Positions 1 to 64,000 of a DNA stretch of 64,000 bases are shown piece after piece (position 1 is the stretch's first letter; the number at the start of each line of letters is the position of its first letter). The translations under genes were made by a program, and so were the position numbers. The notes beneath the pieces were generated by a model. That model saw nothing but the letters and a program-made list of their open reading frames with translations, ran no database searches and was not told where the DNA came from. The stretch comes from a virus. Location of the stretch: positions 48,592 through 112,591 of the IMG/VR virus record IMGVR_UViG_3300028837_001424. One strand, given 5' to 3'.

Positions 1-253
1 TAGCGTGACTCTGGCTGGCACCGGATTTAGAGATGGCGCGACGGTAACTTTCGACGGAGACGCTGCCGACAATATAGTGGTTGTCGATCCAACAGAAATT
101 ACCTGTGACACTCCTGCGCACGCGAAGGGTCTAGTTGATATAATAGTGACTAATGACGATACGCAGTCTGGAACTTTAGAAAACGGATTTGAATATCTTG
201 CCGGTAATGGCGGCAAGAGCCATGCTAAAAGACAACTACTAGGATTAATTTAA
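1..253 (+). CDS. C-terminal part of IPT/TIG (Ig-like) domain virion protein, 5'-truncated by window
   Basis: VTLAGTGF..ATVTFDG...VVDPTEITCDTPAH..G.VDIIVTN...SGTL.NGFEY is a typical IPT/TIG repeat. Confidence 0.75.
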   Translation, partial: SVTLAGTGFRDGATVTFDGDAADNIVVVDPTEITCDTPAHAKGLVDIIVTNDDTQSGTLENGFEYLAGNGGKSHAKRQLLGLI

Positions 254-519
254 TGGAAATTCCTCCTGAGGCAATCGTCAATGAAGCAGGTCAAGTTGCA
301 ATGTGCCACAGGAGACCTAGGCAAGTTTGCGTCAAGTGTGCTAACCGAAGCCATGTTTTTGTTCTTCGAGGCAATTGGGCACTTACATGGGTTGAAAGAG
401 AAGATGTGCCATGTATACTTGCCAAACGCTCAAAGCGTGGTTGTTGTGGCGGTAATAGCAGAAAGGCGTTTATGTTCGCCACAGCAGCGGCGATTAATTT
501 ATGGAATATGACGAAATAA
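253..519 (+). CDS. Small Cys-rich hypothetical protein (V..EDV...RGCCG motif)
   Basis: TAATG coupling to upstream gene; motif shared with C-terminus of 26858-27358. Confidence 0.6.
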   Translation: MEIPPEAIVNEAGQVAMCHRRPRQVCVKCANRSHVFVLRGNWALTWVEREDVPCILAKRSKRGCCGGNSRKAFMFATAAAINLWNMTK

Positions 520-585
520 TTTATTCATTAACTTGCACAATGTCAATTTGTTTTGTAAAATAGGTAAACACTTTAGGAGACGATC

Positions 586-1086
586 ATGACTGAATCAAAT
601 GTTGAAGAGGCCAAAGGATATACCAAAGAAGCGCTGATGCGAATGAGTAAGCAAGAAATCATCGCAGTGGCAGACGAGATCGGCGTTGATCTTTCTGTTT
701 TGCCTAAGCTTACCGAAGACTCGATTTCTGACGCCATCTTGGTTTTTCTTGAGCCTTATCTGGAAAAAGATGGTTCATTAGACGAGCTTCCAGTTGAGTA
801 TATTGAGGAAGAATTGGCAGAACCGACTGAGCCAGTCGAGTTAGAGGGACTGGTGGAACCAGAAGAGCCGACCGAGACTCCTGAGCCATGCGAAACGGAA
901 GAGGTGGCGGAATCAGAGGAGCCGGCTGAAGCAGAAGAACAAATCGAATCGGAAGAGCCTGTCGAGCCTGAAGAGCCATCAGGTCCAGATCCCACCGTAA
1001 TGTCTGGTTCTCATCAAGAGATTCTAAGGCCTGTCAAGATTGAACAATCTGTTAGGGTGCGGCGCATAGCGGAAAGCAATAAGTGA
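586..1086 (+). CDS. Acidic protein with N-terminal Rho-N/HeH-like helical module and Glu/Pro-rich linker
   Basis: RBS AGGAG; YTKEALMRMSKQEIIAVADEIGVDLSVLPKLT; EPEEP repeats. Confidence 0.65.
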   Translation: MTESNVEEAKGYTKEALMRMSKQEIIAVADEIGVDLSVLPKLTEDSISDAILVFLEPYLEKDGSLDELPVEYIEEELAEPTEPVELEGLVEPEEPTETPEPCETEEVAESEEPAEAEEQIESEEPVEPEEPSGPDPTVMSGSHQEILRPVKIEQSVRVRRIAESNK

Positions 1087-1904
1087 AAATTGCTGTTACA
1101 GGACCTAAAGGGCGGCTAGGCTCTTGCCTAGTAGATAAAGGTTGTATCCCGCTTGACTTTGATATAAACAATCCAAGTCTTGTCGAGAGCGAACTGGATA
1201 GCATTAAGCCAGATGTACTTATAAACTGTGCAGCCTGGACCGATGTAGACGGTGCGGAGGTGGGCGAAAATCTTTATGAGGTGCTTCTTACCAATCTACG
1301 CTCACCTGGCATCCTAAGGGTAAATCACGAAGGCTTGTTTGTTCAGATATCCACTGGATATGTATTTGGAAATGATGAAGGCCCTTTTACTGAGGCAGAT
1401 GAACCAGATCCATTGAGTTGGTACGGTTGGTCGAAATTCGGAGGCGAGAAGGCCGCCGAAATACGCTCTCCAACTTTGATTATTCGAACGCTTGATTTAT
1501 TTGGAATTAACACTAGAACTGATTTTGTGAAACAAGTACGAGAAATGATTGAATCAAATTCCCAAATAGAATTGCCCGATAATCTTTTTGGTACACCTAC
1601 TTATATTCCACATTTAGCCGAGGCTTTGCTGATAGCAATCGAACGCGGTTTAACTGGCATTATAAACATCGCGGGCGATCTCACTCTGAGCCGCTACGAT
1701 TGGGGAAGAACGATAGCTAGACATTTTGGGGCTGACCCTGACATTATAGTACCTACCCAAACGATAAAGGGTAAGGCGCAGAGGCCACTGCGGGGTGGCT
1801 TGAATGTCAACAACGCCCAAAAACTAGGTCTTCCTATTTATTCTCCCATCGATGGATTACGCGGCATATCGGAGTGGGAGAATGCCAGGGGTAAAGCCTT
1901 CTGA
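1083..1904 (+). CDS. rmlD: dTDP-4-dehydrorhamnose reductase-like (RmlD family)
   Basis: VTGPKGRLG, INCAAWTDVDGAE, STGYVF, YGWSKFGGE, GTPTY motifs. Confidence 0.85.
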   Translation: MKIAVTGPKGRLGSCLVDKGCIPLDFDINNPSLVESELDSIKPDVLINCAAWTDVDGAEVGENLYEVLLTNLRSPGILRVNHEGLFVQISTGYVFGNDEGPFTEADEPDPLSWYGWSKFGGEKAAEIRSPTLIIRTLDLFGINTRTDFVKQVREMIESNSQIELPDNLFGTPTYIPHLAEALLIAIERGLTGIINIAGDLTLSRYDWGRTIARHFGADPDIIVPTQTIKGKAQRPLRGGLNVNNAQKLGLPIYSPIDGLRGISEWENARGKAF

Positions 1905-2346
1905 GCGTCCTCTAAACTCAGTTCTTTTCTTAACCTATAAAAGAGCCGATCTTATAGACGAGCGTATTAGAGAGATTGAGCGCTTGTACTCTTCGCGTTC
2001 CGACGTTGAGCTTATTGTATTTGATAACGGTTCTGAGGGTTCGAACATCGCATTATGCCTTTTGGCACAGTCCGAGGTGGCCAGACTCAATAATTGGAAA
2101 CTACAATTTCATACACATAAGATTGAAAAGAATGTCGGCTTTTCGGCTGGCTGGAATGAGGCTTTGCAATTCGCGAATGGCGAATATATATTCTTGCTCA
2201 GTGACGACGTACAGGCATTTGGCGATTTTATTACACCGGTTATTGCCGCATTAAAAGTAGCACCTAACGCAATTGTTGGGGAAGCGTATATTAATTGGCC
2301 CGCTGGCTGGAATGAGTTTGGGCACCTTCCACCAAAGGAGCCATGA
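1882..2346 (+). CDS. Glycosyltransferase family 2, short and possibly truncated
   Basis: LIVFDNGSE, NVGFSAGWNEAL, FLLSDD; lacks the usual C-terminal half. Confidence 0.65.
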   Translation: MPGVKPSERPLNSVLFLTYKRADLIDERIREIERLYSSRSDVELIVFDNGSEGSNIALCLLAQSEVARLNNWKLQFHTHKIEKNVGFSAGWNEALQFANGEYIFLLSDDVQAFGDFITPVIAALKVAPNAIVGEAYINWPAGWNEFGHLPPKEP

Positions 2347-2603
2347 TGACTGATCCAATCAAACCCAGTATTGATGAGATTGATGTTGAACATTTGGAGA
2401 TTAAGCGAATAATCCCGATTCATCCCGAAGCCAAATATATGATCTTATGTGGCCCTGATGTTTTACAAGCAGAGGCCGATCAATTGGCGGTTAGGATAAA
2501 AGAATGGTACTCAGATCCCGAAACGCCAATTGCGATTGTAATGGGAGATATTTCGCTTGTCAGGGTTGACAAGATAACCGATGAGGCGTTGGACATTGGC
2601 TAA
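2343..2603 (+). CDS. Hypothetical protein
   Basis: RBS AAGGAG, coupled with neighbours. Confidence 0.55.
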   Translation: MMTDPIKPSIDEIDVEHLEIKRIIPIHPEAKYMILCGPDVLQAEADQLAVRIKEWYSDPETPIAIVMGDISLVRVDKITDEALDIG

Positions 2604-3564
2604 GAAAAAGAAACTCAAGGTCATAATAACAGGTATTTGGTATCCAGTAGCAATCTGTCGATACCTGTGGGAAGCCTTACTCAGCTATCCCAATATTGAA
2701 ACATGGTGTGCTGGTCCTTATGCAGGGCGCGAAATCCCTTGGGCTAATAAAGAAAATCCAAGAGGAATGAATCTGCCACAAAAATATGTACTCAAGCCAG
2801 ATCACCCGACGCCAATGACCCAACCTCCGATGGTTTCTTATGCAATGCTTGAGAAACACAAGCCCTGGGAACCCGACCTGTGGTTGGAAGTAAACGCCGG
2901 ATTGCAGGCTATAGGTAAGCCGATTAGTGCGCCATTGGCTGTTGTAGCAACAGATCCTCATGTGCTCAACTACACAGGTGCGCGCGAGCGCGCAGATTAC
3001 TTTTTCAATATGCAAACGCCCTATATGAAGTCAGGTGACATCTGGCTACCATATGCATATTCCCCTAAGTGGCACGCGCAAACGGATAAACCAATCAGAG
3101 AGCGCGAGTGGGACGCCGCCTTGATCGGCCTTCAATACCCCAACCGAATAAATCTTGTGAATAGGTTGCGCCAGCCAAACAATCATCTACACAGGGAAGG
3201 CGCTGGTTTCAAAGTCTTCTCGAAGCTAGGACCGTCCTATGATGATGCCCGTGAGATTTATCACAACACGAAGATAGGACTCAATTGGTCAAGTCTTCAA
3301 GACACAACGGCTAGATGCTACGAACTGATGGCCTTTGGTATACCAGCGGTTATGAACAGAGTTCCCGATCTCATGAAGCTTTTTAAGGATCGTCGAGATT
3401 TCCTTGGCTTTGACAGTGAGGACGAGGCCGTAGCCATCATTCACGAGCTTCTAAACGATATGGACTGGGCGGAGGAAGTTGGAAAGCAAGGACGCAAGGC
3501 CGTTGAGGAACATACTTGGGAAGCAAGAATAAAAACCATTATACAAGAGACAGGAGTGATTTAA
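2596..3564 (+). CDS. Glycosyltransferase, GT-B fold (CgeB/Glyco_trans_1_2-like)
   Basis: KIGLNWS...TARCYELMAFG...EHTWEARI C-terminal motifs. Confidence 0.75.
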   Translation: MAKKKKLKVIITGIWYPVAICRYLWEALLSYPNIETWCAGPYAGREIPWANKENPRGMNLPQKYVLKPDHPTPMTQPPMVSYAMLEKHKPWEPDLWLEVNAGLQAIGKPISAPLAVVATDPHVLNYTGARERADYFFNMQTPYMKSGDIWLPYAYSPKWHAQTDKPIREREWDAALIGLQYPNRINLVNRLRQPNNHLHREGAGFKVFSKLGPSYDDAREIYHNTKIGLNWSSLQDTTARCYELMAFGIPAVMNRVPDLMKLFKDRRDFLGFDSEDEAVAIIHELLNDMDWAEEVGKQGRKAVEEHTWEARIKTIIQETGVI

Positions 3565-3566
3565 TT

Positions 3567-4478
3567 ATGAAATGTGTCGTGATTGGAGGTTCGGGATTTC
3601 TTGGCGGCGCAATAGTTGACGAGCTAGTGGCAAGAGGCGATCAAGTTATTAGTGCCGATAGGAATATTCGCGAATTGAAAGATGGTGTCGAGAGCCGCTT
3701 CTGTGACTTGACGGAACCATCAACCATAAAAGATGTGGTTGATGGCGCAGACGAGGTTTATCTGATAGCTGGCGTTCTTGGAACGTCTGAATTGGATGAT
3801 CAGATTATTAGTGCGATTAGAGTAAATGTGATGGGAGCAGTGAATACCCTAAATGCCTGCGTCGAAGCTGGCGTAAAACGATTGTTCTACCCAAGCAAGC
3901 CCAATCCTTGGTTGAATACTTATACAATCACCAAGATCGCGGCAGAGCAATTCATGAAGATATACCACGAAAGATATGATCTGAACGTCATTGTAATGAG
4001 ATGGTTTAATGCTTATGGGCCAGGACAACATGCTTATCCTGTGAGGAAAATTGTTCCGACATTTTGCTTACAAGCAAGATACGGAGAGCTTTTGACCATA
4101 TTTGGGACGGGCGAGAACGTATGCGATCTTGTGTCCTCCAGGGATATTGCCCGGTGGTCCGTTGAGGCAACGAGGCTGGAATTGTGTAAGCAAGTTTGGG
4201 ATTTTGGCCGTGGAATAGGAATGACGGTCAACCAAGTAGCGGCAGATATTCTTACCGTTGCTGATAAAGATGTGCGAAATGTTCAACATATACCAATGCG
4301 TAGGGGCGAAGTTGAGGGAACGAAATTGGTGGCAGACATCGATGATTTGAGGGATGCGTTTGCCCAAAAAGGGAAAAAGATATATTTCGAATCATGGATG
4401 GAAACGCTCAGGGAAACCTATCGATATTACGAGCATTTGCCAATGGAGAAATTATTAAAAGCAATGGAGATCTGGTAA
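3567..4478 (+). CDS. NAD-dependent nucleotide-sugar epimerase/dehydratase
   Basis: GGSGFLG, YTITK (YxxxK), RWFNAYGPGQ. Confidence 0.85.
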   Translation: MKCVVIGGSGFLGGAIVDELVARGDQVISADRNIRELKDGVESRFCDLTEPSTIKDVVDGADEVYLIAGVLGTSELDDQIISAIRVNVMGAVNTLNACVEAGVKRLFYPSKPNPWLNTYTITKIAAEQFMKIYHERYDLNVIVMRWFNAYGPGQHAYPVRKIVPTFCLQARYGELLTIFGTGENVCDLVSSRDIARWSVEATRLELCKQVWDFGRGIGMTVNQVAADILTVADKDVRNVQHIPMRRGEVEGTKLVADIDDLRDAFAQKGKKIYFESWMETLRETYRYYEHLPMEKLLKAMEIW

Positions 4479-4484
4479 GTATTT

Positions 4485-4781
4485 ATGACGGAAAAAGATT
4501 GTATCTATGAGGCAATTGCCGCGCACTACGAGCGCATGATAACCTATAACGTGCGCGAGGCACTTGTGATGAACAAATGCCTTCATTCAGTAAGCGGGCT
4601 TTACGACGTGCTTTGGCAGCATAAGCGAGAGCTTATTATGTGCGGTGCATTTGATCAACTATGGGAAAGTGCTAACGCCTTGATGCAAGTAATTGAAGTG
4701 CGCGCAGAAATTACGGGATTAAGGGCTATTTCATCAGAGAGTATGACCAAGGATATTACAAATAAACTGAAGGATCTTTAG
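4485..4781 (+). CDS. Hypothetical protein
   Basis: ORF in operon. Confidence 0.45.
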   Translation: MTEKDCIYEAIAAHYERMITYNVREALVMNKCLHSVSGLYDVLWQHKRELIMCGAFDQLWESANALMQVIEVRAEITGLRAISSESMTKDITNKLKDL

Positions 4782-4785
4782 GTAA

Positions 4786-5460
4786 ATGGGCAAAAAACTT
4801 GTTCCCACATCGGCAATATTTGAATTGAAAGATGCTCATAAATTTGGCATAGGAAAGGGACTAGAAATTCATGAGCGAATGAAGGGGCGCTATGCAGGCC
4901 AACCTTATGATTGGGGCGTTTTAGCAGAAATGATTAAGTGGGCAGGAGACGGGGATCATTTAGAAATCGGAACATTGTTTGGAGGAAGTGCCATATTATC
5001 GGCGTTGACGAAAATTAAATATGGGCTAAGTGGCAATATTATTTGCGTCGATCCACTAGATAGTTATTACGGCATTAAAGTCGATCCTGGAAGCAACGTT
5101 CCAGTCACACCCGAAATTGTGAGAAAGAATCTTGAGCTTTTCAATGTTCAGGATCGAATTGAGCTAGTGACTAAGAAATCTCAACCCTGGCCCTTGCCTC
5201 CAAACCGCAAGTTTAATAGTGCATATATAGATGGTCAGCATGATTATAAGGCCTGTTTATCAGATTGGGTAAATTGCGAAGCTTGTGTTGATAAGGTAAT
5301 ACAATTTGATAATCATGACATGGCACACGCTGCTATTTGCAACGTCGTTTCTCAAGTGTCTAAAGACGAATGGTTAACTGTACATATTAGTGGAATAAGC
5401 GCCGTGTTGGCGAGGCGTACTTGGCTTAGGCCCGATTGGAAAAAGAGGGAATTATGGTAA
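4786..5460 (+). CDS. Class I SAM-dependent methyltransferase (Methyltransf_24-like, probable sugar O-methyltransferase)
   Basis: LEIGTLFGGSA, CVDP, AYIDGQHDY. Confidence 0.8.
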   Translation: MGKKLVPTSAIFELKDAHKFGIGKGLEIHERMKGRYAGQPYDWGVLAEMIKWAGDGDHLEIGTLFGGSAILSALTKIKYGLSGNIICVDPLDSYYGIKVDPGSNVPVTPEIVRKNLELFNVQDRIELVTKKSQPWPLPPNRKFNSAYIDGQHDYKACLSDWVNCEACVDKVIQFDNHDMAHAAICNVVSQVSKDEWLTVHISGISAVLARRTWLRPDWKKRELW

Positions 5461-6182
5461 ACAAAGATTTAAATATCGAGAATTACAAAAATCGCCATCT
5501 TGGAGAGCGGGCATTTATTGTAGGCAATGGTCTAGGCACAACTCCCGAAATACTGGATCGACTTGAGCATTCTGGATGGATCACATTTGGAATGAACCGT
5601 ATTGGAATGATCTTCCCCAAAACTTCCTGGCGTCCAAGATTTTATATAGGCACTACCTCGGCTATAAATGATCCTATCCATAGACCCGATAATCTGGCTG
5701 GTATTCGCTCGTCTGAGATTGCTTTTTGCTGTGATGGCTACAAGAATTATCTGGATGAAAGTATTAACGATAACGTGATTTATCTTAGTTGCTCCCAGCT
5801 TGAGGATTGGCTAGGAAAACACAATGAAGCAACCAATGATTTTTGGTCAGACGATATATCTAATCGCCTTTCTAAATTTGCTTGCACCGCTTTTCCGGCA
5901 ATGCAGGTGGCGGCTTATTTAGGACTTAATCCGATTTATCTTATTGGTTGCGACGCGGACTACAGACCTCCTGTTGATGGCGTCGATCCATCTCACTTTG
6001 ATCCTAAATATAGACCGTGGCACGCGTATCCAAGTTACGAGAACTTGAATCTAGGTATACAACGGGCACACGAAATAGCGCAAGTGGCTGCAGACAGATT
6101 GGGAATAGAAATAATTAATATTTCCCCAATCAGCGAAATTACTGCCCATACGTTTGGAAGCTTGGACGAGGCATTGGCATGA
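5454..6182 (+). CDS. DUF115 / Maf / MptE-like protein (putative glycosyltransferase)
   Basis: KNRHLGERAFIVGNG, TFGMNRI, WRPRFY, AAYLGLNPIYLIGCD, SHFDPKY. Confidence 0.75.
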   Translation: MVNKDLNIENYKNRHLGERAFIVGNGLGTTPEILDRLEHSGWITFGMNRIGMIFPKTSWRPRFYIGTTSAINDPIHRPDNLAGIRSSEIAFCCDGYKNYLDESINDNVIYLSCSQLEDWLGKHNEATNDFWSDDISNRLSKFACTAFPAMQVAAYLGLNPIYLIGCDADYRPPVDGVDPSHFDPKYRPWHAYPSYENLNLGIQRAHEIAQVAADRLGIEIINISPISEITAHTFGSLDEALA

Positions 6183-6577
6183 CTAAACCCAAAAGTGCAT
6201 TCAGTGGACACAAATTTAATATAGTTAGATGGCGCGGAAACCCAACGGAAGCAACGCTAAAAAGCGGACATGTTGTACGCAAAGAAAAATATATTTATTA
6301 TCGTGACACGAATGACAGGTGGATTGCTGTACGTGCCTCCGACTATCATGGCGAACACTTTGTCTATGTTGATCCACTTTTCAACGATGGTGTATTAGGG
6401 CATTTCTCGTTTATGTGTACTTGTGGTAGCCCCGCGGTTATTGTAGGCCCGGCAGACGCCGCACTAGAAGACACTAATTGCCCAGAACGATTATTGGTGT
6501 GCTACATATACCATCTTACGCTTACAAAGTATGGTCACGGCTGGCATCAAACCAGCGATGGTAGGAGATGGGTATGA
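6179..6577 (+). CDS. Hypothetical protein
   Basis: Coupled ORF in operon. Confidence 0.5.
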   Translation: MTKPKSAFSGHKFNIVRWRGNPTEATLKSGHVVRKEKYIYYRDTNDRWIAVRASDYHGEHFVYVDPLFNDGVLGHFSFMCTCGSPAVIVGPADAALEDTNCPERLLVCYIYHLTLTKYGHGWHQTSDGRRWV

Positions 6578-7218
6578 AACTTAGTCATGAGGCCTGGTTT
6601 TTGGGGCTTAAACTGGAAGGGGAAATCAAAAAGAAACTGGTTGGCGAGTATCAAATGTGGGATAACCAGTTGGGTTTGCTCGCGCAAGTCGTTGAATGTG
6701 CCGGCAATGGATATCATCTTGACATAGGTACAATGTGGGGAGGATCAGCGATATTAGCCGCACTGGTAAAAAAGAGGATGGGCTTAGGCGGACTGGTTTA
6801 TACAGTTGATCCTCTTGATCAACAATTTTTTGATGATAATAAGGGTTATTTGAGCAGTCATAAAGACCCAGTTATACCTACAGTTGAACAAATACTGGAA
6901 AACTTCAAGACTTTTGGTGTCGAAGATCGAATTATTTTCAAGCAAGTTAAATCATCAGATTTGCCATATCAGTTTAGACGTTTACCAGTATCGGCATTTA
7001 TTGATGGGGCACACGACTTTGACAGCGTATTAATTGACTGGGCAACTTGTAGCAAATATTGCAATTTTATAATGTTCCATGATTATTCTGAGATCTCGGC
7101 TTGGAAGGGCGTGAATGAAGTGGTTGATAGATATGTGCTCAAGGACGATAAATTTGAAGTGCTAGGCGAGGCAATACACTGTATCGCTTTTGTAAGAAAA
7201 GAACAAGAGAATATATAA
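6574..7218 (+). CDS. Class I SAM-dependent methyltransferase (Methyltransf_24-like), paralogue of 4786-5460
   Basis: LDIGTMWGGSA, TVDP, AFIDGAHDF, MFHDY. Confidence 0.8.
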   Translation: MKLSHEAWFLGLKLEGEIKKKLVGEYQMWDNQLGLLAQVVECAGNGYHLDIGTMWGGSAILAALVKKRMGLGGLVYTVDPLDQQFFDDNKGYLSSHKDPVIPTVEQILENFKTFGVEDRIIFKQVKSSDLPYQFRRLPVSAFIDGAHDFDSVLIDWATCSKYCNFIMFHDYSEISAWKGVNEVVDRYVLKDDKFEVLGEAIHCIAFVRKEQENI

Positions 7219-7905
7219 ATGAAAGTTGTCATGATAGCCAGGAGTAAAAACGAGGCATTGAATATAGGAAGGTTTTGCAACGCCTATCGGGATTGTGTTG
7301 ACATGATACTTCTGGCAGATGGAGGGAGCGAAGACAATACCGTTGACATTGCAAAAGGCTTCAAGAATGTGCAGGTACGCCATTTCAAGGAACGAATGGA
7401 ATTTCCAGGAGGAGTTTGGAGGAATCCTCACGGCAAACACATGAACTTTCTTATTGATTGGGCATTAGAGGAAGATCCCGACTGGATTATCTTTGATGAT
7501 ATTGATTGTATACCGACCGAGGCACTTCGATTAAATCTTCGAGAAATAATGGCGAACGCCGATCATCCCTCAATTTGGCTTTATCGGTTATATGTTTGGG
7601 GGAAGGATCAATATTTTCCCAAACTTAATGAGCCAGGTAAAAGTATATATGCCTGGAAGCCCGAATTGGGTATAGTGGCACAAAACGAGCCGCCCTTAGC
7701 GTGTGTTCTTTTAAATGTTCCAAGCGATACTAAGGGAGTGATTCTTGAGCCTCCGTTTTGTATTATGCATTATTTTTGTCAGACCGAAGAGTTGGCCCAG
7801 GCCAAGTTGGAATTCTACAGGGCTACTGGAGAACAGACGGGCATACAACATCCGAGCAAATTTGGCGGGCCATTGGAATATTTGCCCGATTGGGCGCATG
7901 AGTGA
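7219..7905 (+). CDS. Glycosyltransferase family 2
   Basis: RSKNEA, LADGGSEDNT, WIIFDDID. Confidence 0.8.
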   Translation: MKVVMIARSKNEALNIGRFCNAYRDCVDMILLADGGSEDNTVDIAKGFKNVQVRHFKERMEFPGGVWRNPHGKHMNFLIDWALEEDPDWIIFDDIDCIPTEALRLNLREIMANADHPSIWLYRLYVWGKDQYFPKLNEPGKSIYAWKPELGIVAQNEPPLACVLLNVPSDTKGVILEPPFCIMHYFCQTEELAQAKLEFYRATGEQTGIQHPSKFGGPLEYLPDWAHE

Positions 7906-7910
7906 AATAG

Positions 7911-8597
7911 ATGAAGATTGTGGTAGTGGTCAGAACCAAGAATGAGGTTCGTAACATAGCTCGATTTTGCGCTGCATATAAAGAATGCGCTGATCTTATT
8001 CTCGTGGCGGATGGCGGAAGTGAGGATTATACAGTACCCATTGCCAAATGCTTCAATAATGTAAAGGTTCGCCACTTTGAAGAACGCATTGAATTTCCAG
8101 GAGGCTTGTGGCGCAATCCGCATGGCAAACACATGAACTTTATGTTTGATTGGGCGGTTGACGAGGGTGCGGACTGGATTATTTTTGACGATTGCGATTC
8201 TGTTCCTACCGCTACGCTGAAAGAGAACATTCGGGAAATAATGACGAGTGCCGTCCATCCAACAATTTTCGCAGACAGATTGTATATTTGGGGTAGGAAT
8301 AAATATTTCCCCAAACTTAATGAATCGTGGACGCCTTTATATGCCTGGAGACCAGAAGCGGGTATAGTGGCAGAAGAGAGAAATCCAATAGCGTGCCAGA
8401 TATTGAATATACCGCCAGTGGAAGAACGCGTAATTCTTAAGCCGCCGCTGTGTTGTTTGCATTATTTTTGTCCAGACAAGGAGACTGCACAAGCTAAACT
8501 AGATTTCTATATAACTATCGGCGAGCAAAAAGACGCAACGCATCCGCTTGAATTCGGAGGGCCATTAGAAGATTTACCGGAGTGGGCACATGAATAA
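7911..8597 (+). CDS. Glycosyltransferase family 2, tandem duplicate of previous gene
   Basis: Same length (228 aa), shared ADGGSED, WRNPHGKHMNF, YFPKLNE, AQAKL, FGGPLE..P.WAHE. Confidence 0.8.
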   Translation: MKIVVVVRTKNEVRNIARFCAAYKECADLILVADGGSEDYTVPIAKCFNNVKVRHFEERIEFPGGLWRNPHGKHMNFMFDWAVDEGADWIIFDDCDSVPTATLKENIREIMTSAVHPTIFADRLYIWGRNKYFPKLNESWTPLYAWRPEAGIVAEERNPIACQILNIPPVEERVILKPPLCCLHYFCPDKETAQAKLDFYITIGEQKDATHPLEFGGPLEDLPEWAHE

Positions 8598-9198
8598 AGT
8601 TGTAGCGTTGGCCATGAATTATAAATGCCTTTTGGGTTATCAAGAGCCTTATGAAGAGCCGATTGTTTTTCTAAAGTCTAGAGAAGCCATCATCGGACCT
8701 GGAGAGACAATCTTTATACCTCATGATGCTATTGTTTGGCCAGAGGTTGAATTGGCTATTATTATTGGCAAGCAGGCTAGGAATGTTTTGCCCAAGGATG
8801 CTTATAAATATATTATTGCGTATGCGATCGCAAATGATGTTACGGCATATTATGGGGATGAACGAGATGTGCATTATGCTAAATCCAAATGCCCAGACAC
8901 ATTTCTGCCAATGAGCCATATTGTATATGCGCCCGAAGCACCTATCTGGAAATCTCAAGAACTAACCACATTCATTAATAGCCATAGGGTGCAAGCTGGC
9001 AATGTTGGAGACATGATTTTTGGAGTTGAAAAAGCGGTAGAATTTATTTCTAGTTGGATGACGCTCAATAAAGGCGATGTTATTATAACTGGTACGCCCT
9101 GGCACAATCGACCAGAATTACACGACGGCGATATCGTGACTGTTGCGATTGAGGGATTGGGCGAAGTGATTAATCCGGTAAAACTAAGGAAAAACTAA
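8590..9198 (+). CDS. Fumarylacetoacetate hydrolase family protein
   Basis: PIVFLK, EVELAIIIGK, ANDVTA, KSKCPDTFLP, GDVIITGTP. Confidence 0.85.
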   Translation: MNKVVALAMNYKCLLGYQEPYEEPIVFLKSREAIIGPGETIFIPHDAIVWPEVELAIIIGKQARNVLPKDAYKYIIAYAIANDVTAYYGDERDVHYAKSKCPDTFLPMSHIVYAPEAPIWKSQELTTFINSHRVQAGNVGDMIFGVEKAVEFISSWMTLNKGDVIITGTPWHNRPELHDGDIVTVAIEGLGEVINPVKLRKN

Positions 9199-10691
9199 TG
9201 GCTCATTCTATAACGCAGTTCAAAGATAAATATAAGGGCGAGCGCTGCTTCATTATAGGGAACGGTCCAAGCCTTGCTCGAACACCACTTAGTTTAATTA
9301 AGGGAGAATACTCTATTGGCATAAACAGGATAGGGATGCGATATGATAAAACCGATTGGCGTCCCAGTCACTTCTTGTGTGTTACTCAATGGGTAAAGAA
9401 GGACGATTATCGGGCAGATGTACTAAAATCAATCGATCTTGGCATACCTTGTTTTATAGGCGAACGTATTAGACACTTTATTAATCGGGAAGATGAAAAC
9501 ATCACTTGGGTTGATTGTACTTTTCCACACGCGGATGAATCGTATGACATAAACAAAACAAGTCTAAAGTGGTGGCTTAGAGATATATCAGATGGGATAT
9601 TGAATTATTATTCGAATGCAACATTTGCAGCAACGAAGCTGGCGGTTTATATGGGTTTTAATCCGTTAATTTTTGTCGGTTGTGATTTGGGCTGGAAAGG
9701 TTTAAATTATTTGGAATACGGCCTAGACCATGATCATTTTGATAATCGTTATGAAGACGCAACTTTTGAAAAACCCGCTGACCATTGGGACAAATTCAAT
9801 CCTGATGCAATTCGAGCGCACGAGATTATAAGAGTTTGTACAAAGAGTATAGGGGTAGATGTTTACAATGCCACTTTGGGCGGCGAGCTTGAAGTATATC
9901 CAAGAGTTAATTTTTTGAAGACGGCCATGAAGATTTCTGAACCGCAACCCAAGGGGCTTGATGTGAAAGAACTACTGGGCCAATATAAGGGAGAAAGGAT
10001 TTTCATAGTCGGCTGCTCAAAGAGTCTTACGGTAGAACAACTTGATCTTATTAAGGGCGAGTATTCGTTTGGATTAAATCGTATTGCGATGTTATACGAC
10101 GAAACCGAATGGAGGCCGACCTTTTATAAAGCGGCACCACCAGAATATTTGAGCTATAAGCCCTTTAGAGATGATGTAATCAGATCCATAGAGCTTGGAA
10201 TTCCCTCGTTCTTGTGTGTTCGCTTACGCTCACACGTAGAAAACGGCATTGAGTATGGTATTGGTGATGCATACGATAATGTTCATTATATTTCATGCAC
10301 GGCTAGGACTCATGGCGAGGATCTTGAGTGGTGGGCAACAAACTATAAAGAAGGGGGAAACGTCGGACGATATTCAAGCTCCACTTTTAGATCGGCCATG
10401 ATTGCGATCAAAATGGGTTTTGAGGAGATCGTATTTATCGGCGTAGATATGGATTATCAGATACACGAAGAGGATGGTCCTGACCCCAACCATTTTGCCC
10501 CTGACTATGTTCCAAGACTTGGGCGCTCCGATGTTCATTTAGAGGCGATTAATAAATCGTTTTTAGAGCAATATGAAAGGTTAGAGGAACAAGCCAAATT
10601 CTTGGGCATTAAGGTGATAAACGCAACAGAAGGTGGGCTACTTGAAGTTTTCCCGCGAGCCAATTTAAAAGAATTAATTAAAAGGGAATAA
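9198..10691 (+). CDS. Two-domain DUF115 / Maf / MptE-like protein
   Basis: Two copies of YKGER.FI.G...LIKGEYS.G.NRI...WRP...MGF....F.G.D...HF...Y...NAT.GG.LEV.PR. Confidence 0.75.
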   Translation: MAHSITQFKDKYKGERCFIIGNGPSLARTPLSLIKGEYSIGINRIGMRYDKTDWRPSHFLCVTQWVKKDDYRADVLKSIDLGIPCFIGERIRHFINREDENITWVDCTFPHADESYDINKTSLKWWLRDISDGILNYYSNATFAATKLAVYMGFNPLIFVGCDLGWKGLNYLEYGLDHDHFDNRYEDATFEKPADHWDKFNPDAIRAHEIIRVCTKSIGVDVYNATLGGELEVYPRVNFLKTAMKISEPQPKGLDVKELLGQYKGERIFIVGCSKSLTVEQLDLIKGEYSFGLNRIAMLYDETEWRPTFYKAAPPEYLSYKPFRDDVIRSIELGIPSFLCVRLRSHVENGIEYGIGDAYDNVHYISCTARTHGEDLEWWATNYKEGGNVGRYSSSTFRSAMIAIKMGFEEIVFIGVDMDYQIHEEDGPDPNHFAPDYVPRLGRSDVHLEAINKSFLEQYERLEEQAKFLGIKVINATEGGLLEVFPRANLKELIKRE

Positions 10692-10692
10692 A

Positions 10693-11526
10693 ATGAACAA
10701 AATTATGGGTTTCATTGAGCATTTATTGGGCTGGGAAATTGAAAAAAAGCCCAACAAAACAGAAAATCGCTTGACAAACAGGCGAATACCTATGAATAAG
10801 ATTGCGGTTATTATACCCGCCAGACTTGCATCAACGAGATTTCCTCGCAAGGCCTTGGCCGATATATATGGAAAGCCCGTGATACAAAGAGTTTACGAGG
10901 CGGCTAGCCAAGCCAAAGGTATAGCTGACGCATTTGTTGCGACGCCCGATGTTGAATTGGCAGAGGTCGTCGAATCCTTTGGTGGCAAGTATATTATGAC
11001 TGGTCCACAAGACACTTGTCTAGGAAGATGCTCGGAGGCAATGAGAGACGACGCACTTTTTGATTATTATGGGGCAGTTATTGCACAGGGCGACGAGCCT
11101 ATGTTGAAGCCCGAAATGCTTGATGTAGCAGTTGAGGCACTTGGCAAGTATGGTGTTTGTTGGTTAGTAAAAAAGATTCTGCCCCATGAAGATCCAACCG
11201 ACATCAATATGATAAAGTGTGCTTTGAATAGTAACGGCAATATTATTTATGTTTCGCGCGGGGCAATTCCTATCCCTACGCCTGAAGGAGACCATGACTT
11301 TATACCAACTTATTATAAACAAGTAGGCGTAGTCGCATTTGGCAGAAGAATGCTAATCGAATTCAATAATCTTGAAAGAGGACCACTGGAGAAATGCGAG
11401 GGTATAGATTTGCTCAGATTTCTTGAGCATGGCGTAATAGTAAGTTCGGCTCTTTCGCCCTATGATACACAATCGCTTGACACCCCAGAAGATTTGGAAC
11501 GAATACTGGACATGTGGCCTAAATGA
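10693..11526 (+). CDS. kdsB: 3-deoxy-manno-octulosonate cytidylyltransferase (CMP-Kdo synthetase-like); alternative start 10792
   Basis: IIPARLASTRFPRKAL.DI.GKP, QGDEP, SRGAIP, LEKCEGIDLLRFLEHG, DTPEDL. Confidence 0.85.
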   Translation: MNKIMGFIEHLLGWEIEKKPNKTENRLTNRRIPMNKIAVIIPARLASTRFPRKALADIYGKPVIQRVYEAASQAKGIADAFVATPDVELAEVVESFGGKYIMTGPQDTCLGRCSEAMRDDALFDYYGAVIAQGDEPMLKPEMLDVAVEALGKYGVCWLVKKILPHEDPTDINMIKCALNSNGNIIYVSRGAIPIPTPEGDHDFIPTYYKQVGVVAFGRRMLIEFNNLERGPLEKCEGIDLLRFLEHGVIVSSALSPYDTQSLDTPEDLERILDMWPK

Positions 11527-12335
11527 ATAATAGAGTTGCAGCCATCATTGTTAATTATAATATGCCCGAAAGAACAGATGCCTTATGTTCTTATATAAAG
11601 GTACATGTTAAATGGCCCTACGATCTTATTGTTGTAGATAATGGTAGTGATCCAAAATATCCGTCCGAATGGACTACCGTTAAGCTTCAACAAAATGTAC
11701 AAACAACAAATGGCTGGTTGTGTGGTGTTGCCTATGCAAAAGGATTAGCTAGTATGCGCAAGGAGCCTTATTTGGGCTACTGGTTCATGATAACAAGTGC
11801 CGAGTTTGTAAAAGAAAGCAAAGACCCGCTTACGCCAATAGCGAATATATTGCTGGATATACCCGACGCGGTTGTGGCCTCGCCGGCGCTTACCAAGGAT
11901 AGCACAACTGCACATGTACAAATGATAACAAGAGGAGGCAACGACCCAAGACGCACATGGCTACTTGATAACATTGCTGCGTTATGGAGGGCAGATTGGC
12001 TCGATTCCATTGGCGGTTTCCCGCCAGAACTTACCATGGCCTGGGGTTGTGATTTTGAAACCTGTTATCTTGCAAGAAAGGCTGGCAAAAGTATCTGGAT
12101 ACACGAGGGCACGCGTGTCAAAAAAATAAGTGACATAGGTTACACAATGGATCGCATGGGAATGACCGCTGAGGAGAGAGGCCCTATGGCCGGTCTTGAA
12201 ATGAGGAATTATCTTGTGCCTAAATACGGCGAAGATTATGACGCAAGACTTCATAAGGAATACACAGACCCAAAATGGTGTAGTCGTGTTACAAGGATAA
12301 ATGAATGGCAGCCTTCTGCCGATAAGGAGAATTAA
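11523..12335 (+). CDS. Glycosyltransferase family 2
   Basis: AIIVNYN, IVVDNGSD, IGGFP..AWGCDFE. Confidence 0.75.
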   Translation: MNNRVAAIIVNYNMPERTDALCSYIKVHVKWPYDLIVVDNGSDPKYPSEWTTVKLQQNVQTTNGWLCGVAYAKGLASMRKEPYLGYWFMITSAEFVKESKDPLTPIANILLDIPDAVVASPALTKDSTTAHVQMITRGGNDPRRTWLLDNIAALWRADWLDSIGGFPPELTMAWGCDFETCYLARKAGKSIWIHEGTRVKKISDIGYTMDRMGMTAEERGPMAGLEMRNYLVPKYGEDYDARLHKEYTDPKWCSRVTRINEWQPSADKEN

Positions 12336-12336
12336 A

Positions 12337-13203
12337 ATGGCCAAAGACCCTGCAGTGGGACCTATTACTAGATATGACAAATTCGGGAACGCAAGAGTTG
12401 ATCGAGGAGAGGCACTACCCGTTGTTCCAGTAGAGGAAGTAATTGAGTATGCTCCCGAAAAGAAGGACATGAAGACGATCATTTTGGCTGGCGGTCATGG
12501 TACTAGATTGCAGGATGAAACCGAGGGGAAGATCCCTAAGCCATTGGTAAAGATTGGCCTAATGACAATGCTTCAACACATCATTTACCTTTATGAAGGC
12601 CAAGGCAATAGCCAGTTCATAGTGGCGGGTGGCTATAAGGCAGACGCGTTGTTGAAATGGCGAGAAGAATTGCATGATGTGTTTGGGCATCGTGAATTAA
12701 ATGTTCTTATAACCGATACTGGCGTAGAGACGCAGACTGGTGGCCGGCTTCTACGTTTAAAATATTACTTGTCTAAACCGTTCATGATGACCTATGGCGA
12801 TGGCTTGTCTGATATAAATTTATCGGCGCTTGCGGAGTTTCATGATCGAATGGTTATTGATCACAACATTCTTGTTACTTTGACTGCGGTAAGACCGCCA
12901 GCGCGCTTTGGAAATCTTGTAATCGAAAACGGTCTTGCAAAGCTATTTGTAGAAAAATCGCAGGCTACAGGTGGTTGGATCAATGGCGGTTTCTATATTA
13001 TCCAGCCAGATGCTTTGAATTTGATCAGCGGTGATTCCTGTAGATGGGAATATGATGTTTTGCCTACATTGGCAATTCAGGGAAGGCTTGCCGCATACCA
13101 GCATACTGGTTATTTTCAAATGTGCGACACATCGCGAGATCTGGAATCACTGAGAAGTATATGGGAGCTTGGAAATGCCCCATGGGCGAGGTTATTTAAA
13201 TGA
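12337..13203 (+). CDS. rfbF: Glucose-1-phosphate cytidylyltransferase
   Basis: ILAGGHGTRL..PKPLV.IG, DTGVETQTGGRL, TYGDGLSD, RPPARFG, WINGGF, QMCDT. Confidence 0.85.
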   Translation: MAKDPAVGPITRYDKFGNARVDRGEALPVVPVEEVIEYAPEKKDMKTIILAGGHGTRLQDETEGKIPKPLVKIGLMTMLQHIIYLYEGQGNSQFIVAGGYKADALLKWREELHDVFGHRELNVLITDTGVETQTGGRLLRLKYYLSKPFMMTYGDGLSDINLSALAEFHDRMVIDHNILVTLTAVRPPARFGNLVIENGLAKLFVEKSQATGGWINGGFYIIQPDALNLISGDSCRWEYDVLPTLAIQGRLAAYQHTGYFQMCDTSRDLESLRSIWELGNAPWARLFK

Positions 13204-14249
13204 CAGACGATTTGATTAAGCAATTGAAAAACCAACGAGTTTTGGTAACCGGTGCCACTGGTTTTATGGGCCAAAGGCTTGTCGATATTTTATTGAGCGC
13301 GGGAGCGTATGTAAGCGCGCTAGTACTTGACATTGATTTTGCCAGTCGGTTTTATAGAGAAACCTACATGAGTTGTCTGGCCAATCGAATAGAGAAAACC
13401 ATCACCGGTGATCTGCGCAATTACTTTGACTGTGAACGGGCAGTTGCCGAATCGAGACCTACTATCATATTTCATTTGGCGGCCATAACCCAGGTATGCG
13501 ATGCAAGCAGGATGCCTCTACAAGCGTTTGATTCGAACATTATGGGTACGGCCAATCTGCTTGAGGCGGCGCGCAAGATAGCTCCTGGAGAGATTGCAAT
13601 AGTAGTTGCTTCAAGCGATAAAGCGTTTGGTGAACCAATTGACGAGATGCCATTTAATGAAAACTCAGTACTAAACCCTATTCATCCTTACGATGTATCT
13701 AAGGCATCGGCGGATCTGGTTGCGAGATGTTACGCTTTACATTATGGAGAAAAAGTTGCCATTACTCGTTGCGGAAATGTATACGGGCCGGGCGATATCA
13801 ATTGGCAGCGCCTCATACCCGAAGCGATTAGGTGTGGCCTAACTGGTAAAACGCTGATCATTCGTAGCGATGGGTCACTGGTGAGAGAATACAATTATGT
13901 CGATGACATAATTGATGCTTACATTCGGATTGCGCTTTCACTCATGCCTTGGGGCGGTCAACCTGAGCCATGGGCGCTGGGTACATCTTGGACGGTTTCA
14001 GATAATCGAGGACGTATGAGCGTTTTAGAAATAGTAGATAAGATAAGCGCCGTCATAAATCAAGATATCAAAATTGATATATTAGGAAAAGCTCAAGACG
14101 AGACGGGAGAATTGATACTTGAATCTGGTTTAATTAGACGCAAATTGGATTGGCGACCAAAAACGGAACTGCCAGAAGGCCTACGAAAAACTACCAGATG
14201 GCTTGTCAAGCACCTAAGAAGTAGAGGTGAGGTTGTAAAAACGGTATGA
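13200..14249 (+). CDS. rfbG: CDP-glucose 4,6-dehydratase-like SDR
   Basis: VTGATGFMG, FHLAA, SSDKAFG, PYDVSK, RCGNVYGPGD. Confidence 0.8.
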   Translation: MTDDLIKQLKNQRVLVTGATGFMGQRLVDILLSAGAYVSALVLDIDFASRFYRETYMSCLANRIEKTITGDLRNYFDCERAVAESRPTIIFHLAAITQVCDASRMPLQAFDSNIMGTANLLEAARKIAPGEIAIVVASSDKAFGEPIDEMPFNENSVLNPIHPYDVSKASADLVARCYALHYGEKVAITRCGNVYGPGDINWQRLIPEAIRCGLTGKTLIIRSDGSLVREYNYVDDIIDAYIRIALSLMPWGGQPEPWALGTSWTVSDNRGRMSVLEIVDKISAVINQDIKIDILGKAQDETGELILESGLIRRKLDWRPKTELPEGLRKTTRWLVKHLRSRGEVVKTV

Positions 14250-14728
14250 ATGGTTTGATTGATGGCGTAAGTGTGACGGATCTAAAAGTTATTAAGGATG
14301 AGCGCGGGGCCGTATGGCATATGCTGCGCGCGGGCAATATGCCATTTTTTGAGCCAATGGGAGAAGTATATTTTTCAATGGTGCGTCCAAATGTTGTAAA
14401 GGCCTGGCACTGTCATAAAGCCATGAGGCTAAATTATTGCTGTGTTGTTGGAGAAATTCAATTAGGATTAGTGGATCTGAGGCTATCCAGTCCAACTTTT
14501 GGCATAGAGAATACAATATATTTAAGTGACGGAATGTTACCGAATTACAAATTAGTTAGCATACCGCCGCTTGTATGGAACGGGTTTAGAAGTCTTGCTA
14601 TAAACAACAATAGCGCGCTTATGGCCAATATGGCCACGCTTCCGCATGATCCAGAAGAAATAGTTAGAGTCCACCCTAGAGAATTTCCAGTAGATTATTA
14701 TTGGGGAGATTACGAAATAGCGGGCTAA
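14246..14728 (+). CDS. rfbC: NDP-4-keto-6-deoxyhexose 3,5-epimerase (RmlC cupin)
   Basis: DERG, EVYFS, KAWHCH, DLRLSSPTFG, IPPLVWNGF. Confidence 0.8.
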   Translation: MNGLIDGVSVTDLKVIKDERGAVWHMLRAGNMPFFEPMGEVYFSMVRPNVVKAWHCHKAMRLNYCCVVGEIQLGLVDLRLSSPTFGIENTIYLSDGMLPNYKLVSIPPLVWNGFRSLAINNNSALMANMATLPHDPEEIVRVHPREFPVDYYWGDYEIAG

Positions 14729-14801
14729 TTGCGCCCAGGCACGCAGGAGCGTGTAGGAGACGATTTTTGATGGAAAACATGATACAGGACACCTTAATCC
14801 G

Positions 14802-15167
14802 ATGATGATCATTGTAAACTGTCGGGCGCTATATTCTTGCCCATGGATTTCATATTTACTCAGTGAGCTACAACCAGCCGAAAATCAGGTTGTAGTATGC
14901 GGGATGCTCTCCGACTATGACAGCGGCAAGATTGAAGCCGCCAAAGCAGCGTTCCGAGCGATAGATTACGAGATCTGCCAGGATAATAACTTGCGTAGTC
15001 ATGTTGCAATGCTCAATCTATTGACAAATCGGCACCAGGAAAAGACGGGCGACTTCCTGCTTGTAAGCAGTATACCTGCCGATCAGGAAGCCGCCGTATC
15101 GATCGGCATGGAATATATTCAACCGGAGTTGTTCGATGTAGTTTATAAAGGATTGATTAATGGCTAA
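14802..15167 (+). CDS. Hypothetical protein (possibly degenerate HAD-like)
   Basis: LLV....DQEAA.SIGMEY resembles a HAD C-terminus; weak. Confidence 0.4.
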   Translation: MMIIVNCRALYSCPWISYLLSELQPAENQVVVCGMLSDYDSGKIEAAKAAFRAIDYEICQDNNLRSHVAMLNLLTNRHQEKTGDFLLVSSIPADQEAAVSIGMEYIQPELFDVVYKGLING

Positions 15168-16476
15168 TAAGCAATCAAGGCTTAAGCTCCAAATAGCCGG
15201 TCTGGCTGATATCTACGCCGAGAGAGAGTATCGAGGCCAGGAAGAATTCAAGGCTGGAAAAACCTATATACCTCCAAGCGGAAAAGTTGTTCGAGGCCTA
15301 GAGGCGGCGTATGGCGTAGAGGCCGTTCTTGACGGTTGGCTTACGGAGGGCCGTTGGGTTGATCAATTCGAAAAGAAACTAGCGTCTTACATCAGCGTCA
15401 GATATGCATCAATGTGTAACTCAGGATCATCGGCAAATCTATTAGCTATTAGTGCGTTGATGTCCCCCAAGTTCAAGAAGCGCCTTAAGCCTGGCGACGA
15501 GGTGATTGTTGCCGCGGCCGGCTTCCCAACAACGCTCAACCCCATCATTCAAAAAGGATTAATTCCGGTATTTGTCGATGTAGAGCTAGGGACTTATGTG
15601 CCAACCATAAAGATGATCAAGAACGCTATGACAGATAAAACGCGCGCCATCTTCTTAGCCCATACGCTCGGCAACCCAGTTTCCATTGCAAAATATTGCC
15701 AAAAATGGCAAGATACTGGCATATATTTGATTGAGGATAATTGTGACGCACTTGGCTCTACACTAAGGGGTAAGCGCACTGGCTCCTTTGGCATTATGGC
15801 GACTCACAGCTTCTATCCTGCACATCACATTACTACAGGTGAGGGCGGTGCGGTGGTTACGAATAAACCTAGCGTGAAGAAGATTGTTGAAAGCTACCGT
15901 GACTGGGGGCGAGCTTGTTGGTGTAAACCGGGCAAAGAAAATACGTGTGGCAAGCGCTTCGAGGGCAAGTTTGGAAAATTACCAGAGGGCTATGATCATA
16001 AATACGTATATTCACATATCGGCTACAATCTAAAAAGCACTGACATCCAGGCGGCCATAGGTTTAGCCCAGCTTACAAGATTAGATCAATTTAAAATGAT
16101 AAGATGCAGAAACTTCGCTTTTTTGCTAGAAATCTTAAAGGATTATAGCGATCTTATCATCTTGCCCGAAGCAACCAAAAACTCTGAGCCATCGTGGTTT
16201 GGTTTTCCCATCACGATACGACCAAAAGCGCCGTTTGCTCGCAAAGAAATGATTGAGTATCTCAACAGGCGCAAGATTGGAACGCGTCTTTTATTCGGAG
16301 GCAATTTATTAAAGCAGCCAGCTTATGAGGGTATAAAGTATCGCCATTTTTCAAGACTAAAAAACTCAAACCTAATCGCTAGCAATACTTTTTGGATAGG
16401 ATGTTGGCCGGGCATTGACGATGCAAGATTAACTTTCATGGCCGAAGTTCTCCGGGCATTCTTGGAGCAATTTTAA
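15160..16476 (+). CDS. rfbH: CDP-4-keto-6-deoxyglucose 3-dehydrase (E1, DdhC/RfbH)
   Basis: NSGSSANL, GFPTT.NP, EDNCDALGS, SFYPAHHITTGEGG (His replaces the Schiff-base Lys), WGRACWC..NTCGKRF Cys cluster, YDHKY.YSHIGYNLK. Confidence 0.9.
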   Translation: MANKQSRLKLQIAGLADIYAEREYRGQEEFKAGKTYIPPSGKVVRGLEAAYGVEAVLDGWLTEGRWVDQFEKKLASYISVRYASMCNSGSSANLLAISALMSPKFKKRLKPGDEVIVAAAGFPTTLNPIIQKGLIPVFVDVELGTYVPTIKMIKNAMTDKTRAIFLAHTLGNPVSIAKYCQKWQDTGIYLIEDNCDALGSTLRGKRTGSFGIMATHSFYPAHHITTGEGGAVVTNKPSVKKIVESYRDWGRACWCKPGKENTCGKRFEGKFGKLPEGYDHKYVYSHIGYNLKSTDIQAAIGLAQLTRLDQFKMIRCRNFAFLLEILKDYSDLIILPEATKNSEPSWFGFPITIRPKAPFARKEMIEYLNRRKIGTRLLFGGNLLKQPAYEGIKYRHFSRLKNSNLIASNTFWIGCWPGIDDARLTFMAEVLRAFLEQF

Positions 16477-17531
16477 TGACTTCATACAAAATAGATCTCT
16501 TAGCAACTCATGGAAGTCCATTGGGTGTGACACCGCCAGACATTTATGGACACGGTGTTGGGGGTGCCGAATTAGCCATGATGACTCTAATGCAAACATT
16601 TGCCGAGAGGGGCCATCAGGTGCGCGTTTTCAATGACCCAAAGAAACCTGGGGAATATGATGGTGTGCAATATCTATTCCGTAATCAATTTAAGCCAAAA
16701 GATAAAAGGGATGTTCTTATTCCATTTAGACAACCCAACGCATTAGTTAAGGCTTCCCGTGCCGCAAAGGGAAAATTTTGGTGGTCCACTGATCAATACA
16801 CAATTGGAGATTACGCGAAGTTTTCAAAGGTAGTTGATTTTTGCGTAACGATTAGCCCACATCATACTGAGTACCATAAAAACCGTTATGGTATACCGGA
16901 TGAAAAAATAGGCCATATCGACTTAGGAGTTCGCCTTGCAGACTACGACATTAAAGTAGATAAAGTTCCAGGCAGAATGATATTTTGTAGCGTACCGGCC
17001 AGAGGTCTTATGATCCTTCACTCGGCATGGCCACTTATACGGCGAAAAGCGCCGAAGGCGACTCTGGTTATAACAAGCGATTATGCTCTTTGGGGAGCAG
17101 GCGGCGGAGGGACTGCTAAATGGCGGATTCATTGGGTTGGGATGGAGGGCGTAAATTATGTCGGAAATGTTCCTCGTCGCGAGCTTATCAAATACCAACT
17201 AGAGGCCGAGGTTTTACCATATACTTGTACATATGACGAGCTATTTTGTCTCTCAGTCGCGGAGTGTCAAGTTGCCGGCGCAATGCCTGTTACTACAGAT
17301 GCGTCGGCACTTAAAACCACAAATCAATTCGGAATAAAGGTTTCTGGAGATCCTACAACGCCTCAGTTTGTAGAGGAGTTTTCTGATCGAGTAGCCGCGC
17401 TCGTTACTACAGAGAGACAATTTCTAGAAGCCAGACGCGCAAGCATGATTGCGGCTGCCAAGTCTCGATTTGATTGGCATGTAATTGCCGAAAAGTGGGA
17501 AAAACTGTTTGAGGATGGGAGGATTAAGTGA
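16476..17531 (+). CDS. Glycosyltransferase family 4 (GT-B)
   Basis: GVGGAE, ELFCLSVAECQVAG, RFDWHVIAEKW. Confidence 0.8.
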   Translation: MTSYKIDLLATHGSPLGVTPPDIYGHGVGGAELAMMTLMQTFAERGHQVRVFNDPKKPGEYDGVQYLFRNQFKPKDKRDVLIPFRQPNALVKASRAAKGKFWWSTDQYTIGDYAKFSKVVDFCVTISPHHTEYHKNRYGIPDEKIGHIDLGVRLADYDIKVDKVPGRMIFCSVPARGLMILHSAWPLIRRKAPKATLVITSDYALWGAGGGGTAKWRIHWVGMEGVNYVGNVPRRELIKYQLEAEVLPYTCTYDELFCLSVAECQVAGAMPVTTDASALKTTNQFGIKVSGDPTTPQFVEEFSDRVAALVTTERQFLEARRASMIAAAKSRFDWHVIAEKWEKLFEDGRIK

Positions 17532-18814
17532 TTTTATTTATTAGCGACTTCGATTTTAGGGGTTCGGGATATCTGCACATAGCAACAAGCTTGTGCAACG
17601 AGTTGGCGACTAGACATGGTAGAAAAGTTACTGCGTTGGGCATCGGCTACGACCGATCACAACACAATTGGCCCTTTTCGATTATTCCAGTTCGTCAGCG
17701 CGAATGGGGAAGACATATTCCAGCCATGGTCCATAACTTTATCCAGATGGGGAAATCTGGCCAATGGGATGAAGTAGAGGCGATTGTTGTTGCCTTAGAT
17801 ATTCCTATGCACGCAAATATGATGAAGATCAAAAGGGAAAACACGCCCTATATAGGCATCTTTCCAATTGAGAGCGGCCCTTTATGCAATACATGGGACT
17901 TTGCTATTGGTCACATGAGCGAACGATTAGTGATTAGCGAGTTCGGAAAGCATATGATTGACGAGTCTGGCACCAATACCTCCGTTTATATACCTATAGG
18001 AATCGATTCAACATCTTGGCGTATGCCATCGGATGTAGAAAGGAAGGCAATTAGGAAAGGGATGGGTTATGATGAAGATCAGTTTGTGGTTCTGACGGTT
18101 GCCGATAATCAAGAGCGCAAAAACTTGAGCATAGCGGCAGATGTTATAGAGCGCCTCAAAAAACATTTAAACGTGAGGTGGTCGTTGGTGACTCGAATCA
18201 ACTGTCCAGTAGGCTGGAAGCTCGACGATCTCATGCATCAATTCGACATAATTGATCAAGTAGATAAATATGATAAGGGACTGGCGTTTGATCGGCTATG
18301 GATGCTATATGCTTCAGCAGACGCATTCCTGTTGACGAGCAAGGCCGAGGGGCTTTGTTTACCAATCCTAGAAGCAATGGCAACTGGGTTGCCAGTTGTG
18401 GCAACCTCTTGTACCGCAATTCCCGAACACATTTGGGAAGATCCTGATTGGAGTCGCTGTAGTGATGGTATCTGGCACAAAGGAAAGCCACGAGGCCGAA
18501 GAGGCTATGGTTTGAACGTGGAATACACAACTATTGATCCTTGGGGTAACTCCGTTAGAAGCTTTCCAGATCCCAAGCACGCCGTAAAATTGCTAAGGAA
18601 GATCGCCAAGATGAAGCCGTCTCAAAAGCAGGATTTCATTCAACCAGGTAGGGACTATGCCGTTGGTCGAACTTGGCAACGAGCAGGAAATGTACTGGAA
18701 GAGACGCTCAAACGGGTGATCAAAAAGGCGCAACCAAAAGATGAGCCTGGAACTGTGATACCATCATCACAGCCAAGGGTGATACCCGAAATAACAGAGG
18801 AGAATTCGGTATGA
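17528..18814 (+). CDS. Glycosyltransferase family 4 (GT-B)
   Basis: NQERKN, LYASADAFLLTSKAEGLCLPILEAMATGLPVV. Confidence 0.85.
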   Translation: MILFISDFDFRGSGYLHIATSLCNELATRHGRKVTALGIGYDRSQHNWPFSIIPVRQREWGRHIPAMVHNFIQMGKSGQWDEVEAIVVALDIPMHANMMKIKRENTPYIGIFPIESGPLCNTWDFAIGHMSERLVISEFGKHMIDESGTNTSVYIPIGIDSTSWRMPSDVERKAIRKGMGYDEDQFVVLTVADNQERKNLSIAADVIERLKKHLNVRWSLVTRINCPVGWKLDDLMHQFDIIDQVDKYDKGLAFDRLWMLYASADAFLLTSKAEGLCLPILEAMATGLPVVATSCTAIPEHIWEDPDWSRCSDGIWHKGKPRGRRGYGLNVEYTTIDPWGNSVRSFPDPKHAVKLLRKIAKMKPSQKQDFIQPGRDYAVGRTWQRAGNVLEETLKRVIKKAQPKDEPGTVIPSSQPRVIPEITEENSV

Positions 18815-19710
18815 GCAAGCGCACAAGGGCAAGAAAGCCAAAACAGGGAAGAGCAAGAAAGAAACAAGGACCAGCGCCGAAAACATTGGTTGATATCTGT
18901 ATGCTGGTCTTTGGTGAGTGGGGGTTACTCTCAAAAGCTATCAGGGCGATTCCGGCTGCAGCCGAGGGGCTGAATGCCAGCTATCGAGTCATAGTCGTCG
19001 ATAATGGCACACCTGATTGGGAGACTGAGGAAAAGGAAATTGTAACGGCCAAGGAACAATCAGCACCAATTAAGGAACTGCTTAGGCCACAGGACATCTT
19101 TTTTAGGCTCGATGAAAACAAGGGCTTCCCCGGTGGTTACAACGTCGCGGTCGGCAAGGGGCGCTCGCCGCTTATTCTCATCTTGACTTCAGACGTTTTC
19201 CTGTTTCCTGGCGCGATTACAAAACTTGTTAGCGTTCTGGACGATCCTGAAGTTGGTATCGCAAGCCCGATGTTGCTCTATCCAGCGGACGAATCTCCCC
19301 ACGGGCCTCCTGGTAGCGTGCAGCATGCCGGCATTGGATTCGATATTCGAGGCGATCCCTATCATATTTTCATGGGTTGGCAGCCAGATCATGAGAAGGT
19401 AAATCAGCGTAGAGAGTTACAAGCGGTTACGGGAGCATGTATTCTAACTCGGCGTGCTTTATGGCAAAGAATAGGCGGCTTCTCTGAGCTTTATAATCAG
19501 GGAACATTTGAGGATATGGAGCTTGCATTTGCCATCCGCCAAATGGGCTACAAAATAATTTTCGAGCCAAGCGCGCGAGGTGAACACTATGTTGGAGGTT
19601 CCATAAAACATGGTGCTATGAGGCCGGGTTTTAATCTCGCATTAAATTCAACAATTTTCCGTGGCCGTTGGGCACCATCTCTGAAATGGGATACTTATCG
19701 ATTTTATTGA
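18811..19710 (+). CDS. Glycosyltransferase family 2
   Basis: VVDNG, NKGFPGGYN, VQHAG, AVTGAC, IGGFSELYNQGTFEDMEL. Confidence 0.85.
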   Translation: MSKRTRARKPKQGRARKKQGPAPKTLVDICMLVFGEWGLLSKAIRAIPAAAEGLNASYRVIVVDNGTPDWETEEKEIVTAKEQSAPIKELLRPQDIFFRLDENKGFPGGYNVAVGKGRSPLILILTSDVFLFPGAITKLVSVLDDPEVGIASPMLLYPADESPHGPPGSVQHAGIGFDIRGDPYHIFMGWQPDHEKVNQRRELQAVTGACILTRRALWQRIGGFSELYNQGTFEDMELAFAIRQMGYKIIFEPSARGEHYVGGSIKHGAMRPGFNLALNSTIFRGRWAPSLKWDTYRFY

Positions 19711-19794
19711 CCCTGCCGTGCCAAGCCCAACCTAACATCGCCAGACCTCGCATCGCCAAGCCGTACTCCGCCGCGAACCGCCTAGCCATGCCTC
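19710..19794 (-). ncRNA. Pentamer guide unit A1: 17 x (NN + GGY-type triplet)
   Basis: Minus: GA ggc AT ggc TA ggc GG ttc GC ggc GG agt AC ggc TT ggc GA tgc GA ggt CT ggc GA tgt TA ggt TG ggc TT ggc AC ggc AG ggt. Confidence 0.8.
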
Positions 19795-19807
19795 GTTTAT
19801 AATTCAT

Positions 19808-19872
19808 TCCTAGCCTCGCCACACCGCACCAAACACTGCGCCACCTAGCCGGACACCGCCCCACCTTGCCCT
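19808..19872 (-). ncRNA. Pentamer guide unit A2: 13 x (NN + GGY-type triplet)
   Basis: Minus: AG ggc AA ggt GG ggc GG tgt CC ggc TA ggt GG cgc AG tgt TT ggt GC ggt GT ggc GA ggc TA gga. Confidence 0.8.
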
Positions 19873-19906
19873 AACTGGGGAGAGTTCTCACATACTCTCC
19901 CCAATT
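19873..19906 (-). other. RNA hairpin immediately 5' of array A
   Basis: Minus AATTGGGGAGAGT-atgtgaga-ACTCTCCCCAGTT, 13-bp stem with one U-G wobble that pairs only on the minus strand. Confidence 0.75.
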
Positions 19907-19910
19907 CGAA

Positions 19911-20507
19911 TCAAAGTATCGAAACTTCGAATCGTCCATATGGCCCGCCCTTTGCAGGACGCCAATCGCCAAGACCTACAGCGTTGCCAGCCAGTTCGAG
20001 CCAGTGGATGAGTCTGTCTTTATCCACAAACTCTTCGTTGTACTGTAGCTCGCCTTCAATACTCCAATCTTCTGGAATAATTGGGCGAGTGCGCATGACG
20101 GTAGCCTGCCCGACACGAACGCCAATGCGGAAGCGGAAGCGTTCATCTTTCCACAGTTCCTTGGGATCTTTAGGACCGTCGTATTGAAGGACATAGTGGT
20201 GGTCACAAAATATACCAACACCTGCTGCCTTTCCTTCCTTCTCCATACGAGCGGCGCTACCCCTGCCAGCCAAGGCCGCCTTTAGTAATCGACCTGGAAT
20301 GACAGGCACTCCGTCATTGATGTATAGCGCACCCATAAACTCAAGGCGCGCCATTTCCTCGAAATCCTTCTCAGTCTTCTTGCGCTGAGAACTCACCTTC
20401 TTGAGCTTTTTTGCCCAAGTATTCAATGGATCTGCTAGCTGTCCATTGTGGAGGATCAGGGGGCTGATCCCCGTCAAACGAAATTTCAGAGTCTTCAGGA
20501 CGTTCAT
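19911..20507 (-). CDS. RAMP/Cas7-like protein 1 (putative guide-RNA-binding, Vipr-like), 198 aa
   Basis: RBS GGAG; N-terminal LKFRLTGISPLILH, central IPGRLLKAAL, RTRP..W, C-terminal Gly-rich loop GLGDWRPAKGGPYGRFEV; flanked by pentamer arrays. Confidence 0.75.
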   Translation of the reverse strand: MNVLKTLKFRLTGISPLILHNGQLADPLNTWAKKLKKVSSQRKKTEKDFEEMARLEFMGALYINDGVPVIPGRLLKAALAGRGSAARMEKEGKAAGVGIFCDHHYVLQYDGPKDPKELWKDERFRFRIGVRVGQATVMRTRPIIPEDWSIEGELQYNEEFVDKDRLIHWLELAGNAVGLGDWRPAKGGPYGRFEVSIL

Positions 20508-20805
20508 CGAACTTCTCCAATATCTTAACCGGCAAGCCCGCTTCCACATTGTCCTCTATTATCGTTTCGGCTCGACGTGAGTATCGAAGCCCTCTGATAT
20601 ATGAGGTGAGAAAGTCGTGGCATCGACGGCAGACGGTTATGAGATCCTCACCGATCTCTTCTCCGTATCTTTCGTATGTCTTATGATGCACCTCCAATTC
20701 TTCTACACAAGGAACTCCTGTTAATTCGGCAATGCCGAATATTTTTGAAAGTTGACATTCGTAGTTATCTCTTTCTAGGATTGCTTTTCTTACTAGGTTA
20801 TCCAT
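20371..20805 (-). CDS. HNH endonuclease overlapping the 5' end of the RAMP gene
   Basis: RBS GGAG; RKAILERDNYECQ...C...LEVHHKTY...EDLITVCRRCH. Confidence 0.8.
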   Translation of the reverse strand: MDNLVRKAILERDNYECQLSKIFGIAELTGVPCVEELEVHHKTYERYGEEIGEDLITVCRRCHDFLTSYIRGLRYSRRAETIIEDNVEAGLPVKILEKFDERPEDSEISFDGDQPPDPPQWTASRSIEYLGKKAQEGEFSAQED

Positions 20806-20826
20806 AATGGACTCCGAATAAAGTAA

Positions 20827-20921
20827 TCCTTGCCTCGCCCTGTCGTGCCGGACCTTGCCAAACCGTACCAGACCGCGCCCAAACATACACTGCCAGATCC
20901 AGCCACGCCTGGCCGCGCCTC
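20827..20921 (-). ncRNA. Pentamer guide unit B1: 19 units
   Basis: Plus: tcc TT gcc TC gcc CT gtc GT gcc GG acc TT gcc AA acc GT acc AG acc GC gcc CA aac AT aca CT gcc AG atc CA gcc AC gcc TG gcc GC gcc TC. Confidence 0.8.
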
Positions 20922-20934
20922 GAATATAATTCCT

Positions 20935-21009
20935 TCCCTGCCATGCCCCGCCGTATCCCACCGCGCCAGATCGTGCCTAGCCGGACTTCGCCACGCCAAA
21001 CCACGCCTT
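20935..21009 (-). ncRNA. Pentamer guide unit B2: 15 units
   Basis: Minus NN series: AA GT TT GT GA CC TA AC CT GC GG AC GG AT AG. Confidence 0.8.
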
Positions 21010-21023
21010 GAACATAATTGCTG

Positions 21024-21098
21024 TCCTTGCCGCGCCCCACCAAACCTCTCCATGCAGCACCAAGCCTGGTCGCGCCAAACCTTAACTTACCGTGCCTC
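21024..21098 (-). ncRNA. Pentamer guide unit B3: 15 units
   Basis: Minus NN series: GA AC AA AA TT GC CA TT GC AT GA TT GG GC AA. Confidence 0.8.
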
Positions 21099-21108
21099 GA
21101 AACCAAAA

Positions 21109-21172
21109 TCCCGCCACCCATTATTCGAGGTTGCCCTACCATGAACAAGCCAAGCTGTAATGGGAAGCGGGA
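21109..21172 (-). other. Structured leader stem-loop 5' of array B
   Basis: Minus TCCCGC-tt-CCCATTA ... TAATGGG-tg-GCGGGA with inner TTGTTC/GGGCAA helix. Confidence 0.65.
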
Positions 21173-21227
21173 GTCTGATCTCGATAAAAACAAAAGGCTT
21201 GGTAGATGTCCATGGCAGGTTAGTAGA

Positions 21228-21256
21228 AGTGTACCATAGCGGGCACAGTATGTCAA
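21228..21256 (-). promoter_or_regulatory. Sigma70-type promoter for the array B-HNH-RAMP1-array A operon
   Basis: TTGACA-17 nt-TACACT. Confidence 0.75.
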
Positions 21257-21311
21257 GACCAATGTATTAATCGTTTAAAACAACCAAATTCCATGATATA
21301 ATTATCTTTGC

Positions 21312-21643
21312 ACTTTACCAAACCAATCGCTTGGTGGCTCGAAGAATACCGTTCTACGGGTTAAAAAAGGCACACACGACAGGTGGCGGTGTGGTTCCAG
21401 GCGATGGGAAGCATAAGGGTCGTGGAGATCGGGCGAATGCGCCGCCTTACCGATCGAGCGCGACATCGTTGGTAGCTCAAAACTACATATCCAGTAGACG
21501 ACGATGTGCGGGCAAGATTCCCGCCAGTGACGTTGATGCTAGCTAGGCCAGTTAGCGGAGTCCTGTGGCCCGAATAATGCGACTGATTGCCGAGAGGTTG
21601 GGAGGATTGGCATCCTCCCCTGAGCGATTGTGTTTGGTGAAGT
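21312..21643 (+). ncRNA. Putative ~330-nt structured non-coding RNA of unknown class
   Basis: Ends pair (ACTTTACCAAACCAATCGCTT / GAGCGATTGTGTTTGGTGAAGT), several internal hairpins, extended -10 TGATATAAT at 21294-21302. Confidence 0.6.
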
Positions 21644-21868
21644 CATCAGAAAGGAAATTGGTAAATTTCATGGTAAAATAGATTTGCGAGCGCGCCTCTT
21701 CATTGGGCTATATTTCCCCTAATGATGAGAACTACTCCTGAGTAGCGCTTAGCTCAGGAGGCTAAGCTGGTAACAGCGGACGCGGTAGCCGGTGCCGCTA
21801 TACACAGAGACCGGCAATCACTTTGTAACAAAGGAGGCCAACATGACGAACCTTTAGTGAGGTGAATC

Positions 21869-22072
21869 ATGTCCAAAATTCAGAAAGGCGGTAAGAAAAA
21901 CCGCAAACATGGCCGTGCAGCGCGCAAGCCCAAAACTGCACGGTATCGTATTTCCAATCGTCGAGCAAAAAATAAAACCAAAAGAGTTCTGCGTAGCAGC
22001 GGCAAAAAGGCTGCAAAACAATACGCGCGGGAACAAAACACAACTGGCTATCTACTCAAATTGCTAAGTTGA
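21869..22072 (+). CDS. Small, very basic (K/R-rich) protein
   Basis: RBS GAGGTG; MSKIQKGGKKNRKHGRAARKPK. Confidence 0.6.
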   Translation: MSKIQKGGKKNRKHGRAARKPKTARYRISNRRAKNKTKRVLRSSGKKAAKQYAREQNTTGYLLKLLS

Positions 22073-22139
22073 ACACTGATATGTAACAACTTATTGCACG
22101 ATAACATATTTTATGTTATTGCGAATTTTAATGTTAATG

Positions 22140-22173
22140 AAAAAGCCCCTAAGCTGGAAGCCAGGGACTTTTT
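22140..22173. terminator. Bidirectional intrinsic terminator
   Basis: AAAAAGCCCCTAAGC-tggaa-GCCAGGGACTTTT between convergent units. Confidence 0.6.
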
Positions 22174-22226
22174 CGTATCGCGCCATTGTGCCACTCCGGC
22201 ACGGTTACATTATATCACAACTGGGC

Positions 22227-22664
22227 TTACTCAGCGACGATTGGCTCAGGGAGCATTTCTCCCATAATGTCGGTTTCTATTTCGGCCAATCTATAAGTAT
22301 CCGTATCAGTAAGATGCTCAAAACCGACTCGGTAATACGTCCGCACGTTTTGATTAAAGCTAACGTAGTCAATCCAGCCGCGAATAACGTAATAATCAAG
22401 AGCGTTAGGCTCATTCTTGTATTCCTTCATGTCACATTCGGACCACTCTTGAAATACTGCTCCCGTCTTATCCCATAGAATATCTTCGATGGTCTTTTGA
22501 GAGCGGCTGCATAGCTGACCCTTAATTGACGGGCCTTGATCACTGGTAGTTGCTTTACCATTTAGTAAATAATGTGCGGAAGTGGCAACGGCATATGCCA
22601 GCAGAATGAGAGTAAAAACGGCAACATATCTTAGACATCCTTTACCGGTCGTATTTTTCTTCAT
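22227..22664 (-). CDS. Hypothetical membrane-anchored protein with its own promoter (moron-like)
   Basis: N-terminal TM segment YVAVFTLILLAYAVA; RBS AAGGA. Confidence 0.6.
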   Translation of the reverse strand: MKKNTTGKGCLRYVAVFTLILLAYAVATSAHYLLNGKATTSDQGPSIKGQLCSRSQKTIEDILWDKTGAVFQEWSECDMKEYKNEPNALDYYVIRGWIDYVSFNQNVRTYYRVGFEHLTDTDTYRLAEIETDIMGEMLPEPIVAE

Positions 22665-22687
22665 GGTATTTATCCTTTACTGTGATT

Positions 22688-22732
22688 ATGCTACCCGATA
22701 CGGTACAGTATGTCAAGTTACCTTGGTACTAT
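22688..22732 (-). promoter_or_regulatory. Promoter with conserved upstream box (copy 1)
   Basis: ATAGTACCAAGGTAAC-TTGACA-17-TAGCAT. Confidence 0.65.
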
Positions 22733-22741
22733 CAATAAATA

Positions 22742-22769
22742 AAGAGGCGGGTATATATACCTGCCTCTT
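22742..22769 (-). terminator. Intrinsic terminator ending the RAMP2 operon
   Basis: Minus AAGAGGCAGGTAT/ATACCCGCCTCTT followed by TATTTATT. Confidence 0.55.
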
Positions 22770-22881
22770 GTGCTGTCTGGCAACCAGACGATCACCCACC
22801 ACTGATTGTCAACTTATAAGTTGTCAAATGATGATGGAATGACAACAAATATGTTATCAACAACTAAAGCTCAATGCGATT

Positions 22882-23076
22882 TTAGATCTCATTGATAAAT
22901 TGTCCAAGTCGTTCAACTTTTTCTTGAACAACACTAAAGTTTTTTGCGACACGAGCAACATCTCCAAAAATCAAGCCCCTATTTGCTTTATCAAGAGCTT
23001 TATTAATGTCTTGATACAAGCTCTTGGCAGTCTCGATGGGTTTGTAATTGGCACAGTTCTCACAAGTTTTGTTCAT
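22882..23076 (-). CDS. Small hypothetical protein (CxxC) downstream of array C
   Basis: RBS GGAGGT; MNKTCENCANY. Confidence 0.55.
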   Translation of the reverse strand: MNKTCENCANYKPIETAKSLYQDINKALDKANRGLIFGDVARVAKNFSVVQEKVERLGQFINEI

Positions 23077-23099
23077 CTTAGTTACCTCCGATGTAAAAA

Positions 23100-23234
23100 G
23101 CTTTGCTATGCTTTGCTCTGCTTTGCTGCGCTCTGCTGCGCTGCGCTTTGCTAAGCTTTGCTGGGCTCGGCTACGCTGCGCTTGGCTGCGCTCCGCTTGG
23201 CTAGGCTCGGCTGCGCTCTGCTGCGCTGCGCTAC
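23100..23234 (-). ncRNA. Pentamer array C: 27 x (NN + AGC)
   Basis: Plus strand GCT-NN 27 times with invariant GCT; begins 5 nt after the RAMP2 stop codon; followed by a T tract on minus. Confidence 0.75.
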
Positions 23235-23239
23235 GACCA

Positions 23240-23878
23240 CTATTCCATTGTTACAGGGTTAGTATCCTTCTCAAGAGTTTGCACAGTCCCGATTTCTTTA
23301 ACTTTCTTCCATTCAACTACTTCAAATGAACCAAAGGTTGGTCTATAGGCACATAGCCCTACGAATATACCGCCACGATTAAACCAATCCTCGGCCTTGG
23401 AAATGCTGAAATACTCATTTTCGTAAATGCTTATATTGAATTTTAATGACCAGGGCAAATCCAAAACGGGACGACTCACATTGACCCTAACTTTTGGGTT
23501 TGGCCTTGCCATTCTTGTATCTATGTAAAATGGAGACTTATTCAAATCTTCGGCGACCTCCAGTTTTACATTGCTTTCTTCGTGTTCTTTTCCATTTTGG
23601 AAAGGAATATATGCGGGTTGCACAGAGATACAACCACGGATCACTGGAGACAAAGTTTTCCACTCTTTGCTATTTACAAACATCCGTAGGCAGGAATGGC
23701 TATCTTTACTCGCCAGAAAGCCTTCGATGCTTGAGCTTGGCAAGCAGACGGTTTTGCCGTCGCGGGGGTCGAGGTAAATTTTTTGCTCGACGGGCGTTTC
23801 GTCCTGCGAGACCCATTTGTCGAACATGATCGGCGTCAGACCGTTTAAGACTACTTGTACTTTCACCATGTTTAGCAT
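23240..23878 (-). CDS. RAMP/Cas7-like protein 2 (Vipr-like), 212 aa
   Basis: VQVVLNGLTPIMFD, LPSSSIEGFL, SRPVLDLPWSLKF, GGIFVGLCAYRPTFGSFEV: same motif order as RAMP1. Confidence 0.7.
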   Translation of the reverse strand: MLNMVKVQVVLNGLTPIMFDKWVSQDETPVEQKIYLDPRDGKTVCLPSSSIEGFLASKDSHSCLRMFVNSKEWKTLSPVIRGCISVQPAYIPFQNGKEHEESNVKLEVAEDLNKSPFYIDTRMARPNPKVRVNVSRPVLDLPWSLKFNISIYENEYFSISKAEDWFNRGGIFVGLCAYRPTFGSFEVVEWKKVKEIGTVQTLEKDTNPVTME

Positions 23879-24236
23879 TGTTCTTGCTCCTTTCGCTTAT
23901 AAAGCGGCGCGACTGGTCAACCAATTCTCGGCGCGCATCACTTATTCTTTCTATTAGAGGTTGCTCTTTTCCTTCCAACCAGTTTATTACGAGCTTTAGA
24001 ATTTCATCATCAAGTTTAAATATCTCCCGATCATCAAAGCAATAAGAAGCCAGTAGGCACTTAAGTTCATCTTCGACTTTCAGGGGTTCATCAACTAGGC
24101 TGGCGTGGCATATTGTTAATTTGCTGTTGGCGGCTAAAAAAGCACGATAGCGCCTATTGAAATCGTCGGCTTTTCCTATTTTGAATAGATTATCAAATCC
24201 GAGGTCAAATAGGTAAACGTAGCCGCTAGACATCAT
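23706..24236 (-). CDS. GIY-YIG family (T5orf172/Mug113-like) nuclease overlapping the 5' end of RAMP2
   Basis: GYVYL....LFKIGK..D..RR...VEDEL...REIF; RBS AAGGAG. Confidence 0.75.
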   Translation of the reverse strand: MMSSGYVYLFDLGFDNLFKIGKADDFNRRYRAFLAANSKLTICHASLVDEPLKVEDELKCLLASYCFDDREIFKLDDEILKLVINWLEGKEQPLIERISDARRELVDQSRRFISERSKNNAKHGESTSSLKRSDADHVRQMGLAGRNARRAKNLPRPPRRQNRLLAKLKHRRLSGE

Positions 24237-24256
24237 TCTCCTTCATTTGTAACTTA

Positions 24257-24285
24257 ATCATATCACATACTTGATTATGAGGCAA
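24257..24285 (-). promoter_or_regulatory. Candidate promoter for GIY-YIG-RAMP2-array C operon
   Basis: TTGCCT-17-TATGAT. Confidence 0.5.
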
Positions 24286-24392
24286 ATTTAAATAGACGGT
24301 GCAAATGCTCTACTAACCCATTACAAAAATGGCTAATATAAAGTCGAATTTGAAGTTTTTTCGTCGCGGCAATTTGTGGAGGGATGTGAGAA

Positions 24393-24707
24393 ATGACCGA
24401 GGAACAAGCAACGCAAGGTCCGAAGCTCGATCCGCGCTACAACCCAGCAGTTGAAAATAGCAAGATCAGGATAGAGTTTTCGGGGAATACCGCGCGCATC
24501 GCCGACGTTGGCTTTTACCAAGTTGATTCGTTTCAACTAATTGCGATTGGCGAGTATTTGAAGCAGCGCGGCCTTCAAATGATTGCAATGACTGAGGCTA
24601 AAGTTGCTCAGGACATGATGCGACGTGCCCAAGCCGAAAAAATAGCAGTCGCCGGACGTATTCCTGAGCCTGACGAGCTACCTGCTAACATGAGGCCACC
24701 TGGCTAG
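24393..24707 (+). CDS. Hypothetical protein
   Basis: RBS GGAGG. Confidence 0.55.
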   Translation: MTEEQATQGPKLDPRYNPAVENSKIRIEFSGNTARIADVGFYQVDSFQLIAIGEYLKQRGLQMIAMTEAKVAQDMMRRAQAEKIAVAGRIPEPDELPANMRPPG

Positions 24708-24744
24708 AGATTTTAGCCTCATAAATTGAATAAAGGATTCGACA

Positions 24745-25449
24745 ATGGCTGTGGATTGGGTTCATTTGGCACCCGTTATCCTGACAGACGATCTTTTCTT
24801 TAGTTATATTGGAGATCCGGTTTATACGGGTACTTCAACCCAGCGCGATGCTGCTTATTTAATAGCCGAGCAGGAAATGATCCAAGAGATCAAGACGCCA
24901 CTCTTGCCCACGTCGATGACAGGCACTTGGAGGTATCCAGGTATTTATGGTAACCCAACCATCGTTCTACCTTATCAAAAGATTAATACTGTAGACAGCG
25001 TTGCAATTCTATATGGTGGTGGTACTGGTGTTTGCGGCCTACAAAGTGTCGCCGGCTGCCATCGGATTAAGAGTGATACATATGGATACATTGATGCTCA
25101 TTGTATAGGCAATCTTGCAATATTAAATTGCGGTTGCACTATTACCGATATGTATCAGGTTCGAGTAGCTTTTACGGCTGGTTTATCAACTGGCATCGCC
25201 GCTGATGACAAGTCATTACACATGGCATTGGCGATGATCGCAGAGCAATATTTAACAGAGATTATCGATCCTGGTGCTAGTCCGGGCGGGCCAGGCGCAC
25301 CTGGCATTGTAGGTTGGTCATCATTGGGGTACAGCGAGAAAATGAATCCGGCTGCATTAAAGTTGACTCCAATGGGGGCTAGTGGAAGGATGAATGCGGT
25401 TAGACGTATGGTCCGGCACCTTAAAAAGAAACGTGCCCTGAGGTTCTGA
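24745..25449 (+). CDS. Putative head-tail adaptor/connector
   Basis: Position before head-closure and neck genes; S.SSLGYSE-type C-terminal motif. Confidence 0.5.
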   Translation: MAVDWVHLAPVILTDDLFFSYIGDPVYTGTSTQRDAAYLIAEQEMIQEIKTPLLPTSMTGTWRYPGIYGNPTIVLPYQKINTVDSVAILYGGGTGVCGLQSVAGCHRIKSDTYGYIDAHCIGNLAILNCGCTITDMYQVRVAFTAGLSTGIAADDKSLHMALAMIAEQYLTEIIDPGASPGGPGAPGIVGWSSLGYSEKMNPAALKLTPMGASGRMNAVRRMVRHLKKKRALRF

Positions 25450-25835
25450 TGCAGCACCTTGTAACCAAATTTGATGTTTATCGGATAACTTTTGCCGACG
25501 ATTCGGTTGGTGGCGCAGAAGCAACAAGTAGTCTCACTTATAAAAATATCAGAGGCACTATGCTGATCAGGCCTCCGTCTCAACTTCTCCTTGAGCAGGG
25601 CCTAGAAACGCCCAGAGTAGCCGATGTGATTATACGGCCTCGACCAGGAACAGCTACTTTATATGAAAGAGATCAATTGCTGGTAACCGGGCCTCCAGGA
25701 CATCCAAACCTAAACGAGCGCTGGCGCATCGAGAGTGTTCAGCAGCCTGATATGCACCCTAAAAATCGGAGGACATTTTTCAAACTTAGGTGTACTCGGA
25801 TTGATCGAACAAGGACGGAATCGGCGGTAGTTTAA
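25449..25835 (+). CDS. Putative head-closure protein
   Basis: DDSVGG..., ERDQL...WRIESV pattern and synteny. Confidence 0.55.
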   Translation: MQHLVTKFDVYRITFADDSVGGAEATSSLTYKNIRGTMLIRPPSQLLLEQGLETPRVADVIIRPRPGTATLYERDQLLVTGPPGHPNLNERWRIESVQQPDMHPKNRRTFFKLRCTRIDRTRTESAVV

Positions 25836-26401
25836 TGGCAAATGTTAGAAGGCGTAGTAGCAATAGCGAGATCAGAAACCGATTAATCATTGGCGGTTTA
25901 AAGGGCATTCATGCCTGGGCGTGGTTAGTCTCTCAGCGCGCCCAACACTACGCGCCTGTTGCACAGCATCATCTTTCGCCCAGTATACATCCAGGTTTGC
26001 CACATGTTGAAGATGAAGCAGTTTTCAATAACAAGGTTGGCACGAACGTTGAATATGCACGAGCGCATGAATACGGATCTGGTATTCACGCACTTAATCC
26101 AGCAGACAGAGAACTTATTTTAATTGAGGCTGGTTATTGGACAGGTAAGAGTGATAAAAAAGCATTATCTTTCCATTGGCCCGGTGGGCCAAAGGATTTG
26201 CCGAATTACGATCCCAAGAGAGATAAATTTGTCTTTACTAGAGTTTGGCATCCTGGCGTGCCAGCAGCCAACCAAGGAGAGGGCTTCCTTAGAAAAGCAA
26301 TGAAAGAATCGGCCAAGGAAGGACGCAAGTTATTTCTCGACGCAGTGTTTGCCGAGTTTCCCAAAACTGCCCATCATCTTGGATCTTTGCTAGAGGACTA
26401 A
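25835..26401 (+). CDS. Neck / tail-completion protein (HK97 gp10-like)
   Basis: AQHYAPV, VGTNVEYARAHEYG, HPG, FLRKA. Confidence 0.65.
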   Translation: MANVRRRSSNSEIRNRLIIGGLKGIHAWAWLVSQRAQHYAPVAQHHLSPSIHPGLPHVEDEAVFNNKVGTNVEYARAHEYGSGIHALNPADRELILIEAGYWTGKSDKKALSFHWPGGPKDLPNYDPKRDKFVFTRVWHPGVPAANQGEGFLRKAMKESAKEGRKLFLDAVFAEFPKTAHHLGSLLED

Positions 26402-26402
26402 C

Positions 26403-26843
26403 GTGATTGACAATGCAGTTATCCAAGCGGATCTGGTAACAGATCTAAAAGCAGACGGCACATTAACTGCTTTGTTGGCTTCGGAAGATGAAGTAAGAGA
26501 GGATCAATATCAAGGCACAGTATTTGGTTATCCGGCAGTAAGAGTTGCTATAGACGGCCAAACACCTATAGACGATAGAGAGCAGTGCGATCATGCTCGA
26601 CTCAACTTCACTATTGTTTGTTTGACCGAAACTGGATCAAGCAAAACGTGTGACGAACTTGCTGGTGTAGTAAAAGATCGTCTGCATAAAAGGTTTTTTG
26701 TTGGTACTGGTTGGCGCTCATGGTTTCGTTGTACTGGTTTGCGCTCGGCCGATCGGTTACCTCAAAAACTATGGAGAGCAATAGTTATGGTTTCGGGTGT
26801 TGTTTATCCCACAACGCCTCAGACCGGCTGGCATTCACCATAA
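26403..26843 (+). CDS. Tail terminator (DUF3168-like)
   Basis: LKADGTLTALL...V...YPAV; synteny. Confidence 0.55.
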   Translation: MIDNAVIQADLVTDLKADGTLTALLASEDEVREDQYQGTVFGYPAVRVAIDGQTPIDDREQCDHARLNFTIVCLTETGSSKTCDELAGVVKDRLHKRFFVGTGWRSWFRCTGLRSADRLPQKLWRAIVMVSGVVYPTTPQTGWHSP

Positions 26844-26857
26844 TCGGGAGTTGTTAT

Positions 26858-27358
26858 ATGGCCGAATCAAAAGAATATACCAAAACTACTCTAATGCGAA
26901 TGAGCAAGCCAGACATTTTCGCAGTAGCAAACGAGATCGGCGTCGACTTGTCAGTTTTACCTAAGCTTACAAAAGATTCGATTGCTGACGCCATTATTGT
27001 ATTTTTGGAACCCTATGTGGAAATGAGTCCTGTTGCCGAGGATCATGAATTAGAAGAAGTTGAGGAAACAACCGAACCGCGCGTCTCGGAGCCTGAATCT
27101 GCGACAGTTGAGGTTGAAGAGGTCAAGCGTCAAATTCCAGCGCAGTTTGCAATCGTCGAAACAGCCATCAAGTCACAGTGGCCAGGTCGTCTTGTGGTTA
27201 GCAATAACCCAAGTGGCAAGGAATATATTTGGGAAAAGCCTGGCGATACAATTATGGTGGCAAATGAGGATGTGAACCACGTCATGAGTAGGAACCGAAG
27301 CGAAGCCCGCGGGTGCTGCGGTTCTACTGGTGGTCACATCTATTTTGTATTAGCCTAG
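26858..27358 (+). CDS. Protein combining the 586-1086 N-terminal module and an RGCCG module
   Basis: YTKTTLMRMSKPDIFAVANEIGVDLSVLPKLT...; VANEDVNHVMSRNRSEARGCCG. Confidence 0.65.
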   Translation: MAESKEYTKTTLMRMSKPDIFAVANEIGVDLSVLPKLTKDSIADAIIVFLEPYVEMSPVAEDHELEEVEETTEPRVSEPESATVEVEEVKRQIPAQFAIVETAIKSQWPGRLVVSNNPSGKEYIWEKPGDTIMVANEDVNHVMSRNRSEARGCCGSTGGHIYFVLA

Positions 27359-27382
27359 GTAACTAGGTAATGGAGGAAAGCT

Positions 27383-28018
27383 ATGGCACTCTTAACAGGT
27401 ACTCCTGAAGGCACTATCGTCACTCAGGAAGAGGTTTTCATTGAGGGCGCGCCGTACATCTACTATCAGGACTATGATGCTCCTTTACTATTTAATCCTG
27501 AGACGGTAGGAGGTGTTGACTTCTACTGGGGTTTGTCGGGAACGGCTGCTTACCCCGTGTATGAGTTGGCGTGCTACGAGGATGTTGCACTCGCGGATGA
27601 CCTAACCGTGAATTCGGTTCGATGCGATCAAGTTGGTGATAGGGCGGTGATTCAGAAACGCAACCACCTTGTGTTCACTTTCAGCTTATCGGCCTTATTC
27701 CCGCTCACTACGATCAAACCGATTATCCGTGGCTCAGCGGTGACGACAAGTACTGACTGGGAACATATGGGTATCGGAACGATCAACAATAACCTTTACT
27801 ACCATGTATATCTGCCAAAGGTCTACGACGAGGATGCGGCTGACTGGGTTTCGATAACCATTCACCGTGCTCAATTCGTGGATGCTTGGACGATTGCTAT
27901 GGTGTCGGGAGATAAGTGGATGCTAGGAGGCATTGCGCTTTGGGCATTGTCCGATTCTACAATGCCATCAGGCCAGGAGTTTGCTACGATTACCCGTTTT
28001 GATCGGAGTGCGCTCTAA
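27383..28018 (+). CDS. Putative major tail tube protein
   Basis: Strong RBS GGAGG, 211 aa beta-rich, upstream of chaperone and tape measure genes. Confidence 0.6.
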   Translation: MALLTGTPEGTIVTQEEVFIEGAPYIYYQDYDAPLLFNPETVGGVDFYWGLSGTAAYPVYELACYEDVALADDLTVNSVRCDQVGDRAVIQKRNHLVFTFSLSALFPLTTIKPIIRGSAVTTSTDWEHMGIGTINNNLYYHVYLPKVYDEDAADWVSITIHRAQFVDAWTIAMVSGDKWMLGGIALWALSDSTMPSGQEFATITRFDRSAL

Positions 28019-28025
28019 TCTCGCA

Positions 28026-28673
28026 ATGAATCGAATTGACCTAGATCTAGGTGGGCGCACTTACATGGTACAGCGCGCCCGCCTAGGAACGTATCTTGAT
28101 TTACAAGATCAATTAACCGCGTTGGCCAAGGCTGTTAAGAATCGTGACACCATGGCAATGGCTGATGCTATTTTTGAATATCTTAGAATTGCGATACTTG
28201 AGATTTCTCGCGCTCAATTCGATGAGTTTCCTTGGCTTGAGATAACCTGGGCGTTTGCCAGGGTTGTGCTGTTGAATCAAATACCAGGAAAGCTAGCAAT
28301 GCTTCAGCATAAAATCGGGGGCGGTAAGCCAGTACCTTGGGATCATGGAGAACGCGACAGACTTACATGGATTCATATTATCGCCAGAACTTATCATTGG
28401 TCAAAAAAAGAAATCGAAAACCTCTGGCCCGAAGAGGCTATTGGGCTTATTCAAGAAATACTAGCTGATCAACAATTGGATCGAGAGTTTATGCACGCTC
28501 TGTCCGAGGTGGCTTATGTTTTTAATACACAAACAAAGAAGAGTAAATACGTTCCTCTCCTTCGGCCTCCCTGGATGGTGCTACGAGATATCGAACAGGT
28601 AGTTACACTTATACCCAAGAAAATGCTTCCTGTTGGACACATCGTAAGGGCAGCCGGTGAGGAAATACATTAA
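28026..28673 (+). CDS. Putative tail assembly chaperone
   Basis: Position; IARTYHWSKKEIENL motif typical of chaperones. Confidence 0.5.
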   Translation: MNRIDLDLGGRTYMVQRARLGTYLDLQDQLTALAKAVKNRDTMAMADAIFEYLRIAILEISRAQFDEFPWLEITWAFARVVLLNQIPGKLAMLQHKIGGGKPVPWDHGERDRLTWIHIIARTYHWSKKEIENLWPEEAIGLIQEILADQQLDREFMHALSEVAYVFNTQTKKSKYVPLLRPPWMVLRDIEQVVTLIPKKMLPVGHIVRAAGEEIH

Positions 28674-29019
28674 CGAAATTCCCCAACCGATGAACATCAA
28701 CGACGCGATTGAGGTCATGAAGATCGTCGCGCCTCACGCTCAATATTTAATTAATCATGGAGACACAGGTCCTAGTCTTATATTGGCACTTATTGACGTT
28801 CTTGAAAGCTCTAAACCGACAGATTCTTTTAAACTCATATCGTTGATGCACAACAAATCGGTTGATGAAGTAACCAAAGATATGATTAATTTCGGTGGCG
28901 AGGGCTTAGTTAGTGCGCTCAGTAGTGGCTTTGCGGCAAACCCATTACCAGATATGATAAATGGCGCAGCCGTTATTGGTTTATGTGATCAGAGGTGGAG
29001 AAATGCCAGCGGCGGATGA
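28657..29019 (+). CDS. Hypothetical protein (tail assembly region)
   Basis: Coupled ORF. Confidence 0.45.
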   Translation: MRKYINEIPQPMNINDAIEVMKIVAPHAQYLINHGDTGPSLILALIDVLESSKPTDSFKLISLMHNKSVDEVTKDMINFGGEGLVSALSSGFAANPLPDMINGAAVIGLCDQRWRNASGG

Positions 29020-31723
29020 TTTTGTTGTAGATGCTCTTGTAGTTGAAATTTTTGCTGATGCTCGTAATTTGTTAAAGGGTTTAGAAGAAGCATTGGAAGA
29101 TGCCGAGGGCGAGTTAGAAAAGTGGGACGCTGTTGAAGAGCGGATCTATAATGGCATTGAGCGCATTAAAACCGCCGCCGAGGAGGCTGGTGTTGTATTG
29201 ACTGATGCGTTTATTAAACAGTTGGCCCCTAGCCTAGCTGAAATGGCAAGAATAGCTCCGAATATGGAAAAGTTCGGTGATGCCATGGACGAAATAATGC
29301 CAAAGATAATTGAGGAGGCGAAATTATATGAAAAAATGGATGAAGTATTAAAAGACGTTAATAAGCATTACGCCGAAATGGGCAAGGTAATGCCGCTTGA
29401 AGAGCAAAAAAAGCTTATAGACCAATTGAAGAAACAGATAAAGCTTGGCAATGAGCTTGACACAAGCCAAAAAGAAATCATTGACAATATGGAGAGAGTC
29501 GGAGGGGAGTTTAAAGAGGCGACTGTAGAAGGGCAAGGCCTTGGCGGGATGCTCGGTGGGCTAAAGGGGCAATTAACAGGACTCATTACCAACTTTGCTA
29601 AAGGCTTGGCGGTTTTAACTCTTTTACGAAAAGCGTTTCAATCACTAAAGAAGCTTATAAGCGAAAGTGTAGTTGAGATGGCGCAAGCCGTCGAAACCGG
29701 CTTTGAATTGCAGGCGGCTGTTCGAGGTTACCAGATGGCGGTCGGCGAAGCGGCTGGTACACAGGCTGAGTGGTTAGCATTTACCAAGGACCTACGTGCT
29801 GAGTTCGGATCTACTACTGAGGAAGTCAATAGAATGACATCCGCGGCCGTGACAATTGCCGCGCAATATCATTTAACCGGCGAGGAGGCACAGGATTTAG
29901 CTAGGCACTCTATGGCACTGGCCGAAGTTACTCGTATAGGACCTTTGTCTGCGATGCAGGCATTGACTCAATATATTACTCGTGGAACGATCCCTCGAAT
30001 TCAAGGACTCAATATCAATCTTACCCAGTCGGCACTCCAGGCTTTTGCTTTCAGTAAGGGAATTGAGCAGAACGTCAAGGATTTGTCTGACGCTGATCAG
30101 CAAGCGCTTCGTTATGCATTCGCTCTTGAACAAACGAATTGGGCATTGGAAACTGCCAGCGAGGGTGCAGACACTTATACTGAGCGCTTGGAACGTCTCC
30201 AGATGGAACAGGAAGACGTGAAGGAGGGTATTGGGGCGCTTGCCGCACCGTTCGTTGAATTCTGGGAGCTTATGAAGACACGTACCATTCAAGCGGTTGG
30301 AGTAATACTTGCTACAGTATTGAAATTGTCGGTTGGACTTGGCAAGATTGTTGCGCAAGGAATAATGGCGTTCGCGGTAACGATTAAAGCTGTTATTGAC
30401 GATCTTGTGGCTCGTTATGAAGGAGCCAAGGCCGCGTTTGAGAAGGGGGGCATTGGTGAACTTGCCAAATATTTAATTGAGGGTGGTGAAGATACAGGAT
30501 TAAAAGAAAAAGGGCTACTTCAAACCTTTACCGAATCATGGGAGTCGGCGGGCGAGCAGTTTGATCAAATAATAGGAGAGAAGTTTTCGTCAGCGTTCGC
30601 CAATTTGGCTGACATGTTTGGCGCAAGCGAAGATGATGCCGCCGCTTGGTCAGCAGCAATGAAGGATATGCTGCTCGAAGTTGGTGAGGATATAACGAAA
30701 CTGGCCAACCAATGGGCGACTGGCCTTGAAAGGATAGAGCAACGATTACAGGATGCAATTGCCGACATTCACCTGAATTTTGCCCGACGCAGGCGCGATG
30801 CGGCCATTGATTTAGAGCAAGATCTGGAAAAGATAGACCTTGATTTTATGAGGCGTCGTCAAGAAGCAAAATTCGAGAACCAACTTGAGGAAAGGCGTCG
30901 GCTGGAAGATCACCTGATCGCAATGAAGCGATTAGAAATGGATTATTTGTTCGATCTCGAAGACGCGGTAAGAGAGCGTGATGCTCGTGCAGTAATAGAC
31001 CTCACTAGACGCTATAAGAAAGAAAAGAAAGAGCGCGAGGGGGATTACAGCTTACAAAAACAACGGAGAGAACAGGATAATAAGCTTGATCTTCAAGAGA
31101 TGAAGCAACTTGCCATTCTCAAGAAACTTGAACGTATAAAGGCATTTGAAGAGGAGATGTACGATCTCGCTGTTCAGGAACAGGAGAGAATTGCTGATCG
31201 CCAAGTGAGGGTCGAACGGGAGATACGGGATCTTCAAAAAAATATTCAGAACAAATTACAACTGGAAGCACAGGGTCTAAGCGAGTCTCTTCAATTGAAC
31301 CAGGAATACACAAAGCAACTGTTTGACATTCTTAATGCCGCTTTTGGTGCGGGCGGATTTACTGAGGAGCTTATAGAAAGATATATATCTCTATTACAAA
31401 TGGCAGCATCGGCTACCGGAGGGACTGCTACAACAGCGCCTACGGTCACAACTACGCGGAGACAAAGTGGAGGCGATTTTATTGCAACTTCGCCAATGAC
31501 AATGATGGTTGGAGAAGGTCGACCTGAAAGGGTTAGTGTAACACCTCTTTCGGGTGCAACAGGCGCGCCCATGGGTGGGTTTGGCCAGGAAGGACAGCCT
31601 ATACAAATTGACTTGAATGTTGATGCTGACGAAAGGCTCATCGTAGAAGTTGCAGAACAAACCATGAGTAGGGTGGCCGATGTCATTGTCAGCGTCAATA
31701 GAAAGTCAAAGCGAGGCATGTAA
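29003..31723 (+). CDS. Tape measure protein
   Basis: ~900 aa helical Ala/Glu-rich with coiled coils; C-terminal GG......MVGEGRPERV motif. Confidence 0.85.
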   Translation: MPAADDFVVDALVVEIFADARNLLKGLEEALEDAEGELEKWDAVEERIYNGIERIKTAAEEAGVVLTDAFIKQLAPSLAEMARIAPNMEKFGDAMDEIMPKIIEEAKLYEKMDEVLKDVNKHYAEMGKVMPLEEQKKLIDQLKKQIKLGNELDTSQKEIIDNMERVGGEFKEATVEGQGLGGMLGGLKGQLTGLITNFAKGLAVLTLLRKAFQSLKKLISESVVEMAQAVETGFELQAAVRGYQMAVGEAAGTQAEWLAFTKDLRAEFGSTTEEVNRMTSAAVTIAAQYHLTGEEAQDLARHSMALAEVTRIGPLSAMQALTQYITRGTIPRIQGLNINLTQSALQAFAFSKGIEQNVKDLSDADQQALRYAFALEQTNWALETASEGADTYTERLERLQMEQEDVKEGIGALAAPFVEFWELMKTRTIQAVGVILATVLKLSVGLGKIVAQGIMAFAVTIKAVIDDLVARYEGAKAAFEKGGIGELAKYLIEGGEDTGLKEKGLLQTFTESWESAGEQFDQIIGEKFSSAFANLADMFGASEDDAAAWSAAMKDMLLEVGEDITKLANQWATGLERIEQRLQDAIADIHLNFARRRRDAAIDLEQDLEKIDLDFMRRRQEAKFENQLEERRRLEDHLIAMKRLEMDYLFDLEDAVRERDARAVIDLTRRYKKEKKEREGDYSLQKQRREQDNKLDLQEMKQLAILKKLERIKAFEEEMYDLAVQEQERIADRQVRVEREIRDLQKNIQNKLQLEAQGLSESLQLNQEYTKQLFDILNAAFGAGGFTEELIERYISLLQMAASATGGTATTAPTVTTTRRQSGGDFIATSPMTMMVGEGRPERVSVTPLSGATGAPMGGFGQEGQPIQIDLNVDADERLIVEVAEQTMSRVADVIVSVNRKSKRGM

Positions 31724-32091
31724 TGGCAATTGGCGATTATAAAATTGATGGACATGCAATCCTAAGTCCCACTACGGGACGCTGGTTGCCTCGACGGCCA
31801 CTTGATATTCAAGGGGACAGTAGGGCTATCTATCCTGGCGTAAGATCGTTTGAGTTGAAATGGCAACTTGTTTCTCATGAGGAATGGTCGGATCTGGTTC
31901 AAAACTTCAGTAACATAGAATGGACGGGTACTCACGCCATTTGGATTCCATGCTGGCCAACGGCAACTGGCTCGGCGTTTGCTTTTTGTAATTATAGTGG
32001 AACGTTGCTACTTGAACCGACAATGGGGCCGTACTTCGAAACGTATCCGAGCAATGTTGTACTCGCGATAACGAAAATAGTTGCTGGTTAA
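31723..32091 (+). CDS. Putative distal tail protein
   Basis: Immediately after tape measure gene. Confidence 0.5.
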   Translation: MAIGDYKIDGHAILSPTTGRWLPRRPLDIQGDSRAIYPGVRSFELKWQLVSHEEWSDLVQNFSNIEWTGTHAIWIPCWPTATGSAFAFCNYSGTLLLEPTMGPYFETYPSNVVLAITKIVAG

Positions 32092-32208
32092 TAATAAAAG
32101 TTGGAGAATTGAGAGCAGCGCTTGAACATAGTGGGTTTCTTGTTATCACTGGCTACGCTCTCAAAACTCCAACACTAGGATTGTACCATTAATAACTTGT
32201 AGGTAAAC

Positions 32209-35200
32209 ATGTACTTAACTCCCAATCAACTTACGAGCGTGCGGAACAGGCCTCACCGAACGACTCTCTGGTTGGGCATCTATCAACCTGTCACCGTATT
32301 CTCTGCTCAGATTAATATGCCAGCCATTGCCAAGGGGGAGCGGGCCATTACTGTTACGTCACTAAGCGGCGCGCCAGCAAGCGTTGTGGATGGTATGACT
32401 GCGTATTTTGGCGTTAGTGCGGGCAATAAAAATCTAGGCAGAATCAGAGTTCGGGCGGCAACCGCGACTACAATTACCCTCGCAGAAAACTCTATCAATT
32501 GGTCAAATGGATGGTATCTAACCATTGTTCGGTACTTTGAACCCTGGACGGTTATGCCGCGAATCGTACTTGACGATGACAACGTGCCAATCTTTTATAA
32601 GGACTATGATATTCTTTACACGGATCAAAACCAACTATACGATCCTGTAGTTTGCCTGGGACCGCACCATGCAGGATTTATCGAGTCAGGTATTACTGGC
32701 ACTCATCAGGTATGGTACACGTCTAGTGGGAGCTATGATCCTACACCGGGCGGGGGAATAGATAGTTATGACTGGGCCTTTGAGGGCGGCAATCCTTCTG
32801 GATCTACATCGGCTGATCCTGGCTGGGTAACTTATACTGGTTGCGGGCATTTCACAACTTCGCTTGAAATCACCACGGATGATTCTAAGAGCTTTACAGG
32901 ATATAGGCACGTTCAGATACTAACAAAGCCAGAGAACGCCGTGCCAGGCTGCCTACCGATAGCTGGCTGGGGTTTAAAGAGCCTTGAGGGCGACCGTGAT
33001 GGTGGCGGCTACACGGCAGGGATTTGGGTGCGCCAACCGATCGATCTTGATAATATTGTTGATGGCTCTCTGTGTGTTATTTTCTCAGAGGATTGGGAAG
33101 GTACACAGGAAACCAAAGTCGGCGCAAATGCCGAGAATCGAGATCATACCCTGTTTGTCGGCTACATTGTAAAAGATAGCATAAGATATGATGCGGTTAC
33201 CAGTGTTGTTGAATTTGACGTAGAAAATGCTTTGCTTGTTATGGAAAATTCGTCTACCATTTTCACCGCTATTTTGGATGATAAAAGAACAGCAAGTACT
33301 TGGAACGAATTAAGAGACATGACAATGGATCGTGCCTTGGTTCATTTTTTACGCTGGCATTCAACCCTATTGAAAGTGTCTGATTTCTCTCCCACGGGCA
33401 ATACCAAGAACGTCAAGAGTCAAGTGTTTAGTGGTCAGAACATTTACGAAATATGCAACACGATGATGGAGAGTAGCTTATTGGCTCACATGGTGTCCGA
33501 TAGGCAGGGTAAAGTATGGACCGAGATTGATGCAAGTGTGATGCCTACGGGAAGTGCCCGCATGGCCACTGGTAGCTCGCGCCATGGCATCGGTCATATG
33601 CAAGACGTGATCAGTATGACTCGTCAAGATTGGCGCAACGAGATCTCCATTGAAAGAGAACCCGCTTGTGAATTAGCTTATTTAGAACTAGGCGGCATAG
33701 CCTATTCAGGAAATGTGACTGGTACGATTGATCCATTCCTTTCGGGAGCTCCGGGAGTAGCGCCAGATTATCATGGTGGCATTGAAAGATATAGTGGCCT
33801 TGTTATTGATGGACAAGCTGGACTAAATGAAATCACAGGATATTCTTGGGCAAGAAAAAATGCAGTTTATCCGATTGTAAGTATTCCACTCGCCGGCGAT
33901 TACCGATTCCTTGACATAGCGCCTCAACAAAGAGTTTTGCTTAATGTTGAAGAATCGGATACTTGGCGACGGATAAACTTTGTCGAAAAGTCGTTTATTC
34001 CTCAAGCAATAAGTTACGATTGGAGTGCGGATCATCAAGTATTGCTTATGGACATGGACTTGAGGGAGGAAACATATGGATACCTTGCCGATTCGGTGAT
34101 TATTCCAACAGATCCGCCTTGGGATGATCCAAGATTACCTATTTGGACGATTGATTTTCCTCCAATTATTCCGCCTGAACCTTGGGAACCTCCAATTACG
34201 CCACCAGAAGGTTCTGGCGGGCTAGTTTATGTAATGACTTCCAATAAATTGACTCGAACGCGAAACGGAAATGCACCTACAGGCATCATGGTCAATTGGG
34301 AGGACATTACCCCAAACTATGGAGATGACGGCATTACTGGAAGTATGTGGGGCTTCTGGCTTGATACTGCAGATCCAGAAAATTTTGGTTATCTACACAC
34401 AAGAGTAGGTGCCAGTGACGGTTATATTTATAGAATCAGTCAACTGAATAGCGCAACACCAGTTTATACTGAGATTCTAAATCCTGCTCAATGGGACGCT
34501 ATAATAGGTGCCCCTGACTATGGTGGCCAATTACGTGATTTTAGCCAATCGCCCGTAATGCCGAATGTTTGTTGGTTACTTGGCGACGACGATAGTGGCT
34601 CATGGAGATTGAGAATTGCATGGTCACCAGATTATGGTGTTAACTGGAATCTAGTAGCAACTGGCGAGCGCGACATAAGAGACGAGCGCAATTTGTGTAT
34701 TGATGCATCTGAGTGGTCATCCCCATCCGCATATCAAGGCTGGAATGCATATCGTTGGGGTCAAGATGGCCTTATGCGTACTCAGACGATGGGCGGAGTT
34801 TGGGTACAAACTAACGCGCCGAACTTTAATGAACTACATGATTTTGTTATACCATACGAAGATAATGCGGGAGATAACAAGCTCTATGTATCTAGCGAGT
34901 CAGGAGCAAATAAGGTTCTTTATTACGGTCTAACAATGTATCTTGGCGACTTGACTGTGATAACACCATCATATGATGGTTATAATTGGGGGCGAAAACG
35001 CAGTGGCCAGAGGAGCGGGAATTATAGAGGCCTTGGTGTCTGTCGACATGATTCTAATAAACTTGGATTCTGGCTACAAAGAGCAGTTGCCGAACCAGGA
35101 GATCATGCCGTCTCGGTATTTTTCCGTAGTACTACAGGCCCGTTTGGCCTTGTACCTCTATATTCAATAAATACTTTTATGTGCATCCAAGATTGGCACA

Positions 35201-35394
35201 AGAACAATGACAGTATTCTTTGGGCACTAGGCATGTTGTATAGCTCACAGCCTGGGAAGATTATACGAACACTTAATTTTGGCGATAAGTGGGACGATTT
35301 GACGCCAGCATGGGAGCGGGATATAGGAACAATAGGTGCGCCCGATAATCTAGGTTTTAATCCGATGTCGCTACAGATTTGTTGGACGGTATAA
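32209..35394 (+). CDS. Large tail-tip/baseplate protein with PKD-like domain and C-terminal Asp-box beta-propeller
   Basis: SGSYDP...SYDWAFEGG (PKD); Pro-rich linker; SPDYGVNW, TLNFGDKW Asp-box-like motifs. Confidence 0.65.
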   Translation: MYLTPNQLTSVRNRPHRTTLWLGIYQPVTVFSAQINMPAIAKGERAITVTSLSGAPASVVDGMTAYFGVSAGNKNLGRIRVRAATATTITLAENSINWSNGWYLTIVRYFEPWTVMPRIVLDDDNVPIFYKDYDILYTDQNQLYDPVVCLGPHHAGFIESGITGTHQVWYTSSGSYDPTPGGGIDSYDWAFEGGNPSGSTSADPGWVTYTGCGHFTTSLEITTDDSKSFTGYRHVQILTKPENAVPGCLPIAGWGLKSLEGDRDGGGYTAGIWVRQPIDLDNIVDGSLCVIFSEDWEGTQETKVGANAENRDHTLFVGYIVKDSIRYDAVTSVVEFDVENALLVMENSSTIFTAILDDKRTASTWNELRDMTMDRALVHFLRWHSTLLKVSDFSPTGNTKNVKSQVFSGQNIYEICNTMMESSLLAHMVSDRQGKVWTEIDASVMPTGSARMATGSSRHGIGHMQDVISMTRQDWRNEISIEREPACELAYLELGGIAYSGNVTGTIDPFLSGAPGVAPDYHGGIERYSGLVIDGQAGLNEITGYSWARKNAVYPIVSIPLAGDYRFLDIAPQQRVLLNVEESDTWRRINFVEKSFIPQAISYDWSADHQVLLMDMDLREETYGYLADSVIIPTDPPWDDPRLPIWTIDFPPIIPPEPWEPPITPPEGSGGLVYVMTSNKLTRTRNGNAPTGIMVNWEDITPNYGDDGITGSMWGFWLDTADPENFGYLHTRVGASDGYIYRISQLNSATPVYTEILNPAQWDAIIGAPDYGGQLRDFSQSPVMPNVCWLLGDDDSGSWRLRIAWSPDYGVNWNLVATGERDIRDERNLCIDASEWSSPSAYQGWNAYRWGQDGLMRTQTMGGVWVQTNAPNFNELHDFVIPYEDNAGDNKLYVSSESGANKVLYYGLTMYLGDLTVITPSYDGYNWGRKRSGQRSGNYRGLGVCRHDSNKLGFWLQRAVAEPGDHAVSVFFRSTTGPFGLVPLYSINTFMCIQDWHKNNDSILWALGMLYSSQPGKIIRTLNFGDKWDDLTPAWERDIGTIGAPDNLGFNPMSLQICWTV

Positions 35395-36848
35395 TGGGAA
35401 AAGGCAAAAAAAGACTAGAGGGCGCATTATCTAAGCTTATTGGAGATAAGGCCGACAAGCTTGAGTTGGTGCCGGCTAGCGTCGGTGCGTACATAAATGG
35501 TCGCAAGACGGTCCAGGTTGTCGATAAGCCCGATTATATTTGGGTTCGTGTTCGAGGTACTACAGAGCAGAGGACACAGGCATTTAATTCGCATCCATCA
35601 GGCGTTGGTCACCATTGGGATTTGCCAGTTCTAATCTATAAAGATCCTGCCTTTCCTCAAATCTGGAAGGTGTATGGCAGAGACATTGAGAGATACACTG
35701 ATTGGGAAGGTGTAGCATATCAAGTACCTCATGGAAGGAGTCATTCTTTTTTAGGCGGCTCTCAGAAGTGTGGTGATGATCCAGTGTGGGTTGCCCGCGA
35801 GCAAATCACGCCATTACAACCTCACCCGAAACCTACTGGCACATGTGCTATTGATATAAGTTCTGACTTCTATTATTTCGGTGGTCGTTATCATTGGTTT
35901 ACTGCAACTGGCACTATTGATCTTTGTGCTAGTTTTCTACCCACTGGTGGTCATCATGGCAAGTTTGTCACGGTTTATCTTGATGGTGATACAGGGAATC
36001 CTGCTTATCTTGAAGGACCTGAATTTGATCTTATTCTTGCTCCCACCGATCCTGGTATTTATATTTCTGTGCCAACTGACGAGCAGGGTGTACCAGTTGC
36101 AGCCTGTTTAATGACAACTGGAACCACATGGGTCGGATGGGGTGAACTATACGACTTAAGATTTATTCAATCACCAGTTGTTGCTACTGGTTCATATGTG
36201 TGGATTTACGACGAAGGTGCTATCCAGGGACGGGTGCATTCATTAAATTTCGAGGGTGACGGAATCGCAGCTATTGTTTCGGGTAGTTTTGTGCATATCG
36301 TTTATACGCCACCAGCAGCGTCTTTGGGCGCAACCATGCACTGGGACGATGGTTCGCCTCTTTGTACTGGTACAATTATTGATTGGGGTAATAATCTTGA
36401 TGTCTCTTGTAGTGGCACAGTGGTCCGTGTTGATGCATCGGGACTAGGAACCGAGGTTTTACTAAAAACGGCCCACAGTGATGCCGCTGATGCACATACG
36501 ACAGATAATACGTGGGAAGACATTGACAGTATGGTTGTATTGATTTCTCCAACACAATCCTGTGATATTAAATCTGATATTACGTTTGAATGTAGCCCCG
36601 CGTCTGTCAACTGGGAGCATTGGGCCATAAGGTTTGTACTTAATACTGGTACGTTTAGCGAAAATTGGGAGCGCGGCAAAGATGCTAATGCTGATCAAGA
36701 TTGGCTAAAGCTTTTCCATTGCCATACTGTATTTGAAAACGTGTCTGCAGGCACACATCAAGTAAAGGCGCAATGGTGGGACAGAGGCTCTAACATGGAC
36801 CTAACGTTTCAATCAAGACGATTAACGGTCACGACAATAGAAAGGTAA
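35394..36848 (+). CDS. Putative tail fibre / receptor-binding protein
   Basis: Synteny; C-terminal NVSAGTHQVKAQW beta-sandwich typical of phage fibre tips. Confidence 0.55.
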   Translation: MGKGKKRLEGALSKLIGDKADKLELVPASVGAYINGRKTVQVVDKPDYIWVRVRGTTEQRTQAFNSHPSGVGHHWDLPVLIYKDPAFPQIWKVYGRDIERYTDWEGVAYQVPHGRSHSFLGGSQKCGDDPVWVAREQITPLQPHPKPTGTCAIDISSDFYYFGGRYHWFTATGTIDLCASFLPTGGHHGKFVTVYLDGDTGNPAYLEGPEFDLILAPTDPGIYISVPTDEQGVPVAACLMTTGTTWVGWGELYDLRFIQSPVVATGSYVWIYDEGAIQGRVHSLNFEGDGIAAIVSGSFVHIVYTPPAASLGATMHWDDGSPLCTGTIIDWGNNLDVSCSGTVVRVDASGLGTEVLLKTAHSDAADAHTTDNTWEDIDSMVVLISPTQSCDIKSDITFECSPASVNWEHWAIRFVLNTGTFSENWERGKDANADQDWLKLFHCHTVFENVSAGTHQVKAQWWDRGSNMDLTFQSRRLTVTTIER

Positions 36849-36946
36849 TAGAATCAATTTATCCAAATTCTACGGTGCAAATTATCTTGCTAATTGTCGA
36901 TTGAAGGATTATTGTTTATAAGCACTTCGCTTTTGTGAGGTTCTAA

Positions 36947-37288
36947 ATGGCTGGGAACAAAAACAGTAAAAACAGCGGGCGTGTATCGACTCAGCAATTT
37001 CATGACGAGCAAATAAAAGCAACCGAGGCAATTGGTGACATTAGATTAGAGATGTCCGCGATGGAGCTACGCATTGTAGAGAAAATCAATAAGACAATAA
37101 CCGATGGAATCACGGCACAACTCGAATACCAGAAAGGGGCAGACGCCAAGTTCGCCGCCGACAAGGTTCGCATTGGCACACTAGAAGGTAATGTTGAAAA
37201 ACTAGAGAAGTGGGATAAACGAATAGGAGTCGTATCTGCAATTAGCACAATTATAGGTGGAATTCTTGGAATAGATAGACTTAGTTAA
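36947..37288 (+). CDS. Coiled-coil protein with C-terminal TM (lysis-module type)
   Basis: RIGTLEGNVEKLE + IGVVSAISTIIGGILGI. Confidence 0.5.
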   Translation: MAGNKNSKNSGRVSTQQFHDEQIKATEAIGDIRLEMSAMELRIVEKINKTITDGITAQLEYQKGADAKFAADKVRIGTLEGNVEKLEKWDKRIGVVSAISTIIGGILGIDRLS

Positions 37289-37316
37289 TTGGGGAAGTGA
37301 GTAACAGGAGGATAAT

Positions 37317-37628
37317 ATGGATGCACCACTCTTTATAACCGCAACCGCTCTTGCCGCCTTTGTTGTGGAACTGGTGAAATACCTGATCCGCAACTTCATA
37401 CTGAAAGACCCTGAGTTTGACTTTGCACCGATTTTCTACGAGATCGGCGTCCCGCTTGTGGTTTTTCTTTCTGAGCTACTGCTAGGATTAGCAGAGCTTG
37501 GACCAATGCCCGAATTTAGCCTTGTGTTCTTTGCTCGTTGGTTCATCGGTGTAGTGATTGCGCTGGGAACTTACATGCTTACAATCAAGCCGCACAAGGT
37601 CTACCGCGCAAGTCTGCGAGATCAATAA
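37317..37628 (+). CDS. Putative holin
   Basis: RBS AGGAGG, about three TM segments, basic C-terminus. Confidence 0.55.
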   Translation: MDAPLFITATALAAFVVELVKYLIRNFILKDPEFDFAPIFYEIGVPLVVFLSELLLGLAELGPMPEFSLVFFARWFIGVVIALGTYMLTIKPHKVYRASLRDQ

Positions 37629-37659
37629 TCTCGCTTTCTCACTTCCCACCCCCCGCGAC

Positions 37660-37684
37660 AGCCGCCCTCATCGTGAGGGCGGCT
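37660..37684 (+). terminator. GC-rich hairpin after holin
   Basis: AGCCGCCCTCA-tcg-TGAGGGCGGCT. Confidence 0.5.
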
Positions 37685-37730
37685 TGGATTAAACAAATCT
37701 TCGCAAAATTGATGTATAATATTATATAAA

Positions 37731-38096
37731 ATGAAAAAGCTTATAAGTAGTGGATTAATTAGGTCTGGCAGTATACTACCATGGGTTTTTATGTACGAGG
37801 AAAATTTTGAGGATTGGTTTGTTAATAATCAATATAACAGAAGCTTTTTTGAGGACTTTGAGGACGATTGGTCTACCGACAACGCATTCGTGTCCTCCGT
37901 CTTTACTGAAGAGTTCGAGAGTTGGCCGTTGCCTGGCACATGGGTTGTGACATTCACTGATGTTTTCGAGAGTAATTGGTTCGTCGATAATGCGTATGGA
38001 GTATTGCTAGAAGAAGATTTTGAGTCAACTTGGTCCCTCGACAATGCGTTTGATACTCCAGTCATGACAGAGGATTTTGAAAATGGAGTTTGGTGA
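37731..38096 (+). CDS. Acidic repeat protein (E[D/E/N]FE..W x6); start may be 37791
   Basis: EENFEDW, FEDFEDDW, TEEFESW, TDVFESNW, EEDFESTW, TEDFENGVW. Confidence 0.55.
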   Translation: MKKLISSGLIRSGSILPWVFMYEENFEDWFVNNQYNRSFFEDFEDDWSTDNAFVSSVFTEEFESWPLPGTWVVTFTDVFESNWFVDNAYGVLLEEDFESTWSLDNAFDTPVMTEDFENGVW

Positions 38097-38641
38097 TGGC
38101 AAGGTCAGACTGGGATATTGGAGGTGATGGGGGTCAAGGCATTACTGATGTTGATGGGTCGAAGCGGTGCGAATTATCAGGCATAAAGTGGATGGCCTGG
38201 AATGGCGATTCGGAATTAACCGATGTAGAAATCATCGCAGATATTAGATTATATGGAACGAATGGCTATAATCAAGGCGGTCTATTTCTTAGGGCAGGCG
38301 AGGGAGTAGCACCTGGATCAGACCCGACGTGGAACTGCTATCGGTTTAGGCGTCAATATCAAAGCCACTGTTATCTAGATGTAATCGCAAACGGCGTTAA
38401 AACACAATTAGCATATGCAACGACTAGCTTTAACTATAACCAATGGGTGCGTACTAGGTTTAGAATTGATGGATGGCAAATTTCCGTAGATGAATATTTC
38501 GGAAGTGACTGGCAACAATTGATGTTGGTCGAGGACACGAGCCATCATCACCTTGACGGTTATGTGGGGCTTATTGGGACCAATACTAATTCTGTAGGCT
38601 CGATCTTATATGATGATATTGAGATATCGGAGAAAGCATAA
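38090..38641 (+). CDS. Concanavalin A / lectin-like beta-sandwich protein
   Basis: GGLFLR...CY...NQWVRTRFRIDG..I...GYVGL...YDDIEI. Confidence 0.55.
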   Translation: MVMARSDWDIGGDGGQGITDVDGSKRCELSGIKWMAWNGDSELTDVEIIADIRLYGTNGYNQGGLFLRAGEGVAPGSDPTWNCYRFRRQYQSHCYLDVIANGVKTQLAYATTSFNYNQWVRTRFRIDGWQISVDEYFGSDWQQLMLVEDTSHHHLDGYVGLIGTNTNSVGSILYDDIEISEKA

Positions 38642-38667
38642 TAAGAAATTAGTTAGAACTCGCCTCT

Positions 38668-40131
38668 CTAATATCGCCAACCAACGTCATCCCCATATTT
38701 ATCTTGTGCGTCAGCATTAATTTGTTCAAGATGATTCCTGGCTTCATAGCTCTTGCCATTGTAAATTGCCGTACCGTTATTGATGAGAATAGGTGTAACG
38801 GTGTGATAATCTTGATCATCAAAGTATTCAACAACGCCAACACATTGCTGCCAATTCTGTCTGGCCTTTTTACCAGGCACAACGCCATCTATTCTACAAA
38901 GACAACCCATTGACCATACGCCAACCGTCCTCGCCCCATTGCGCTCGTGTATGGTTTTTAATGCACATTCCACTCTATGGCTATGGCCAATGATGTGAGT
39001 TTCGTTGACATCGTTTATCATTGCCGAAACAGTGCCACCAGACTTTGCGCGCACGACTTGTCCGTGTTCACAAACAATATAATCGTTCAACCATACCTGC
39101 CCGTTAGGATAATCCTCTATCCATTCAACGTCGATGTCGTGTAGGGCCATAATACGAGGGATGCTCATAAGAGGCGGTAAATCAATCCCATCAACTGAAC
39201 GAAGCCCAAAAGCCTCCTTGAAATGCTTATTCAAAATATTTGGGATTCTTATTTCGTGATTACCCTGAATTAAGGCCGCACGGGCTTTAGGATCAGCTAG
39301 ACGGAATTGCACCATCCACCACTTGCCTTCAATAACGGCGGGTTGTGTCGTCCAGTAATAGTTTGGTGATCGAATAAATTTATCTGTCCAATCAGCTAGA
39401 TCCAACCAGTCGCCTAAGTAGATGTGTGCGTCAAAGTGATATGTCTGTGCAATCTGTAAAGCTATATCGAGCGCGCCTCTATCATGGAAAGGCGTGAGCT
39501 TTGCCGTGCGGAGCGATTTCGTAAAACCGAACTGTGCATCAGGGATTATGAGCGCACGCTTCATAAAAGCCGCCTCCTGGGGCTGAGGCTGCTCTAGCTG
39601 AGTGACCGTGATCTCGACTGGCGAAACAACTGGAAATAAAGGAATTGGCTTTTTTCGAACTAGCCACACCTTCACCTGGAACAATGGCTCAACAACAATT
39701 TCCTCACAACCTTTTGGACCAAACTTAGCACCAACCTCCCACTTATTAATTATGTGTCTTTGTACTTCCCAAATATCCAGGTCGATCTCGCAATATTCTA
39801 TGAGTTGTTCGAGCGATGTAATTCTATCGCTCTTTATAGATTCGACAATCATCATATTGTCTTTTTCTTCAAATTCGACCACGGCCATTTCCGGTACTTC
39901 TCTACGGCGCTCCCCCTCTGTTTCTGCTTGGCCATTTAAAACAGCAGACCACTTGCGCTCAATGGACCTGAGCGAGCGCCCTAATGCCTCTGCTATTTCT
40001 TTATTCATTAAGTTGGTGTGGAGCTTACAGTGCTCCAAGAATTTCCGCTCGTCTGGATGCCAGGGACCAGTAATGAAGCCGTCATCATCAATTCTGATGC
40101 GGCCCTCATATCTCATTCCTTTATATTCCAT
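38668..40131 (-). CDS. Calcineurin-like metallophosphoesterase with N-terminal HTH
   Basis: IIPDAQ, LGDWLD, QGNHE, CEHG, IGHSHR; KEIAEALGRSLRSI. Confidence 0.75.
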   Translation of the reverse strand: MEYKGMRYEGRIRIDDDGFITGPWHPDERKFLEHCKLHTNLMNKEIAEALGRSLRSIERKWSAVLNGQAETEGERRREVPEMAVVEFEEKDNMMIVESIKSDRITSLEQLIEYCEIDLDIWEVQRHIINKWEVGAKFGPKGCEEIVVEPLFQVKVWLVRKKPIPLFPVVSPVEITVTQLEQPQPQEAAFMKRALIIPDAQFGFTKSLRTAKLTPFHDRGALDIALQIAQTYHFDAHIYLGDWLDLADWTDKFIRSPNYYWTTQPAVIEGKWWMVQFRLADPKARAALIQGNHEIRIPNILNKHFKEAFGLRSVDGIDLPPLMSIPRIMALHDIDVEWIEDYPNGQVWLNDYIVCEHGQVVRAKSGGTVSAMINDVNETHIIGHSHRVECALKTIHERNGARTVGVWSMGCLCRIDGVVPGKKARQNWQQCVGVVEYFDDQDYHTVTPILINNGTAIYNGKSYEARNHLEQINADAQDKYGDDVGWRY

Positions 40132-40218
40132 ATGGGGACTCCAAGTTATCGATTTCCCTTCTCACGATAAGCATTATAGACTATTAGTATCTTTTTAGCA
40201 AAACAGTTTGCACCTAAA

Positions 40219-40247
40219 GAAAACACCCCTTTTTCGGGGTTTTTTTC
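40219..40247. terminator. Candidate intrinsic terminator
   Basis: AAAACACCCC-ttttc-GGGGTTTTTTT. Confidence 0.5.
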
Positions 40248-40268
40248 ATGCCCTAGAACAAAATACCG

Positions 40269-40916
40269 TCAATCATGTTTTACTAGAACGGGCTTCCAGC
40301 CACGCTTCAAGTATCCATCAACCTGCTTGTCAGTTACGTTCTCGTCAACCACTACTTCAATGGCATCTGGTTTCCAAATCCTAAAAATACCAGGACTGAA
40401 CTCTGGTTCTCTTGTTGAGCCATCGTCTTGCTGAGGATATTCAGCGATCACTTTCCTATGGGCCAATAAGACAAACGTTTCTCCGATCTTGAAGTCGCGA
40501 GGTATCGAGTTGAGCCGGCGACTTATCCCCATTTCCTCGGCTTCAATTATGAAGTGACCAATTGTGGGATAAAACCTCTTGCCAATCCAGATCAAACCAG
40601 CCTTTAGATCTTGGCTATTATCGGTTGCCAAGAGGCCTCTACTGACAATTTGATTAATGACACAATGAGCACATTCGGCCAATGGGGCATAACAAGGAAC
40701 ATCTTTAAGGCAAGCCAAAATCAATCTTTCGGCATCGACCCATGTCCATCCTCTCGCGGGCTTGAAGCCAGTGCCACAACAAGGACAAACCTTGAGAGGA
40801 ATTGGCAGACGGCCACAACGAATTGGAGGCCCTCTACCCACCAGATATTTACCACCTATCTTTCGGTAGCCACAGCCTCGCTTTGATTCAACTGAGATTT
40901 TGACAGATGGATGCAT
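40269..40916 (-). CDS. Hypothetical Cys-rich protein
   Basis: ESKRGCGYRK..G.YL; RBS AAGGAG. Confidence 0.55.
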   Translation of the reverse strand: MHPSVKISVESKRGCGYRKIGGKYLVGRGPPIRCGRLPIPLKVCPCCGTGFKPARGWTWVDAERLILACLKDVPCYAPLAECAHCVINQIVSRGLLATDNSQDLKAGLIWIGKRFYPTIGHFIIEAEEMGISRRLNSIPRDFKIGETFVLLAHRKVIAEYPQQDDGSTREPEFSPGIFRIWKPDAIEVVVDENVTDKQVDGYLKRGWKPVLVKHD

Positions 40917-40980
40917 TTACATCTCCTTATCCAATAGACCTGGCATGGCGGCATGTGGGGGAATTAGTTTGATTCATGTG

Positions 40981-41619
40981 TCACACTGCGAAGTCCTTAT
41001 GTTTTATTTTTGTAATTATCCTGCCCCCGCTTCTGTTGCGCAATTCCACCTGCGGGCGCATTACCAATCCTTCAGCAAGAAAATCTCCGAATGTCGATTT
41101 TAGACCATCGCTAACTAAGTCAATGCCAGTGCCTAATTCACCCGTACCCACGATAGGCACGACATCAATCCCTAAAACGCCCGCTATATCCTCTACGTTT
41201 TCTCTTTCAAGCCACACTTCGCCAATGCGAACATCGAACGCAATAAACGACACGCCATCAGGGATATAATTGACGCCGACCTTTTGTATTTTTGCGCCAT
41301 ATCCTTCCCCATAAATCGTCATGCTCGTTTCGGGATAAGCCGCCAGGAATTTTTCTTTAGGAAATATAGTTTGTAATTTAGAGAATAGGAATGTGGGCAT
41401 TTGCGCTCTCTCTGTTCTGCCCCCCAGTCTCACTTCCCCATCCTCGCAATCCCACATAACACGGATATTTGTGCCATCTATCTTCTCTGTGAATACCCAA
41501 GTATTACTCTTTAGATAATCGAACTCTTGCAGGGCGTATAGTCCCCATAGAAGAGTCTTATAGTTGTTCTCTGGATCACGCAGAAACACAGTCTTGATTT
41601 TCGGGTATTTGTCACTCAT
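40981..41619 (-). CDS. RNA ligase (Rnl2-like nucleotidyltransferase)
   Basis: EKIDGTN (motif I), YGE, FDV, EGLV, KIK. Confidence 0.8.
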   Translation of the reverse strand: MSDKYPKIKTVFLRDPENNYKTLLWGLYALQEFDYLKSNTWVFTEKIDGTNIRVMWDCEDGEVRLGGRTERAQMPTFLFSKLQTIFPKEKFLAAYPETSMTIYGEGYGAKIQKVGVNYIPDGVSFIAFDVRIGEVWLERENVEDIAGVLGIDVVPIVGTGELGTGIDLVSDGLKSTFGDFLAEGLVMRPQVELRNRSGGRIITKIKHKDFAV

Positions 41620-41655
41620 CTCTCTCGCCTCAAAACGCAATATACTCGTGGCTCG

Positions 41656-41886
41656 TCACTCAAACTTTTCATGCCATTTATCATAAACGTCTCGACTAAC
41701 TTTCATAGTAGAAACGATGCGAATTTCGTCATCAAATTGATCTTGAAGTTCTATCATCCATTCCCACGGTTCCTGATCTATAAAACAGTTATCTAGTTTC
41801 CAGTCCGAGTTCGGTTTATTGTTCCGCCAAATATATGAGATGAAGTAGCAGTTATTATTCATTTCAATCTCCTTCTGATTGAACAT
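41656..41886 (-). CDS. Hypothetical protein
   Basis: ORF in operon. Confidence 0.45.
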   Translation of the reverse strand: MFNQKEIEMNNNCYFISYIWRNNKPNSDWKLDNCFIDQEPWEWMIELQDQFDDEIRIVSTMKVSRDVYDKWHEKFE

Positions 41887-43210
41887 CCCTTAGTGCCGGA
41901 ATGCGTTTGCCCTCAATTAATTCAGGAACGCATATGATCACGCATTTTTCTTCATCCTGTTCGCCAATGCCAGCCATCGATGCCGTCTTAATCATGTCCT
42001 TTGTTGGCTTGTATAGGCAGGCCAACACTCCTCGTTGCGCCCTCTCTTTGGTGACAGTGCCGATCAGATCTCTTACATGTGCGAGGTGATTGCGCCCGCC
42101 TTTGACCGAGATAATTGTTTTGTAAACCTCACCGTCTTTAAGAACGTCCACCAACACACCATCAATACCGCTATCCTTGCCTTTCTTAGCAGTCTTTTGT
42201 TTGACCTTATTTACCTCAAGAACATTCAATACCCATGCTTGGAACTGGAATTTATCTCGCATAGCCAATGCTTCTGCTTGCTTGAAGGTGTGAGGTTCGC
42301 CACTAATTTCTACTTCAAACCCAGCCTCTTGTAATCGTCGCTCAGCTATGTCGATCGCCATGAAGGTAAGATCACATCCTATGCCGACACGCCCTAGTTT
42401 GGCAGCTACCACCACTGTAGTACCAGATCCGCAGAATGGATCGAATACTACATCGCCTGGATTGCTTGAAGCTTTGATAATGCGCTCTAGAAGTCGCTGA
42501 GGCTTCTGGGTTTGGTAACCTGTGTATTCGATTGATGAGCGTGGGGCAATCCCAATACCTGTCCACCAATCCTCGGGAATCTTACCTTTGACAATGTACT
42601 TTGGGTCATCTATATTAGATTTGCCGCCCTTGAACCCGCCGGCGTGTGGTCCACCATCAGCATGAGGTATCCTAACTTCGTCTTTATTAAACGTCCAGGC
42701 TTTACCAATTGAATACCAGAGAATATTGTCATGTTTACGATTAAACTGGCGCATACCTGGAGAACCTGGACCTGTGTACGCCCATATTACCTCATTGCGG
42801 AAGTTGTCAGCACCAAATATTGCATCCATTAACGATCGCAAGTGATGTACTGCAAACTTGTCACAATGTAAGTAGATGCTCCCAGTCTCTTTCAATAGCC
42901 TTCGACATTCAATTAACCTCTCGGCCATAAAGTAAAGATAGGAGAGCATCCCACAACTACCAATGATCTTGAGCATACCTTCGGTCCATTTGGAGATAGA
43001 GTTTCCGCGCTTCACTAAGCGCTCGTAAAGCCTCATATCACTAGAGTCCCACGACCAGGTATCATCAAAGGCTTTTGCTTGTCCATTGGCCACTATAACG
43101 TTGTATACCTTTTTTGAGTTGAATGGGGGGTCTAGGTAGATGAGATCAACGCTTTCATCTGCCATGTCTTGCATAAAGGTTAGGTTATCTCCAAAGTGCA
43201 AGCGATGCAT
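41864..43210 (-). CDS. Amino-DNA methyltransferase (beta class) fused to Mrr-like endonuclease domain
   Basis: IYLDPPF, TQKP, VFDPFCGSGTT; C-terminal DSGIDG...IISVKGG...VRDLIG. Confidence 0.8.
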   Translation of the reverse strand: MHRLHFGDNLTFMQDMADESVDLIYLDPPFNSKKVYNVIVANGQAKAFDDTWSWDSSDMRLYERLVKRGNSISKWTEGMLKIIGSCGMLSYLYFMAERLIECRRLLKETGSIYLHCDKFAVHHLRSLMDAIFGADNFRNEVIWAYTGPGSPGMRQFNRKHDNILWYSIGKAWTFNKDEVRIPHADGGPHAGGFKGGKSNIDDPKYIVKGKIPEDWWTGIGIAPRSSIEYTGYQTQKPQRLLERIIKASSNPGDVVFDPFCGSGTTVVVAAKLGRVGIGCDLTFMAIDIAERRLQEAGFEVEISGEPHTFKQAEALAMRDKFQFQAWVLNVLEVNKVKQKTAKKGKDSGIDGVLVDVLKDGEVYKTIISVKGGRNHLAHVRDLIGTVTKERAQRGVLACLYKPTKDMIKTASMAGIGEQDEEKCVIICVPELIEGKRIPALRDVQSEGD

Positions 43211-43229
43211 ATTGATCCCCAAAGTTATT

Positions 43230-43577
43230 TTAATTCCAAGTGAGATAGATTGATCTAATACCAAGAACAAAATTTATTATTCCTAATAGGTTAAAGATAA
43301 GCCCTATAAGGCTGGGTTCCCAAACGTGCCAAGTTAGAAGCATTGCCGGTCCAGTATATGCATTTGGTGGCTTAAACTTACTTTTGGTTGTTTGATCTTT
43401 CCACACACCAATACTAAACAGAATCGCACCCGCAGAAAGTGTCTGTAACTGAGAATTTGAAACACCCTTAGTTTCAATACAGAGCGAGGTGATAAACACA
43501 ACAACTCCTGTATAAAAAATCGCTTTATACCATTTGTCAATAGCCATTGCCTTAAAAAAGTCAGTCATTATATTCAT
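43230..43577 (-). CDS. Hypothetical membrane protein
   Basis: About three hydrophobic segments. Confidence 0.5.
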   Translation of the reverse strand: MNIMTDFFKAMAIDKWYKAIFYTGVVVFITSLCIETKGVSNSQLQTLSAGAILFSIGVWKDQTTKSKFKPPNAYTGPAMLLTWHVWEPSLIGLIFNLLGIINFVLGIRSIYLTWN

Positions 43578-43600
43578 TGACCCTCATTTTTGTTCCAATA

Positions 43601-43630
43601 GGCCTAGCGGGGTTCGACGCCCGCTAGGCC
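43601..43630 (-). terminator. Hairpin after lipoprotein gene
   Basis: GGCCTAGCGGG...CCCGCTAGGCC. Confidence 0.55.
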
Positions 43631-43654
43631 CAAGTCATTCATTCGTAGATTTTT

Positions 43655-44995
43655 CTACTGACCACCGACTGGTTGAGGTGGATCAGGTCTCTCAACCCCG
43701 TGGCACTTATCAAACGATTCTTGGTCACGCTGGCCTCGTAGGTGTCTTGCCCACAAGCACTTGAGGACGCAAATAGGCTGTCGGTAATAACCGTACCGAT
43801 CGCAAGCCCAGTAACCATATTCGGTTCCATCGTCATAGACCATGCCACCGCAAGGCTGATTGTCTGCGACCCACTCCACAACTCCCGCACCACAAATGGC
43901 TGGTTGCCGTTCGACAGATACTCCGCTTTCGGTCAAGACCATACAGTAGGGGAGCCATCCTTCGGGCGGGCTGTAGCTAATGAGAAGTTGCAACGGACAC
44001 ACTGGCTTAGGATAGGTACACGATCCGTCATCAAGCTCTGCAGCCGGATTGTAATTCATGGCTTCGGGATCTGTACAGCCATAAATGGCGGCTCTCTCTT
44101 CGGTTTCGATTTGTTGATCGCATTCGTGTTCTGGATCACGACTGTCGAAGTATTCAATGAGGCGGTGTCTGAACCATATGCCGTCTTCCAGATACCAGTC
44201 AGCCCACTCTCCAATGATCTTGTTGGTAACGGAACAAACTTGATAATATTCACAGCTACCATCGTCATATTCGGCGTCAGGGTTGTAATTCTCGGCATCT
44301 TCGTCCGTGCAGCCACCAATGGCATCCTTATACTCTGTTTCAGTGCGAGTAGAGCATATGTGTTCAGTATTTTGGGCGTCATAGATGGTTACTGTTCTTG
44401 AACGCACCCACTCATCTCCTACTAGCGCCCACTCTGACCAATTGCCATAGACAGGATCGGTTTGCTCATCGCACACCTGATAGTATTCACAGGAGCCATC
44501 ATCATATTCGGCTTCGGGATTGTAGTTTTCAGCCACGGGATCAGTACACCCCTGGGTGGCATCCCGATATTCGTATTCCATATCGCTTGAGCACGCATGC
44601 TGCTGATTGCGCACGTCGTAGAATGTGACAGAACGCGAGCGCTCCCATGTATCGCTTACCAGAACCCAATCAGACCATGCACCAAAGACAGGGCCGATCT
44701 GCTCGCTACATACTTCGTAATAGATGCACGAGCCGTCATCCACGGTGGCATCTGGATTGAAGTTTTCGGCGGCGGGGTCGGTGCAACCGGGAACGGATGG
44801 ACACCATGAATGACCATAGAAACGAGATTCAAACATTCCAGGATCATCGGTGCTTTGAACGACGCCGTCTTTGGTATAGTAGTAAAGCCCATCCTGCTCA
44901 CAATAACCGAGCACTTCGTAATTGTGTCCGCCGTACTCACAACCAGTTAATAGTAGACCGATTATGAGCATGAAAAAAATCAGCCATCTTTTCAT
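43655..44995 (-). CDS. Cys-rich repeat lipoprotein
   Basis: Lipobox LTGC; 4 x GCTD..A.N[YF]NP.A..DDGSC alternating with W..W...RSR segments; RBS GGAGG. Confidence 0.75.
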   Translation of the reverse strand: MKRWLIFFMLIIGLLLTGCEYGGHNYEVLGYCEQDGLYYYTKDGVVQSTDDPGMFESRFYGHSWCPSVPGCTDPAAENFNPDATVDDGSCIYYEVCSEQIGPVFGAWSDWVLVSDTWERSRSVTFYDVRNQQHACSSDMEYEYRDATQGCTDPVAENYNPEAEYDDGSCEYYQVCDEQTDPVYGNWSEWALVGDEWVRSRTVTIYDAQNTEHICSTRTETEYKDAIGGCTDEDAENYNPDAEYDDGSCEYYQVCSVTNKIIGEWADWYLEDGIWFRHRLIEYFDSRDPEHECDQQIETEERAAIYGCTDPEAMNYNPAAELDDGSCTYPKPVCPLQLLISYSPPEGWLPYCMVLTESGVSVERQPAICGAGVVEWVADNQPCGGMVYDDGTEYGYWACDRYGYYRQPICVLKCLWARHLRGQRDQESFDKCHGVERPDPPQPVGGQ

Positions 44996-45024
44996 CGTTA
45001 TGACCCTCCTTTTAGGTCAACCAA

Positions 45025-45069
45025 ATTATACCCGCACGGGCATATATGGTCAAGTTACTTTGGTACTAT
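45025..45069 (-). promoter_or_regulatory. Promoter with conserved upstream box (copy 2)
   Basis: ATAGTACCAAAGTAAC-TTGACC-17-TATAAT. Confidence 0.75.
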
Positions 45070-45138
45070 TTTTTGCTCGTTGAACCAAGCCAACGAACCA
45101 GGTTTACAAAGACTAGTGCAATCACGATCACTAATATG

Positions 45139-45924
45139 TTAGAGTAATTCAGGGGCATCGTTTTCCTTCTTTTCGCTATCATCGGGTGGTTTTGATGCCT
45201 TCTTTTTATTTAAGAGCAACTGATACATTGCTCGATAGCACTCGACGGTTTTCTCTTCGCATTCTGATTCCTGTAGATTGATCCACGCGTTGGCCTCTTT
45301 TTGGATCATGCCGATCTCGTCAATTGCATAATCGTATACGGATCGTCTCGCCTGAGGCGGAGTAACTTCAGCAGACTTTATATGATCCTCGCCGTTTTCT
45401 GTGGCCTCTGACGACTCTGGTGCTGCGTCTTCTTCAACAGCGCGTTGATCAGCTTTAGGATTTTTTAACCAACCATAGAACTGGCCTTTTGCATTAAGCT
45501 TGCAAGATAATCTTCGAATTGGGTAATCGTATGAATCTCGGCCTATTCCCCATTGGAAACCAGCGCGCTTGAAGCCCTGAGAGACTAGACCCTTCTTGCC
45601 TCCGAAGCCGCTTTCATCTCTTTCCAGTTTCTCTTGACCAGTATCCCACTTCCAGATCCAGTCTTCCGTTTCGGGATTATGAATACCTATCCCTACCATC
45701 AAAATGCCAGCTATTTCCCTCACCCCGCTTTGCCAACTGAGAGGGCCACAAGCAGCGTCTAATCGAGATTGAGTAAACCGGGCGTCGATATGTGGCAGTG
45801 CTATCGCACTGGCTGAACCGTTTGGCAATTTTTGGATCGAACCCTTACGAGCTACAAAGGAAATGTTTCCTGGTGGGGTTGGTGATTGAAGAATTTCAAC
45901 TATTTCTTTAATTGTCCTAGTCAT
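45139..45924 (-). CDS. Rad52/Rad22-like single-strand annealing protein (Sak type)
   Basis: HIDAR....RLD..CG..W, WIWKWDTG, KG..S..FKRA..WGIGR..Y. Confidence 0.8.
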   Translation of the reverse strand: MTRTIKEIVEILQSPTPPGNISFVARKGSIQKLPNGSASAIALPHIDARFTQSRLDAACGPLSWQSGVREIAGILMVGIGIHNPETEDWIWKWDTGQEKLERDESGFGGKKGLVSQGFKRAGFQWGIGRDSYDYPIRRLSCKLNAKGQFYGWLKNPKADQRAVEEDAAPESSEATENGEDHIKSAEVTPPQARRSVYDYAIDEIGMIQKEANAWINLQESECEEKTVECYRAMYQLLLNKKKASKPPDDSEKKENDAPELL

Positions 45925-46147
45925 TGTTTGGCTCCTTCGCCTCGTCATTATAACCTATAACTAGCAATCCTTGCTTGAATTGAAGCTCACGAATAATTGG
46001 CAAACAATTGATACATGAGTAGGTGCCCTCGTTAGGCGCACCACCACTGGGGAAGGCCTTACATATTGGGATTGGATAAATGTATGGGCGCATATCACCC
46101 CTTTTCATTGGCGTACCACAGAACGGGCATTCAAGAGTGCTTTTCAT
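45917..46147 (-). CDS. Small zinc-finger-like protein
   Basis: CPFC...CINC. Confidence 0.5.
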   Translation of the reverse strand: MKSTLECPFCGTPMKRGDMRPYIYPIPICKAFPSGGAPNEGTYSCINCLPIIRELQFKQGLLVIGYNDEAKEPNND

Positions 46148-46365
46148 ATTAGCGTGTCCGCTGCTTTGCGAATTGCCTCCAAATTGTCTGGTACTGGCTT
46201 GCCCCAGCTTGGCGGTATGTTAGGCGGATAGATTGTAATGCCCCAAACTACATATCTTTTACATTCAGGACATTGATGGTATTGTCCTGCTTCTATGTCG
46301 AGCCTTGTTGCTTCAGACCAGTGGAATTTATGGGAACAGTAAGGGCAACTAGGTTTATATTTCAT
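46144..46365 (-). CDS. Small zinc-finger-like protein
   Basis: CPYC...CPEC. Confidence 0.5.
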   Translation of the reverse strand: MKYKPSCPYCSHKFHWSEATRLDIEAGQYHQCPECKRYVVWGITIYPPNIPPSWGKPVPDNLEAIRKAADTLI

Positions 46366-46589
46366 ATTTGATCACTCCTTTCTGCTAACCTGCGCTGTTC
46401 GTTCAGTTCTTGAAGTGTCACAATCTCGCCTTCGTAGCAATCTGCACATTGCTGCTTACCAGGAAAGCCGATGAACCAGTCGTAATATTCGGGGTAATCA
46501 GGATGGCGTTCTTGTTGTAATCTGCCACAATTAATGCAGCGTACCCCAAGCGTGCCATCACTAACAGTTTGTGAAGATTGTTTAGTCAT
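46362..46589 (-). CDS. Small zinc-finger-like protein
   Basis: RBS GGAGG; CINC...CADC. Confidence 0.5.
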   Translation of the reverse strand: MTKQSSQTVSDGTLGVRCINCGRLQQERHPDYPEYYDWFIGFPGKQQCADCYEGEIVTLQELNEQRRLAERSDQI

Positions 46590-46623
46590 ATTACCTCCTT
46601 CACAAGATGGTCGTGTTAGACGT

Positions 46624-46668
46624 ATTATACCATAATAGGAATAGTTAGTCAAGGTACGTTGGTACTAT
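46624..46668 (-). promoter_or_regulatory. Promoter with conserved upstream box (copy 3)
   Basis: ATAGTACCAACGTACC-TTGACT-17-TATAAT. Confidence 0.75.
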
Positions 46669-46728
46669 ATGAAATGTTAAATCGTCAAAAAACTTGCGCG
46701 ATGTAAAAGCTTGTGCTAATATATTCTT

Positions 46729-46910
46729 CTAGGGAGAAGTGAGGCGCGGGTGTCCAACGTCAAATCCAAAAATCCAAATCAAAACGGCGGATCAACAATA
46801 GAACGCCTGCGTCGTTTTGAACAAGCGTTTCCTCCAGAAACAAATATGGAATACAATCAATCGGCGACACGTAAAGTGTTTCTCACTTCTCCTATAGAAA
46901 CGGTTTTTTT
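46729..46910 (+). ncRNA. Putative structured RNA or attenuator upstream of replication gene
   Basis: GGAGAAGTGAG (46733-43) pairs with CTCACTTCTCC (46882-92); inner TCAAAACGGCG/CGTCGTTTTGA; T7 tract; upstream TTGCGC-17-TAATAT. Confidence 0.5.
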
Positions 46911-47156
46911 ATGCCAATGATCTTATAATGCCATCAACTGAAAGCAACCCAACGCGGCCAAGCGAAAGATCATTGGTAAGATAGACCTCCTCAGGCAGCC
47001 ATAATGTGATGAAACAATCCAACCCCGCATCGAAGCAAGCAAATAGCTCAGCCTCTCGCATTATGGCTATCCTTCATCCGGTAGATCAGTGATTGCCGCT
47101 CGCTGAAAAACCGGATGCCTGAGGGGGCCTATCTTTTACTTTGCGATGGAGTAAGC

Positions 47157-47960
47157 ATGTCAGACGCATTATCACAACCTGAAAGTTATCGTGATTTTAT
47201 CCGTAGCATTCTGGGTGATCGAGTTGTAGCTTATTATCCTAGTCTTGCCAGACGGTTCGGTGTAAAGAGCGCCATCCTGCTATCGCAGTTATTCCATTAT
47301 GCTAGCCTACAGGAAGATCCCGATGACTGGTTCCATGCAAAGATTACGACTATCCATGATCATACGGGTATGACAAAGAAAGAACAGGTTGGTGCGCGCA
47401 AGGTACTATCCCAGTGGGATGTATTGAAAGTTGAGCGCAGAGGTATGTCACGGAAGAACTGGTACAAGTTAGACCTTGAGGCCCTAGTACTGGCGGTTTC
47501 GGAAGATGCTGTAATGCCAGAACCACCAGAACCAGCACTACCGGAGAGGAACGAACTACCAGAACCAGCACCACCAGTAGTTACCAAAGGGCACCACCGT
47601 AGGTCCCCAAAGAGCACCACTGGTAGTGCCGAAAGGGCACCACGTATTAAAGAGTCTTTTAAAGAGTCTCTTAAAGATAAAGAGGAAGAGATTGGATCTC
47701 TTTCTCAAGACGAATGGGTGCTAGTTTTAATTTATATGAAGCGTCACTATTATCCTCGTCCTTCAAATGACAAAGATTACGACCATTTCTGGGGCGATAC
47801 GGGTTTTGCCGGACGGAAGAATGGTAAATATCAAGTTGTTTGTCGAGACAAGAAACATCGGGATTACCTTGATAGTCATGGCACAAAGATGATTTGTGAA
47901 AATGCGCTACTTAATGTGTTGGGAGAGAAAGTTGAAGTTGAGTTTGTGGTGGAGGGATAG
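47157..47960 (+). CDS. Phage replication initiator (N-terminal wHTH, C-terminal DnaA-N-like)
   Basis: AILLSQL..Y...WF......TGMT..EQ..AR..L; internal iterons; ALLNVLGEKVEVEFVV. Confidence 0.7.
   Translation: MSDALSQPESYRDFIRSILGDRVVAYYPSLARRFGVKSAILLSQLFHYASLQEDPDDWFHAKITTIHDHTGMTKKEQVGARKVLSQWDVLKVERRGMSRKNWYKLDLEALVLAVSEDAVMPEPPEPALPERNELPEPAPPVVTKGHHRRSPKSTTGSAERAPRIKESFKESLKDKEEEIGSLSQDEWVLVLIYMKRHYYPRPSNDKDYDHFWGDTGFAGRKNGKYQVVCRDKKHRDYLDSHGTKMICENALLNVLGEKVEVEFVVEG
47577..47677 (+). repeat. Iterons plus AT-rich repeats: likely replication origin
   Basis: GTAG..(C)C.AAAG[G/A]GCACCAC x3 at ~22-24 nt spacing, then TAAAGAGTCT x2. Confidence 0.7.
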
Positions 47961-48688
47961 TGAATTTCGGTAGTCTATTCTCTGGAGTTGATGGCCTCGG
48001 ATTAGGACTCGAATGGGCTAGTATGACTTGCGCGTGGCAAGTAGAAATAGATGATTGGCGTCGATGGGTACTTGAAATGCACTGGCCAGACGTGCCGAAA
48101 TATGGAGATGTAAGAAATGTCGGACGACACAACCTTGAGCCAGTTGACCTTATTGCTGGCGGATTCCCTTGCCAACCTTACAGTGTTGCCGGGAAGCGAA
48201 GAGGCGCAGAAGATGACCGCAATCTCTGGCCAGAATTTAGCCGAGTTATTAAAGAGATGCAACCAAGATACGTCCTTGCTGAGAACGTTCCTGGAATCAT
48301 CACCACCTATCTCGACACAGTGCTATCTGACTTGGAAAGTCAGGGCTACACCTGCGGGACGTTTAATATTCCAGCTTGTGCCTTCGGCGCACCACATAGA
48401 CGGTATCGCATCTTCGTTGTGGCCTACTCCGGCAGCAAGAGATGGCTATTTGATAAGCCGGATTTCGATAGCGTCTCGAGCAAAGACGTATGGCGAACGC
48501 ATGAACAGAAGCCAATTAGGGGAAGTATTAGCGGGCGATTACGGTTGGGGCCACCACCCAACGTTCAGCGAGTGGATGATGGGTCTGAGTTTGGGATTCA
48601 CCGACTTAGAGCGTTAGGTGACGCAGTCGTGCCACAAGTAGCCGAATGGATTGGTAGAAGGATAATTGAATTTTCGGAGGGCACATGA
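47960..48688 (+). CDS. DNA (cytosine-5) methyltransferase, large polypeptide
   Basis: SLFSG, GGFPCQ, ENVPG, PHRRYR, ALGDAVVP. Confidence 0.9.
   Translation: MNFGSLFSGVDGLGLGLEWASMTCAWQVEIDDWRRWVLEMHWPDVPKYGDVRNVGRHNLEPVDLIAGGFPCQPYSVAGKRRGAEDDRNLWPEFSRVIKEMQPRYVLAENVPGIITTYLDTVLSDLESQGYTCGTFNIPACAFGAPHRRYRIFVVAYSGSKRWLFDKPDFDSVSSKDVWRTHEQKPIRGSISGRLRLGPPPNVQRVDDGSEFGIHRLRALGDAVVPQVAEWIGRRIIEFSEGT
48117..48617 (+). CDS. Nested alternative-frame ORF, probable second subunit of the C5-methyltransferase
   Basis: LWPTPAARD and HPTFSEWMMGLSLGFTD (motif IX-like); the main frame lacks a clear motif IX. Confidence 0.55.
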   Translation: MSDDTTLSQLTLLLADSLANLTVLPGSEEAQKMTAISGQNLAELLKRCNQDTSLLRTFLESSPPISTQCYLTWKVRATPAGRLIFQLVPSAHHIDGIASSLWPTPAARDGYLISRISIASRAKTYGERMNRSQLGEVLAGDYGWGHHPTFSEWMMGLSLGFTDLER

Positions 48689-49365
48689 AACAAAGCAAGA
48701 GTAATTTAGAGAGAGCTTTCGATACCCAGTTCCGTATTCTTGGAGAAGATCTACCGAAGCCAGAAAGCGATTATGTTTTTCATCCAACTCGTAAATGGCG
48801 TCTTGATCGAGCGTGGCCAGATTATAAACTAGCGGTTGAGATCGAGGGCGGTGTTTATGGTAGGCCAGTCAAATGTCACAATTGCGGTGTCCAGGTTAGG
48901 GCTAGAAAAAAGGACGGCTCTGTTGGCAAAGTACTAAGACCTTCTTATGGACATGCCTCATTTGGTCGGTATATGGGCGACAAGGAAAAATATAATACAC
49001 TTGAGTCAATGGGCTGGAATCTTCTGCGCTTTAGCAATGAAGATATATTGGCAACCCCATTCGAGATGGTGGATCTCATAAGAGAGGCACTTCATAGCCG
49101 GCGATATAGAGTAAGCATGATCGAGAAAATAACTAATCGGGAAATGGACGTATTGCGTCTTATAGCTGCAGGATTCAAAACGCCACAAATTGCCAAACGT
49201 CTTGGCGTGAAGCCAAACGCCGTGAGGACTTACGTCGGCGATCTCTGCCAAAAACTGATAGTACCTAATCGCGCAAGTGCTGTAGCTAGAGCGTGCTGTT
49301 GGGGGATTCTTAATCTTGATGAGATACCCTGGCCTGAGGAAGTTCTTGCCATAGATCTAGAATGA
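48685..49365 (+). CDS. Vsr/DUF559-like PD-(D/E)XK nuclease fused to LuxR-type HTH
   Basis: FHPTRKWRLDRAWP..KLAVEIEGG, DKEKYN...GW.LLRF; ITNREMDVLRLIAAG.KT.QIA..LG. Confidence 0.75.
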   Translation: MKQSKSNLERAFDTQFRILGEDLPKPESDYVFHPTRKWRLDRAWPDYKLAVEIEGGVYGRPVKCHNCGVQVRARKKDGSVGKVLRPSYGHASFGRYMGDKEKYNTLESMGWNLLRFSNEDILATPFEMVDLIREALHSRRYRVSMIEKITNREMDVLRLIAAGFKTPQIAKRLGVKPNAVRTYVGDLCQKLIVPNRASAVARACCWGILNLDEIPWPEEVLAIDLE

Positions 49366-49485
49366 AAACTCCTACTTGATTGTGACAATAATCTCATATA
49401 TAATAGAGAGGCAAGGCACGAGTACAATTGCCTTGCCTCCTTCGCACAGCTTCGGCGCTCAACCACCCCTTGCGCCGAAGCTTCT

Positions 49486-49758
49486 TTAAAGGCCCCTTGA
49501 AGACTCTTGCCATTTTCGAACATGGAAAGTAGTCGGCATTGGTTTAACTGTTATTTGGAGTGGTAGCCTTCTCCAGTTCATCATTGGTAAAGCCTTTTGT
49601 AGATCGCTTTCAGGAATGTCAAATTGGATGCGCATCCCATCTCCACCACCAGTGATCTTGATGGCCGATTGTATATCAGGGAATGATGCGTTGAACGTTA
49701 CTGACCTCAATTTATCTTGATCCTCTTTCGATAAGTAAGAAAACGGGTCTTCGCTCAC
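49486..49758 (-). CDS. Hypothetical protein
   Basis: RBS GGAGG. Confidence 0.5.
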   Translation of the reverse strand: MSEDPFSYLSKEDQDKLRSVTFNASFPDIQSAIKITGGGDGMRIQFDIPESDLQKALPMMNWRRLPLQITVKPMPTTFHVRKWQESSRGL

Positions 49759-49813
49759 TTGTCTATATCCTCCCAGTTGAAAATATTTTCAACTATGCTT
49801 ATTTTTTCAACTC

Positions 49814-50560
49814 TCATGCAAGAAATAGAGGTCCAACCGATTGCCTTACGTATTCTTCATGAATATCAATGCCGATACCTTTTCGTTTCAATCCCTCAGC
49901 CACATGCACAGTTGTAAAGCTTCCAGCAAAAGGATCGAGTACAGAATCACCAATAAACGAATATAGTTCTATCAATCTTTTAGGTAACTCTGCGGGGAAT
50001 GGTGCAGGATGCCATTTCCTTGTTTTGGGAGGAAAATACCAAATCGAACTCGTGGCCTTAATAAATGTGTCAGAATCAATTGTATCTTCGCCCTTGGCTC
50101 GTTTTGCATCTCCCTTGTGGCCTACGATTATAAACTCATGCTGATCACGGAGCGATGGATTGGATGCTGAGAGCCAAGACCCCCAGGCTGTTCCTAGTAT
50201 TGAGTGGGTTTTATTCCAAATAATTACACCGCGTAGTTCAAAGCCGATGTTCTCTAATTGATCTGTAACCCTATGCCCAAGCGGGAAATAGCCATCTGGG
50301 CTGCCAGGTCGACCATACCCATGGACGACATTGATTGCAATTCTTCCACCATTACAAAGAACTCTATGACATTCTTTCCAAGCCAATAACATATCTGCGA
50401 GGTATTCATCATATCCTTCCCACGACGAATAGCTACGGGCATTTGCATATGGCGGCGAAGTGACTATAAGTTGAATGCTTTCATCTTCTATAAGATTCAT
50501 ATTACGAGCATCACCTAAATAATATTTCGCCAAGGCCCTTTCGTGAATTAATTTCATCAT
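49814..50560 (-). CDS. Amino-DNA methyltransferase (N4-C/N6-A, beta class)
   Basis: VTSPPY, HPAPFP, VLDPFAGS. Confidence 0.85.
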   Translation of the reverse strand: MMKLIHERALAKYYLGDARNMNLIEDESIQLIVTSPPYANARSYSSWEGYDEYLADMLLAWKECHRVLCNGGRIAINVVHGYGRPGSPDGYFPLGHRVTDQLENIGFELRGVIIWNKTHSILGTAWGSWLSASNPSLRDQHEFIIVGHKGDAKRAKGEDTIDSDTFIKATSSIWYFPPKTRKWHPAPFPAELPKRLIELYSFIGDSVLDPFAGSFTTVHVAEGLKRKGIGIDIHEEYVRQSVGPLFLA

Positions 50561-51063
50561 GATACTGCCGGGTTGCACAATGCTCTCCTTAGACGAGGGA
50601 AACGACTTTCCATCAACCTCAATCTTTTTGGACCAACTATCAAGAAGTCTTGATGTTCGCCAACCAATCCAAGGACCTCGAACACTTCTTGAGTATGATC
50701 ATTAAGCCAAAGACTGCCCGAAGGATATACGCCAGTTTCTCTACCCTCATCCATTTGAGTTTCGGTCATATAGCTTCCCAAAAAACATTCGGTTGGATCG
50801 GCAACGCATCGATAAGAAGGATATCTTTTACTTAGAGGTGCCCCATTTAGAAGCTCTAACTCGCGCTTTCTTTTATTTGACTCTCTTTTGGCGATAAGAT
50901 AATCATTGTTAGCACTGGAACGAACTTTTTCTGAATGTTTCAAATAACACGAATTACAGAGCCAGCGTTGATGTATTCTCGATGTTTGTCTTTTGGATGC
51001 ACCTTTAAAGCTTTCGGGGTTATCGTCGCCGCAATCATCACATGGTCTGATCAACACATCCAT
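50557..51063 (-). CDS. Hypothetical protein with N-terminal CxxC pair
   Basis: RBS AGGAG. Confidence 0.5.
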   Translation of the reverse strand: MDVLIRPCDDCGDDNPESFKGASKRQTSRIHQRWLCNSCYLKHSEKVRSSANNDYLIAKRESNKRKRELELLNGAPLSKRYPSYRCVADPTECFLGSYMTETQMDEGRETGVYPSGSLWLNDHTQEVFEVLGLVGEHQDFLIVGPKRLRLMESRFPRLRRALCNPAVS

Positions 51064-51084
51064 GCCGAGGTACTCCTATTGAGT

Positions 51085-51333
51085 TTAATTTAATTTAGGT
51101 TTGCCTGGCTTACGAGGTTTTTTGTTAAACTCTAGTATGTCACTTAAATGAATGAGATATTGATTTCCTTTCTTCATGGCCGGCAAACGACCAGAGGTAA
51201 TAAAAACACGGACTCGACGTTGAGTTAGCCGAAGGATTTGAGCGGCCTCGGCGACCGTTCTTAAAGTAGCCATATCGGATCTTGTGCGTACCTTAATTTC
51301 TTCCTGGACTGGATCGGCTGGCAATGGTGTCAT
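51085..51333 (-). CDS. Excisionase-like HTH DNA-binding protein
   Basis: TVAEAAQIL.LT..RV...I.SGRLPA.K.G.QYLI. Confidence 0.75.
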   Translation of the reverse strand: MTPLPADPVQEEIKVRTRSDMATLRTVAEAAQILRLTQRRVRVFITSGRLPAMKKGNQYLIHLSDILEFNKKPRKPGKPKLN

Positions 51334-51395
51334 CTTTTTGATATCTCCTTGCTTATTATCACATTGTCTGATTGTACCAGATAGGGAACGCTTGG

Positions 51396-51626
51396 TCAAT
51401 CACTATTTCTAAGTAGCTCCCGCTCCCTTTGCCTATTCCATTCAGGATCGATCAGGTCATAATGATGGCGCTCATTATCTTCTTCTATCAAGCGTCTAAC
51501 GGTTTCCGCCTTGCTTAAATCCAACCTATGGCTGATCTGAGTCAGGATAAAATCTTCGTATTGATTCAAACTGACATATACAGTGAGCTTTCTTCGCTTT
51601 TTGTCAGGAATTTTCTCGAATGCCAT
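51396..51626 (-). CDS. Ribbon-helix-helix-like regulator
   Basis: LTVYVSL...ILTQISHRLDLSKAETVRRLI. Confidence 0.55.
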   Translation of the reverse strand: MAFEKIPDKKRRKLTVYVSLNQYEDFILTQISHRLDLSKAETVRRLIEEDNERHHYDLIDPEWNRQRERELLRNSD

Positions 51627-52134
51627 AAACTATTCGCCTTTCTACAAGCTCGAATTTGACAACCCAAACAAGAGGATTGTTGTCCCAAAAATAATCGGTA
51701 CGGCGGTAGATGCTATTCCATAGGCTCGCAAAACGTGACACGATAAAACGATCAAGCAATGGTTGTGCAAGATGCATCACGTCATCATATTCAATTCCTT
51801 CAGCAATTGCATCTGCCGCCGAGATCGATCTTACAGGCTCTTGCCGCAACTCTAGAATTTTGAAACGTCCCAATTGCCAACCGCCTCTACAAGCTTGAAT
51901 GGCATATGTTGGCTGGTTGTCAGTGATTACCCTATCGCCGTTTACGCGACTACGCTGGCGTTGTTTATTACTCCAATCAATAGTACCATCTCCGACCCGC
52001 AGGTACATTCTACCCTTTCGTTTGAAAGCAATAATTCTGCCATCCTGGTAAATAGGTTCGTCATCCTCATAGACAGGACGGCGGGTTTGATCCTTTTTGC
52101 CCTTGAAGATTAATTGCCACGTCTTAAAAATCAT
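51604..52134 (-). CDS. ASCH/PUA-like protein
   Basis: GKKDQTRR, IS..DAIAEG, F..LW.SIY, NPLVWVVKF. Confidence 0.65.
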   Translation of the reverse strand: MIFKTWQLIFKGKKDQTRRPVYEDDEPIYQDGRIIAFKRKGRMYLRVGDGTIDWSNKQRQRSRVNGDRVITDNQPTYAIQACRGGWQLGRFKILELRQEPVRSISAADAIAEGIEYDDVMHLAQPLLDRFIVSRFASLWNSIYRRTDYFWDNNPLVWVVKFELVERRIVYGIRENS

Positions 52135-52502
52135 TTTGTTTTCCAATCAGCTTTGTATCCTAGCGGATGCGCATACCAAATGCCCCGTTTTTTATTATCT
52201 TTGGTATACTTGAACTCTAGCCTTACAGCGTCGCCAACTTGAACGATTCCACCAACTTGAAAGCGTTTCAATATTCGTGTAAAGTAACGACGGCCATGAG
52301 TCTTGATTATTACAAACTCAGGAAGAATTTCAGATACCCAGCCCCAATAATTATAAGTCACTGCAACGAAATCGCTGTTAGGTAATTCGACCAGGACGCC
52401 CTCTCTAGCATGTCGACGAAGGTGACTAGTAAGCGCTCCCCTATTTCCACCTATTGATTTGCCGCAAACATCACAAACAAAATTACTATAATTGATAGGC
52501 AT
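52131..52502 (-). CDS. Hypothetical protein with C2H2 zinc finger
   Basis: FVCDVCGK.......LTSHLRRH. Confidence 0.55.
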   Translation of the reverse strand: MPINYSNFVCDVCGKSIGGNRGALTSHLRRHAREGVLVELPNSDFVAVTYNYWGWVSEILPEFVIIKTHGRRYFTRILKRFQVGGIVQVGDAVRLEFKYTKDNKKRGIWYAHPLGYKADWKTK

Positions 52503-55500
52503 TAAGCAATTCTCTTTCGGCGATCAATTCAGCAGTACGAGATCCGATGGTGTATGACCAGCCATTCTTTGTCATAACCCTATAATTACGACCCTGAGCC
52601 ATCATCTTAATATCTCGCTCCTCCAAGTCACGGCTCATAAATACTGGCTCTATTGTGCCAACAAGTGGCTTAGTATAACTTGAGTCTTTCATCGATATCC
52701 TCTAAGTTAATTGGTTTTATATTATTGATGTTTCGCAAAAGATCCGAAACTACGGCTCGATAGACCTGCATCAGTGATGGAGTTATCCGGTCATCTGTGC
52801 CGTCAAAACGGAAATCCTCTTGAAGTTGAGCTATCAGCTTTGCGATATTACGGATCTCGTTTTTATTCATTGTCATAGTTCCCATTGTGGAAGCGCTGGA
52901 TTAGGTATAAGTTTCCCCGGCTTTTTCGGCTGCTCGTTTTTTTCTTTATGGAATTCCCCATTTTTGGTTTCAAGATCAGCACCATAAAGCGCCTGCCGAA
53001 TATCGCAAAGTATGACAGCATTCCAGAGCAATAGAACGATGATGATTACGAGTAAAATATTACGCATCATTATGGATTCCCCGCATTCCGAGCATCGCTG
53101 ATTGTCTCACTATTGTCTGAAGACTCTTTGTGACTAACGTCTTTGTTCCTTTTGGCACATTCGGCAAGGGCTTCTTTTTCTGTCGGGAATAATCTATCAA
53201 CAGACCATAACCGACCACCACCGATTCCAGTTTCAATGCACATATATTTTTCTTCTCTTTTTTCCTCTTGAAATTCAAAACTGCGTATCCTTACTTCGAT
53301 CTGCCCAATTGTAAGCACATGACCAACCACCCATATTTTACCGACAATTTTCCATTCTCCACCATCGCCTTTACAAATTGGACAACGAACGATTTTCCCG
53401 TCTCGGCCAGTAATTTCGGATCTATTAAGCATACTTGTTGGTTTGTTGCTACCTTCGCAGAACGTACAGCGTATCCATATTCTTGATCTCTCCTCTTTGA
53501 TGCTAATTACTTCCTGTCCTAAGTTATATCTGGTTCGAATATCCACTTCAGTCTCCTTAGAATGGAATATCTTGTTTGTCTAATTCCTTGGCACAATGCG
53601 GGCAAACCTCACAACCTAATCCGGGTATATCAACACCATATCTCACGGCAGGGGAACAGGTGCATCTATTTTCCTCATGCTCATCAATCTCTCGCTGATC
53701 TCTAACCGCGTCCATTATCCTGTCTCTGATCCTCCGACGGAAGACAAACAGCTTGTCAATTCCTCGATAACCGGGGAGCAGCTCGTCACAGCGCACTAAA
53801 ACGATGTTCATGGCCCGATCGAAGTCGAGTCCTGTTTCTCGTGCCAGAAATTCGGCAAGCTGTTGTTTTTCAAGGGATAATTGCTCTAATGTCTCGGTGT
53901 ATTCTTTCATTCTTAGTTCCCGGTTTATCTTAGCGAATGAGTTACGAGGCATTGAATTGCTCCTTAATTTTGATTTGCCATCGAACAAATTCACTCTCTG
54001 GGCCCGGATGTATAGTTGCTTTATTTGTTAGGACTAACCGATATGCAATCCATTGAAGCCTTTTTATTGACCCATCGGTAATCTTATGATAAGAATTTTG
54101 TTTATGGTTCCTATAGAAAAAGGCACTTGCACCATCTTTGTAGGCAACAAGCGAAATATCATTGATCATTTCATCTGCTCCTCTGCTTTGCTGATTATCC
54201 CAACACGGTGTCGGGATAAAACCTCACGGGCATTATTAATTTCATTATCGTAGAACGATTTACCATAAAGTTTTATTTCATGTGCGTGTCGTTCCAAAAA
54301 TCTTGCCAAAACATCTAGCAAATCATCGTTGATGGCTTCGAGTTTCTCTATCTTCCTATATGGGGCCATTCGAGCATCAAGTTTGGCTTGGTATTTGGCA
54401 GAGGTTTTATATTGCCGTTCCTCTACCTTGTCAGGATCGTGTTGGCTACACCATCGATGACCGCGTTTTTCTACTTTCCATTTACGCGTGCACTGATGCC
54501 AATGCCATCCGCCCTGACCAGACACGGAAGCCGCACAGTAATCTGGATCAAATTCTGCTTCATATCTATCACGCTTTTTATAAACAAAAAGCCCTCCAGG
54601 CAATATTTGCTCACTCATTGCGATTGCTCCTCTGCTTTGCGGATGGCTTCACTTGCCTGCTTTTTTAGCGCAAGCAATACTAAGGCATTTCCGACTGAAA
54701 CCTCATCGTCATATTCGCCTAATTTATCTATCAGCCCAAAGGCGGCTTTTGCTACCTCCAGCAGGTCATCATGGCAGTTGCAAGCGGTGACGATGAGGCG
54801 GGCGTTGGCTTTATCCTCGTTATCATTGGATAACCCAACCGTATAACAGATTTCTGTTCTCCACTGTGCCTGCTTGTGAGTACCTGATTTATTGGCTTGA
54901 ATGCTCCTGCAACCTCCTACATTTGGAGGCATTGGTTGTACTCTCCAAGGTAAAGCCGTATGCTCGGTCATCTTGTCTGCTCCTTTATTTCCTTCCATCG
55001 AAAGCCAGTCCATTTCCAACGGCGAAGGATCTTAAAGGTTGGTTCGGTGTAGTTTGGTACTTCATGCAATTCGTTTGTACCAGGAGTGCTTGATAGCCAG
55101 AGGCTTTGGCAGACTCTCGTAATTTTTGCCATAGCTATTACACTCCCGCGTTTGCGATTATTCTTGCCATAATCTAAATCTGGAGACCAGTCTGGTTCTT
55201 GGGAAAATTCAACCCAGTATGCTCTCCCATTATCTATCCATACGGGAGCATACTCAGTTACAATTTGTCCGACAGTAATACCTGATTTGATGGCTGTCAT
55301 CTTGTCTGCTCCTTACCATCACAATAGTCTTGCCAGCCTTTGCGCAACTTCTTAATGTAATCACGTTGTCGCTCTCTCAGACCACGGGCGTAATCGCTAA
55401 GGTAAGTCTTGCCACAGTGCTTGCATACGCTCCAAGTGGGATCGCGACTTTGCTGAGAGCGCGCTAGATCTGGCTCGTGCTTACAATCTATTTGGTCGGT

Positions 55501-55720
55501 CATCTTGTTGATCCTCCGCTTTGCGGATTGCTTCGTGGGCGAGGTCTTGTGCTTCAATTCCGTCAAGAGTTGTTAATAGAATATCTTCGGGGTCGAGTCC
55601 GCCGCGCCCCTGTAGTATCAGCCCTTGGGCATCTGTCTTGAAACAAATGTCTTCCAGCGTTGAATGCTTTGTGGGCTTTGTAATGATCCAGAATTTATGC
55701 GTCACCTTATTTGCTCCTTC
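52486..55720 (-). other. Block of small, coupled hypothetical early genes
   Basis: Overlapping start/stop ORFs (e.g. 52486-52692, 52670-52885, 52873-53070, 53070-53546, 54166-54618, 54968-55300) with GGAG RBSs. Confidence 0.5.
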
Positions 55721-55730
55721 AATCAACACA

Positions 55731-55775
55731 AGTATACCGCACAAGGAATAATTGGTCAAGGTACTTGGGTACTAT
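55731..55775 (-). promoter_or_regulatory. Promoter with conserved upstream box (copy 4)
   Basis: ATAGTACCCAAGTACC-TTGACC-17-TATACT. Confidence 0.75.
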
Positions 55776-55780
55776 TAAAA

Positions 55781-55821
55781 AGAGCCTAGCCCCACAACAT
55801 CATCGGGTTGGGCTAGGCTCT
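55781..55821 (-). terminator. Intrinsic terminator
   Basis: AGAGCCTAGCCC...GGGCTAGGCTCT followed by TTTT on minus. Confidence 0.6.
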
Positions 55822-57353
55822 CGGCTACAGGGCGAACGATCAGAATCCTCTTTACTCCTTTATTTGATCGCCCTGATCCGAAACAGGGGGTTTCTTCGTG
55901 CGCTTTGGTTTAGTGTTCGGCTTGGGCTTAGCTCTTTTGAGATGTTTGAATATCTCAAGATCGCCGCAGATTGGACAGAAAACCATTGAGACTTGGATTT
56001 TCTGAACCAGCACTTTGCTGGCAGGATCGTATTGGAGATTAAGTAATTGAGGCTGCTCAAATTTATCCTCGGCCTCCTCTACGTAATTTCCACAGATCCA
56101 GCAATATGGTCCTTGTTCCATTGTAACCTCCGTATACATTTTGTATATGATTGACTACAAAGTGTATTCAATTACTCGAAGATTAATACCTCTGATCTAA
56201 TCTTGCTAAGTATTCGATACATCGAGGCGTACATATTTTTGAGATGTGTGAATTTCCCATGGATTTTCTCATAAGCACGCCAGCTTTTGGTGCTACTCCT
56301 ACAAGCATCTCGAACAATCTCCCAAAGCTCATCCTCTGTCTTGTCGCCCATGTGAAAAGTTAATTCTTTTACTTGCTTAATGCGATCACCCATTCTAGCC
56401 TCCATCTTCATCTTTGGCAGACCTTCTCCTACCCCTTTATACGTCTGCCCTTACGACCTGCCCGTGTGTCACGGCGTCTTGGGCGAGGAGAACCACTTCG
56501 CTACACCCACGTAAGGGGTACAGGCCGTGCCATACATTGTTTACTCTCGTATTTCAACGCCATAGTACATCATGGCTCGGACTAGGTGTGCAGTAGCCTT
56601 TCGAATATGGCTCATCGCACGTTCTTTATCATAGGACTTATAAGCAGCATTCTTAGCTTTCTGGAGTTCCAATTCTGATTCTGATGCAATTGCCTCAGCG
56701 ACTTGTTGAAATCTATGTTCCAATGTATGGCGTACTTTATATTTTGTCATTTCTCACTCTCCTAAATATCTATGGTAAGGTCCGTTGCGTTATGTGACGC
56801 AGTCACTCCGATAGAAGATCTGATAGGAAAGCGCCAATAAGATAAAGAATTATCAACAATGTAACTATGCATAACCAATGCCAATCCAAAAGGGGAGTCA
56901 AGTTGGCAACCAAAACACCAATCAGATATCCAATGTCGTACCTTTTTATTTTCATCTCACTCTCCCGCAACACACTTGCGCATAGCCACTCTATGCTCTT
57001 ATCCCTGCCTACCGCTGGCTGATCTTATTCCTGCCCATTTCCCCGCATTTTTTCCCATGCTCCGGCACGCATTGCCCCCTGCCGCTGGCCGATAAGAAAC
57101 TAATTTTCGCTGTGTGCGAGGCTGGATTCTGCTACCTTCGCCTGCTCAAACAGGATTGGCTCAGGAAACCTAGTCATCGCCTGGGCGAACCAGAGTTCCA
57201 CGGTAGGATACATTGGCCCATTTGGATTAGCGGGTTGAGCTACGGCACTCATGACGAGATTGCCCGATATCTCCCAGCCCTTATCTCTAAAATCATTAAC
57301 TGCTTTTTCAAGATCTGAGGCGCTGTCGTAAACAAGGATCTGATATGTGTCGG

Positions 57354-57923
57354 TCATTCGACACCTCCATCTAATTGCTTTAATAATAAGTCAAGCGAAA
57401 CCGGAAAATAGTTCCAACAATCCACACCAACATCTAAACGAATACCGCTCTTTTCGTCGATCGGAACGTTAGGATCGTAATTTTCATATTGATGATCAAT
57501 TTTGCCATGGGAATGTGCATGAAAATGTAGGCTACCTCGGTTCGATCCCTCCCAAGAATGTAGAGGATAATGGCACAAAGTAATTTTCTTCTTTTGATAC
57601 TTTATGGTGAGAAGAGGCGGCAAGATGCGCAGGTTTTCGGGCATATTGTAAGTAGGCTTTTTCATATCTTTAATCCAGCGCTTATCATGACCACCAGGTA
57701 TCAAGCTGATAAAACCATTTAACTGGCTGAAGAATTTCATAAAAGTTTTGTATCCGCCTAATGTAAAATCACCCAAATAATAAACAGTATCGCGATTTGA
57801 TACTACGCCGTTCCAGCGCCGAATCATCTCGCTATTCATTTCATCAACAGACACAAATGGTCGCTCACAATACTTGATAATTTTAGCGTGATCAAAGTGA
57901 TGACCTGCAGATAGATAGATCAT
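57354..57923 (-). CDS. Calcineurin-like phosphoesterase
   Basis: HFDH.KII..C.RPF..V.EMN, YYLGDF, GGHD, LCHYP, HAHSH, DVGVD. Confidence 0.75.
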   Translation of the reverse strand: MIYLSAGHHFDHAKIIKYCERPFVSVDEMNSEMIRRWNGVVSNRDTVYYLGDFTLGGYKTFMKFFSQLNGFISLIPGGHDKRWIKDMKKPTYNMPENLRILPPLLTIKYQKKKITLCHYPLHSWEGSNRGSLHFHAHSHGKIDHQYENYDPNVPIDEKSGIRLDVGVDCWNYFPVSLDLLLKQLDGGVE

Positions 57924-59238
57924 TGATTTACTACTTCCTTAGCGTCGGGGGAGAGATTGTGCCATGCCTCAAACAAGATTTTAAGATCAACCGCAGGATT
58001 GGGAGCTTGGATGTCACTAAACGCTGGCAAGAACTTAGCCAACTCCCTAATCACACGAGCCATGCGCAATGTTTCCCTAGAGTTAGTAATATAGCGAAAG
58101 ATTTGATTTTCAATATCGTATTTGCAGTTCCTTTCAATCTGACTTAGGCGCAAAGCAAACGGCTCCTGTTTTTCAGGAGGAAGTTCGACTTGAACATTAG
58201 TCATTTATCACTCTCCTTCACCACAAAGTAAGCTTCAACTAACTCCTTGGCATCGGGGGACCACTCGTCACGCAAAGCAATCACGATATTAGTTAGTGCA
58301 TCGTCTAAAACCCGCGGGTCAGCTTCTTCAGGGGTATCGTTAGCAATATTGCGTACCTCTTTTATCTGTTTCACCAACTCCCTAATCACACGAGCCATGC
58401 GGTTTCCGTCTATCTCGTAGTGGTCCAATGCCACGTATGCCTGCCCTATTGTGGCGGTATCTGAGCCCTCTGTAATTTTGATTCGAAACTCAATCTCACT
58501 CAGCCAAGTCATCTTACAACCTCCATATCGGCGTCAATCACCTACCTCTTCGTATCCTAGTTGTTTCAACAATCCCGTGATATATGCGGGCTGGTTTGTT
58601 ATGAATGCCCGTGTCCACATTTCTATCTGCTGTAAACGTACAATTTCTGCTTCGAGTTGGACGTAATCATCATACAGGGCTTTGTATTGCGCAGTCAAAT
58701 CATAAAGCCCAATAGCAAGCTCGTCCATGTCACCCTCGCCCGACTCCCATAACTCATATATGTTTTCTGACTTCTCCACTCTTGGCGGATAGTCGCTCAT
58801 TACTCACATCCGAGGGCTTTCTTTATAATATCTTCCAATTCACAGGAGCCGATCTTGGGTGGCATCCAAACATGATGCTCAAGAAAAGAATGTGGGGCAT
58901 CATCTTCCCAATACTCAATTCTCATGAACCGCCAGCCCACCATCTCGTCAATGGGATAACTCTGGACTCCGTACTCGGTCACAGAAACATACATTATTCT
59001 ACTCCCTAAGCGGCAACCAATGTCTAAGCTCCCTAGCCAATGCATCATAAGCCATCCGGTGTTGCGGATTCGACCTTGCTAAATCCTCAATAAATTTAAT
59101 GGTATCATCAATGGCCTCGTTGTATATGAATCGGATTTGCGCCCTCCTGTTTAATCCTATTATACTAGCACCAAGTGCCTCGACTATCTTCTTGCCGTCC
59201 TTAGAGAAATCGACATCTTTGGTTACCTTACCCATGGT
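57920..59238 (-). other. Block of small hypothetical genes
   Basis: Coupled ORFs 57920-58204, 58201-58512, 58534-58800 etc. Confidence 0.45.
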
Positions 59239-59909
59239 CCCTCCAATTGAACATAAAACTTTATTTGAAATAGTAACCACCAAACATCAAAACTATATCG
59301 CTTTCCTTGGAGAGGCAATGTGTCAACGTGTTCTTGCGATATATATGGCTCTTCCTGATCGATCATAAAACGAGGAAGTAATGCTCGTATATTATGCCTA
59401 CTAATTTCTGGAAGGGCTGGATAATAGATAAACTCAACGCCAAACTTGGTGACATTGGTAAGGTCCTCCAATTGCTTTGTAAAACCTTTTGATGTCTGAT
59501 CGAATTTGGCGAAGCGAGGAATCATATTTTTCCAATTCAAATGACCGCCACCAGGAAGACCTACGGCGCACCAAACGCGCGAACGATTGCCGGCATCGCT
59601 AAGCCCCCAAATTCCAGTCCATCCAACGAGGCGCTTATTAACCAATTCGCTACGGCGTGTCCTGGCACTTGAGTCAGTCATTATCTTCCGTACCTCGCCG
59701 TCCGTTCTAGTGAATTCGGGTAGATGGCTATACATTTCTTCATCTGTCATTGGACCAAGTTCATATAGAATATGCCAGACTTCCCATTGCTTACGACGAA
59801 TATCAACCACGGACCGGGCGGCCTCGTATGATGTCTCAGGATCTCCGTGCCTTGTCGGTGCATATTCGTCAAACAGATCAAGTTGTTGGTAAAACTTTTT
59901 TCTCATCAT
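59223..59909 (-). CDS. Hypothetical protein with winged-HTH
   Basis: RHGDPETSYEAA...GPMTDEE...RTRRSELV..LV. Confidence 0.55.
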   Translation of the reverse strand: MMRKKFYQQLDLFDEYAPTRHGDPETSYEAARSVVDIRRKQWEVWHILYELGPMTDEEMYSHLPEFTRTDGEVRKIMTDSSARTRRSELVNKRLVGWTGIWGLSDAGNRSRVWCAVGLPGGGHLNWKNMIPRFAKFDQTSKGFTKQLEDLTNVTKFGVEFIYYPALPEISRHNIRALLPRFMIDQEEPYISQEHVDTLPLQGKRYSFDVWWLLFQIKFYVQLEGPWVR

Positions 59910-60411
59910 TTGCCAGTTAATCGGATTTCTCTAGGTATTTCTCTGCCCACGTCAGCATATTGCGGAATTGCCGAATCGTTCGCAATTTGTCCTTATTGAT
60001 TGAATCAAGAGATTTCACCAACAGAGATAGTGCCTTGTTGCCCGTTGTTTTGAATCCTTTGATTCTGCTGACAAGGGCTTTGTTTGTAGCCCTAGCCTTA
60101 TCGCGTTGCCTGGTTGTTAACGTAGTGCCCTTGTTCATGCCCAAGAGATAACCAAAACCAAGGGTAAAAAGCGTCCAGAAAATACTAGCGTAAATATTCA
60201 TCGTATTGCCTCCTGTCAACTCATTGGTTTTTCAAAAGCAGCGATCAGTTTGGCGTCCCATACATTACCACACTTATCTGTATGTAAGACCACCAAACCA
60301 AGTGGGCATTGTGTTTTTTTGCGGATCTCACCAGGCTTTCCCCAAAAACCGAAGATCTGCAACCCACATTCAGGACATTGAATCTTGCAGGGGGTATTCA
60401 TTTGTTTTATC

Positions 60412-61050
60412 CTATTCTCGAATAGGTGCTGGCAATTGTTTGGTCATGAATTCTTGACCAGCATCCCAGGTTTCACGATCTAGGCTAGTTGATATGTCTC
60501 CCTCAAGGCCCGACAGTACATAAAGGAACTGTTCCAACTCGTCGCCCTTATGTAAGAAATAGGCAGTCTTCCGTGCCTCAATCACGGCAAGCAACGCCAT
60601 CTTTGCCCCCACTTTCTCTATTAGCTCATCGGAACTTGAGCCAGCCAAGCTAATGAGATCATCAAAGATTGCTGGCGATAACCCTTGCGATATACTTGCT
60701 AGGTGCCTTAAGAAACCTGAAGGTAATTCGCCATTGCGTAGCCAGATGTAACAGATTCTTCCTTCATCATCACGACCTAGATCCAATGGTGGCATTATGT
60801 AGATGTTATCAGTATCCCTTGTCTGAGTTGCCTTTCTGACCTTACTGAACCAGGACTTGGCATAGTTTCGATTATAGGTGACGGCCAGTTGGTCCATGGC
60901 TAGGAACATCATTTCTTGGCACTCCCCTTTGAACCAGTATATGCCATGCCCATTGCTCTCGTCGCTTAGGCAAAGCGTGTGCATTCTCTTGGCGATGCGC
61001 AATGCCTTGCTCTTCGTCCCCCTCGTATATTTATGGAACGACTTAGGCAT
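60412..61050 (-). CDS. Hypothetical protein coupled to ParB-like gene
   Basis: Overlapping start/stop. Confidence 0.5.
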   Translation of the reverse strand: MPKSFHKYTRGTKSKALRIAKRMHTLCLSDESNGHGIYWFKGECQEMMFLAMDQLAVTYNRNYAKSWFSKVRKATQTRDTDNIYIMPPLDLGRDDEGRICYIWLRNGELPSGFLRHLASISQGLSPAIFDDLISLAGSSSDELIEKVGAKMALLAVIEARKTAYFLHKGDELEQFLYVLSGLEGDISTSLDRETWDAGQEFMTKQLPAPIRE

Positions 61051-61828
61051 TTCTAAGCTCCTCCAAATTCTTTTTAAATACCCTTAGTGCATAAATGGCA
61101 TCATCAACTTTTTTGATCATCAATGGCGTGTGTCCCTTGGGATCAATCTTTCCAATTTCGGCTGATACGCCCCATTTGGCTGATTGATTAATGATGCGGC
61201 CAAGTAGGTCCATCATTTCCCTAACACCAGGCGCGCGCTCGTACATGTCAGCTAGTGTTGGTTTAGGCTCTGGGAACTTTGCCTTGGCTGCCTGCTTTCG
61301 TTCGTGTGCACGGACAGCAGCAGTAGCACCTATCTCGCCAGACCTGACTTGCTCCTTGATTTCGGGGTCGTCCTGGACTGCTTCAACACGACGGACGGTA
61401 GCATCAGAAGCACCAGTAACAGCGGAGACTTGAGAGCGAGAAACATCGGGGGTCGTCTGTGGACTACCCCCAAGCTGCTTGGCTCTACCTATCTTGCCAG
61501 CATCACTTGCATCAACGGCTTTACTTGGCCCATAAGCATCAAAGAATATCTGTACTTTCTGACCTTCGGTTAGATGGCGACGCCTCATATTGGCACCTAA
61601 CACCAATTCTAGCGGATCTACATCATCGCCCTTATCGTTGCATGGTGCATCAATGCCCAACTCAAGGCAAATTTCATAACGATTGCGACCGTCCAGAATC
61701 ATCCCTTGACAGATCGTAATTGGCTGGAGCAGTCCGATTTCTTGGATGCTCTTTTTGAGCAACTTGCGCTCATCTGGCGGCAACATGGGGAAATATCTCG
61801 ATAATGGGTGATACTCATAGGTTTTCAT
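61043..61828 (-). CDS. ParB/Srx N-terminal domain protein
   Basis: HPL...FP....E...LK.SI.E.GLLQPI...ILDGRNRY..C, NMRRRHLT. Confidence 0.75.
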   Translation of the reverse strand: MKTYEYHPLSRYFPMLPPDERKLLKKSIQEIGLLQPITICQGMILDGRNRYEICLELGIDAPCNDKGDDVDPLELVLGANMRRRHLTEGQKVQIFFDAYGPSKAVDASDAGKIGRAKQLGGSPQTTPDVSRSQVSAVTGASDATVRRVEAVQDDPEIKEQVRSGEIGATAAVRAHERKQAAKAKFPEPKPTLADMYERAPGVREMMDLLGRIINQSAKWGVSAEIGKIDPKGHTPLMIKKVDDAIYALRVFKKNLEELRNA

Positions 61829-61990
61829 CTTTAATCTCCTTTGCCTTCTTGATAATTATATCAACAATTGTGAATATTGACCTACCATCAACGCGCATAC
61901 CGGAACGCTTCTTTTTATACTTCCGGTCGCGCCTAGCATGTTTTGATCGGTCTCTTTTCCTTGCAGACATTTTATTAGCCAGATATAAAC

Positions 61991-63124
61991 CTAGTGTGCT
62001 GTTCGTAGCATGAGTTCTTTTTGAACTCGTGCCATAGTCCAGTTACCATCTTTAGCCTCACGCAAAAAGTCTTGTCGAACAACCGCCCCGTCAGGGCTAA
62101 AGAGGTTAAAACACGACTCTACCGTTGCTTCATCTGGTTTATCTATCAGCCATTGGCGATCAATACGTCCAGGGCGTAAGAAATATTCGTCTATGGCACC
62201 AATGTTGTTTGCAGTAATTATAAGCAAGCGCCCTTCAGAAGCAAGTGGACCATCAATTGCGTTGAGTAAACCAGAGACGGTCATCGCTGTCTTTTCTAGA
62301 CTAATCTTCTCGAAGTCTTCAATAATAAGCAGACACTTATCGGGCGTTCTTCCCAAGGCCCTAGCTAGTCCGCTGTCTGTCATATCGGGATCTGATAACG
62401 ATAGCAAATAGATAGGCAGATCTAACTCGGTGGCCAAAACTTGAATAACCGTTGATTTCCCATTTCCCGCGGGACCGTAAAGAAGATAGCCTCTTCGATA
62501 GGGCACTCCTCTTTCGCGATACCAATCTGTCCCAGCCAAGAATTTCTTTGCGTCTTCGGCGATCTCGTCAAAGAGGCCCCGACGTAAGAACAATGAATTT
62601 CCTGAACGGCTAGGAAAGAGTCGAATACGATCCCAATAACCTGATCTATCATTAATATAGATAATATTCTTGCCAAAACGCTCTGCATTTGCCATGTCAA
62701 CTGCCAATTCAATAACTCGCCGTATCGGTTCTGGATCGCGACCTAAGACCCTCATTGTGAGCACACTAATTTTTCCAGCAACCCCCTGATCTTCCAGCGT
62801 ATGCTCAATCCAGTATCGTGTACCCATATCTTGGAAAGAGTGCAAACCAATCCCTGGCCTAATGATAGCATCAAGCCCATTTGTTCTATGAATCGTAGAT
62901 ACATCAAGCCATTGGCACCTCTTCCCGTATTCTGTTTCGGCCAACCATACACTGATCCACTGAATGAGAGTTTGATCCCTTGTTGTAATTAGGATAGCCC
63001 ATTTTCGCTGAACGATATGCCAGATCAAGGTAGGCGTGTATCTTATTGCGGCCATTACAGCACCCATAAGCATGAGAGCTAAACCGCCCCGAAAGAAATC
63101 GTTGCTAGCAAATATTTCGTCCAT
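61991..63124 (-). CDS. BCS1-like AAA+ ATPase with N-terminal TM
   Basis: WY.ERGVPYRRGYLLYGPAGNGKS, IIEDFE, TVSGLLNAIDG, GRLLI.T.N, LRPGRID. Confidence 0.85.
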   Translation of the reverse strand: MDEIFASNDFFRGGLALMLMGAVMAAIRYTPTLIWHIVQRKWAILITTRDQTLIQWISVWLAETEYGKRCQWLDVSTIHRTNGLDAIIRPGIGLHSFQDMGTRYWIEHTLEDQGVAGKISVLTMRVLGRDPEPIRRVIELAVDMANAERFGKNIIYINDRSGYWDRIRLFPSRSGNSLFLRRGLFDEIAEDAKKFLAGTDWYRERGVPYRRGYLLYGPAGNGKSTVIQVLATELDLPIYLLSLSDPDMTDSGLARALGRTPDKCLLIIEDFEKISLEKTAMTVSGLLNAIDGPLASEGRLLIITANNIGAIDEYFLRPGRIDRQWLIDKPDEATVESCFNLFSPDGAVVRQDFLREAKDGNWTMARVQKELMLRTAH

Positions 63125-63218
63125 TTTAATGTGGCTCCTAAAGCCAGATAGCCCCCCACAAGACCGCGGCGAGTATCAGCAAAAGCAGTAGCCCGACAGT
63201 AATCATGGTGTCATTCAT

Positions 63219-63527
63219 TTACTCACCTCCGAGGGCTTCATACCAAGCGACCATCTCGTCGTCATCAGCATGATAAATGTTGTCTCCTATTGTGAATGTC
63301 AACTCATGCCATAGTTCTTTTCCTAGAGACTGCAACCGCTCATTCTCGGCTTTCAATACTTGAATAGTGTCAGCATCCATGATTATCTGCGCCGAGCTAT
63401 CAGCAAGATCATCTTCGAGTTGGGCGATGCGCTCGCGGGCATTACGCAAAACTTCTGCCCCATATTCGTCGTCCTGCTCTAGTTGATGCTTCTCAAAGTG
63501 TTCAAGCCGTTCATCCAATTCCATCAC
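63219..63527 (-). CDS. Hypothetical coiled-coil protein
   Basis: RIAQLE..., ends ALGGE. Confidence 0.5.
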   Translation of the reverse strand: MMELDERLEHFEKHQLEQDDEYGAEVLRNARERIAQLEDDLADSSAQIIMDADTIQVLKAENERLQSLGKELWHELTFTIGDNIYHADDDEMVAWYEALGGE

Positions 63528-63709
63528 TCACCTCCGAGGGCTTTGTCTGCTTTTTTACGAGCATTTTCTTCTATTGCCTCTTCTTCGGATAAAGTCCAAG
63601 CCTCAACTTCTCCTGTTCCGCCACATCGAGAGCAGGGTATATGTTCTGCCTATCTGCTTGCCCCAAGACCATTACATTGTGGACAATCAACTTGGTCGCT
63701 TGGCTTCAT
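63524..63709 (-). pseudogene. DnaJ-type zinc-finger small gene with in-frame TAG
   Basis: MKPSDQVDCPQCNGLGASR*AEHIPCSRCGGTGEV...KALGGE; TAG at 63650-63652. Confidence 0.55.
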
Positions 63710-63909
63710 TGCTCACCTCCGAGGGCGTTCAATAACAAACACCAAGCATCTGTTGGATTTCCTTCATCTCCTACCAACAACTCGGCTGCATCTTCGATCT
63801 TGCGCAACCGCGCATTCTCGGCTTCGAGTTGGGCAATATATTTATCAACTTCACTGGCATAATAAGCCGGTCTTCCACCTGACGTAACGGTTTTTGTCAG
63901 CTTCATCAC
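63706..63909 (-). CDS. Hypothetical protein
   Basis: YIAQLEAENARLR, ends ALGGEQ. Confidence 0.5.
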   Translation of the reverse strand: MMKLTKTVTSGGRPAYYASEVDKYIAQLEAENARLRKIEDAAELLVGDEGNPTDAWCLLLNALGGEQ

Positions 63910-64000
63910 TCACCTCCCAAATATTTTAGAATCAACTGTGCATATTCCTTACAAAATAGGCTGGAGTGTTTCATATCTTGAGGCCACGTTCTTATATGCG

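What the first reader, a model, noticed from the sequence alone, without database searches (positions are those of the whole stretch)
19808..19952. Guide A2 spells the C-terminal motif of the RAMP gene family itself
Seen: A2 dinucleotides AA GG GG CC TA GG AG TT GC GT align with codons AAg GGc GGg CCa TAt GGa CGa TTc GAa GTt (K G G P Y G R F E V; 19952-19923), 18 of 20 nt identical, about 50 nt from the array. One mismatch is the synonymous Arg switch (AGx vs CGx) and the other is Ala vs Glu. Inference: the guide targets a homologous RAMP gene of a rival phage (system-versus-system conflict) and the two mismatches protect self. Alternatively it gives weak autoregulation. This is the strongest in-window validation of the gapped code.
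Basis: partly seen in the sequence, partly recalled or inferred. Interest (0 to 1): 0.92.

Follow-up and report, generated by a model that had tools for sequence, protein, structure and literature searches.

The report
VIPR guide aimed at rivals' vipr
The five-base repeat tract is a guide RNA of a VIPR system (a CRISPR-like phage weapon first described in 2026), and its variable letters spell the end of the system's own protein gene as it reads in a rival phage, a kind of system-against-system targeting that is already in print for other phages.

Summary
Tract A2 (19872-19808, minus strand) has 13 NN-GGY pentamers. Units 2-11 match codon positions 1-2 of K-G-G-P-Y-G-R-F-E-V (19952-19923) at 18 of 20 bases, 51 nt from the array.

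This is a VIPR system (bioRxiv 10.64898/2026.04.26.720920, .720927, 2026.10.15.759431):
- The 'RAMP' is a Vipr protein (PDB 36pp, E 2e-29).
- The 'gapped code' is the published 1-nt skip rule.

Guides that hit the end of rivals' vipr genes, with lower self-match, are already in print for the SUSP1 family. This scan has noted VIPR on other DNA in at least 351 genomes.

What is new here is local:
- A2 matches the closest relative's vipr better than its own: L012 20/24 (0.83) against self 18/24 (0.75).
- The difference is one recoded codon, Glu to Ser.
- No perfect target was found.
- An HNH gene sits beside vipr in 64 of 86 related loci.
- Neighbouring guide A1 fits the usual version of the flanking glycosyltransferase gene, not the phage's own.
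- The relative's guide hits this phage at 28/32.

Verdict: a new member of a known kind. A homing-like reading stays open.

The parts
19808..19872 (-). vrRNA A2 guide tract: 13 pentamers NN-GGY. There are 12 canonical units plus a terminal TA-GGA unit that probably belongs to the 3' handle.
   Evidence: caller conformity 0.92. The terminal A(G/A)-GGA unit followed by an AU-rich separator recurs in related loci.
19918..19955 (-). Footprint of the full A2 guide on the phage's own vipr gene. The core is 19923-19952, with 18/20 matches. The skipped bases fall on codon position 3.
19911..20507 (-). vipr gene (Vipr RAMP protein). The likely start is Met15 of ORF 19911..20549, by alignment with homologues.
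   Evidence: phrog_4652 E 3e-50. PDB 36pp_D 'SUSP1 Vipr protein' E 2e-29 for the single sequence and 3e-44 for the profile. AlphaFold model pLDDT 89, with Csm3/Cas7 as the best structural matches. Alignment.
19878..19903 (-). 8-bp GC-rich hairpin between the vipr stop codon and A2. It is conserved in the closest relative, with a compensatory G-C/C-G swap.
   Evidence: Sequences (window GGGGAGAG...CTCTCCCC against L012 GGGGACAGG...CCTGTCCCC).
19795..19807 (-). AU-rich separator (ATGAATTATAAAC on the minus strand) between A2 and A1. It is the likely processing site.
   Evidence: The same GGA-N-AATTAT motif lies between B3/B2 and B2/B1, and in L012 and L022. Processing is inferred.
19710..19794 (-). 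vrRNA A1 guide tract (17 units). It ends exactly at the stop codon of the converging glycosyltransferase gene.
   Evidence: Its best genome-wide match lies in the adjacent GT2 gene.
19486..19535 (+). Site in the phage's own GT2 gene (18811..19710) that A1 matches at 22/34. The A1-coded peptide fits 13-14 of 17 residues in GT2 homologues but only 9 of 17 in the phage's own protein.
20371..20805 (-). HNH nuclease gene directly upstream of vipr and overlapping it. It is the conserved partner (Vap) of this VIPR clade.
   Evidence: Pfam HNH E 2.7e-4 and several PHROG HNH families. A homologue sits directly upstream of vipr in 64 of 86 related loci. The HNH + vipr block is 77% identical in DNA to L012, while the arrays and flanks are not alignable.
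20822..21098 (-). Upstream vrRNA arrays B3, B2 and B1 (15, 15 and 19 units).
21228..21256 (-). Sigma-70-like promoter TTGACA-17-TACACT upstream of the operon.
   Evidence: Read from the sequence. L012 has TTGACA-17-TACAAT upstream of its HNH-vipr pair. Activity is not tested.
53603..53649 (-). Site in ORF 53557..53994 that is matched 28/32 (0.875), wobble-aligned, by the third vrRNA of the closest relative's VIPR cassette (L012).
23100..23878 (-). Second, divergent system: Vipr-like paralogue (23240..23878) followed by 27 NN-AGC pentamers (23234..23100), with a T5orf172 nuclease-like gene upstream (23706..24236).
   Evidence: Paper 1 mentions YNNNG/NNNNG repeat variants.

Best explanation
A2 is one of five guide RNAs (vrRNAs) of a VIPR system carried by an uncultured 112.6-kb phage.

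By analogy with the SUSP1 system, Vipr protomers bind the GGY triplets of the RNA and line up along it as a helical filament. The filament presents the NN dinucleotides, which pair with double-stranded DNA two bases at a time while every third target base is flipped out. Because the skipped base falls on the codon wobble position, the guide reads the amino-acid-determining bases of a gene.

A2 reads the last 12-13 codons of vipr genes of this phage's own subclade. Its intended target is most likely the vipr gene of a related rival phage. Binding there would block transcription at the end of vipr and into the guide array that follows it. In this clade the always-linked HNH nuclease may cut the DNA instead.

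The phage's own copy matches less well, partly through a recoded codon (Glu to Ser). It falls below the 80% level that the VIPR papers use to call a target.

Shown here: the sequence matches and their statistics, homology to a solved Vipr, and the HNH linkage. Taken from the papers: the pairing rule and silencing (type II only). Inferred: expression and processing of A2, binding, tolerance of mismatches, and cutting by HNH.
For: - Identity of the system: Vipr homology, a RAMP fold, and five NN-GGY arrays on the gene's strand. The same arrays flank homologues in the cultured phages LESphi2, wV8 and LittleE.
- Code: only a target period of 3 gives the hit. The published rule is identical.
- Rival rather than self: A2 scores 20/24 on L012 against 18/24 on self, and L012 is the only hit at or above 0.8 for any guide of 10 or more units among 154 guides. 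None of 2000 shuffles reaches 20.
- A2's best hits in L014, L015 and L022 also lie at their vipr 3' ends.
- All five nearest protein relatives fit the guide better than self does.
- No guide of this phage matches its own genome at or above 0.8, as the papers report for other systems.
- Precedent in print: vrRNAs that target the end of rivals' vipr, with lower self scores.
- Evidence of live conflict: the L012 guide hits this phage at 28/32, while L012's own copy of that gene has a one-codon deletion at the site.
Against: - No target with a near-perfect match was found.
- The best rival reaches only 0.77 if all 13 units are counted.
- Two internal mismatches (units 8 and 10) remain against every known allele.
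- The full-length self score is not above the shuffled-guide null.
- The difference between self (0.75) and rival (0.83) is one codon, and the tolerance of VIPR for mismatches is not reported in the papers read.
- Expression of A2 is not shown.
- All experimental knowledge comes from type II systems with a different tail and partner protein.
Confidence: 0.7

Rival explanations
1. RNA-guided homing or marker exclusion. The two guides of the downstream array point outward at the array's own two flanks as they read in rivals: A2 at the vipr 3' end, A1 at the 3' part of the glycosyltransferase gene. The linked HNH nuclease cuts there, and repair from this phage's DNA copies the array together with its recoded, immune flanks into the rival. 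This is a more specific version of the best explanation (a different outcome), not its opposite.
For: - A2 and A1 each have their best genome-wide match in the gene directly beside the array.
- The A1 code fits 106 of 120 GT2 homologues better than the phage's own GT2.
- L012's last guide targets the rival allele of the gene directly beside its own array.
- 13 of 135 guides in related loci have a local match inside their own locus at p <= 0.01, where 1.4 are expected. Eight of the 13 lie within 130 nt of the array.
- In real-against-shuffled counts over all loci, 20 hits against 5 reach score 14 or more.
- HNH is linked in 64 of 86 loci.
- The HNH-vipr block sits in different genomic contexts in the window and in L012.
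Against: - No cleavage is shown.
- No cassette-free 'empty site' genome was aligned here.
- Two of the 13 self-locus hits lie within 10 nt of the array and may be masking artefacts.
- Adjacent partial matches could also arise if guides are simply gained from neighbouring DNA by an unknown route.
- Silencing alone would also explain targeting of rivals.
Confidence: 0.28
2. Autoregulation. A2 binds the imperfect site at the end of its own vipr gene. It thereby dampens read-through from vipr into the downstream array, which includes A2 itself, giving negative feedback.
For: - The site lies 51 nt upstream of the array in the same operon, with ten consecutive units at 18/20.
- Silencing works on either strand in type II systems.
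Against: - Relatives' alleles match better than self.
- The self gene carries a change, Glu to Ser, that lowers the match at a position where Glu is the commonest residue in the family (47 of the 109 homologues scored).
- The self score is below the 0.8 level used in print, and the papers report no self-targets.
- The same partial-match pattern occurs on converging flank genes, where feedback makes little sense.
Confidence: 0.1
3. Decayed relic. A2 once matched an allele perfectly (an ancestral or extinct rival) and has drifted. The present match has no function.
For: - No perfect target was found.
- Three of 13 units match no known allele at all, and two more match at only one of their two bases.
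- Some scaffold triplets are degenerate (GGTGT, GGCGC, AGTGT).
Against: - Scaffold conformity is still 0.92.
- The match to the nearest relative passes 0.8 on the 12 canonical units.
- Sampling of this clade is thin: there is one DNA relative above 60% identity.
Confidence: 0.1
4. Chance. A G-rich guide happens to resemble a glycine-rich C-terminal motif.
For: - The full-length self score is ordinary for shuffled guides.
- Six of the 10 matched units are G- or C-rich.
- Forcing part of the pattern in GTDB genomes gives random sites of up to 20/26.
Against: - The local score is reached by 6 of 1000 shuffles genome-wide, and the hit lies in frame in the one adjacent 600-nt gene.
- The match lengthens by one unit in the relative (0 of 2000 shuffles).
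- The same pattern recurs for A1 and in other loci.
Confidence: 0.03

Closest known systems
VIPR systems (Vipr protein + vrRNA + vap). The experimental exemplar is the type II system of Escherichia phage SUSP1: bioRxiv 10.64898/2026.04.26.720920 and 10.64898/2026.04.26.720927.
   Same: - A single small RAMP protein homologous over its full length to SUSP1 Vipr (E 2e-29).
- Arrays of GGY/NN pentamers, 12-19 units each, on both sides of the gene.
- Targets read two bases on, one base off, with the skip on wobble positions.
- Carried by a phage.
- No self-target at or above 80%.
   Different: - No vap1 (phrog_5926) anywhere in the genome. An HNH nuclease gene overlaps the vipr start instead.
- No long pseudoknot tail. 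Units end in A(G/A)-GGA plus a roughly 12-nt AU-rich separator.
- The Vipr has a 4-residue insert (AKGG) in its C-terminal glycine-rich loop. The guide's match covers K-G-G of this insert.
- Nothing has been tested experimentally in this clade.
[quoted passage not shown]
   Same: [quoted passage not shown]
- The self-match is lower than the match to other phages.
- Read as system-against-system conflict.
   Different: - In print these guides are mostly orphan guides on phages that have lost vipr. Here the guide sits in a complete system, 51 nt from the phage's own vipr, so self-avoidance has to act on the vipr gene itself.
- The clade and the partner nuclease differ.
- The best known rival match is only 0.77-0.83.
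Nuclease-associated VIPR types (types III-V of paper 1; an HNH Vap is shown in its fig. S21).
   Same: Vipr is linked to a predicted HNH nuclease, so target destruction rather than silencing is plausible.
   Different: - The paper describes types III and V as enriched in bacterial defence islands and aimed at viruses. This one is on a phage and aimed at related phages.
- The exact type number could not be assigned from the text available.
Free-standing homing endonucleases of phages (intronless homing and marker exclusion, for example the T4 seg and mob genes). This comparison rests on established knowledge and was not tested here.
   Same: - A nuclease gene inserted between conserved genes.
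- The predicted target lies in the flanking gene of rivals.
- The carrier's own flank is recoded and so presumably immune.
   Different: - Specificity would come from exchangeable RNA guides, not from the protein.
- HNH is not sporadic here but fixed next to vipr.
- No cleavage or gene conversion is shown.
Type III CRISPR-Cas backbone protein Csm3 / Cas7.
   Same: It is the best structural match of the model (Foldseek E 1e-5, TM 0.4-0.5): RRM core, thumb and glycine-rich loop.
   Different: - 9-14% sequence identity.
- No CRISPR repeat-spacer array beside the gene.
- A 5-nt rather than a 6-nt RNA period.
- A gapped 2+1 code rather than a 5+1 code.

Membership tests
VIPR system | Vipr protein: a small single-RRM RAMP with a glycine-rich loop and thumb, homologous to characterised Vipr proteins. 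| tested here: met
   PDB 36pp_D 'SUSP1 Vipr protein' E 2.1e-29 over residues 19-211; profile E 3.2e-44. phrog_4652 E 3.3e-50. AlphaFold model pLDDT 89 with Csm3/Cas7 as top hits.
VIPR system | vrRNA genes: tandem YNNGG (GGY/NN) pentamers, about 9-16 units, in the intergenic DNA flanking vipr and on its strand. | tested here: met
   Five tracts of 12-19 units with scaffold conformity 0.90-0.93, all on the minus strand like vipr. NN is hypervariable between the window and L012, while HNH-vipr is 77% identical.
VIPR system | An invariant structured 3' tail after each repeat tract (a pseudoknot in the SUSP1 clade). | tested here: not met
   No long tail. There is only a conserved A(G/A)-GGA unit plus an AU-rich separator of about 12 nt, shared with L012, L016 and L022. 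The paper allows other array architectures, so this argues against type II membership, not against VIPR membership.
VIPR system | An accessory vap gene next to vipr. | tested here: met
   vap1 (phrog_5926) is absent from the whole genome. An HNH gene lies directly upstream of vipr here and in 64 of 86 related loci. HNH Vaps are described in paper 1.
VIPR system | Natural targets obey the 1-nt skip rule, are wobble-aligned and reach at least 80% NN match. No self-target reaches 80%. | tested here: inconclusive
   A2 against L012 vipr is 20/24 = 0.83 on canonical units but 20/26 = 0.77 on all units. The relative's guide against this phage is 28/32 = 0.875. Period 3 is the only period that gives a signal. 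The best self scores are 0.57-0.69.
VIPR system | vrRNAs are expressed, processed and bound by Vipr, and the complex binds or silences DNA. | not testable with these tools
   The phage is uncultured. No RNA data were examined.
vipr-targeting vrRNA (Lopez et al. 2026) | The guide's best match lies in a rival's vipr coding sequence, is wobble-aligned, and scores above the self-match. | tested here: met
   Only one close DNA relative was available.
Free-standing homing endonuclease cassette | Sporadic presence or absence between conserved genes, with cleavage of the cassette-free allele near the insertion point. | not tested
   The context differs between the window and L012 and the guides point at flank alleles. 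No empty site was aligned and no cleavage can be tested.
CRISPR-Cas (type III Cas7/Csm3) | A repeat-spacer CRISPR array and further cas genes next to the RAMP gene. | tested here: not met
   No CRISPR-type repeats appear in the tandem-repeat scan of the window. The neighbours are HNH and a glycosyltransferase. Similarity is in fold only, at 9-14% identity.

The most novel reading that the evidence does not exclude
HNH-linked VIPR cassettes, or even their guide arrays alone, may be RNA-programmed homing or marker-exclusion elements. The two guides of the downstream array (A2, A1) are aimed outward at the two genes that bracket the array, in the versions carried by rival phages. The phage's own copies are recoded. 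A cut there by the linked HNH nuclease would be repaired from this phage, copying the array and its immune flanks into the rival. The three VIPR papers read here do not contain the word 'homing'. This scan has noted the same pattern on other genomes.
Probability: 0.28. Interest if true: 0.8.

Novelty: new member of a known kind. Interest (0 to 1): 0.45.

Why it matters
The finding shows that the published VIPR code can be read off raw sequence. It also shows that system-against-system targeting, so far described for E. coli SUSP1-type phages, operates in an unrelated, uncultured marine-sediment phage with a nuclease-linked form of the system.

Two local details are useful to specialists:
1. 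A complete system carries a guide against vipr right beside its own vipr gene. Self is told from rival by one recoded codon, which makes a natural test case for how many mismatches VIPR tolerates.
2. Two natural relatives target each other's alleles. A2 matches L012's vipr at 20/24, and L012's guide matches a gene of this phage at 28/32. L012's own copy of that gene is protected by a one-codon deletion.

If the flank-directed pattern reflects homing, VIPR would join TnpB/IscB-like systems as an RNA-guided selfish-element device. That is not shown here.

Tried and rejected
Early ideas, dropped once the protein was identified:
- NN as mere spacers of a TRAP-like RNA-binding ring.
- Two-tier G-quadruplexes. 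The second array is NN-AGC, so this does not fit.
- A translated pentapeptide-like repeat.
- DNA iterons.

Searches that gave nothing:
- Rfam at gathering threshold and the tRNA scan: no hits in the window.
- blastn of 17000-24000 against phage records: no match.
- The search for related loci with the single protein in IMG/VR: none. With the clade alignment, only distant relatives at or below 48% identity.

Search for a perfect or better A2 target:
- Exact pattern of units 2-10 in IMG/VR: 0 hits.
- Degenerate KGGPYGRF[EA]V pattern in IMG/VR: 0 hits.
- Units 6-13 and units 1-8 in IMG/VR: 3 and 5 hits. All lie in short ORFs or noncoding DNA, none is a vipr gene, and there are no arrays nearby.
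- KGGPYG[RS]F pattern in GTDB genomes: 22 hits, all random sites, none preceded by the family's DWRP motif and most with a stop codon beside the match.
- 120 protein homologues: none ends in ...RFAV.

Other limits:
DNA of the close protein relatives P0004, P0006 and P0007 could therefore not be fetched, and only L012 (= P0003) gave DNA.
- No mismatch-tolerance data were found in the three papers.
- The exact VIPR type number could not be assigned from the text.

Full report
**1. The observation**

On the minus strand, 19872..19808 is a run of 13 pentamers of the form NN-GGY. The NN string is AG AA GG GG CC TA GG AG TT GC GT GA TA. The adjacent minus-strand ORF 19911..20549 ends ...P-A-K-G-G-P-Y-G-R-F-E-V-S-I-L.

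Units 2-11 equal codon positions 1-2 of K..V (19952..19923) at 18 of 20 bases. The array begins 51 nt further on.

- This is the only 18/20 hit in the window on either strand, and the next best is 16. None of 300 shuffles of the unit order reaches 18. Target periods of 2, 4 or 6 give only 14-15.
- Over the whole 112.6-kb genome, a local ungapped score of 14 is reached by 6 of 1000 shuffles.
- One caveat matters. Scored over the full guide, as in the literature, the self match is 18/26 (0.69), which 45% of shuffled guides reach somewhere in the genome. The self match is remarkable for its place (in frame, at the end of the neighbouring gene) and for its local run, not for its full-length score.

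**2. What it is**

The protein has no Pfam family but belongs to phrog_4652 (E 3e-50). It has hundreds of relatives in metagenomes and in the cultured phages LESphi2, wV8 (Felix O1-like) and LittleE. In all three cultured phages I found the same NN-GGY tracts beside the gene, on its strand.

A profile of the family hits one solved structure, PDB 36pp 'SUSP1 Vipr protein' (E 3e-44; 2e-29 for the single sequence over residues 19-211). The AlphaFold model (pLDDT 89) finds Csm3/Cas7 as its nearest folds.

That led to three 2026 preprints on VIPR (Viral Interference Programmable Repeat) systems. They report the following:
- Vipr protomers polymerise on the GGY triplets of a vrRNA.
[quoted passage not shown] - Targets are called at 80% NN match or more, and no self-target passes that level.

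The October preprint reports guides that hit the start or the end of rivals' vipr genes, with lower self scores.

**3. This locus in particular**

The phage has no vap1 (phrog_5926) anywhere in its genome. Instead, an HNH nuclease gene (20371..20805) overlaps the start of vipr. A homologue sits in that position in 64 of 86 related loci.

The HNH + vipr block is 77% identical in DNA to the closest relative, L012 (metagenome contig Ga0209986_10067066). Homology stops at the hairpin after vipr and at the HNH start. The arrays and the flanks are unrelated. HNH is therefore the fixed partner of this clade, not a stray homing gene.

The units lack the SUSP1-type pseudoknot tail. They end in A(G/A)-GGA plus an AU-rich separator of about 12 nt, as in L012, L016 and L022. 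For that reason the terminal TA-GGA unit of A2 may be handle rather than guide.

**4. Self or rival?**

L012's Vipr (82% identical) ends ...S-K-G-G-P-Y-G-R-F-E-V-E-I-L. A2 matches it at 20 positions against 18 for self, because unit 12 (GA) fits Glu (GAG) where self has Ser (TCG).

| Units counted | L012 | Self |
|---|---|---|
| 12 canonical units | 20/24 (0.83) | 18/24 (0.75) |
| All 13 units | 20/26 (0.77) | 18/26 (0.69) |

- In an all-against-all scan of 154 guides against 87 loci, this was the only hit at or above 0.8 for a guide of ten or more units. None of 2000 shuffles reaches it.
- At the protein level, all five nearest relatives fit the A2-coded peptide at 10-11 of 13 residues. Self fits at 9.
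- Glu is the commonest residue of the family at the position where self has Ser.
- The AG/CGA mismatch is nevertheless instructive. With wobble bases skipped, switches within six-fold degenerate codon families (Arg CGN/AGR, Ser TCN/AGY) are among the few silent ways to escape such a guide. This is inference.
- The predicted perfect target was not found in IMG/VR, in GTDB genomes, or among 120 protein homologues.

**5. Context that goes beyond the finding**

- A1, the next guide, has its best genome-wide match in the converging glycosyltransferase gene, whose stop codon abuts the array (22/34). Its coded peptide fits GT2 homologues at 13-14 of 17 residues (E-[IM]-Y-G-A-G-T-F-E-D-..-Y-C-F) but the phage's own protein at only 9. 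106 of 120 homologues fit better than self.
- L012's last guide matches ORF 53557..53994 of this phage at 28/32, wobble-aligned. L012 carries the homologue of that ORF directly after its own array, with a one-codon deletion and substitutions at the site, so its self score is 16/32.
- Among 135 guides of related loci, 13 have a local match inside their own locus at p <= 0.01, where 1.4 are expected. Eight of these lie within 130 nt of the array.

Together these results show that guides of this clade tend to spell rival versions of the genes next to the cassette. That is the logic of free-standing homing endonucleases. I rate this homing or exclusion reading at about 0.28. It is not in the three papers, but this scan has noted it on other genomes.

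**6. Verdict**

The kind of system, and this kind of target, are already known. The scan has recorded VIPR in at least 351 genomes. This is a new member in a nuclease-linked clade of an uncultured phage. Expression, binding, mismatch tolerance and cutting remain untested.

Noticed in passing
window 53557-53994 (-), site 53603-53649: A 145-aa ORF of unknown function (no Pfam or PHROG hit), with a cysteine-rich C-terminus. The third guide of the closest relative's VIPR cassette (L012) hits it at 28/32, wobble-aligned. L012's own copy of this gene lies directly after its array and has a one-codon deletion at the site.
   Followed up: yes
own genome 23921-23955 (locus L122:1422-1456), outside the window: A 12-unit guide of a distant VIPR locus (L010, IMG/VR UViG_3300031566_000017) matches this phage's large terminase gene at 21/24, wobble-aligned. 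The site covers a Walker-A-like stretch (A-P-P-Q-H-G-K).
   Followed up: partly
window 19486-19535 (+) and 19710-19794 (-): Guide A1 spells the usual version of a conserved glycosyltransferase motif (Y-G-A-G-T-F-E-D-..-Y-C-F). The phage's own gene reads Y-N-Q-G-T-F-E-D-M-E-L-A-F. 106 of 120 homologues fit the guide better than self does.
   Followed up: yes
window 23100-24236 (-): A second, divergent system: a Vipr-like paralogue (28% identical over 75 residues, with no PDB hit of its own), 27 perfect NN-AGC pentamers starting 5 nt after its stop codon, and a T5orf172 (GIY-YIG-like) gene upstream in the place that HNH holds in the first system. None of its guide windows matched the genome above the null.
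   Followed up: partly
L003 (Mycobacterium phage LittleE) 3750-3800, 3900-3945, 5215-5260, 5345-5395: In LittleE every NN-GGC tract is followed by a hairpin and a tRNA-like T-arm (GGTTCGAGTCC). This suggests that the guides are released by tRNA-processing enzymes. One tract lies inside the annotated gp35 CDS.
   Followed up: no
L002 (Escherichia phage wV8) 3768-3825 and 5161-5218: The direct repeats annotated as 'DR_4' in the 2009 wV8 record are the conserved tails that follow the NN-GGT guide tracts around gp95 (Vipr) and gp94 (vap1, phrog_5926).
   Followed up: partly
L043:1987-2026 and L043:1464-1486: An 8-unit guide in a related metagenome locus matches a site 500 nt upstream in its own locus at 16/16. 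This is a possible true self-target or a short chance hit.
   Followed up: no
window 21300-21850: A roughly 550-nt stretch upstream of the VIPR promoter has no long ORF and contains GC-rich, possibly structured segments. It gave no Rfam hit at the gathering threshold.
   Followed up: no

Follow-up and report, generated by a model that had tools for sequence, protein, structure and literature searches.

Two VIPR systems in one phage genome, each with a nuclease-family gene that overlaps vipr

Results

Two VIPR systems lie side by side on one strand

The window analysed here is a stretch of 64,000 nucleotides (positions 48,592 to 112,591 of IMG/VR record IMGVR_UViG_3300028837_001424) from a phage genome that is a single contig of 112,591 bp. 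An island on its minus strand (19710-24285) holds two VIPR (Viral Interference Programmable Repeat) systems. An earlier note, made from the sequence alone, had described two guide-binding RAMP genes here, each overlapped by an upstream endonuclease gene; all four ORFs (two nuclease-family, two RAMP) are present on the minus strand where it had placed them, and both RAMP genes encode Vipr proteins of VIPR systems, each a lone Cas7-like RAMP. Both vipr genes are flanked on the same strand by arrays of five-base guide repeats, GGY/NN in the one case and AGC/NN in the other: in system A an HNH gene accompanies GGY/NN guides, and in system B a T5orf172/GIY-YIG-like gene accompanies an AGC/NN guide. 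The features are as follows.

System A
21228..21256, minus strand: promoter-like site (TTGACA, 17 nt, TACACT, with TG) upstream of the system; consensus scan only
20812..21098, minus strand: GGY/NN guide (vrRNA) units U1-U3, upstream of the HNH gene; direct reading, array finder
21026-21010 and 20937-20922, minus strand: linkers GGA-N3/4-AATTAT-N-TTC between U1-U3; direct reading
20371..20805, minus strand: HNH-family accessory gene (vap-like), 144 aa; Pfam HNH
20371..20507, minus strand: out-of-frame overlap of the HNH gene and vipr-A, 137 nt; vipr frame is HNH frame +1
19911..20507, minus strand: vipr-A, guide-binding RAMP protein, 198 aa; family profile, AF2 model, Foldseek
19710..19878, minus strand: GGY/NN guide units D1 and D2, downstream of vipr-A, with linker at 19810-19795; direct reading, array finder

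System B
24257..24285, minus strand: promoter-like site upstream of the system; consensus scan only
23706..24236, minus strand: T5orf172/MUG113 (GIY-YIG superfamily) accessory gene, 176 aa; Pfam, AF2, VIA-align
23706..23878, minus strand: out-of-frame overlap of the T5orf172 gene and vipr-B, 173 nt; vipr frame is nuclease frame +1
23240..23878, minus strand: vipr-B, divergent Vipr, 212 aa; hhalign, profile search
23100..23234, minus strand: one long guide array (27 NN-AGC pentamers), immediately downstream of vipr-B; direct reading, array finder

Matches to PDB 36pp, a Cas7-like fold and the adjoining arrays together bear out the RAMP-type, guide-binding identity proposed for both proteins. 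The vipr-A family profile matches the entry 'SUSP1 Vipr protein' of PDB 36pp, the characterised Vipr being a RAMP that has an RRM core, a G-loop and a thumb, with an E-value of 4.4e-45, and the AF2 model of vipr-A (pLDDT 94.5) matches Csm3/Cas7 in Foldseek with probability 1.00. Fixed-triplet readers in the cryo-EM Vipr structures are H17, R138 and D177-W178-R179; vipr-A carries GGY-reading residues H20, R139/R141 and D181-W182-R183, all of them invariant in 45 homologues. Its longest ORF begins at 20549 but homologues align from the ATG at 20507, which sets the overlap with the HNH gene at 137 nt. System A has five GGY/NN guide units in total around its HNH and vipr genes. A 16-mer of its promoter-like site is found again at 22702-22717.

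The vipr-B family aligns with that of vipr-A at an hhalign probability of 98.3% (E 2e-14), and its profile matches SUSP1 Vipr at E 4.1e-9. Guide arrays in relatives are GGY or GGC, and the G-loop of vipr-B, GLCAYRP as against GLGT[FYW]R in its clade, departs from the clade in step with the use of AGC instead of GGC in its guide.

The accessory genes belong to two nuclease families

The 144-aa protein of system A matches Pfam HNH at 22.2 bits (cut-off 21.4) and consists of a core (residues 1-80) and an acidic tail (residues 100-144). As read from its sequence, it has the candidate HH...H catalytic and metal residues and paired cysteines of an HNH endonuclease (beta-beta-alpha-metal); C17, H40, H41, C59 and H63 are invariant among 45 homologues, and C20 and C62 are almost invariant. 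The first zinc knuckle of the copy described here contains 15 inserted residues, a feature it has in common with two relatives, L033 and L153. The latter is the closest relative, with a Vipr 84% identical to vipr-A; it supports the HNH start position and has the same HNH gene with the same stop position.

The 176-aa protein of system B matches Pfam T5orf172 at 25.8 bits (cut-off 20), and T5orf172/MUG113 is likewise matched by 20 of 25 overlapping upstream ORFs of relatives. Its AF2 model has a folded domain (1-90), a helix (94-123) and a basic disordered tail (125-176). The best structural matches of this model in VIA-align are GIY-YIG nucleases, at Z-scores of only 4.4-5.6 (Slx1 5.6, HIGLE 5.5, I-TevI 4.7, UvrC 4.4), and candidate Tyr, Arg and Glu catalytic residues of a GIY-YIG enzyme can be picked out in the protein. 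The label "GIY-YIG" given to this gene earlier is thus right for the superfamily; at family level the match is to T5orf172/MUG113, a putative nuclease.

Both overlaps proved as long as previously reported, 137 nt for the HNH gene and 173 nt for the GIY-YIG-type gene, so that 46-58 codons at the beginning of vipr are overprinted, in the +1 frame, by the 3' ends of the nuclease genes. The ribosome-binding sites that had been placed within the nuclease ORFs are also there: a Shine-Dalgarno-like motif precedes each vipr start, GGAGAAG for vipr-A and AAGGAG for vipr-B.

Pairing and overlap recur in each Vipr clade

Relatives were drawn from IMG/VR viral contigs and comprise 67 non-redundant loci of a first Vipr clade and 59 of a second. 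An HNH core ORF lies directly upstream of vipr in 55 of the 67 and a T5orf172 core ORF in 22 of the 59. Every one of these nuclease genes overlaps vipr in frame +1, by 41-296 nt in the HNH-bearing loci (55/55) and by 173-290 nt in the T5orf172-bearing loci (22/22); because the layout recurs throughout, the overlap is more than chance. The two clades are deep, split by branches with a support of 100, and each nuclease family is tied to its own clade. On the Vipr tree, the HNH label changes 9 times, compared with ~41 under shuffling, and the T5orf172 label 3 times, compared with ~20. Moreover, nuclease and Vipr distances co-vary (Mantel r 0.39 for HNH and 0.90 for T5orf172, both p 0.001). The pairing of nuclease and vipr, and their overlap, are conserved, clade-specific features. 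The co-occurrence check suggested earlier thus came out in favour of association, with nucleases constant in position and frame and clustered on the Vipr tree, and since labels are clade-tied and distances co-vary, the data fit the proposal of two independent recruitments of dedicated partners.

Possible signs of selection on the overlapped nuclease tails

Within the overlap, the codon for Vipr His20 is CAC in 55/55 HNH-bearing loci and in 9/12 HNH-less loci (Fisher p 0.0046); the alternative, CAT, would give TAA in the HNH frame. Past this His20 anchor, no stop interrupts the nuclease frame over a median of 28 codons in the HNH-bearing loci versus 9.5 in those without HNH (p 0.037). Synonymous change in overlapped vipr codons is reduced in the HNH loci (OR 0.62, p 8.5e-5, the control being one pair only) and in the T5orf172 loci (OR 0.36, p 3e-11). 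Overall, the evidence for selection on the HNH tail is modest. That for the T5orf172 tail is ambiguous, because loci of the second clade without the T5orf172 domain have an equally open frame (median 54 versus 54 codons, p 0.2) and also show a synonymous dip (OR 0.67).

Discussion

We consider it reasonably probable that the island encodes two VIPR systems with dedicated nuclease partners that cut the bound DNA, and that the overlap is mainly a hard link. If type II VIPR is a guide, Vipr would polymerise on the guide RNA and the filament would find double-stranded DNA by gapped NN-x pairing; following the papers' prediction for nuclease-bearing types, the partner nuclease would then cut the bound rival DNA and not merely silence it. 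Guide-directed cutting by the HNH or T5orf172 partner is what we infer by analogy. Translation of each Vipr most likely starts from a ribosome-binding site of its own within the nuclease ORF, and the overlap may act mainly by keeping the two genes together, such that neither is exchanged or deleted alone and both are co-transcribed; production of a frameshift fusion is a less likely purpose. A search for targets of the guides found none above chance. One guide appears to be aimed at the vipr of close relatives.

Several other explanations need to be weighed against partners that cut bound DNA. One, raised already in the earlier note, is that both nuclease genes are selfish, free-standing homing endonucleases which inserted at the 5' end of vipr and play no part in VIPR. 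Phage homing endonucleases are most often of the HNH and GIY-YIG types, and T5orf172 is present in only 22/59 loci of its clade. Against this, the nuclease genes keep the same position, orientation and frame in 55/67 and 22/22 loci, across Vipr proteins only 23-51% identical to those of the window. The labels cluster on the Vipr tree, no extra nuclease copies occur elsewhere in the loci, and the proteins are small and, by the T5orf172 model and Pfam, lack the separate DNA-binding domain of homing enzymes. With the overlap always in the same +1 frame and the distances co-varying, sporadic homing endonucleases are therefore very unlikely. Even less probable, if slightly so, is a +1 ribosomal frameshift near the vipr start that yields a scarce nuclease-Vipr fusion and seeds nuclease into the filament. 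Such a fusion, also put forward before, would neatly explain a sub-stoichiometric nuclease, and the relative frame is indeed +1 in all 77 nuclease-bearing loci; however, in the HNH clade stops close the third frame after 8 codons (median), so that +1 may be the only frame available. Upstream of its start, the vipr frame itself is open over a median of just 15 codons (HNH) or 9 codons (T5orf172), and in many loci it closes within 1-7 codons. Neither the 196 near-length matches nor a search of longer proteins turned up a fused homologue, and no conserved slip site is visible upstream of the vipr starts, of which 49 out of 55 are preceded by an SD-like motif of their own. These observations speak against the fusion.

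Two further readings accept the proteins as VIPR components, and we regard each as unlikely. The partners might be dedicated to VIPR without cutting the target, either processing the guide transcript at its linkers or serving as DNA-binding helpers like Vap1 of phage SUSP1. The five guides of system A, with their conserved linker, need some cutter, type II Vap1 is a predicted DNA binder needed for function, and catalysis by T5orf172 is putative; yet system B has a single guide and keeps its partner, and the catalytic and zinc ligands of the HNH protein do not vary among its homologues. HNH and GIY-YIG enzymes are, moreover, typically DNases. The VIPR papers, too, predict target destruction for the nuclease-bearing types. 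Alternatively, and compatibly with DNA-cutting partners, the overlapped C-terminal tails might anchor the nuclease on the Vipr filament or control its activity, which would be why the overlap is kept. This is in keeping with a nuclease frame that runs far into vipr before it closes in every one of the 55 and 22 loci, with the avoidance of the stop-creating CAT codon, with lowered synonymous rates that are lowest where the T5orf172 domain is present, and with the HNH stop shared between the window and L153. The earlier suggestion of docking peptides nevertheless gained little. The conserved tail motifs AQR/W..RP and HVR follow from the vipr codons, being the +1 reading of the invariant Vipr HNGQLADP and PIMFD, and comparison of the window with L153 shows a better conserved HNH core than tail. 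Charge is opposite in the two tails (13 D/E versus 4 K/R in HNH, 16 K/R versus 4 D/E in T5orf172), the T5orf172 tail is predicted to be disordered (pLDDT <55), overlap lengths range over 41-296 nt, and the same frame is open in loci that lack T5orf172.

A bolder possibility, tentative and in our view rather doubtful, is that the conserved +1 overprinting is a functional coupling device, in which recruitment or licensing of the nuclease on the Vipr filament depends on the tail or on the overlap itself. If so, the phage would run, side by side, a pair of orthogonal VIPR systems armed with nucleases. Each Vipr would read no fixed triplet but its own (GGY or AGC) and bring in no nuclease but its own, and phage-borne VIPR would destroy rival DNA, not merely silence it.

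Comparison with known systems

This type of system is already known as VIPR, nuclease accessory genes included. VIPR was first described in preprints of 2026 as CRISPR-related, RNA-guided and DNA-targeting, and is composed, according to 10.64898/2026.04.26.720920, of vipr, vap and vrRNA, with seven types, some of which have predicted nucleases. Types III and V in that preprint carry predicted nuclease accessory genes, and an HNH-domain Vap appears in its fig. S21. The present systems resemble types III and V, as described there, in their lone Vipr RAMP, GGY/NN-type arrays, small predicted nuclease accessory gene and occurrence of both single-guide and multi-guide architectures, and differ in that those types are antiviral and found mainly in cellular defence islands, whereas both systems here are in a phage genome. 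In the text of the 2026 VIPR papers, figures aside, there is no mention of a T5orf172/GIY-YIG partner, of one phage with two systems that differ in their fixed triplet, or of any vap-vipr overlap, let alone a universal +1 one.

The only experimentally characterised systems in those papers are the type II VIPR of Escherichia phage SUSP1 (PDB 36pp) and of a Pseudomonas fulva prophage. Likeness to type II is seen in vipr-A, a clear homologue with G1, G2 and Y3 reading residues, and in GGY/NN guides both upstream and downstream of the genes; the guide apparently aimed at vipr of close relatives also has a reported counterpart in SUSP1-like phages. In type II, as described, a DNA-binding vap1, predicted as such and needed for function, lies downstream of vipr and the system silences transcription, whereas here the partner is upstream, is of a nuclease family and shares 137-173 nt with vipr, with no downstream vap.

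Free-standing HNH and GIY-YIG homing endonucleases of phages (for instance I-TevI and the T4 Seg and Mob enzymes) belong to the same superfamilies and are likewise small genes beside a conserved phage gene; the genes described here differ in being clade-wide and co-diverging, not sporadic, and in having no DNA-binding extension. The difference from Class 1 CRISPR-Cas is that there is no CRISPR array, no adaptation genes, no Cas5, Cas6 or large subunit and no PAM, and that the code uses five-base repeats and gapped pairing. Class 1 effectors have a Cas7 backbone with a recruited or attached nuclease (Cas3, the HD domain of Cas10), and vipr-A by its model matches Csm3/Cas7; in both, a RAMP filament on guide RNA presents bases and, here presumably by recruitment, brings a separate nuclease.

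Two VIPR systems in a minus-strand island

The window is the 64-kb end of one contig of 112,591 bp, which carries phage structural, glycosyltransferase and methyltransferase genes. Within it lies a minus-strand island (19710-24285), flanked on both sides by plus-strand blocks, in which an earlier note had placed two RAMP genes, RAMP1 and RAMP2, each overlapped by an upstream endonuclease gene. All four ORFs are found at the coordinates it claimed:

20805-20371, minus strand: HNH gene, above the Pfam HNH cut-off
19911-20507, minus strand: vipr-A (RAMP1), with its ATG at 20507, the point where all homologues start aligning
24236-23706, minus strand: T5orf172 gene ("GIY-YIG"), above the Pfam T5orf172 cut-off
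23240-23878, minus strand: vipr-B (RAMP2), matching phrog_4652, as does vipr-A

The overlaps are likewise as described, 137 nt for HNH/RAMP1 from this ATG and 173 nt for T5orf172/RAMP2, and the Shine-Dalgarno-like motif seen at each RAMP start lies inside the nuclease ORF. The confident domain of the T5orf172 protein model comprises residues 1-90; Foldseek returned no significant match for this model, and GIY-YIG folds are indicated only by the wider VIA-align search, in which its nearest structural neighbours are GIY-YIG nucleases at modest Z (4.4-5.6).

VIPR was described in 2026 preprints (10.64898/2026.04.26.720920, 10.64898/2026.04.26.720927, 10.64898/2026.10.15.759431). According to their text, a lone ancestral RAMP (Vipr) polymerises on guide RNAs (vrRNAs) built of GGY/NN pentamers and double-stranded DNA is recognised via the NN bases, with one base skipped; a locus consists of vipr and an accessory gene (vap), and predicted nucleases or helicases occur in some of the seven types. 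A profile built from RAMP1 plus 44 homologues matches PDB chain 36pp_D ("SUSP1 Vipr protein") with an E-value of 4.4e-45, and the RAMP2 family matches the same chain at 4.1e-9 and the RAMP1 family with an hhalign probability of 98.3%. The RAMP1 model (pLDDT 94.5) resembles Csm3/Cas7 subunits, and Vipr-A retains the residues used in the cryo-EM structures to read G1, G2 and Y3. These results bear out the guide-binding identity proposed for both RAMP genes. Guides are present in each case on the vipr strand: in system A, three GGY/NN guides precede HNH and two follow vipr-A, and in system B the guide is a run of 27 NN-AGC pentamers directly after vipr-B. The island contains two VIPR systems. In each, vipr is physically interlocked with a nuclease-family gene specific to its clade. 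VIPR with nuclease accessory genes is a known kind.

Between the two systems, a very basic (Lys/Arg-rich) 67-aa ORF lies on the opposite strand (21869-22072, plus). A promoter-like 16-mer, CTTGACATACTGT[GA]CC, occurs twice on the minus strand (21242-21257 and 22702-22717), ahead of system A and of a 145-aa gene (22664-22227) whose product has a hydrophobic N-terminus.

Linkage of nuclease and vipr genes among relatives

We checked co-occurrence across homologous loci from IMG/VR. Of the vipr-A family 80 loci were fetched (67 non-redundant) and of the vipr-B family 68 (59 non-redundant); counts refer to the non-redundant sets. Because every vipr 5' end encodes the overprinted tail, that is, the C-terminal nuclease part read out of frame within vipr, nucleases were scored using HMMs limited to the nuclease core domains. 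An HNH ORF lies directly upstream of vipr in 55/67 A-family loci and overlaps it in all 55, by 41-296 nt (mode about 140) and in one relative frame throughout. The B family has an upstream T5orf172 ORF in 22 of its 59 loci, and the overlap is again universal (22/22; 173-290 nt, all frame +1). Apparent T5orf172 matches in 5/7 bacterial-genome loci were lost with the core-domain HMM.

The earlier note had allowed that these genes might be selfish homing endonucleases inserted at the start of vipr, in which case they would be sporadic among relatives. On the Vipr tree the A and B families form deep sister clades. The presence label for HNH requires 9 changes on this tree, versus about 41 when labels are shuffled; for T5orf172 the figures are 3 and about 20. 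Distances between the non-overlapped parts of the nucleases track Vipr distances (Mantel r 0.39 for HNH and 0.90 for T5orf172, both p 0.001), and the single close relative found, locus L153 (Vipr 84% identical), carries the same HNH gene with the same end position. This combination of fixed place and frame, clustering on the tree and co-varying distances is unlike the pattern of sporadic homing endonucleases, which argues against that alternative.

In the B-clade loci that have no T5orf172 (L085-L149), the +1 frame is open at least 176 nt into vipr in 23/37, and most of these ORFs begin within about 60 codons upstream of vipr, too short a stretch to hold a nuclease domain. Sequence composition could account for them, as could a small overlapping gene or the remnant of a lost partner. 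A gene of 91-237 aa, overlapping the stop of vipr by 10 nt, is found in many B-clade loci whether or not T5orf172 is present (among them L125, L126, L132-L134, L136, L148 and L152). This gene, possibly a second accessory gene, is absent from the window.

The overlapped tail

Two roles had been suggested for the overlap itself: a docking peptide, or a frameshift creating nuclease-Vipr fusions. The fusion reading finds no support. Fused homologues are absent from the homologue search results, and a search of longer proteins gave, as a weak negative, no Vipr fusions of at least 395 residues. No slip motif common to HNH-clade vipr starts is visible; 49/55 of these starts have their own Shine-Dalgarno-like motif, and in many loci the vipr frame extends only a few codons upstream of the start before it closes. 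The uniform +1 frame of the HNH clade may simply reflect blockage of the other frame by stops, which occur after a median of 8 codons.

There is some evidence, at the level of codons, for selection on the HNH-clade tail. The invariant Vipr His20 is encoded by CAC in 55/55 HNH-bearing loci, where CAT would give TAA in the HNH frame, versus 9/12 HNH-less loci (p 0.0046). The median open stretch of the nuclease frame past His20 is 28 codons with HNH versus 9.5 without it, the third frame giving 8, and synonymous vipr differences are lower inside the overlap (0.278 vs 0.381, p 8.5e-5). A docking role for the tails is possible at most: their conserved motifs are what invariant Vipr motifs (HNGQLADP and PIMFD) spell in the +1 frame, the HNH tail diverges faster than the HNH core, the HNH and T5orf172 tails have opposite charge, the latter is predicted to be disordered, and in the B clade the nuclease frame is equally open where no T5orf172 domain is present. 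The dip in synonymous differences in that clade has an odds ratio of 0.36 with T5orf172 and is weaker without it (0.67).

Guides, targets and code

System A guides are set apart by a conserved linker, GGA-N3/4-AATTAT-N-[TA][TA]C, which is likely a processing site or short 3' tail:

21026-21010, minus strand: guide linker
20937-20922, minus strand: guide linker
19810-19795, minus strand: guide linker

A scan of 19000-25000 against Rfam matched no family, and no hammerhead ribozyme was seen between the guides. The phage's own genome contains no guide target above unit-shuffled nulls, and three exact gapped guide patterns gave 0 matches against IMG/VR. Among 153 fetched loci, the sole match that stands out involves D1 (19878-19795), a guide unit downstream of vipr-A. 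Its NN code agrees with the vipr of L153 (1218-1252) at 20/24 positions, a small margin over the null maximum of 19; it agrees at 18/24 with its own vipr-A (19952-19918, the KGGPYGRFEV codons at the 3' end of the gene), where the unit-shuffle null has a mean of 16.7 and a maximum of 18. Within that margin, these matches would fit the pattern reported in the published text, in which vipr-targeting guides match rivals better than self.

Nearly all 59 B-clade loci have GGC/NN arrays, and nearly all encode the G-loop GLGT[FYW]R. AGC/NN arrays occur in only two, the window (G-loop GLCAYRP) and L095 (GLCNYRP), so that fixed triplet and Vipr G-loop vary together, which has the look of a code altered in step with its reader. 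In the SUSP1 paper, a GGY>AGY change is reported to abolish silencing, and the text of 10.64898/2026.10.21.760802 does not include AGC when it names non-canonical triplets.

Implications and comparison with known VIPR systems

We propose that a Vipr-guide filament would bind DNA and bring the partner nuclease there to cut the bound DNA, and that the overlap may mainly hold the nuclease/vipr pair inseparable and co-expressed. With filament-bound DNA cut, rival phages would be destroyed instead of silenced, an outcome that the VIPR preprints, in their text, offer for nuclease-bearing types as a prediction only. The main rival to such recruited cutting is that the nuclease-family partners act in processing or DNA binding; a cryo-EM preprint names the role of nuclease-type accessory genes as an open question in its text. 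VIPR is months old and, as described there, silencing type II is the only type tested. Within about 4.6 kb this phage pairs HNH with GGY guides and T5orf172 with an AGC guide, which makes two natural test cases of compact size, and the conserved overlap is a clean genetic handle, as one vipr-synonymous change can cut off the nuclease tail and leave Vipr intact.

The two vipr genes are present in the public protein collection only as calls shortened at the 5' end, P0003 and P0121 (161 and 147 aa vs 198 and 212), a shortening that evidently keeps them clear of the overlap. Surveys based on calls of this kind would miss or truncate these Viprs, which can hide such systems. In the text of the VIPR preprints, as distinct from their figures and data tables, we found no universal out-of-frame overlap, no T5orf172 as VIPR partner and no AGC as fixed triplet. 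System A has in common with published VIPR a lone Vipr RAMP and GGY/NN-type guides on the vipr strand. The nuclease-bearing types described in the published text are linked to cellular defence islands, whereas those of the window and its IMG/VR relatives lie on viral contigs.

What the first reader, a model, noticed from the sequence alone, without database searches (positions are those of the whole stretch)
20827..20921. Guide B1 spells a tyrosine-recombinase active-site box in antisense
Seen: plus-strand dinucleotides TT TC CT GT GG TT AA GT AG GC CA AT CT AG CA AC TG GC TC can be read as [LF]-S-L-V-G-[FL]-[KN]-V-[SR]-A-[HQ]-[MI]-L-[RS]-[HQ]-T-[CW]-A-S, e.g. VGFKVSAHMLRHTCAS. Established: H-x-L-R-H-[TS]-x-A-[ST] is the box II signature of integrases and XerC/D. 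No such gene lies in the window. Inference: the guide targets an integrase of a competing prophage, satellite or ICE, or a host Xer gene. The choice among ambiguous residues is mine.
Basis: partly seen in the sequence, partly recalled or inferred. Interest (0 to 1): 0.88.

Follow-up and report, generated by a model that had tools for sequence, protein, structure and literature searches.

The report
Phage VIPR guide aimed at integrases
The 95-base stretch is one guide RNA of a phage VIPR system (a CRISPR-related RNA-guided DNA-binding system first described in 2026), and its variable letters do spell the catalytic 'box II' of tyrosine integrase genes, so it is probably aimed at a rival integrating element, but no fully matching target gene was found.

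Summary
Window 20827-20921 is 19 strictly phased pentamers. On the minus strand each is NN followed by GGY. It is one of five such tracts flanking an HNH gene and a Cas7-like gene. This is a VIPR locus (Vipr, vap, vrRNAs; bioRxiv 10.64898/2026.04.26.720920).

Support for the integrase reading:
- The box II pattern H-x-L-R-H-[TS]-x-A-[TS] occurs in B1 alone among 177 guides, and in 0 of 500 shuffles.
- The nine 3' dinucleotides hit 24 IMG/VR sites. All are in frame in integrase genes (H[MI]LRHTCAS). The reversed control hit none.
- The upstream dinucleotides fit a natural recombinase subfamily (VGFxVxAHMLRHT; 68 of 68 metagenome sites).

Against it, no sequence reaches the published threshold of 80% NN identity. 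The best found were 29/38 in metagenomes and 26/38 in IMG/VR. The two halves of the guide fit different subfamilies. The phage itself has no integrase.

Verdict: observation confirmed, interpretation partly supported. This is a new member of a known kind. A VIPR guide on the active-site codons of a (serine) recombinase is already published (10.64898/2026.10.15.759431). Earlier notes of this scan report integrase-reading VIPR guides on other DNA.

The parts
20827..20921 (-). vrRNA guide tract B1: 19 NN-GGY pentamers (15 with GG, 14 full GGY). This is the finding itself.
   Evidence: box II reading
20935..21009 (-). vrRNA guide tract B2 (15 pentamers)
21024..21098 (-). vrRNA guide tract B3 (15 pentamers)
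21228..21256 (-). Sigma-70-like promoter (TTGACA-17-TACACT with TG) upstream of array B. A consensus match only.
20922..20934 (-). AU-rich junction motif (consensus ATTATATTCGA) between B2 and B1. Similar motifs follow the other tracts. Probably a processing site or a short 3' tail.
   Evidence: the function is inferred
20371..20805 (-). vap-like accessory gene: HNH endonuclease, 144 aa. It overlaps the vipr start by 137 nt.
19911..20507 (-). vipr gene: Cas7/Csm3-like RAMP protein, 198 aa, phrog_4652
19808..19872 (-). vrRNA guide tract A2 (13 pentamers). Its best own-genome site is the vipr C-terminal codons.
19710..19794 (-). vrRNA guide tract A1 (17 pentamers). Its best own-genome site is the GTFED region of the adjacent GT2 gene.

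Best explanation
B1 is one guide RNA (vrRNA) of a phage-borne VIPR system. That part is near certain, about 0.95. The minus strand is transcribed, probably from the promoter-like site at 21256-21228. Copies of the Cas7-like Vipr protein bind one pentamer each. They hide the GGY triplets and present the NN pairs, which pair with double-stranded DNA while skipping every third base. This mechanism is taken from the SUSP1 and P. fulva papers and is not shown here. Read that way, B1 addresses the coding strand of a tyrosine recombinase gene across its catalytic box II (...VGFKV[SR]A-HMLRHT[CW]A...), with the skipped bases on the wobble positions. Escape mutations would therefore have to change active-site residues. 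The likely target is the integrase of a competing integrating element (prophage, satellite or island) that is not in the collections searched. The adjacent HNH protein may cut the bound DNA rather than merely silence it; that is inference. The confidence given is for the integrase target.
For: System identity:
- The Vipr homologue has 196 relatives and 417 IMG/VR loci.
- In the 80 loci fetched, 189 of 189 NNGG pentamer runs lie on the gene's own strand, mostly just downstream of it.
- It is 35.8% identical over its full length (E 9e-26) to the Felixounavirus protein, including phage SUSP2.
- The AlphaFold model has pLDDT 95, and the top Foldseek hits are Csm3/Cas7 subunits.
- The published system description matches.

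Target:
- The box II pattern is unique to B1 among 177 guides and occurs in 0 of 500 shuffles.
- Twenty-four of 24 IMG/VR hits of the 9-dinucleotide pattern lie in frame in H[MI]LRHTCAS integrases, against 0 hits for the reversed-order control.
- The loosened 13-unit pattern (units 4-16; 11 specified, 2 left open) gives 68 of 68 in-frame sites in recombinases reading VGFxVxAHMLRHTY[AG]T. One was confirmed as PF00589.
- tblastn of the decoded peptide returns almost only annotated tyrosine integrases.
- Precedent: SUSP1 vrRNA4 sits on the active-site codons of a satellite recombinase, wobble-aligned.
- No guide of this phage self-targets at 0.8 or more, as published for other VIPRs.
Against: - No natural sequence reaches 0.8 NN identity. 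The best are 26/38 in IMG/VR and 29/38 in metagenomes.
- By my own binomial estimate, about 100 sites with 29/38 or more are expected by chance in a terabase, so those scores mean nothing on their own.
- The 3' half fits one integrase subfamily (HMLRHTCAS, phage contigs of about 42 kb) and the 5' half fits another (VGFxVxAHMLRHTY[AG]T). None carries both.
- The loosened pattern was designed after an integrase had been seen, so its 68 of 68 is partly circular.
- The motif was recognised after the fact, among many motifs a reader might know.
- Four of 19 scaffolds lack the GG (TG-GAT, AG-TGT, AT-GTT, AC-GAC) and a fifth (AA-GGA) has GG but not the pyrimidine; the final TC may be junction rather than guide.
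- Expression and processing of the RNA were not tested.
Confidence: 0.6

Rival explanations
1. B1 is a working VIPR guide but its real target is some other gene. On this view the resemblance to integrase box II is a coincidence found by post hoc motif recognition.
For: No target at 0.8 or more was found in any collection. Full-length matches of 29/38 are at chance level for terabase collections (own calculation). The central 9-dinucleotide pattern gave only 7 chance-like, non-integrase hits in GTDB genomes.
Against: The box II pattern appears in 0 of 500 shuffles of 177 guides. The 9-dinucleotide pattern gives 24 hits against 0 for the reversed control, all in one conserved motif and in frame. 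The upstream units independently fit a natural recombinase subfamily.
Confidence: 0.2
2. B1 is a broad, short-footprint guide. Only the roughly 9 box II units matter, so it acts on many integrases that read HMLRHTCAS with CTN/AGR codons, such as the 24 IMG/VR phage contigs (many of about 42 kb).
For: There are 24 exact 9-unit matches in IMG/VR phage integrases. The published SUSP1 vrRNA4 analysis centres on an 18-bp, six-unit footprint.
Against: In the published structures, protomers and the R-loop build up from the 3' end of the vrRNA towards the 5' end. In B1 the box II units are the 5' half, so the mismatched 3' half would be met first (inference). The published target calls use identity over the full length. 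Perturbing NN pairing abolished silencing.
Confidence: 0.1
3. B1 is a decaying or inactive unit. It has degenerate scaffolds, and its NN string is a relic of a former anti-integrase guide.
For: Four of 19 pentamers lack GG. At 19 units B1 is longer than most guides of the family, where the usual lengths are 10-17. No extant target was found.
Against: The discovery paper reports internal degeneracy as frequent in vrRNAs. The 5-nt phase is unbroken across all 19 units. The tract sits between the promoter-like site and the genes, like its neighbours.
Confidence: 0.08
4. B1 targets a host XerC or XerD gene.
For: Xer proteins carry H-x-L-R-H in box II (established knowledge).
Against: Canonical Xer box II reads LRH-[SA]-F-A-T, which conflicts with T-[CW]-A-S at three residues. 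The upstream VGFKV[SR]A has no Xer counterpart that I know of. Silencing an essential-like host function is not among the published natural VIPR targets. No direct search was made.
Confidence: 0.02

Closest known systems
VIPR systems (Vipr + vap + vrRNA), bioRxiv 10.64898/2026.04.26.720920; structures in 10.64898/2026.04.26.720927
   Same: A lone Cas7-like RAMP gene, homologous to the Felixounavirus (SUSP-type) Vipr. An adjacent accessory gene. Flanking same-strand tracts of GGY/NN pentamers. Guides read with a one-base skip on wobble positions. No self-target at 0.8 or more. Carried by a phage.
   Different: The tracts here are separated only by a junction of about 12 nt (ATTATATTCGA), not by a long pseudoknotted 3' tail. 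The accessory protein is an HNH nuclease in a phage genome, whereas the paper says predicted nucleases occur only in its antiviral types III and V, which it finds enriched in defence islands of host genomes. The type of this locus was not assigned. No expression or binding data exist for it.
SUSP1 vrRNA4 against the F5 satellite excision recombinase (bioRxiv 10.64898/2026.10.15.759431)
   Same: A phage VIPR guide placed on codons of a recombinase active site, with the skipped bases on the wobble positions, so that escape would require catalytic-site changes. The aim is to immobilise a competing integrating element.
   Different: That recombinase is a serine recombinase, and its target is known and tested (89% of read bases across satellites). 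Here the reading is box II of a tyrosine recombinase and no cognate element has been found.
Class 1 CRISPR crRNA-Cas7 filaments (type III Csm3, type VII Cas7)
   Same: The fold of the guide-binding subunit (Foldseek probability about 1.0, TM 0.45-0.55), and periodic interruption of guide-target pairing by the protein.
   Different: A 5-nt unit with only 2 read bases, instead of a 6-nt unit with 5 read bases. There is no CRISPR repeat-spacer array and there are no adaptation genes. The target is double-stranded DNA bound as a triplex R-loop.

Membership tests
VIPR system | Vipr protein: a minimal RAMP (RRM core, G-loop, thumb) homologous to the characterised Vipr | tested here: met
   tblastn gives 35.8% identity, 100% coverage and E 9e-26 to SUSP2 and other Felixounavirus phages. 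It matches phrog_4652 at E 2.7e-50. The AF2 model has pLDDT 95 and its top PDB matches are Csm3/Cas7. Invariant H20 and D181 in the family alignment sit at positions like the G1-contacting H17 and D175 reported for P. fulva Vipr; that correspondence is inferred.
VIPR system | vrRNA tracts of tandem GGY/NN (YNNGG) units flanking vipr on the same strand | tested here: met
   There are five tracts of 13-19 units, all on the gene's strand. The same holds in 80 related loci, where 189 of 189 runs are on the gene's strand.
VIPR system | Adjacent vipr-accessory (vap) gene with a DNA-related function | tested here: met
   An HNH endonuclease domain: Pfam 22.2 bits against a cut-off of 21.4, and several PHROG HNH families. 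It lies directly upstream and overlaps vipr.
VIPR system | Conserved structured 3' tail after each repeat tract | tested here: inconclusive
   Only a shared AU-rich junction of about 12 nt was found. There was no Rfam match such as a hammerhead in 19000-25000. The paper describes several array architectures.
VIPR system | vrRNAs are expressed and co-purify with Vipr | not testable with these tools
Only a promoter-like site is seen.
VIPR system | Guide has a natural target at 80% NN identity or more under the 1-nt skip rule | tested here: not met
   The best full-length identity for B1 is 29/38 (0.76), and 26/38 in IMG/VR. The searches used exact sub-patterns only, so a target with scattered mismatches could have been missed. 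The paper itself found no such hit for 19 of 63 type III guides.
Guide against a tyrosine recombinase (box II) | NN string compatible with H-x-L-R-H-[TS]-x-A-[TS] in one frame | tested here: met
   B1 in antisense, offset 10; unique among 177 guides; 0 of 500 shuffles.
Guide against a tyrosine recombinase (box II) | Gapped DNA matches fall in recombinase genes, in frame, with the skip base on the wobble position | tested here: met
   24 of 24 IMG/VR sites and 68 of 68 metagenome sites. PF00589 was confirmed for L173. The reversed control gave 0 hits.
Guide against a tyrosine recombinase (box II) | A specific recombinase gene matches the whole guide (0.8 or more) | tested here: not met
   Searches found none.

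The most novel reading that the evidence does not exclude
An apparently integrase-less 112-kb phage carries two nuclease-linked VIPR loci, one with an HNH partner and one with a T5orf172/GIY-YIG-like partner. It uses them offensively, and B1 directs cleavage rather than mere silencing to the catalytic box II codons of tyrosine integrases. That would be the first tyrosine-recombinase target for VIPR. It would also be a counter-example to the published view that nuclease-bearing VIPR types are host antiviral systems.
Probability: 0.25. Interest if true: 0.55.

Novelty: new member of a known kind. Interest (0 to 1): 0.35.

Why it matters
VIPR has only just been described, and few natural targets are known outside the SUSP1 and P. 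fulva clades. This locus adds an environmental phage whose guides appear to read three things: a tyrosine integrase active site (B1), the end of a rival vipr gene (A2), and a rival allele of a neighbouring glycosyltransferase (A1). That fits the published picture of warfare between mobile elements and of guides placed on codon-determining positions that cannot mutate freely. It also suggests that recombinase active sites are a recurrent VIPR target across recombinase classes. The HNH and GIY-YIG-like partners in a phage genome may show that nuclease-armed VIPRs are not confined to host defence islands. None of this changes the known mechanism.

Tried and rejected
Target searches that found nothing useful:
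- Exact gapped sub-patterns of B1 with no hit: units 8-19 in IMG/VR and in metagenomes; units 1-10 in IMG/VR; the loosened units 4-16 in IMG/VR.
- Units 8-16 in GTDB genomes gave 7 chance-like, non-integrase hits at 20-27/38.
- Units 10-18 in IMG/VR gave one out-of-frame chance hit.
- A 15-unit pattern with up to 3 mismatches gave nothing in 3 + 401 genomes.

Other attempts that led nowhere:
- hmmscan of 20-residue decoded peptides against Pfam returned nothing.
- A region search seeded with an L131-type integrase gave 49 proteins, at best 13 of 19 residues compatible, all ending TYAT rather than T[CW]AS.
- No guide of this phage matched any of the 185 fetched loci above shuffle level, apart from the pre-selected B1 hits.
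- Own-genome scans with gaps of 0-4 found only A2 at gap 1 above the shuffles. Full-length self matches are all 0.69 or less.
- blastn of the locus against the phage collection found no match.
- A single-protein locus search in IMG/VR found none.
- PHROG annotation of ten large proteins gave too little to infer a host.

Ideas rejected: a CsrA-type GGA sponge, a G-quadruplex, a TRAP-like binding platform and a quintuplet-decoded peptide. I considered these before finding the VIPR papers and dropped them, because the family-wide link to a Cas7-like gene and the published biochemistry explain the array.

Full report
**What is in the sequence**

Window 20827-20921 is, on the minus strand, 19 consecutive pentamers of the form NN-GGY. 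Fifteen carry GG and 14 the full GGY. A scan for CC or GG recurring every 5 nt finds five such tracts in the 64-kb window, all in one orientation:
- A1: 19710-19794
- A2: 19808-19872
- B1: 20827-20921
- B2: 20935-21009
- B3: 21024-21098

Their reading as codon positions 1-2 is correct.

**The surroundings**

Two overlapping minus-strand genes lie between arrays B and A.
- The first is a 144-aa HNH endonuclease (20805-20371). It scores 22.2 bits against Pfam HNH, above the cut-off, and matches several PHROG HNH families.
- The second is a 198-aa protein (20507-19911). It has no Pfam family but matches phrog_4652 at E 2.7e-50.

That protein has 196 relatives in the large protein collection, all unnamed, and 417 loci in IMG/VR. 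In the 80 loci fetched, nearly every one carries 5-nt periodic tracts next to the gene. A parser for NNGG pentamers found 189 runs on the gene's strand and none on the other, mostly just downstream of the stop codon.

An AlphaFold model built from the family alignment has mean pLDDT 95. Its best PDB matches are Csm3/Cas7 subunits of type III and type VII CRISPR complexes.

A sigma-70-like site (TTGACA-17-TACACT) lies upstream of array B on the minus strand. No Rfam family matches the region.

**What it is**

A literature search found that this is a VIPR system. VIPR consists of a phage-encoded ancestral RAMP protein (Vipr), an accessory gene (vap) and vrRNAs made of alternating GGY/NN units.

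The discovery preprint (10.64898/2026.04.26.720920) reports three things. The NN pairs recognise double-stranded DNA with one skipped base per unit. The skipped base overwhelmingly falls on the wobble position. Targets lie on either strand. These were shown by pangenome searches, in vitro binding and GFP repression.

The structural preprint (10.64898/2026.04.26.720927) shows one Vipr protomer per unit, sequestered GGY triplets and a triplex R-loop.

The window's protein is 35.8% identical over its full length to the Felixounavirus protein, including phage SUSP2. B1 is a vrRNA guide tract.

This locus differs from the SUSP1 model in two ways:
- The tracts are separated only by a junction of about 12 nt (ATTATATTCGA).
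- An HNH nuclease is the partner, in a phage genome.

**Testing the integrase reading**

1. The degenerate box II pattern H-x-L-R-H-[TS]-x-A-[TS] occurs once among 177 unique guides (2552 dinucleotides, both orientations), in B1. It occurs in none of 500 shuffles.
2. The nine 3' dinucleotides as a gapped pattern hit 24 IMG/VR contigs. All 24 sites lie in frame in tyrosine integrase genes reading H[MI]LRHTCAS. The same dinucleotides in reversed order hit nothing.
3. tblastn of the decoded peptide returned almost only annotated tyrosine integrases, at weak E-values. Among them are plasmid genes reading RVGF-x-V-T-A-HMLRHTYAT, so the upstream half of the guide also looks like a recombinase.
4. 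A pattern over units 4-16, with two variable units left open and synonymous Leu and Arg codons allowed, found 67 metagenome contigs with 68 sites. All are in frame in recombinases reading VGFxVxAHMLRHTY[AG]T. One of these was confirmed as PF00589; it is the first gene of a run of three, the third also matching PF00589 and the middle one only an integrase N-terminal domain below its cut-off.

**What is missing**

No sequence matches the whole guide.
- The longer exact sub-patterns gave nothing in IMG/VR or the metagenome collection.
- The central nine units gave only seven chance-like, non-integrase hits in the GTDB species genomes.
- Units 10-18 gave one out-of-frame chance hit.
- A 15-unit pattern with up to three mismatches found nothing in 404 genomes.

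The best full-length identities are 26/38 in IMG/VR and 29/38 in metagenomes. Both are below the 0.8 used in the VIPR papers. By my own binomial estimate, scores of 29/38 are expected about a hundred times by chance in a terabase, so they carry no weight alone.

The two halves of B1 fit two different recombinase subfamilies, and none carries both.

The collection scans accept only exact patterns. A real target with scattered mismatches could have been missed.

The final TC of the reading is the GA of the recurring junction motif and may not be guide.

The phage itself has no PF00589 gene in its 112,591 bp. None of its guides matches its own genome at 0.8 or more.

**Mechanism and rivals**

The best-supported account is that B1 guides a Vipr filament to the box II codons of an unsampled tyrosine recombinase gene of a competing integrating element. 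I put this at 0.6.

There is a direct precedent. SUSP1 vrRNA4 sits on active-site codons of a satellite's serine recombinase, wobble-aligned, and thereby blocks excision (10.64898/2026.10.15.759431).

The rivals are:
- A coincidental resemblance, with another true target (0.2).
- A short-footprint guide acting on the many HMLRHTCAS integrases (0.1). This is disfavoured because in the published structures the complex builds up on the target from the 3' end of the vrRNA, and box II occupies the 5' half of B1.
- A decaying unit (0.08).
- A host Xer gene (0.02).

Whether the HNH partner cuts the bound DNA is inference only.

**Novelty**

The system, its gapped code, its wobble alignment and the targeting of a recombinase active site are all published. 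This is a new member of a known kind. The modest additions are the recombinase class (tyrosine rather than serine) and nuclease partners in a phage genome.

Earlier notes of this scan, which I did not check, report integrase-reading VIPR guides on other genomes. The theme may be common.

The closest relatives' arrays and RNA expression therefore could not be examined.

Noticed in passing
window 19808-19872 (A2) versus 19918-19955: In a 10-unit window, guide A2 matches the vipr gene's own C-terminal codons (K-G-G-P-Y-G-R-F-E-V) at 18 of 20 bases under the one-base gap only (gaps 0, 2, 3 and 4 give 14-15; 30 shuffles per gap at most 16). Over its full length the self match is only 18/26 (0.69). 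The closest Vipr relatives (e.g. P0003, ending SKGGPYGRFEVEIL) could fit better, up to about 23/26 if their codons agree. This resembles the published solo vrRNAs that target the end of rival vipr genes while sparing self.
   Followed up: partly
window 19710-19794 (A1) versus 19486-19535: The best own-genome site for guide A1 (22/34) is the GTFED region of the adjacent GT2 glycosyltransferase gene (18811-19710, Pfam PF00535). The score is not above shuffles. Still, both A1 and A2 have their best sites within about 300 nt of the array, which suggests they are aimed at rival alleles of the neighbouring genes.
   Followed up: partly
window 23098-24236: A second VIPR-like locus lies here. It has a divergent Vipr paralogue (23243-23878, minus strand; hhalign probability 96.6%, E 6e-10 against the family) and an overlapping upstream T5orf172/GIY-YIG-like gene (23709-24236). 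It also has one long tract of about 27 pentamers whose constant triplet is AGC rather than GGY (23098-23234). The discovery paper mentions alternative consensus repeats, but an AGC scaffold is not among those I read.
   Followed up: partly
window 20371-20507: The HNH gene overlaps the start of vipr by 137 nt in another frame. The second locus shows a similar overlap between its nuclease-like gene and its Vipr paralogue.
   Followed up: no
L173:454-5139 and related metagenome loci L117-L183: The recombinases reading VGFxVxAHMLRHTY[AG]T are the first of three consecutive genes (404, 538 and 627 aa in L173). The first and third match PF00589; the middle one only a below-cut-off integrase N-terminal domain. 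Named relatives come mostly from Burkholderiales plasmids and chromosomes. This looks like a recombinase-trio element, and none was found in IMG/VR.
   Followed up: partly
G000 whole record (112,591 bp); L185: The phage is poorly covered by PHROGs. Only 4 of 10 large proteins matched any family. It has no detectable tyrosine integrase, its GC content is 45%, and its host is unknown.
   Followed up: partly
L056:2404-2478: One other guide among the 177 reads H-A-[LF]-R-H in antisense, but it continues [CW]-Y rather than [TS]-x-A. It is probably chance.
   Followed up: no
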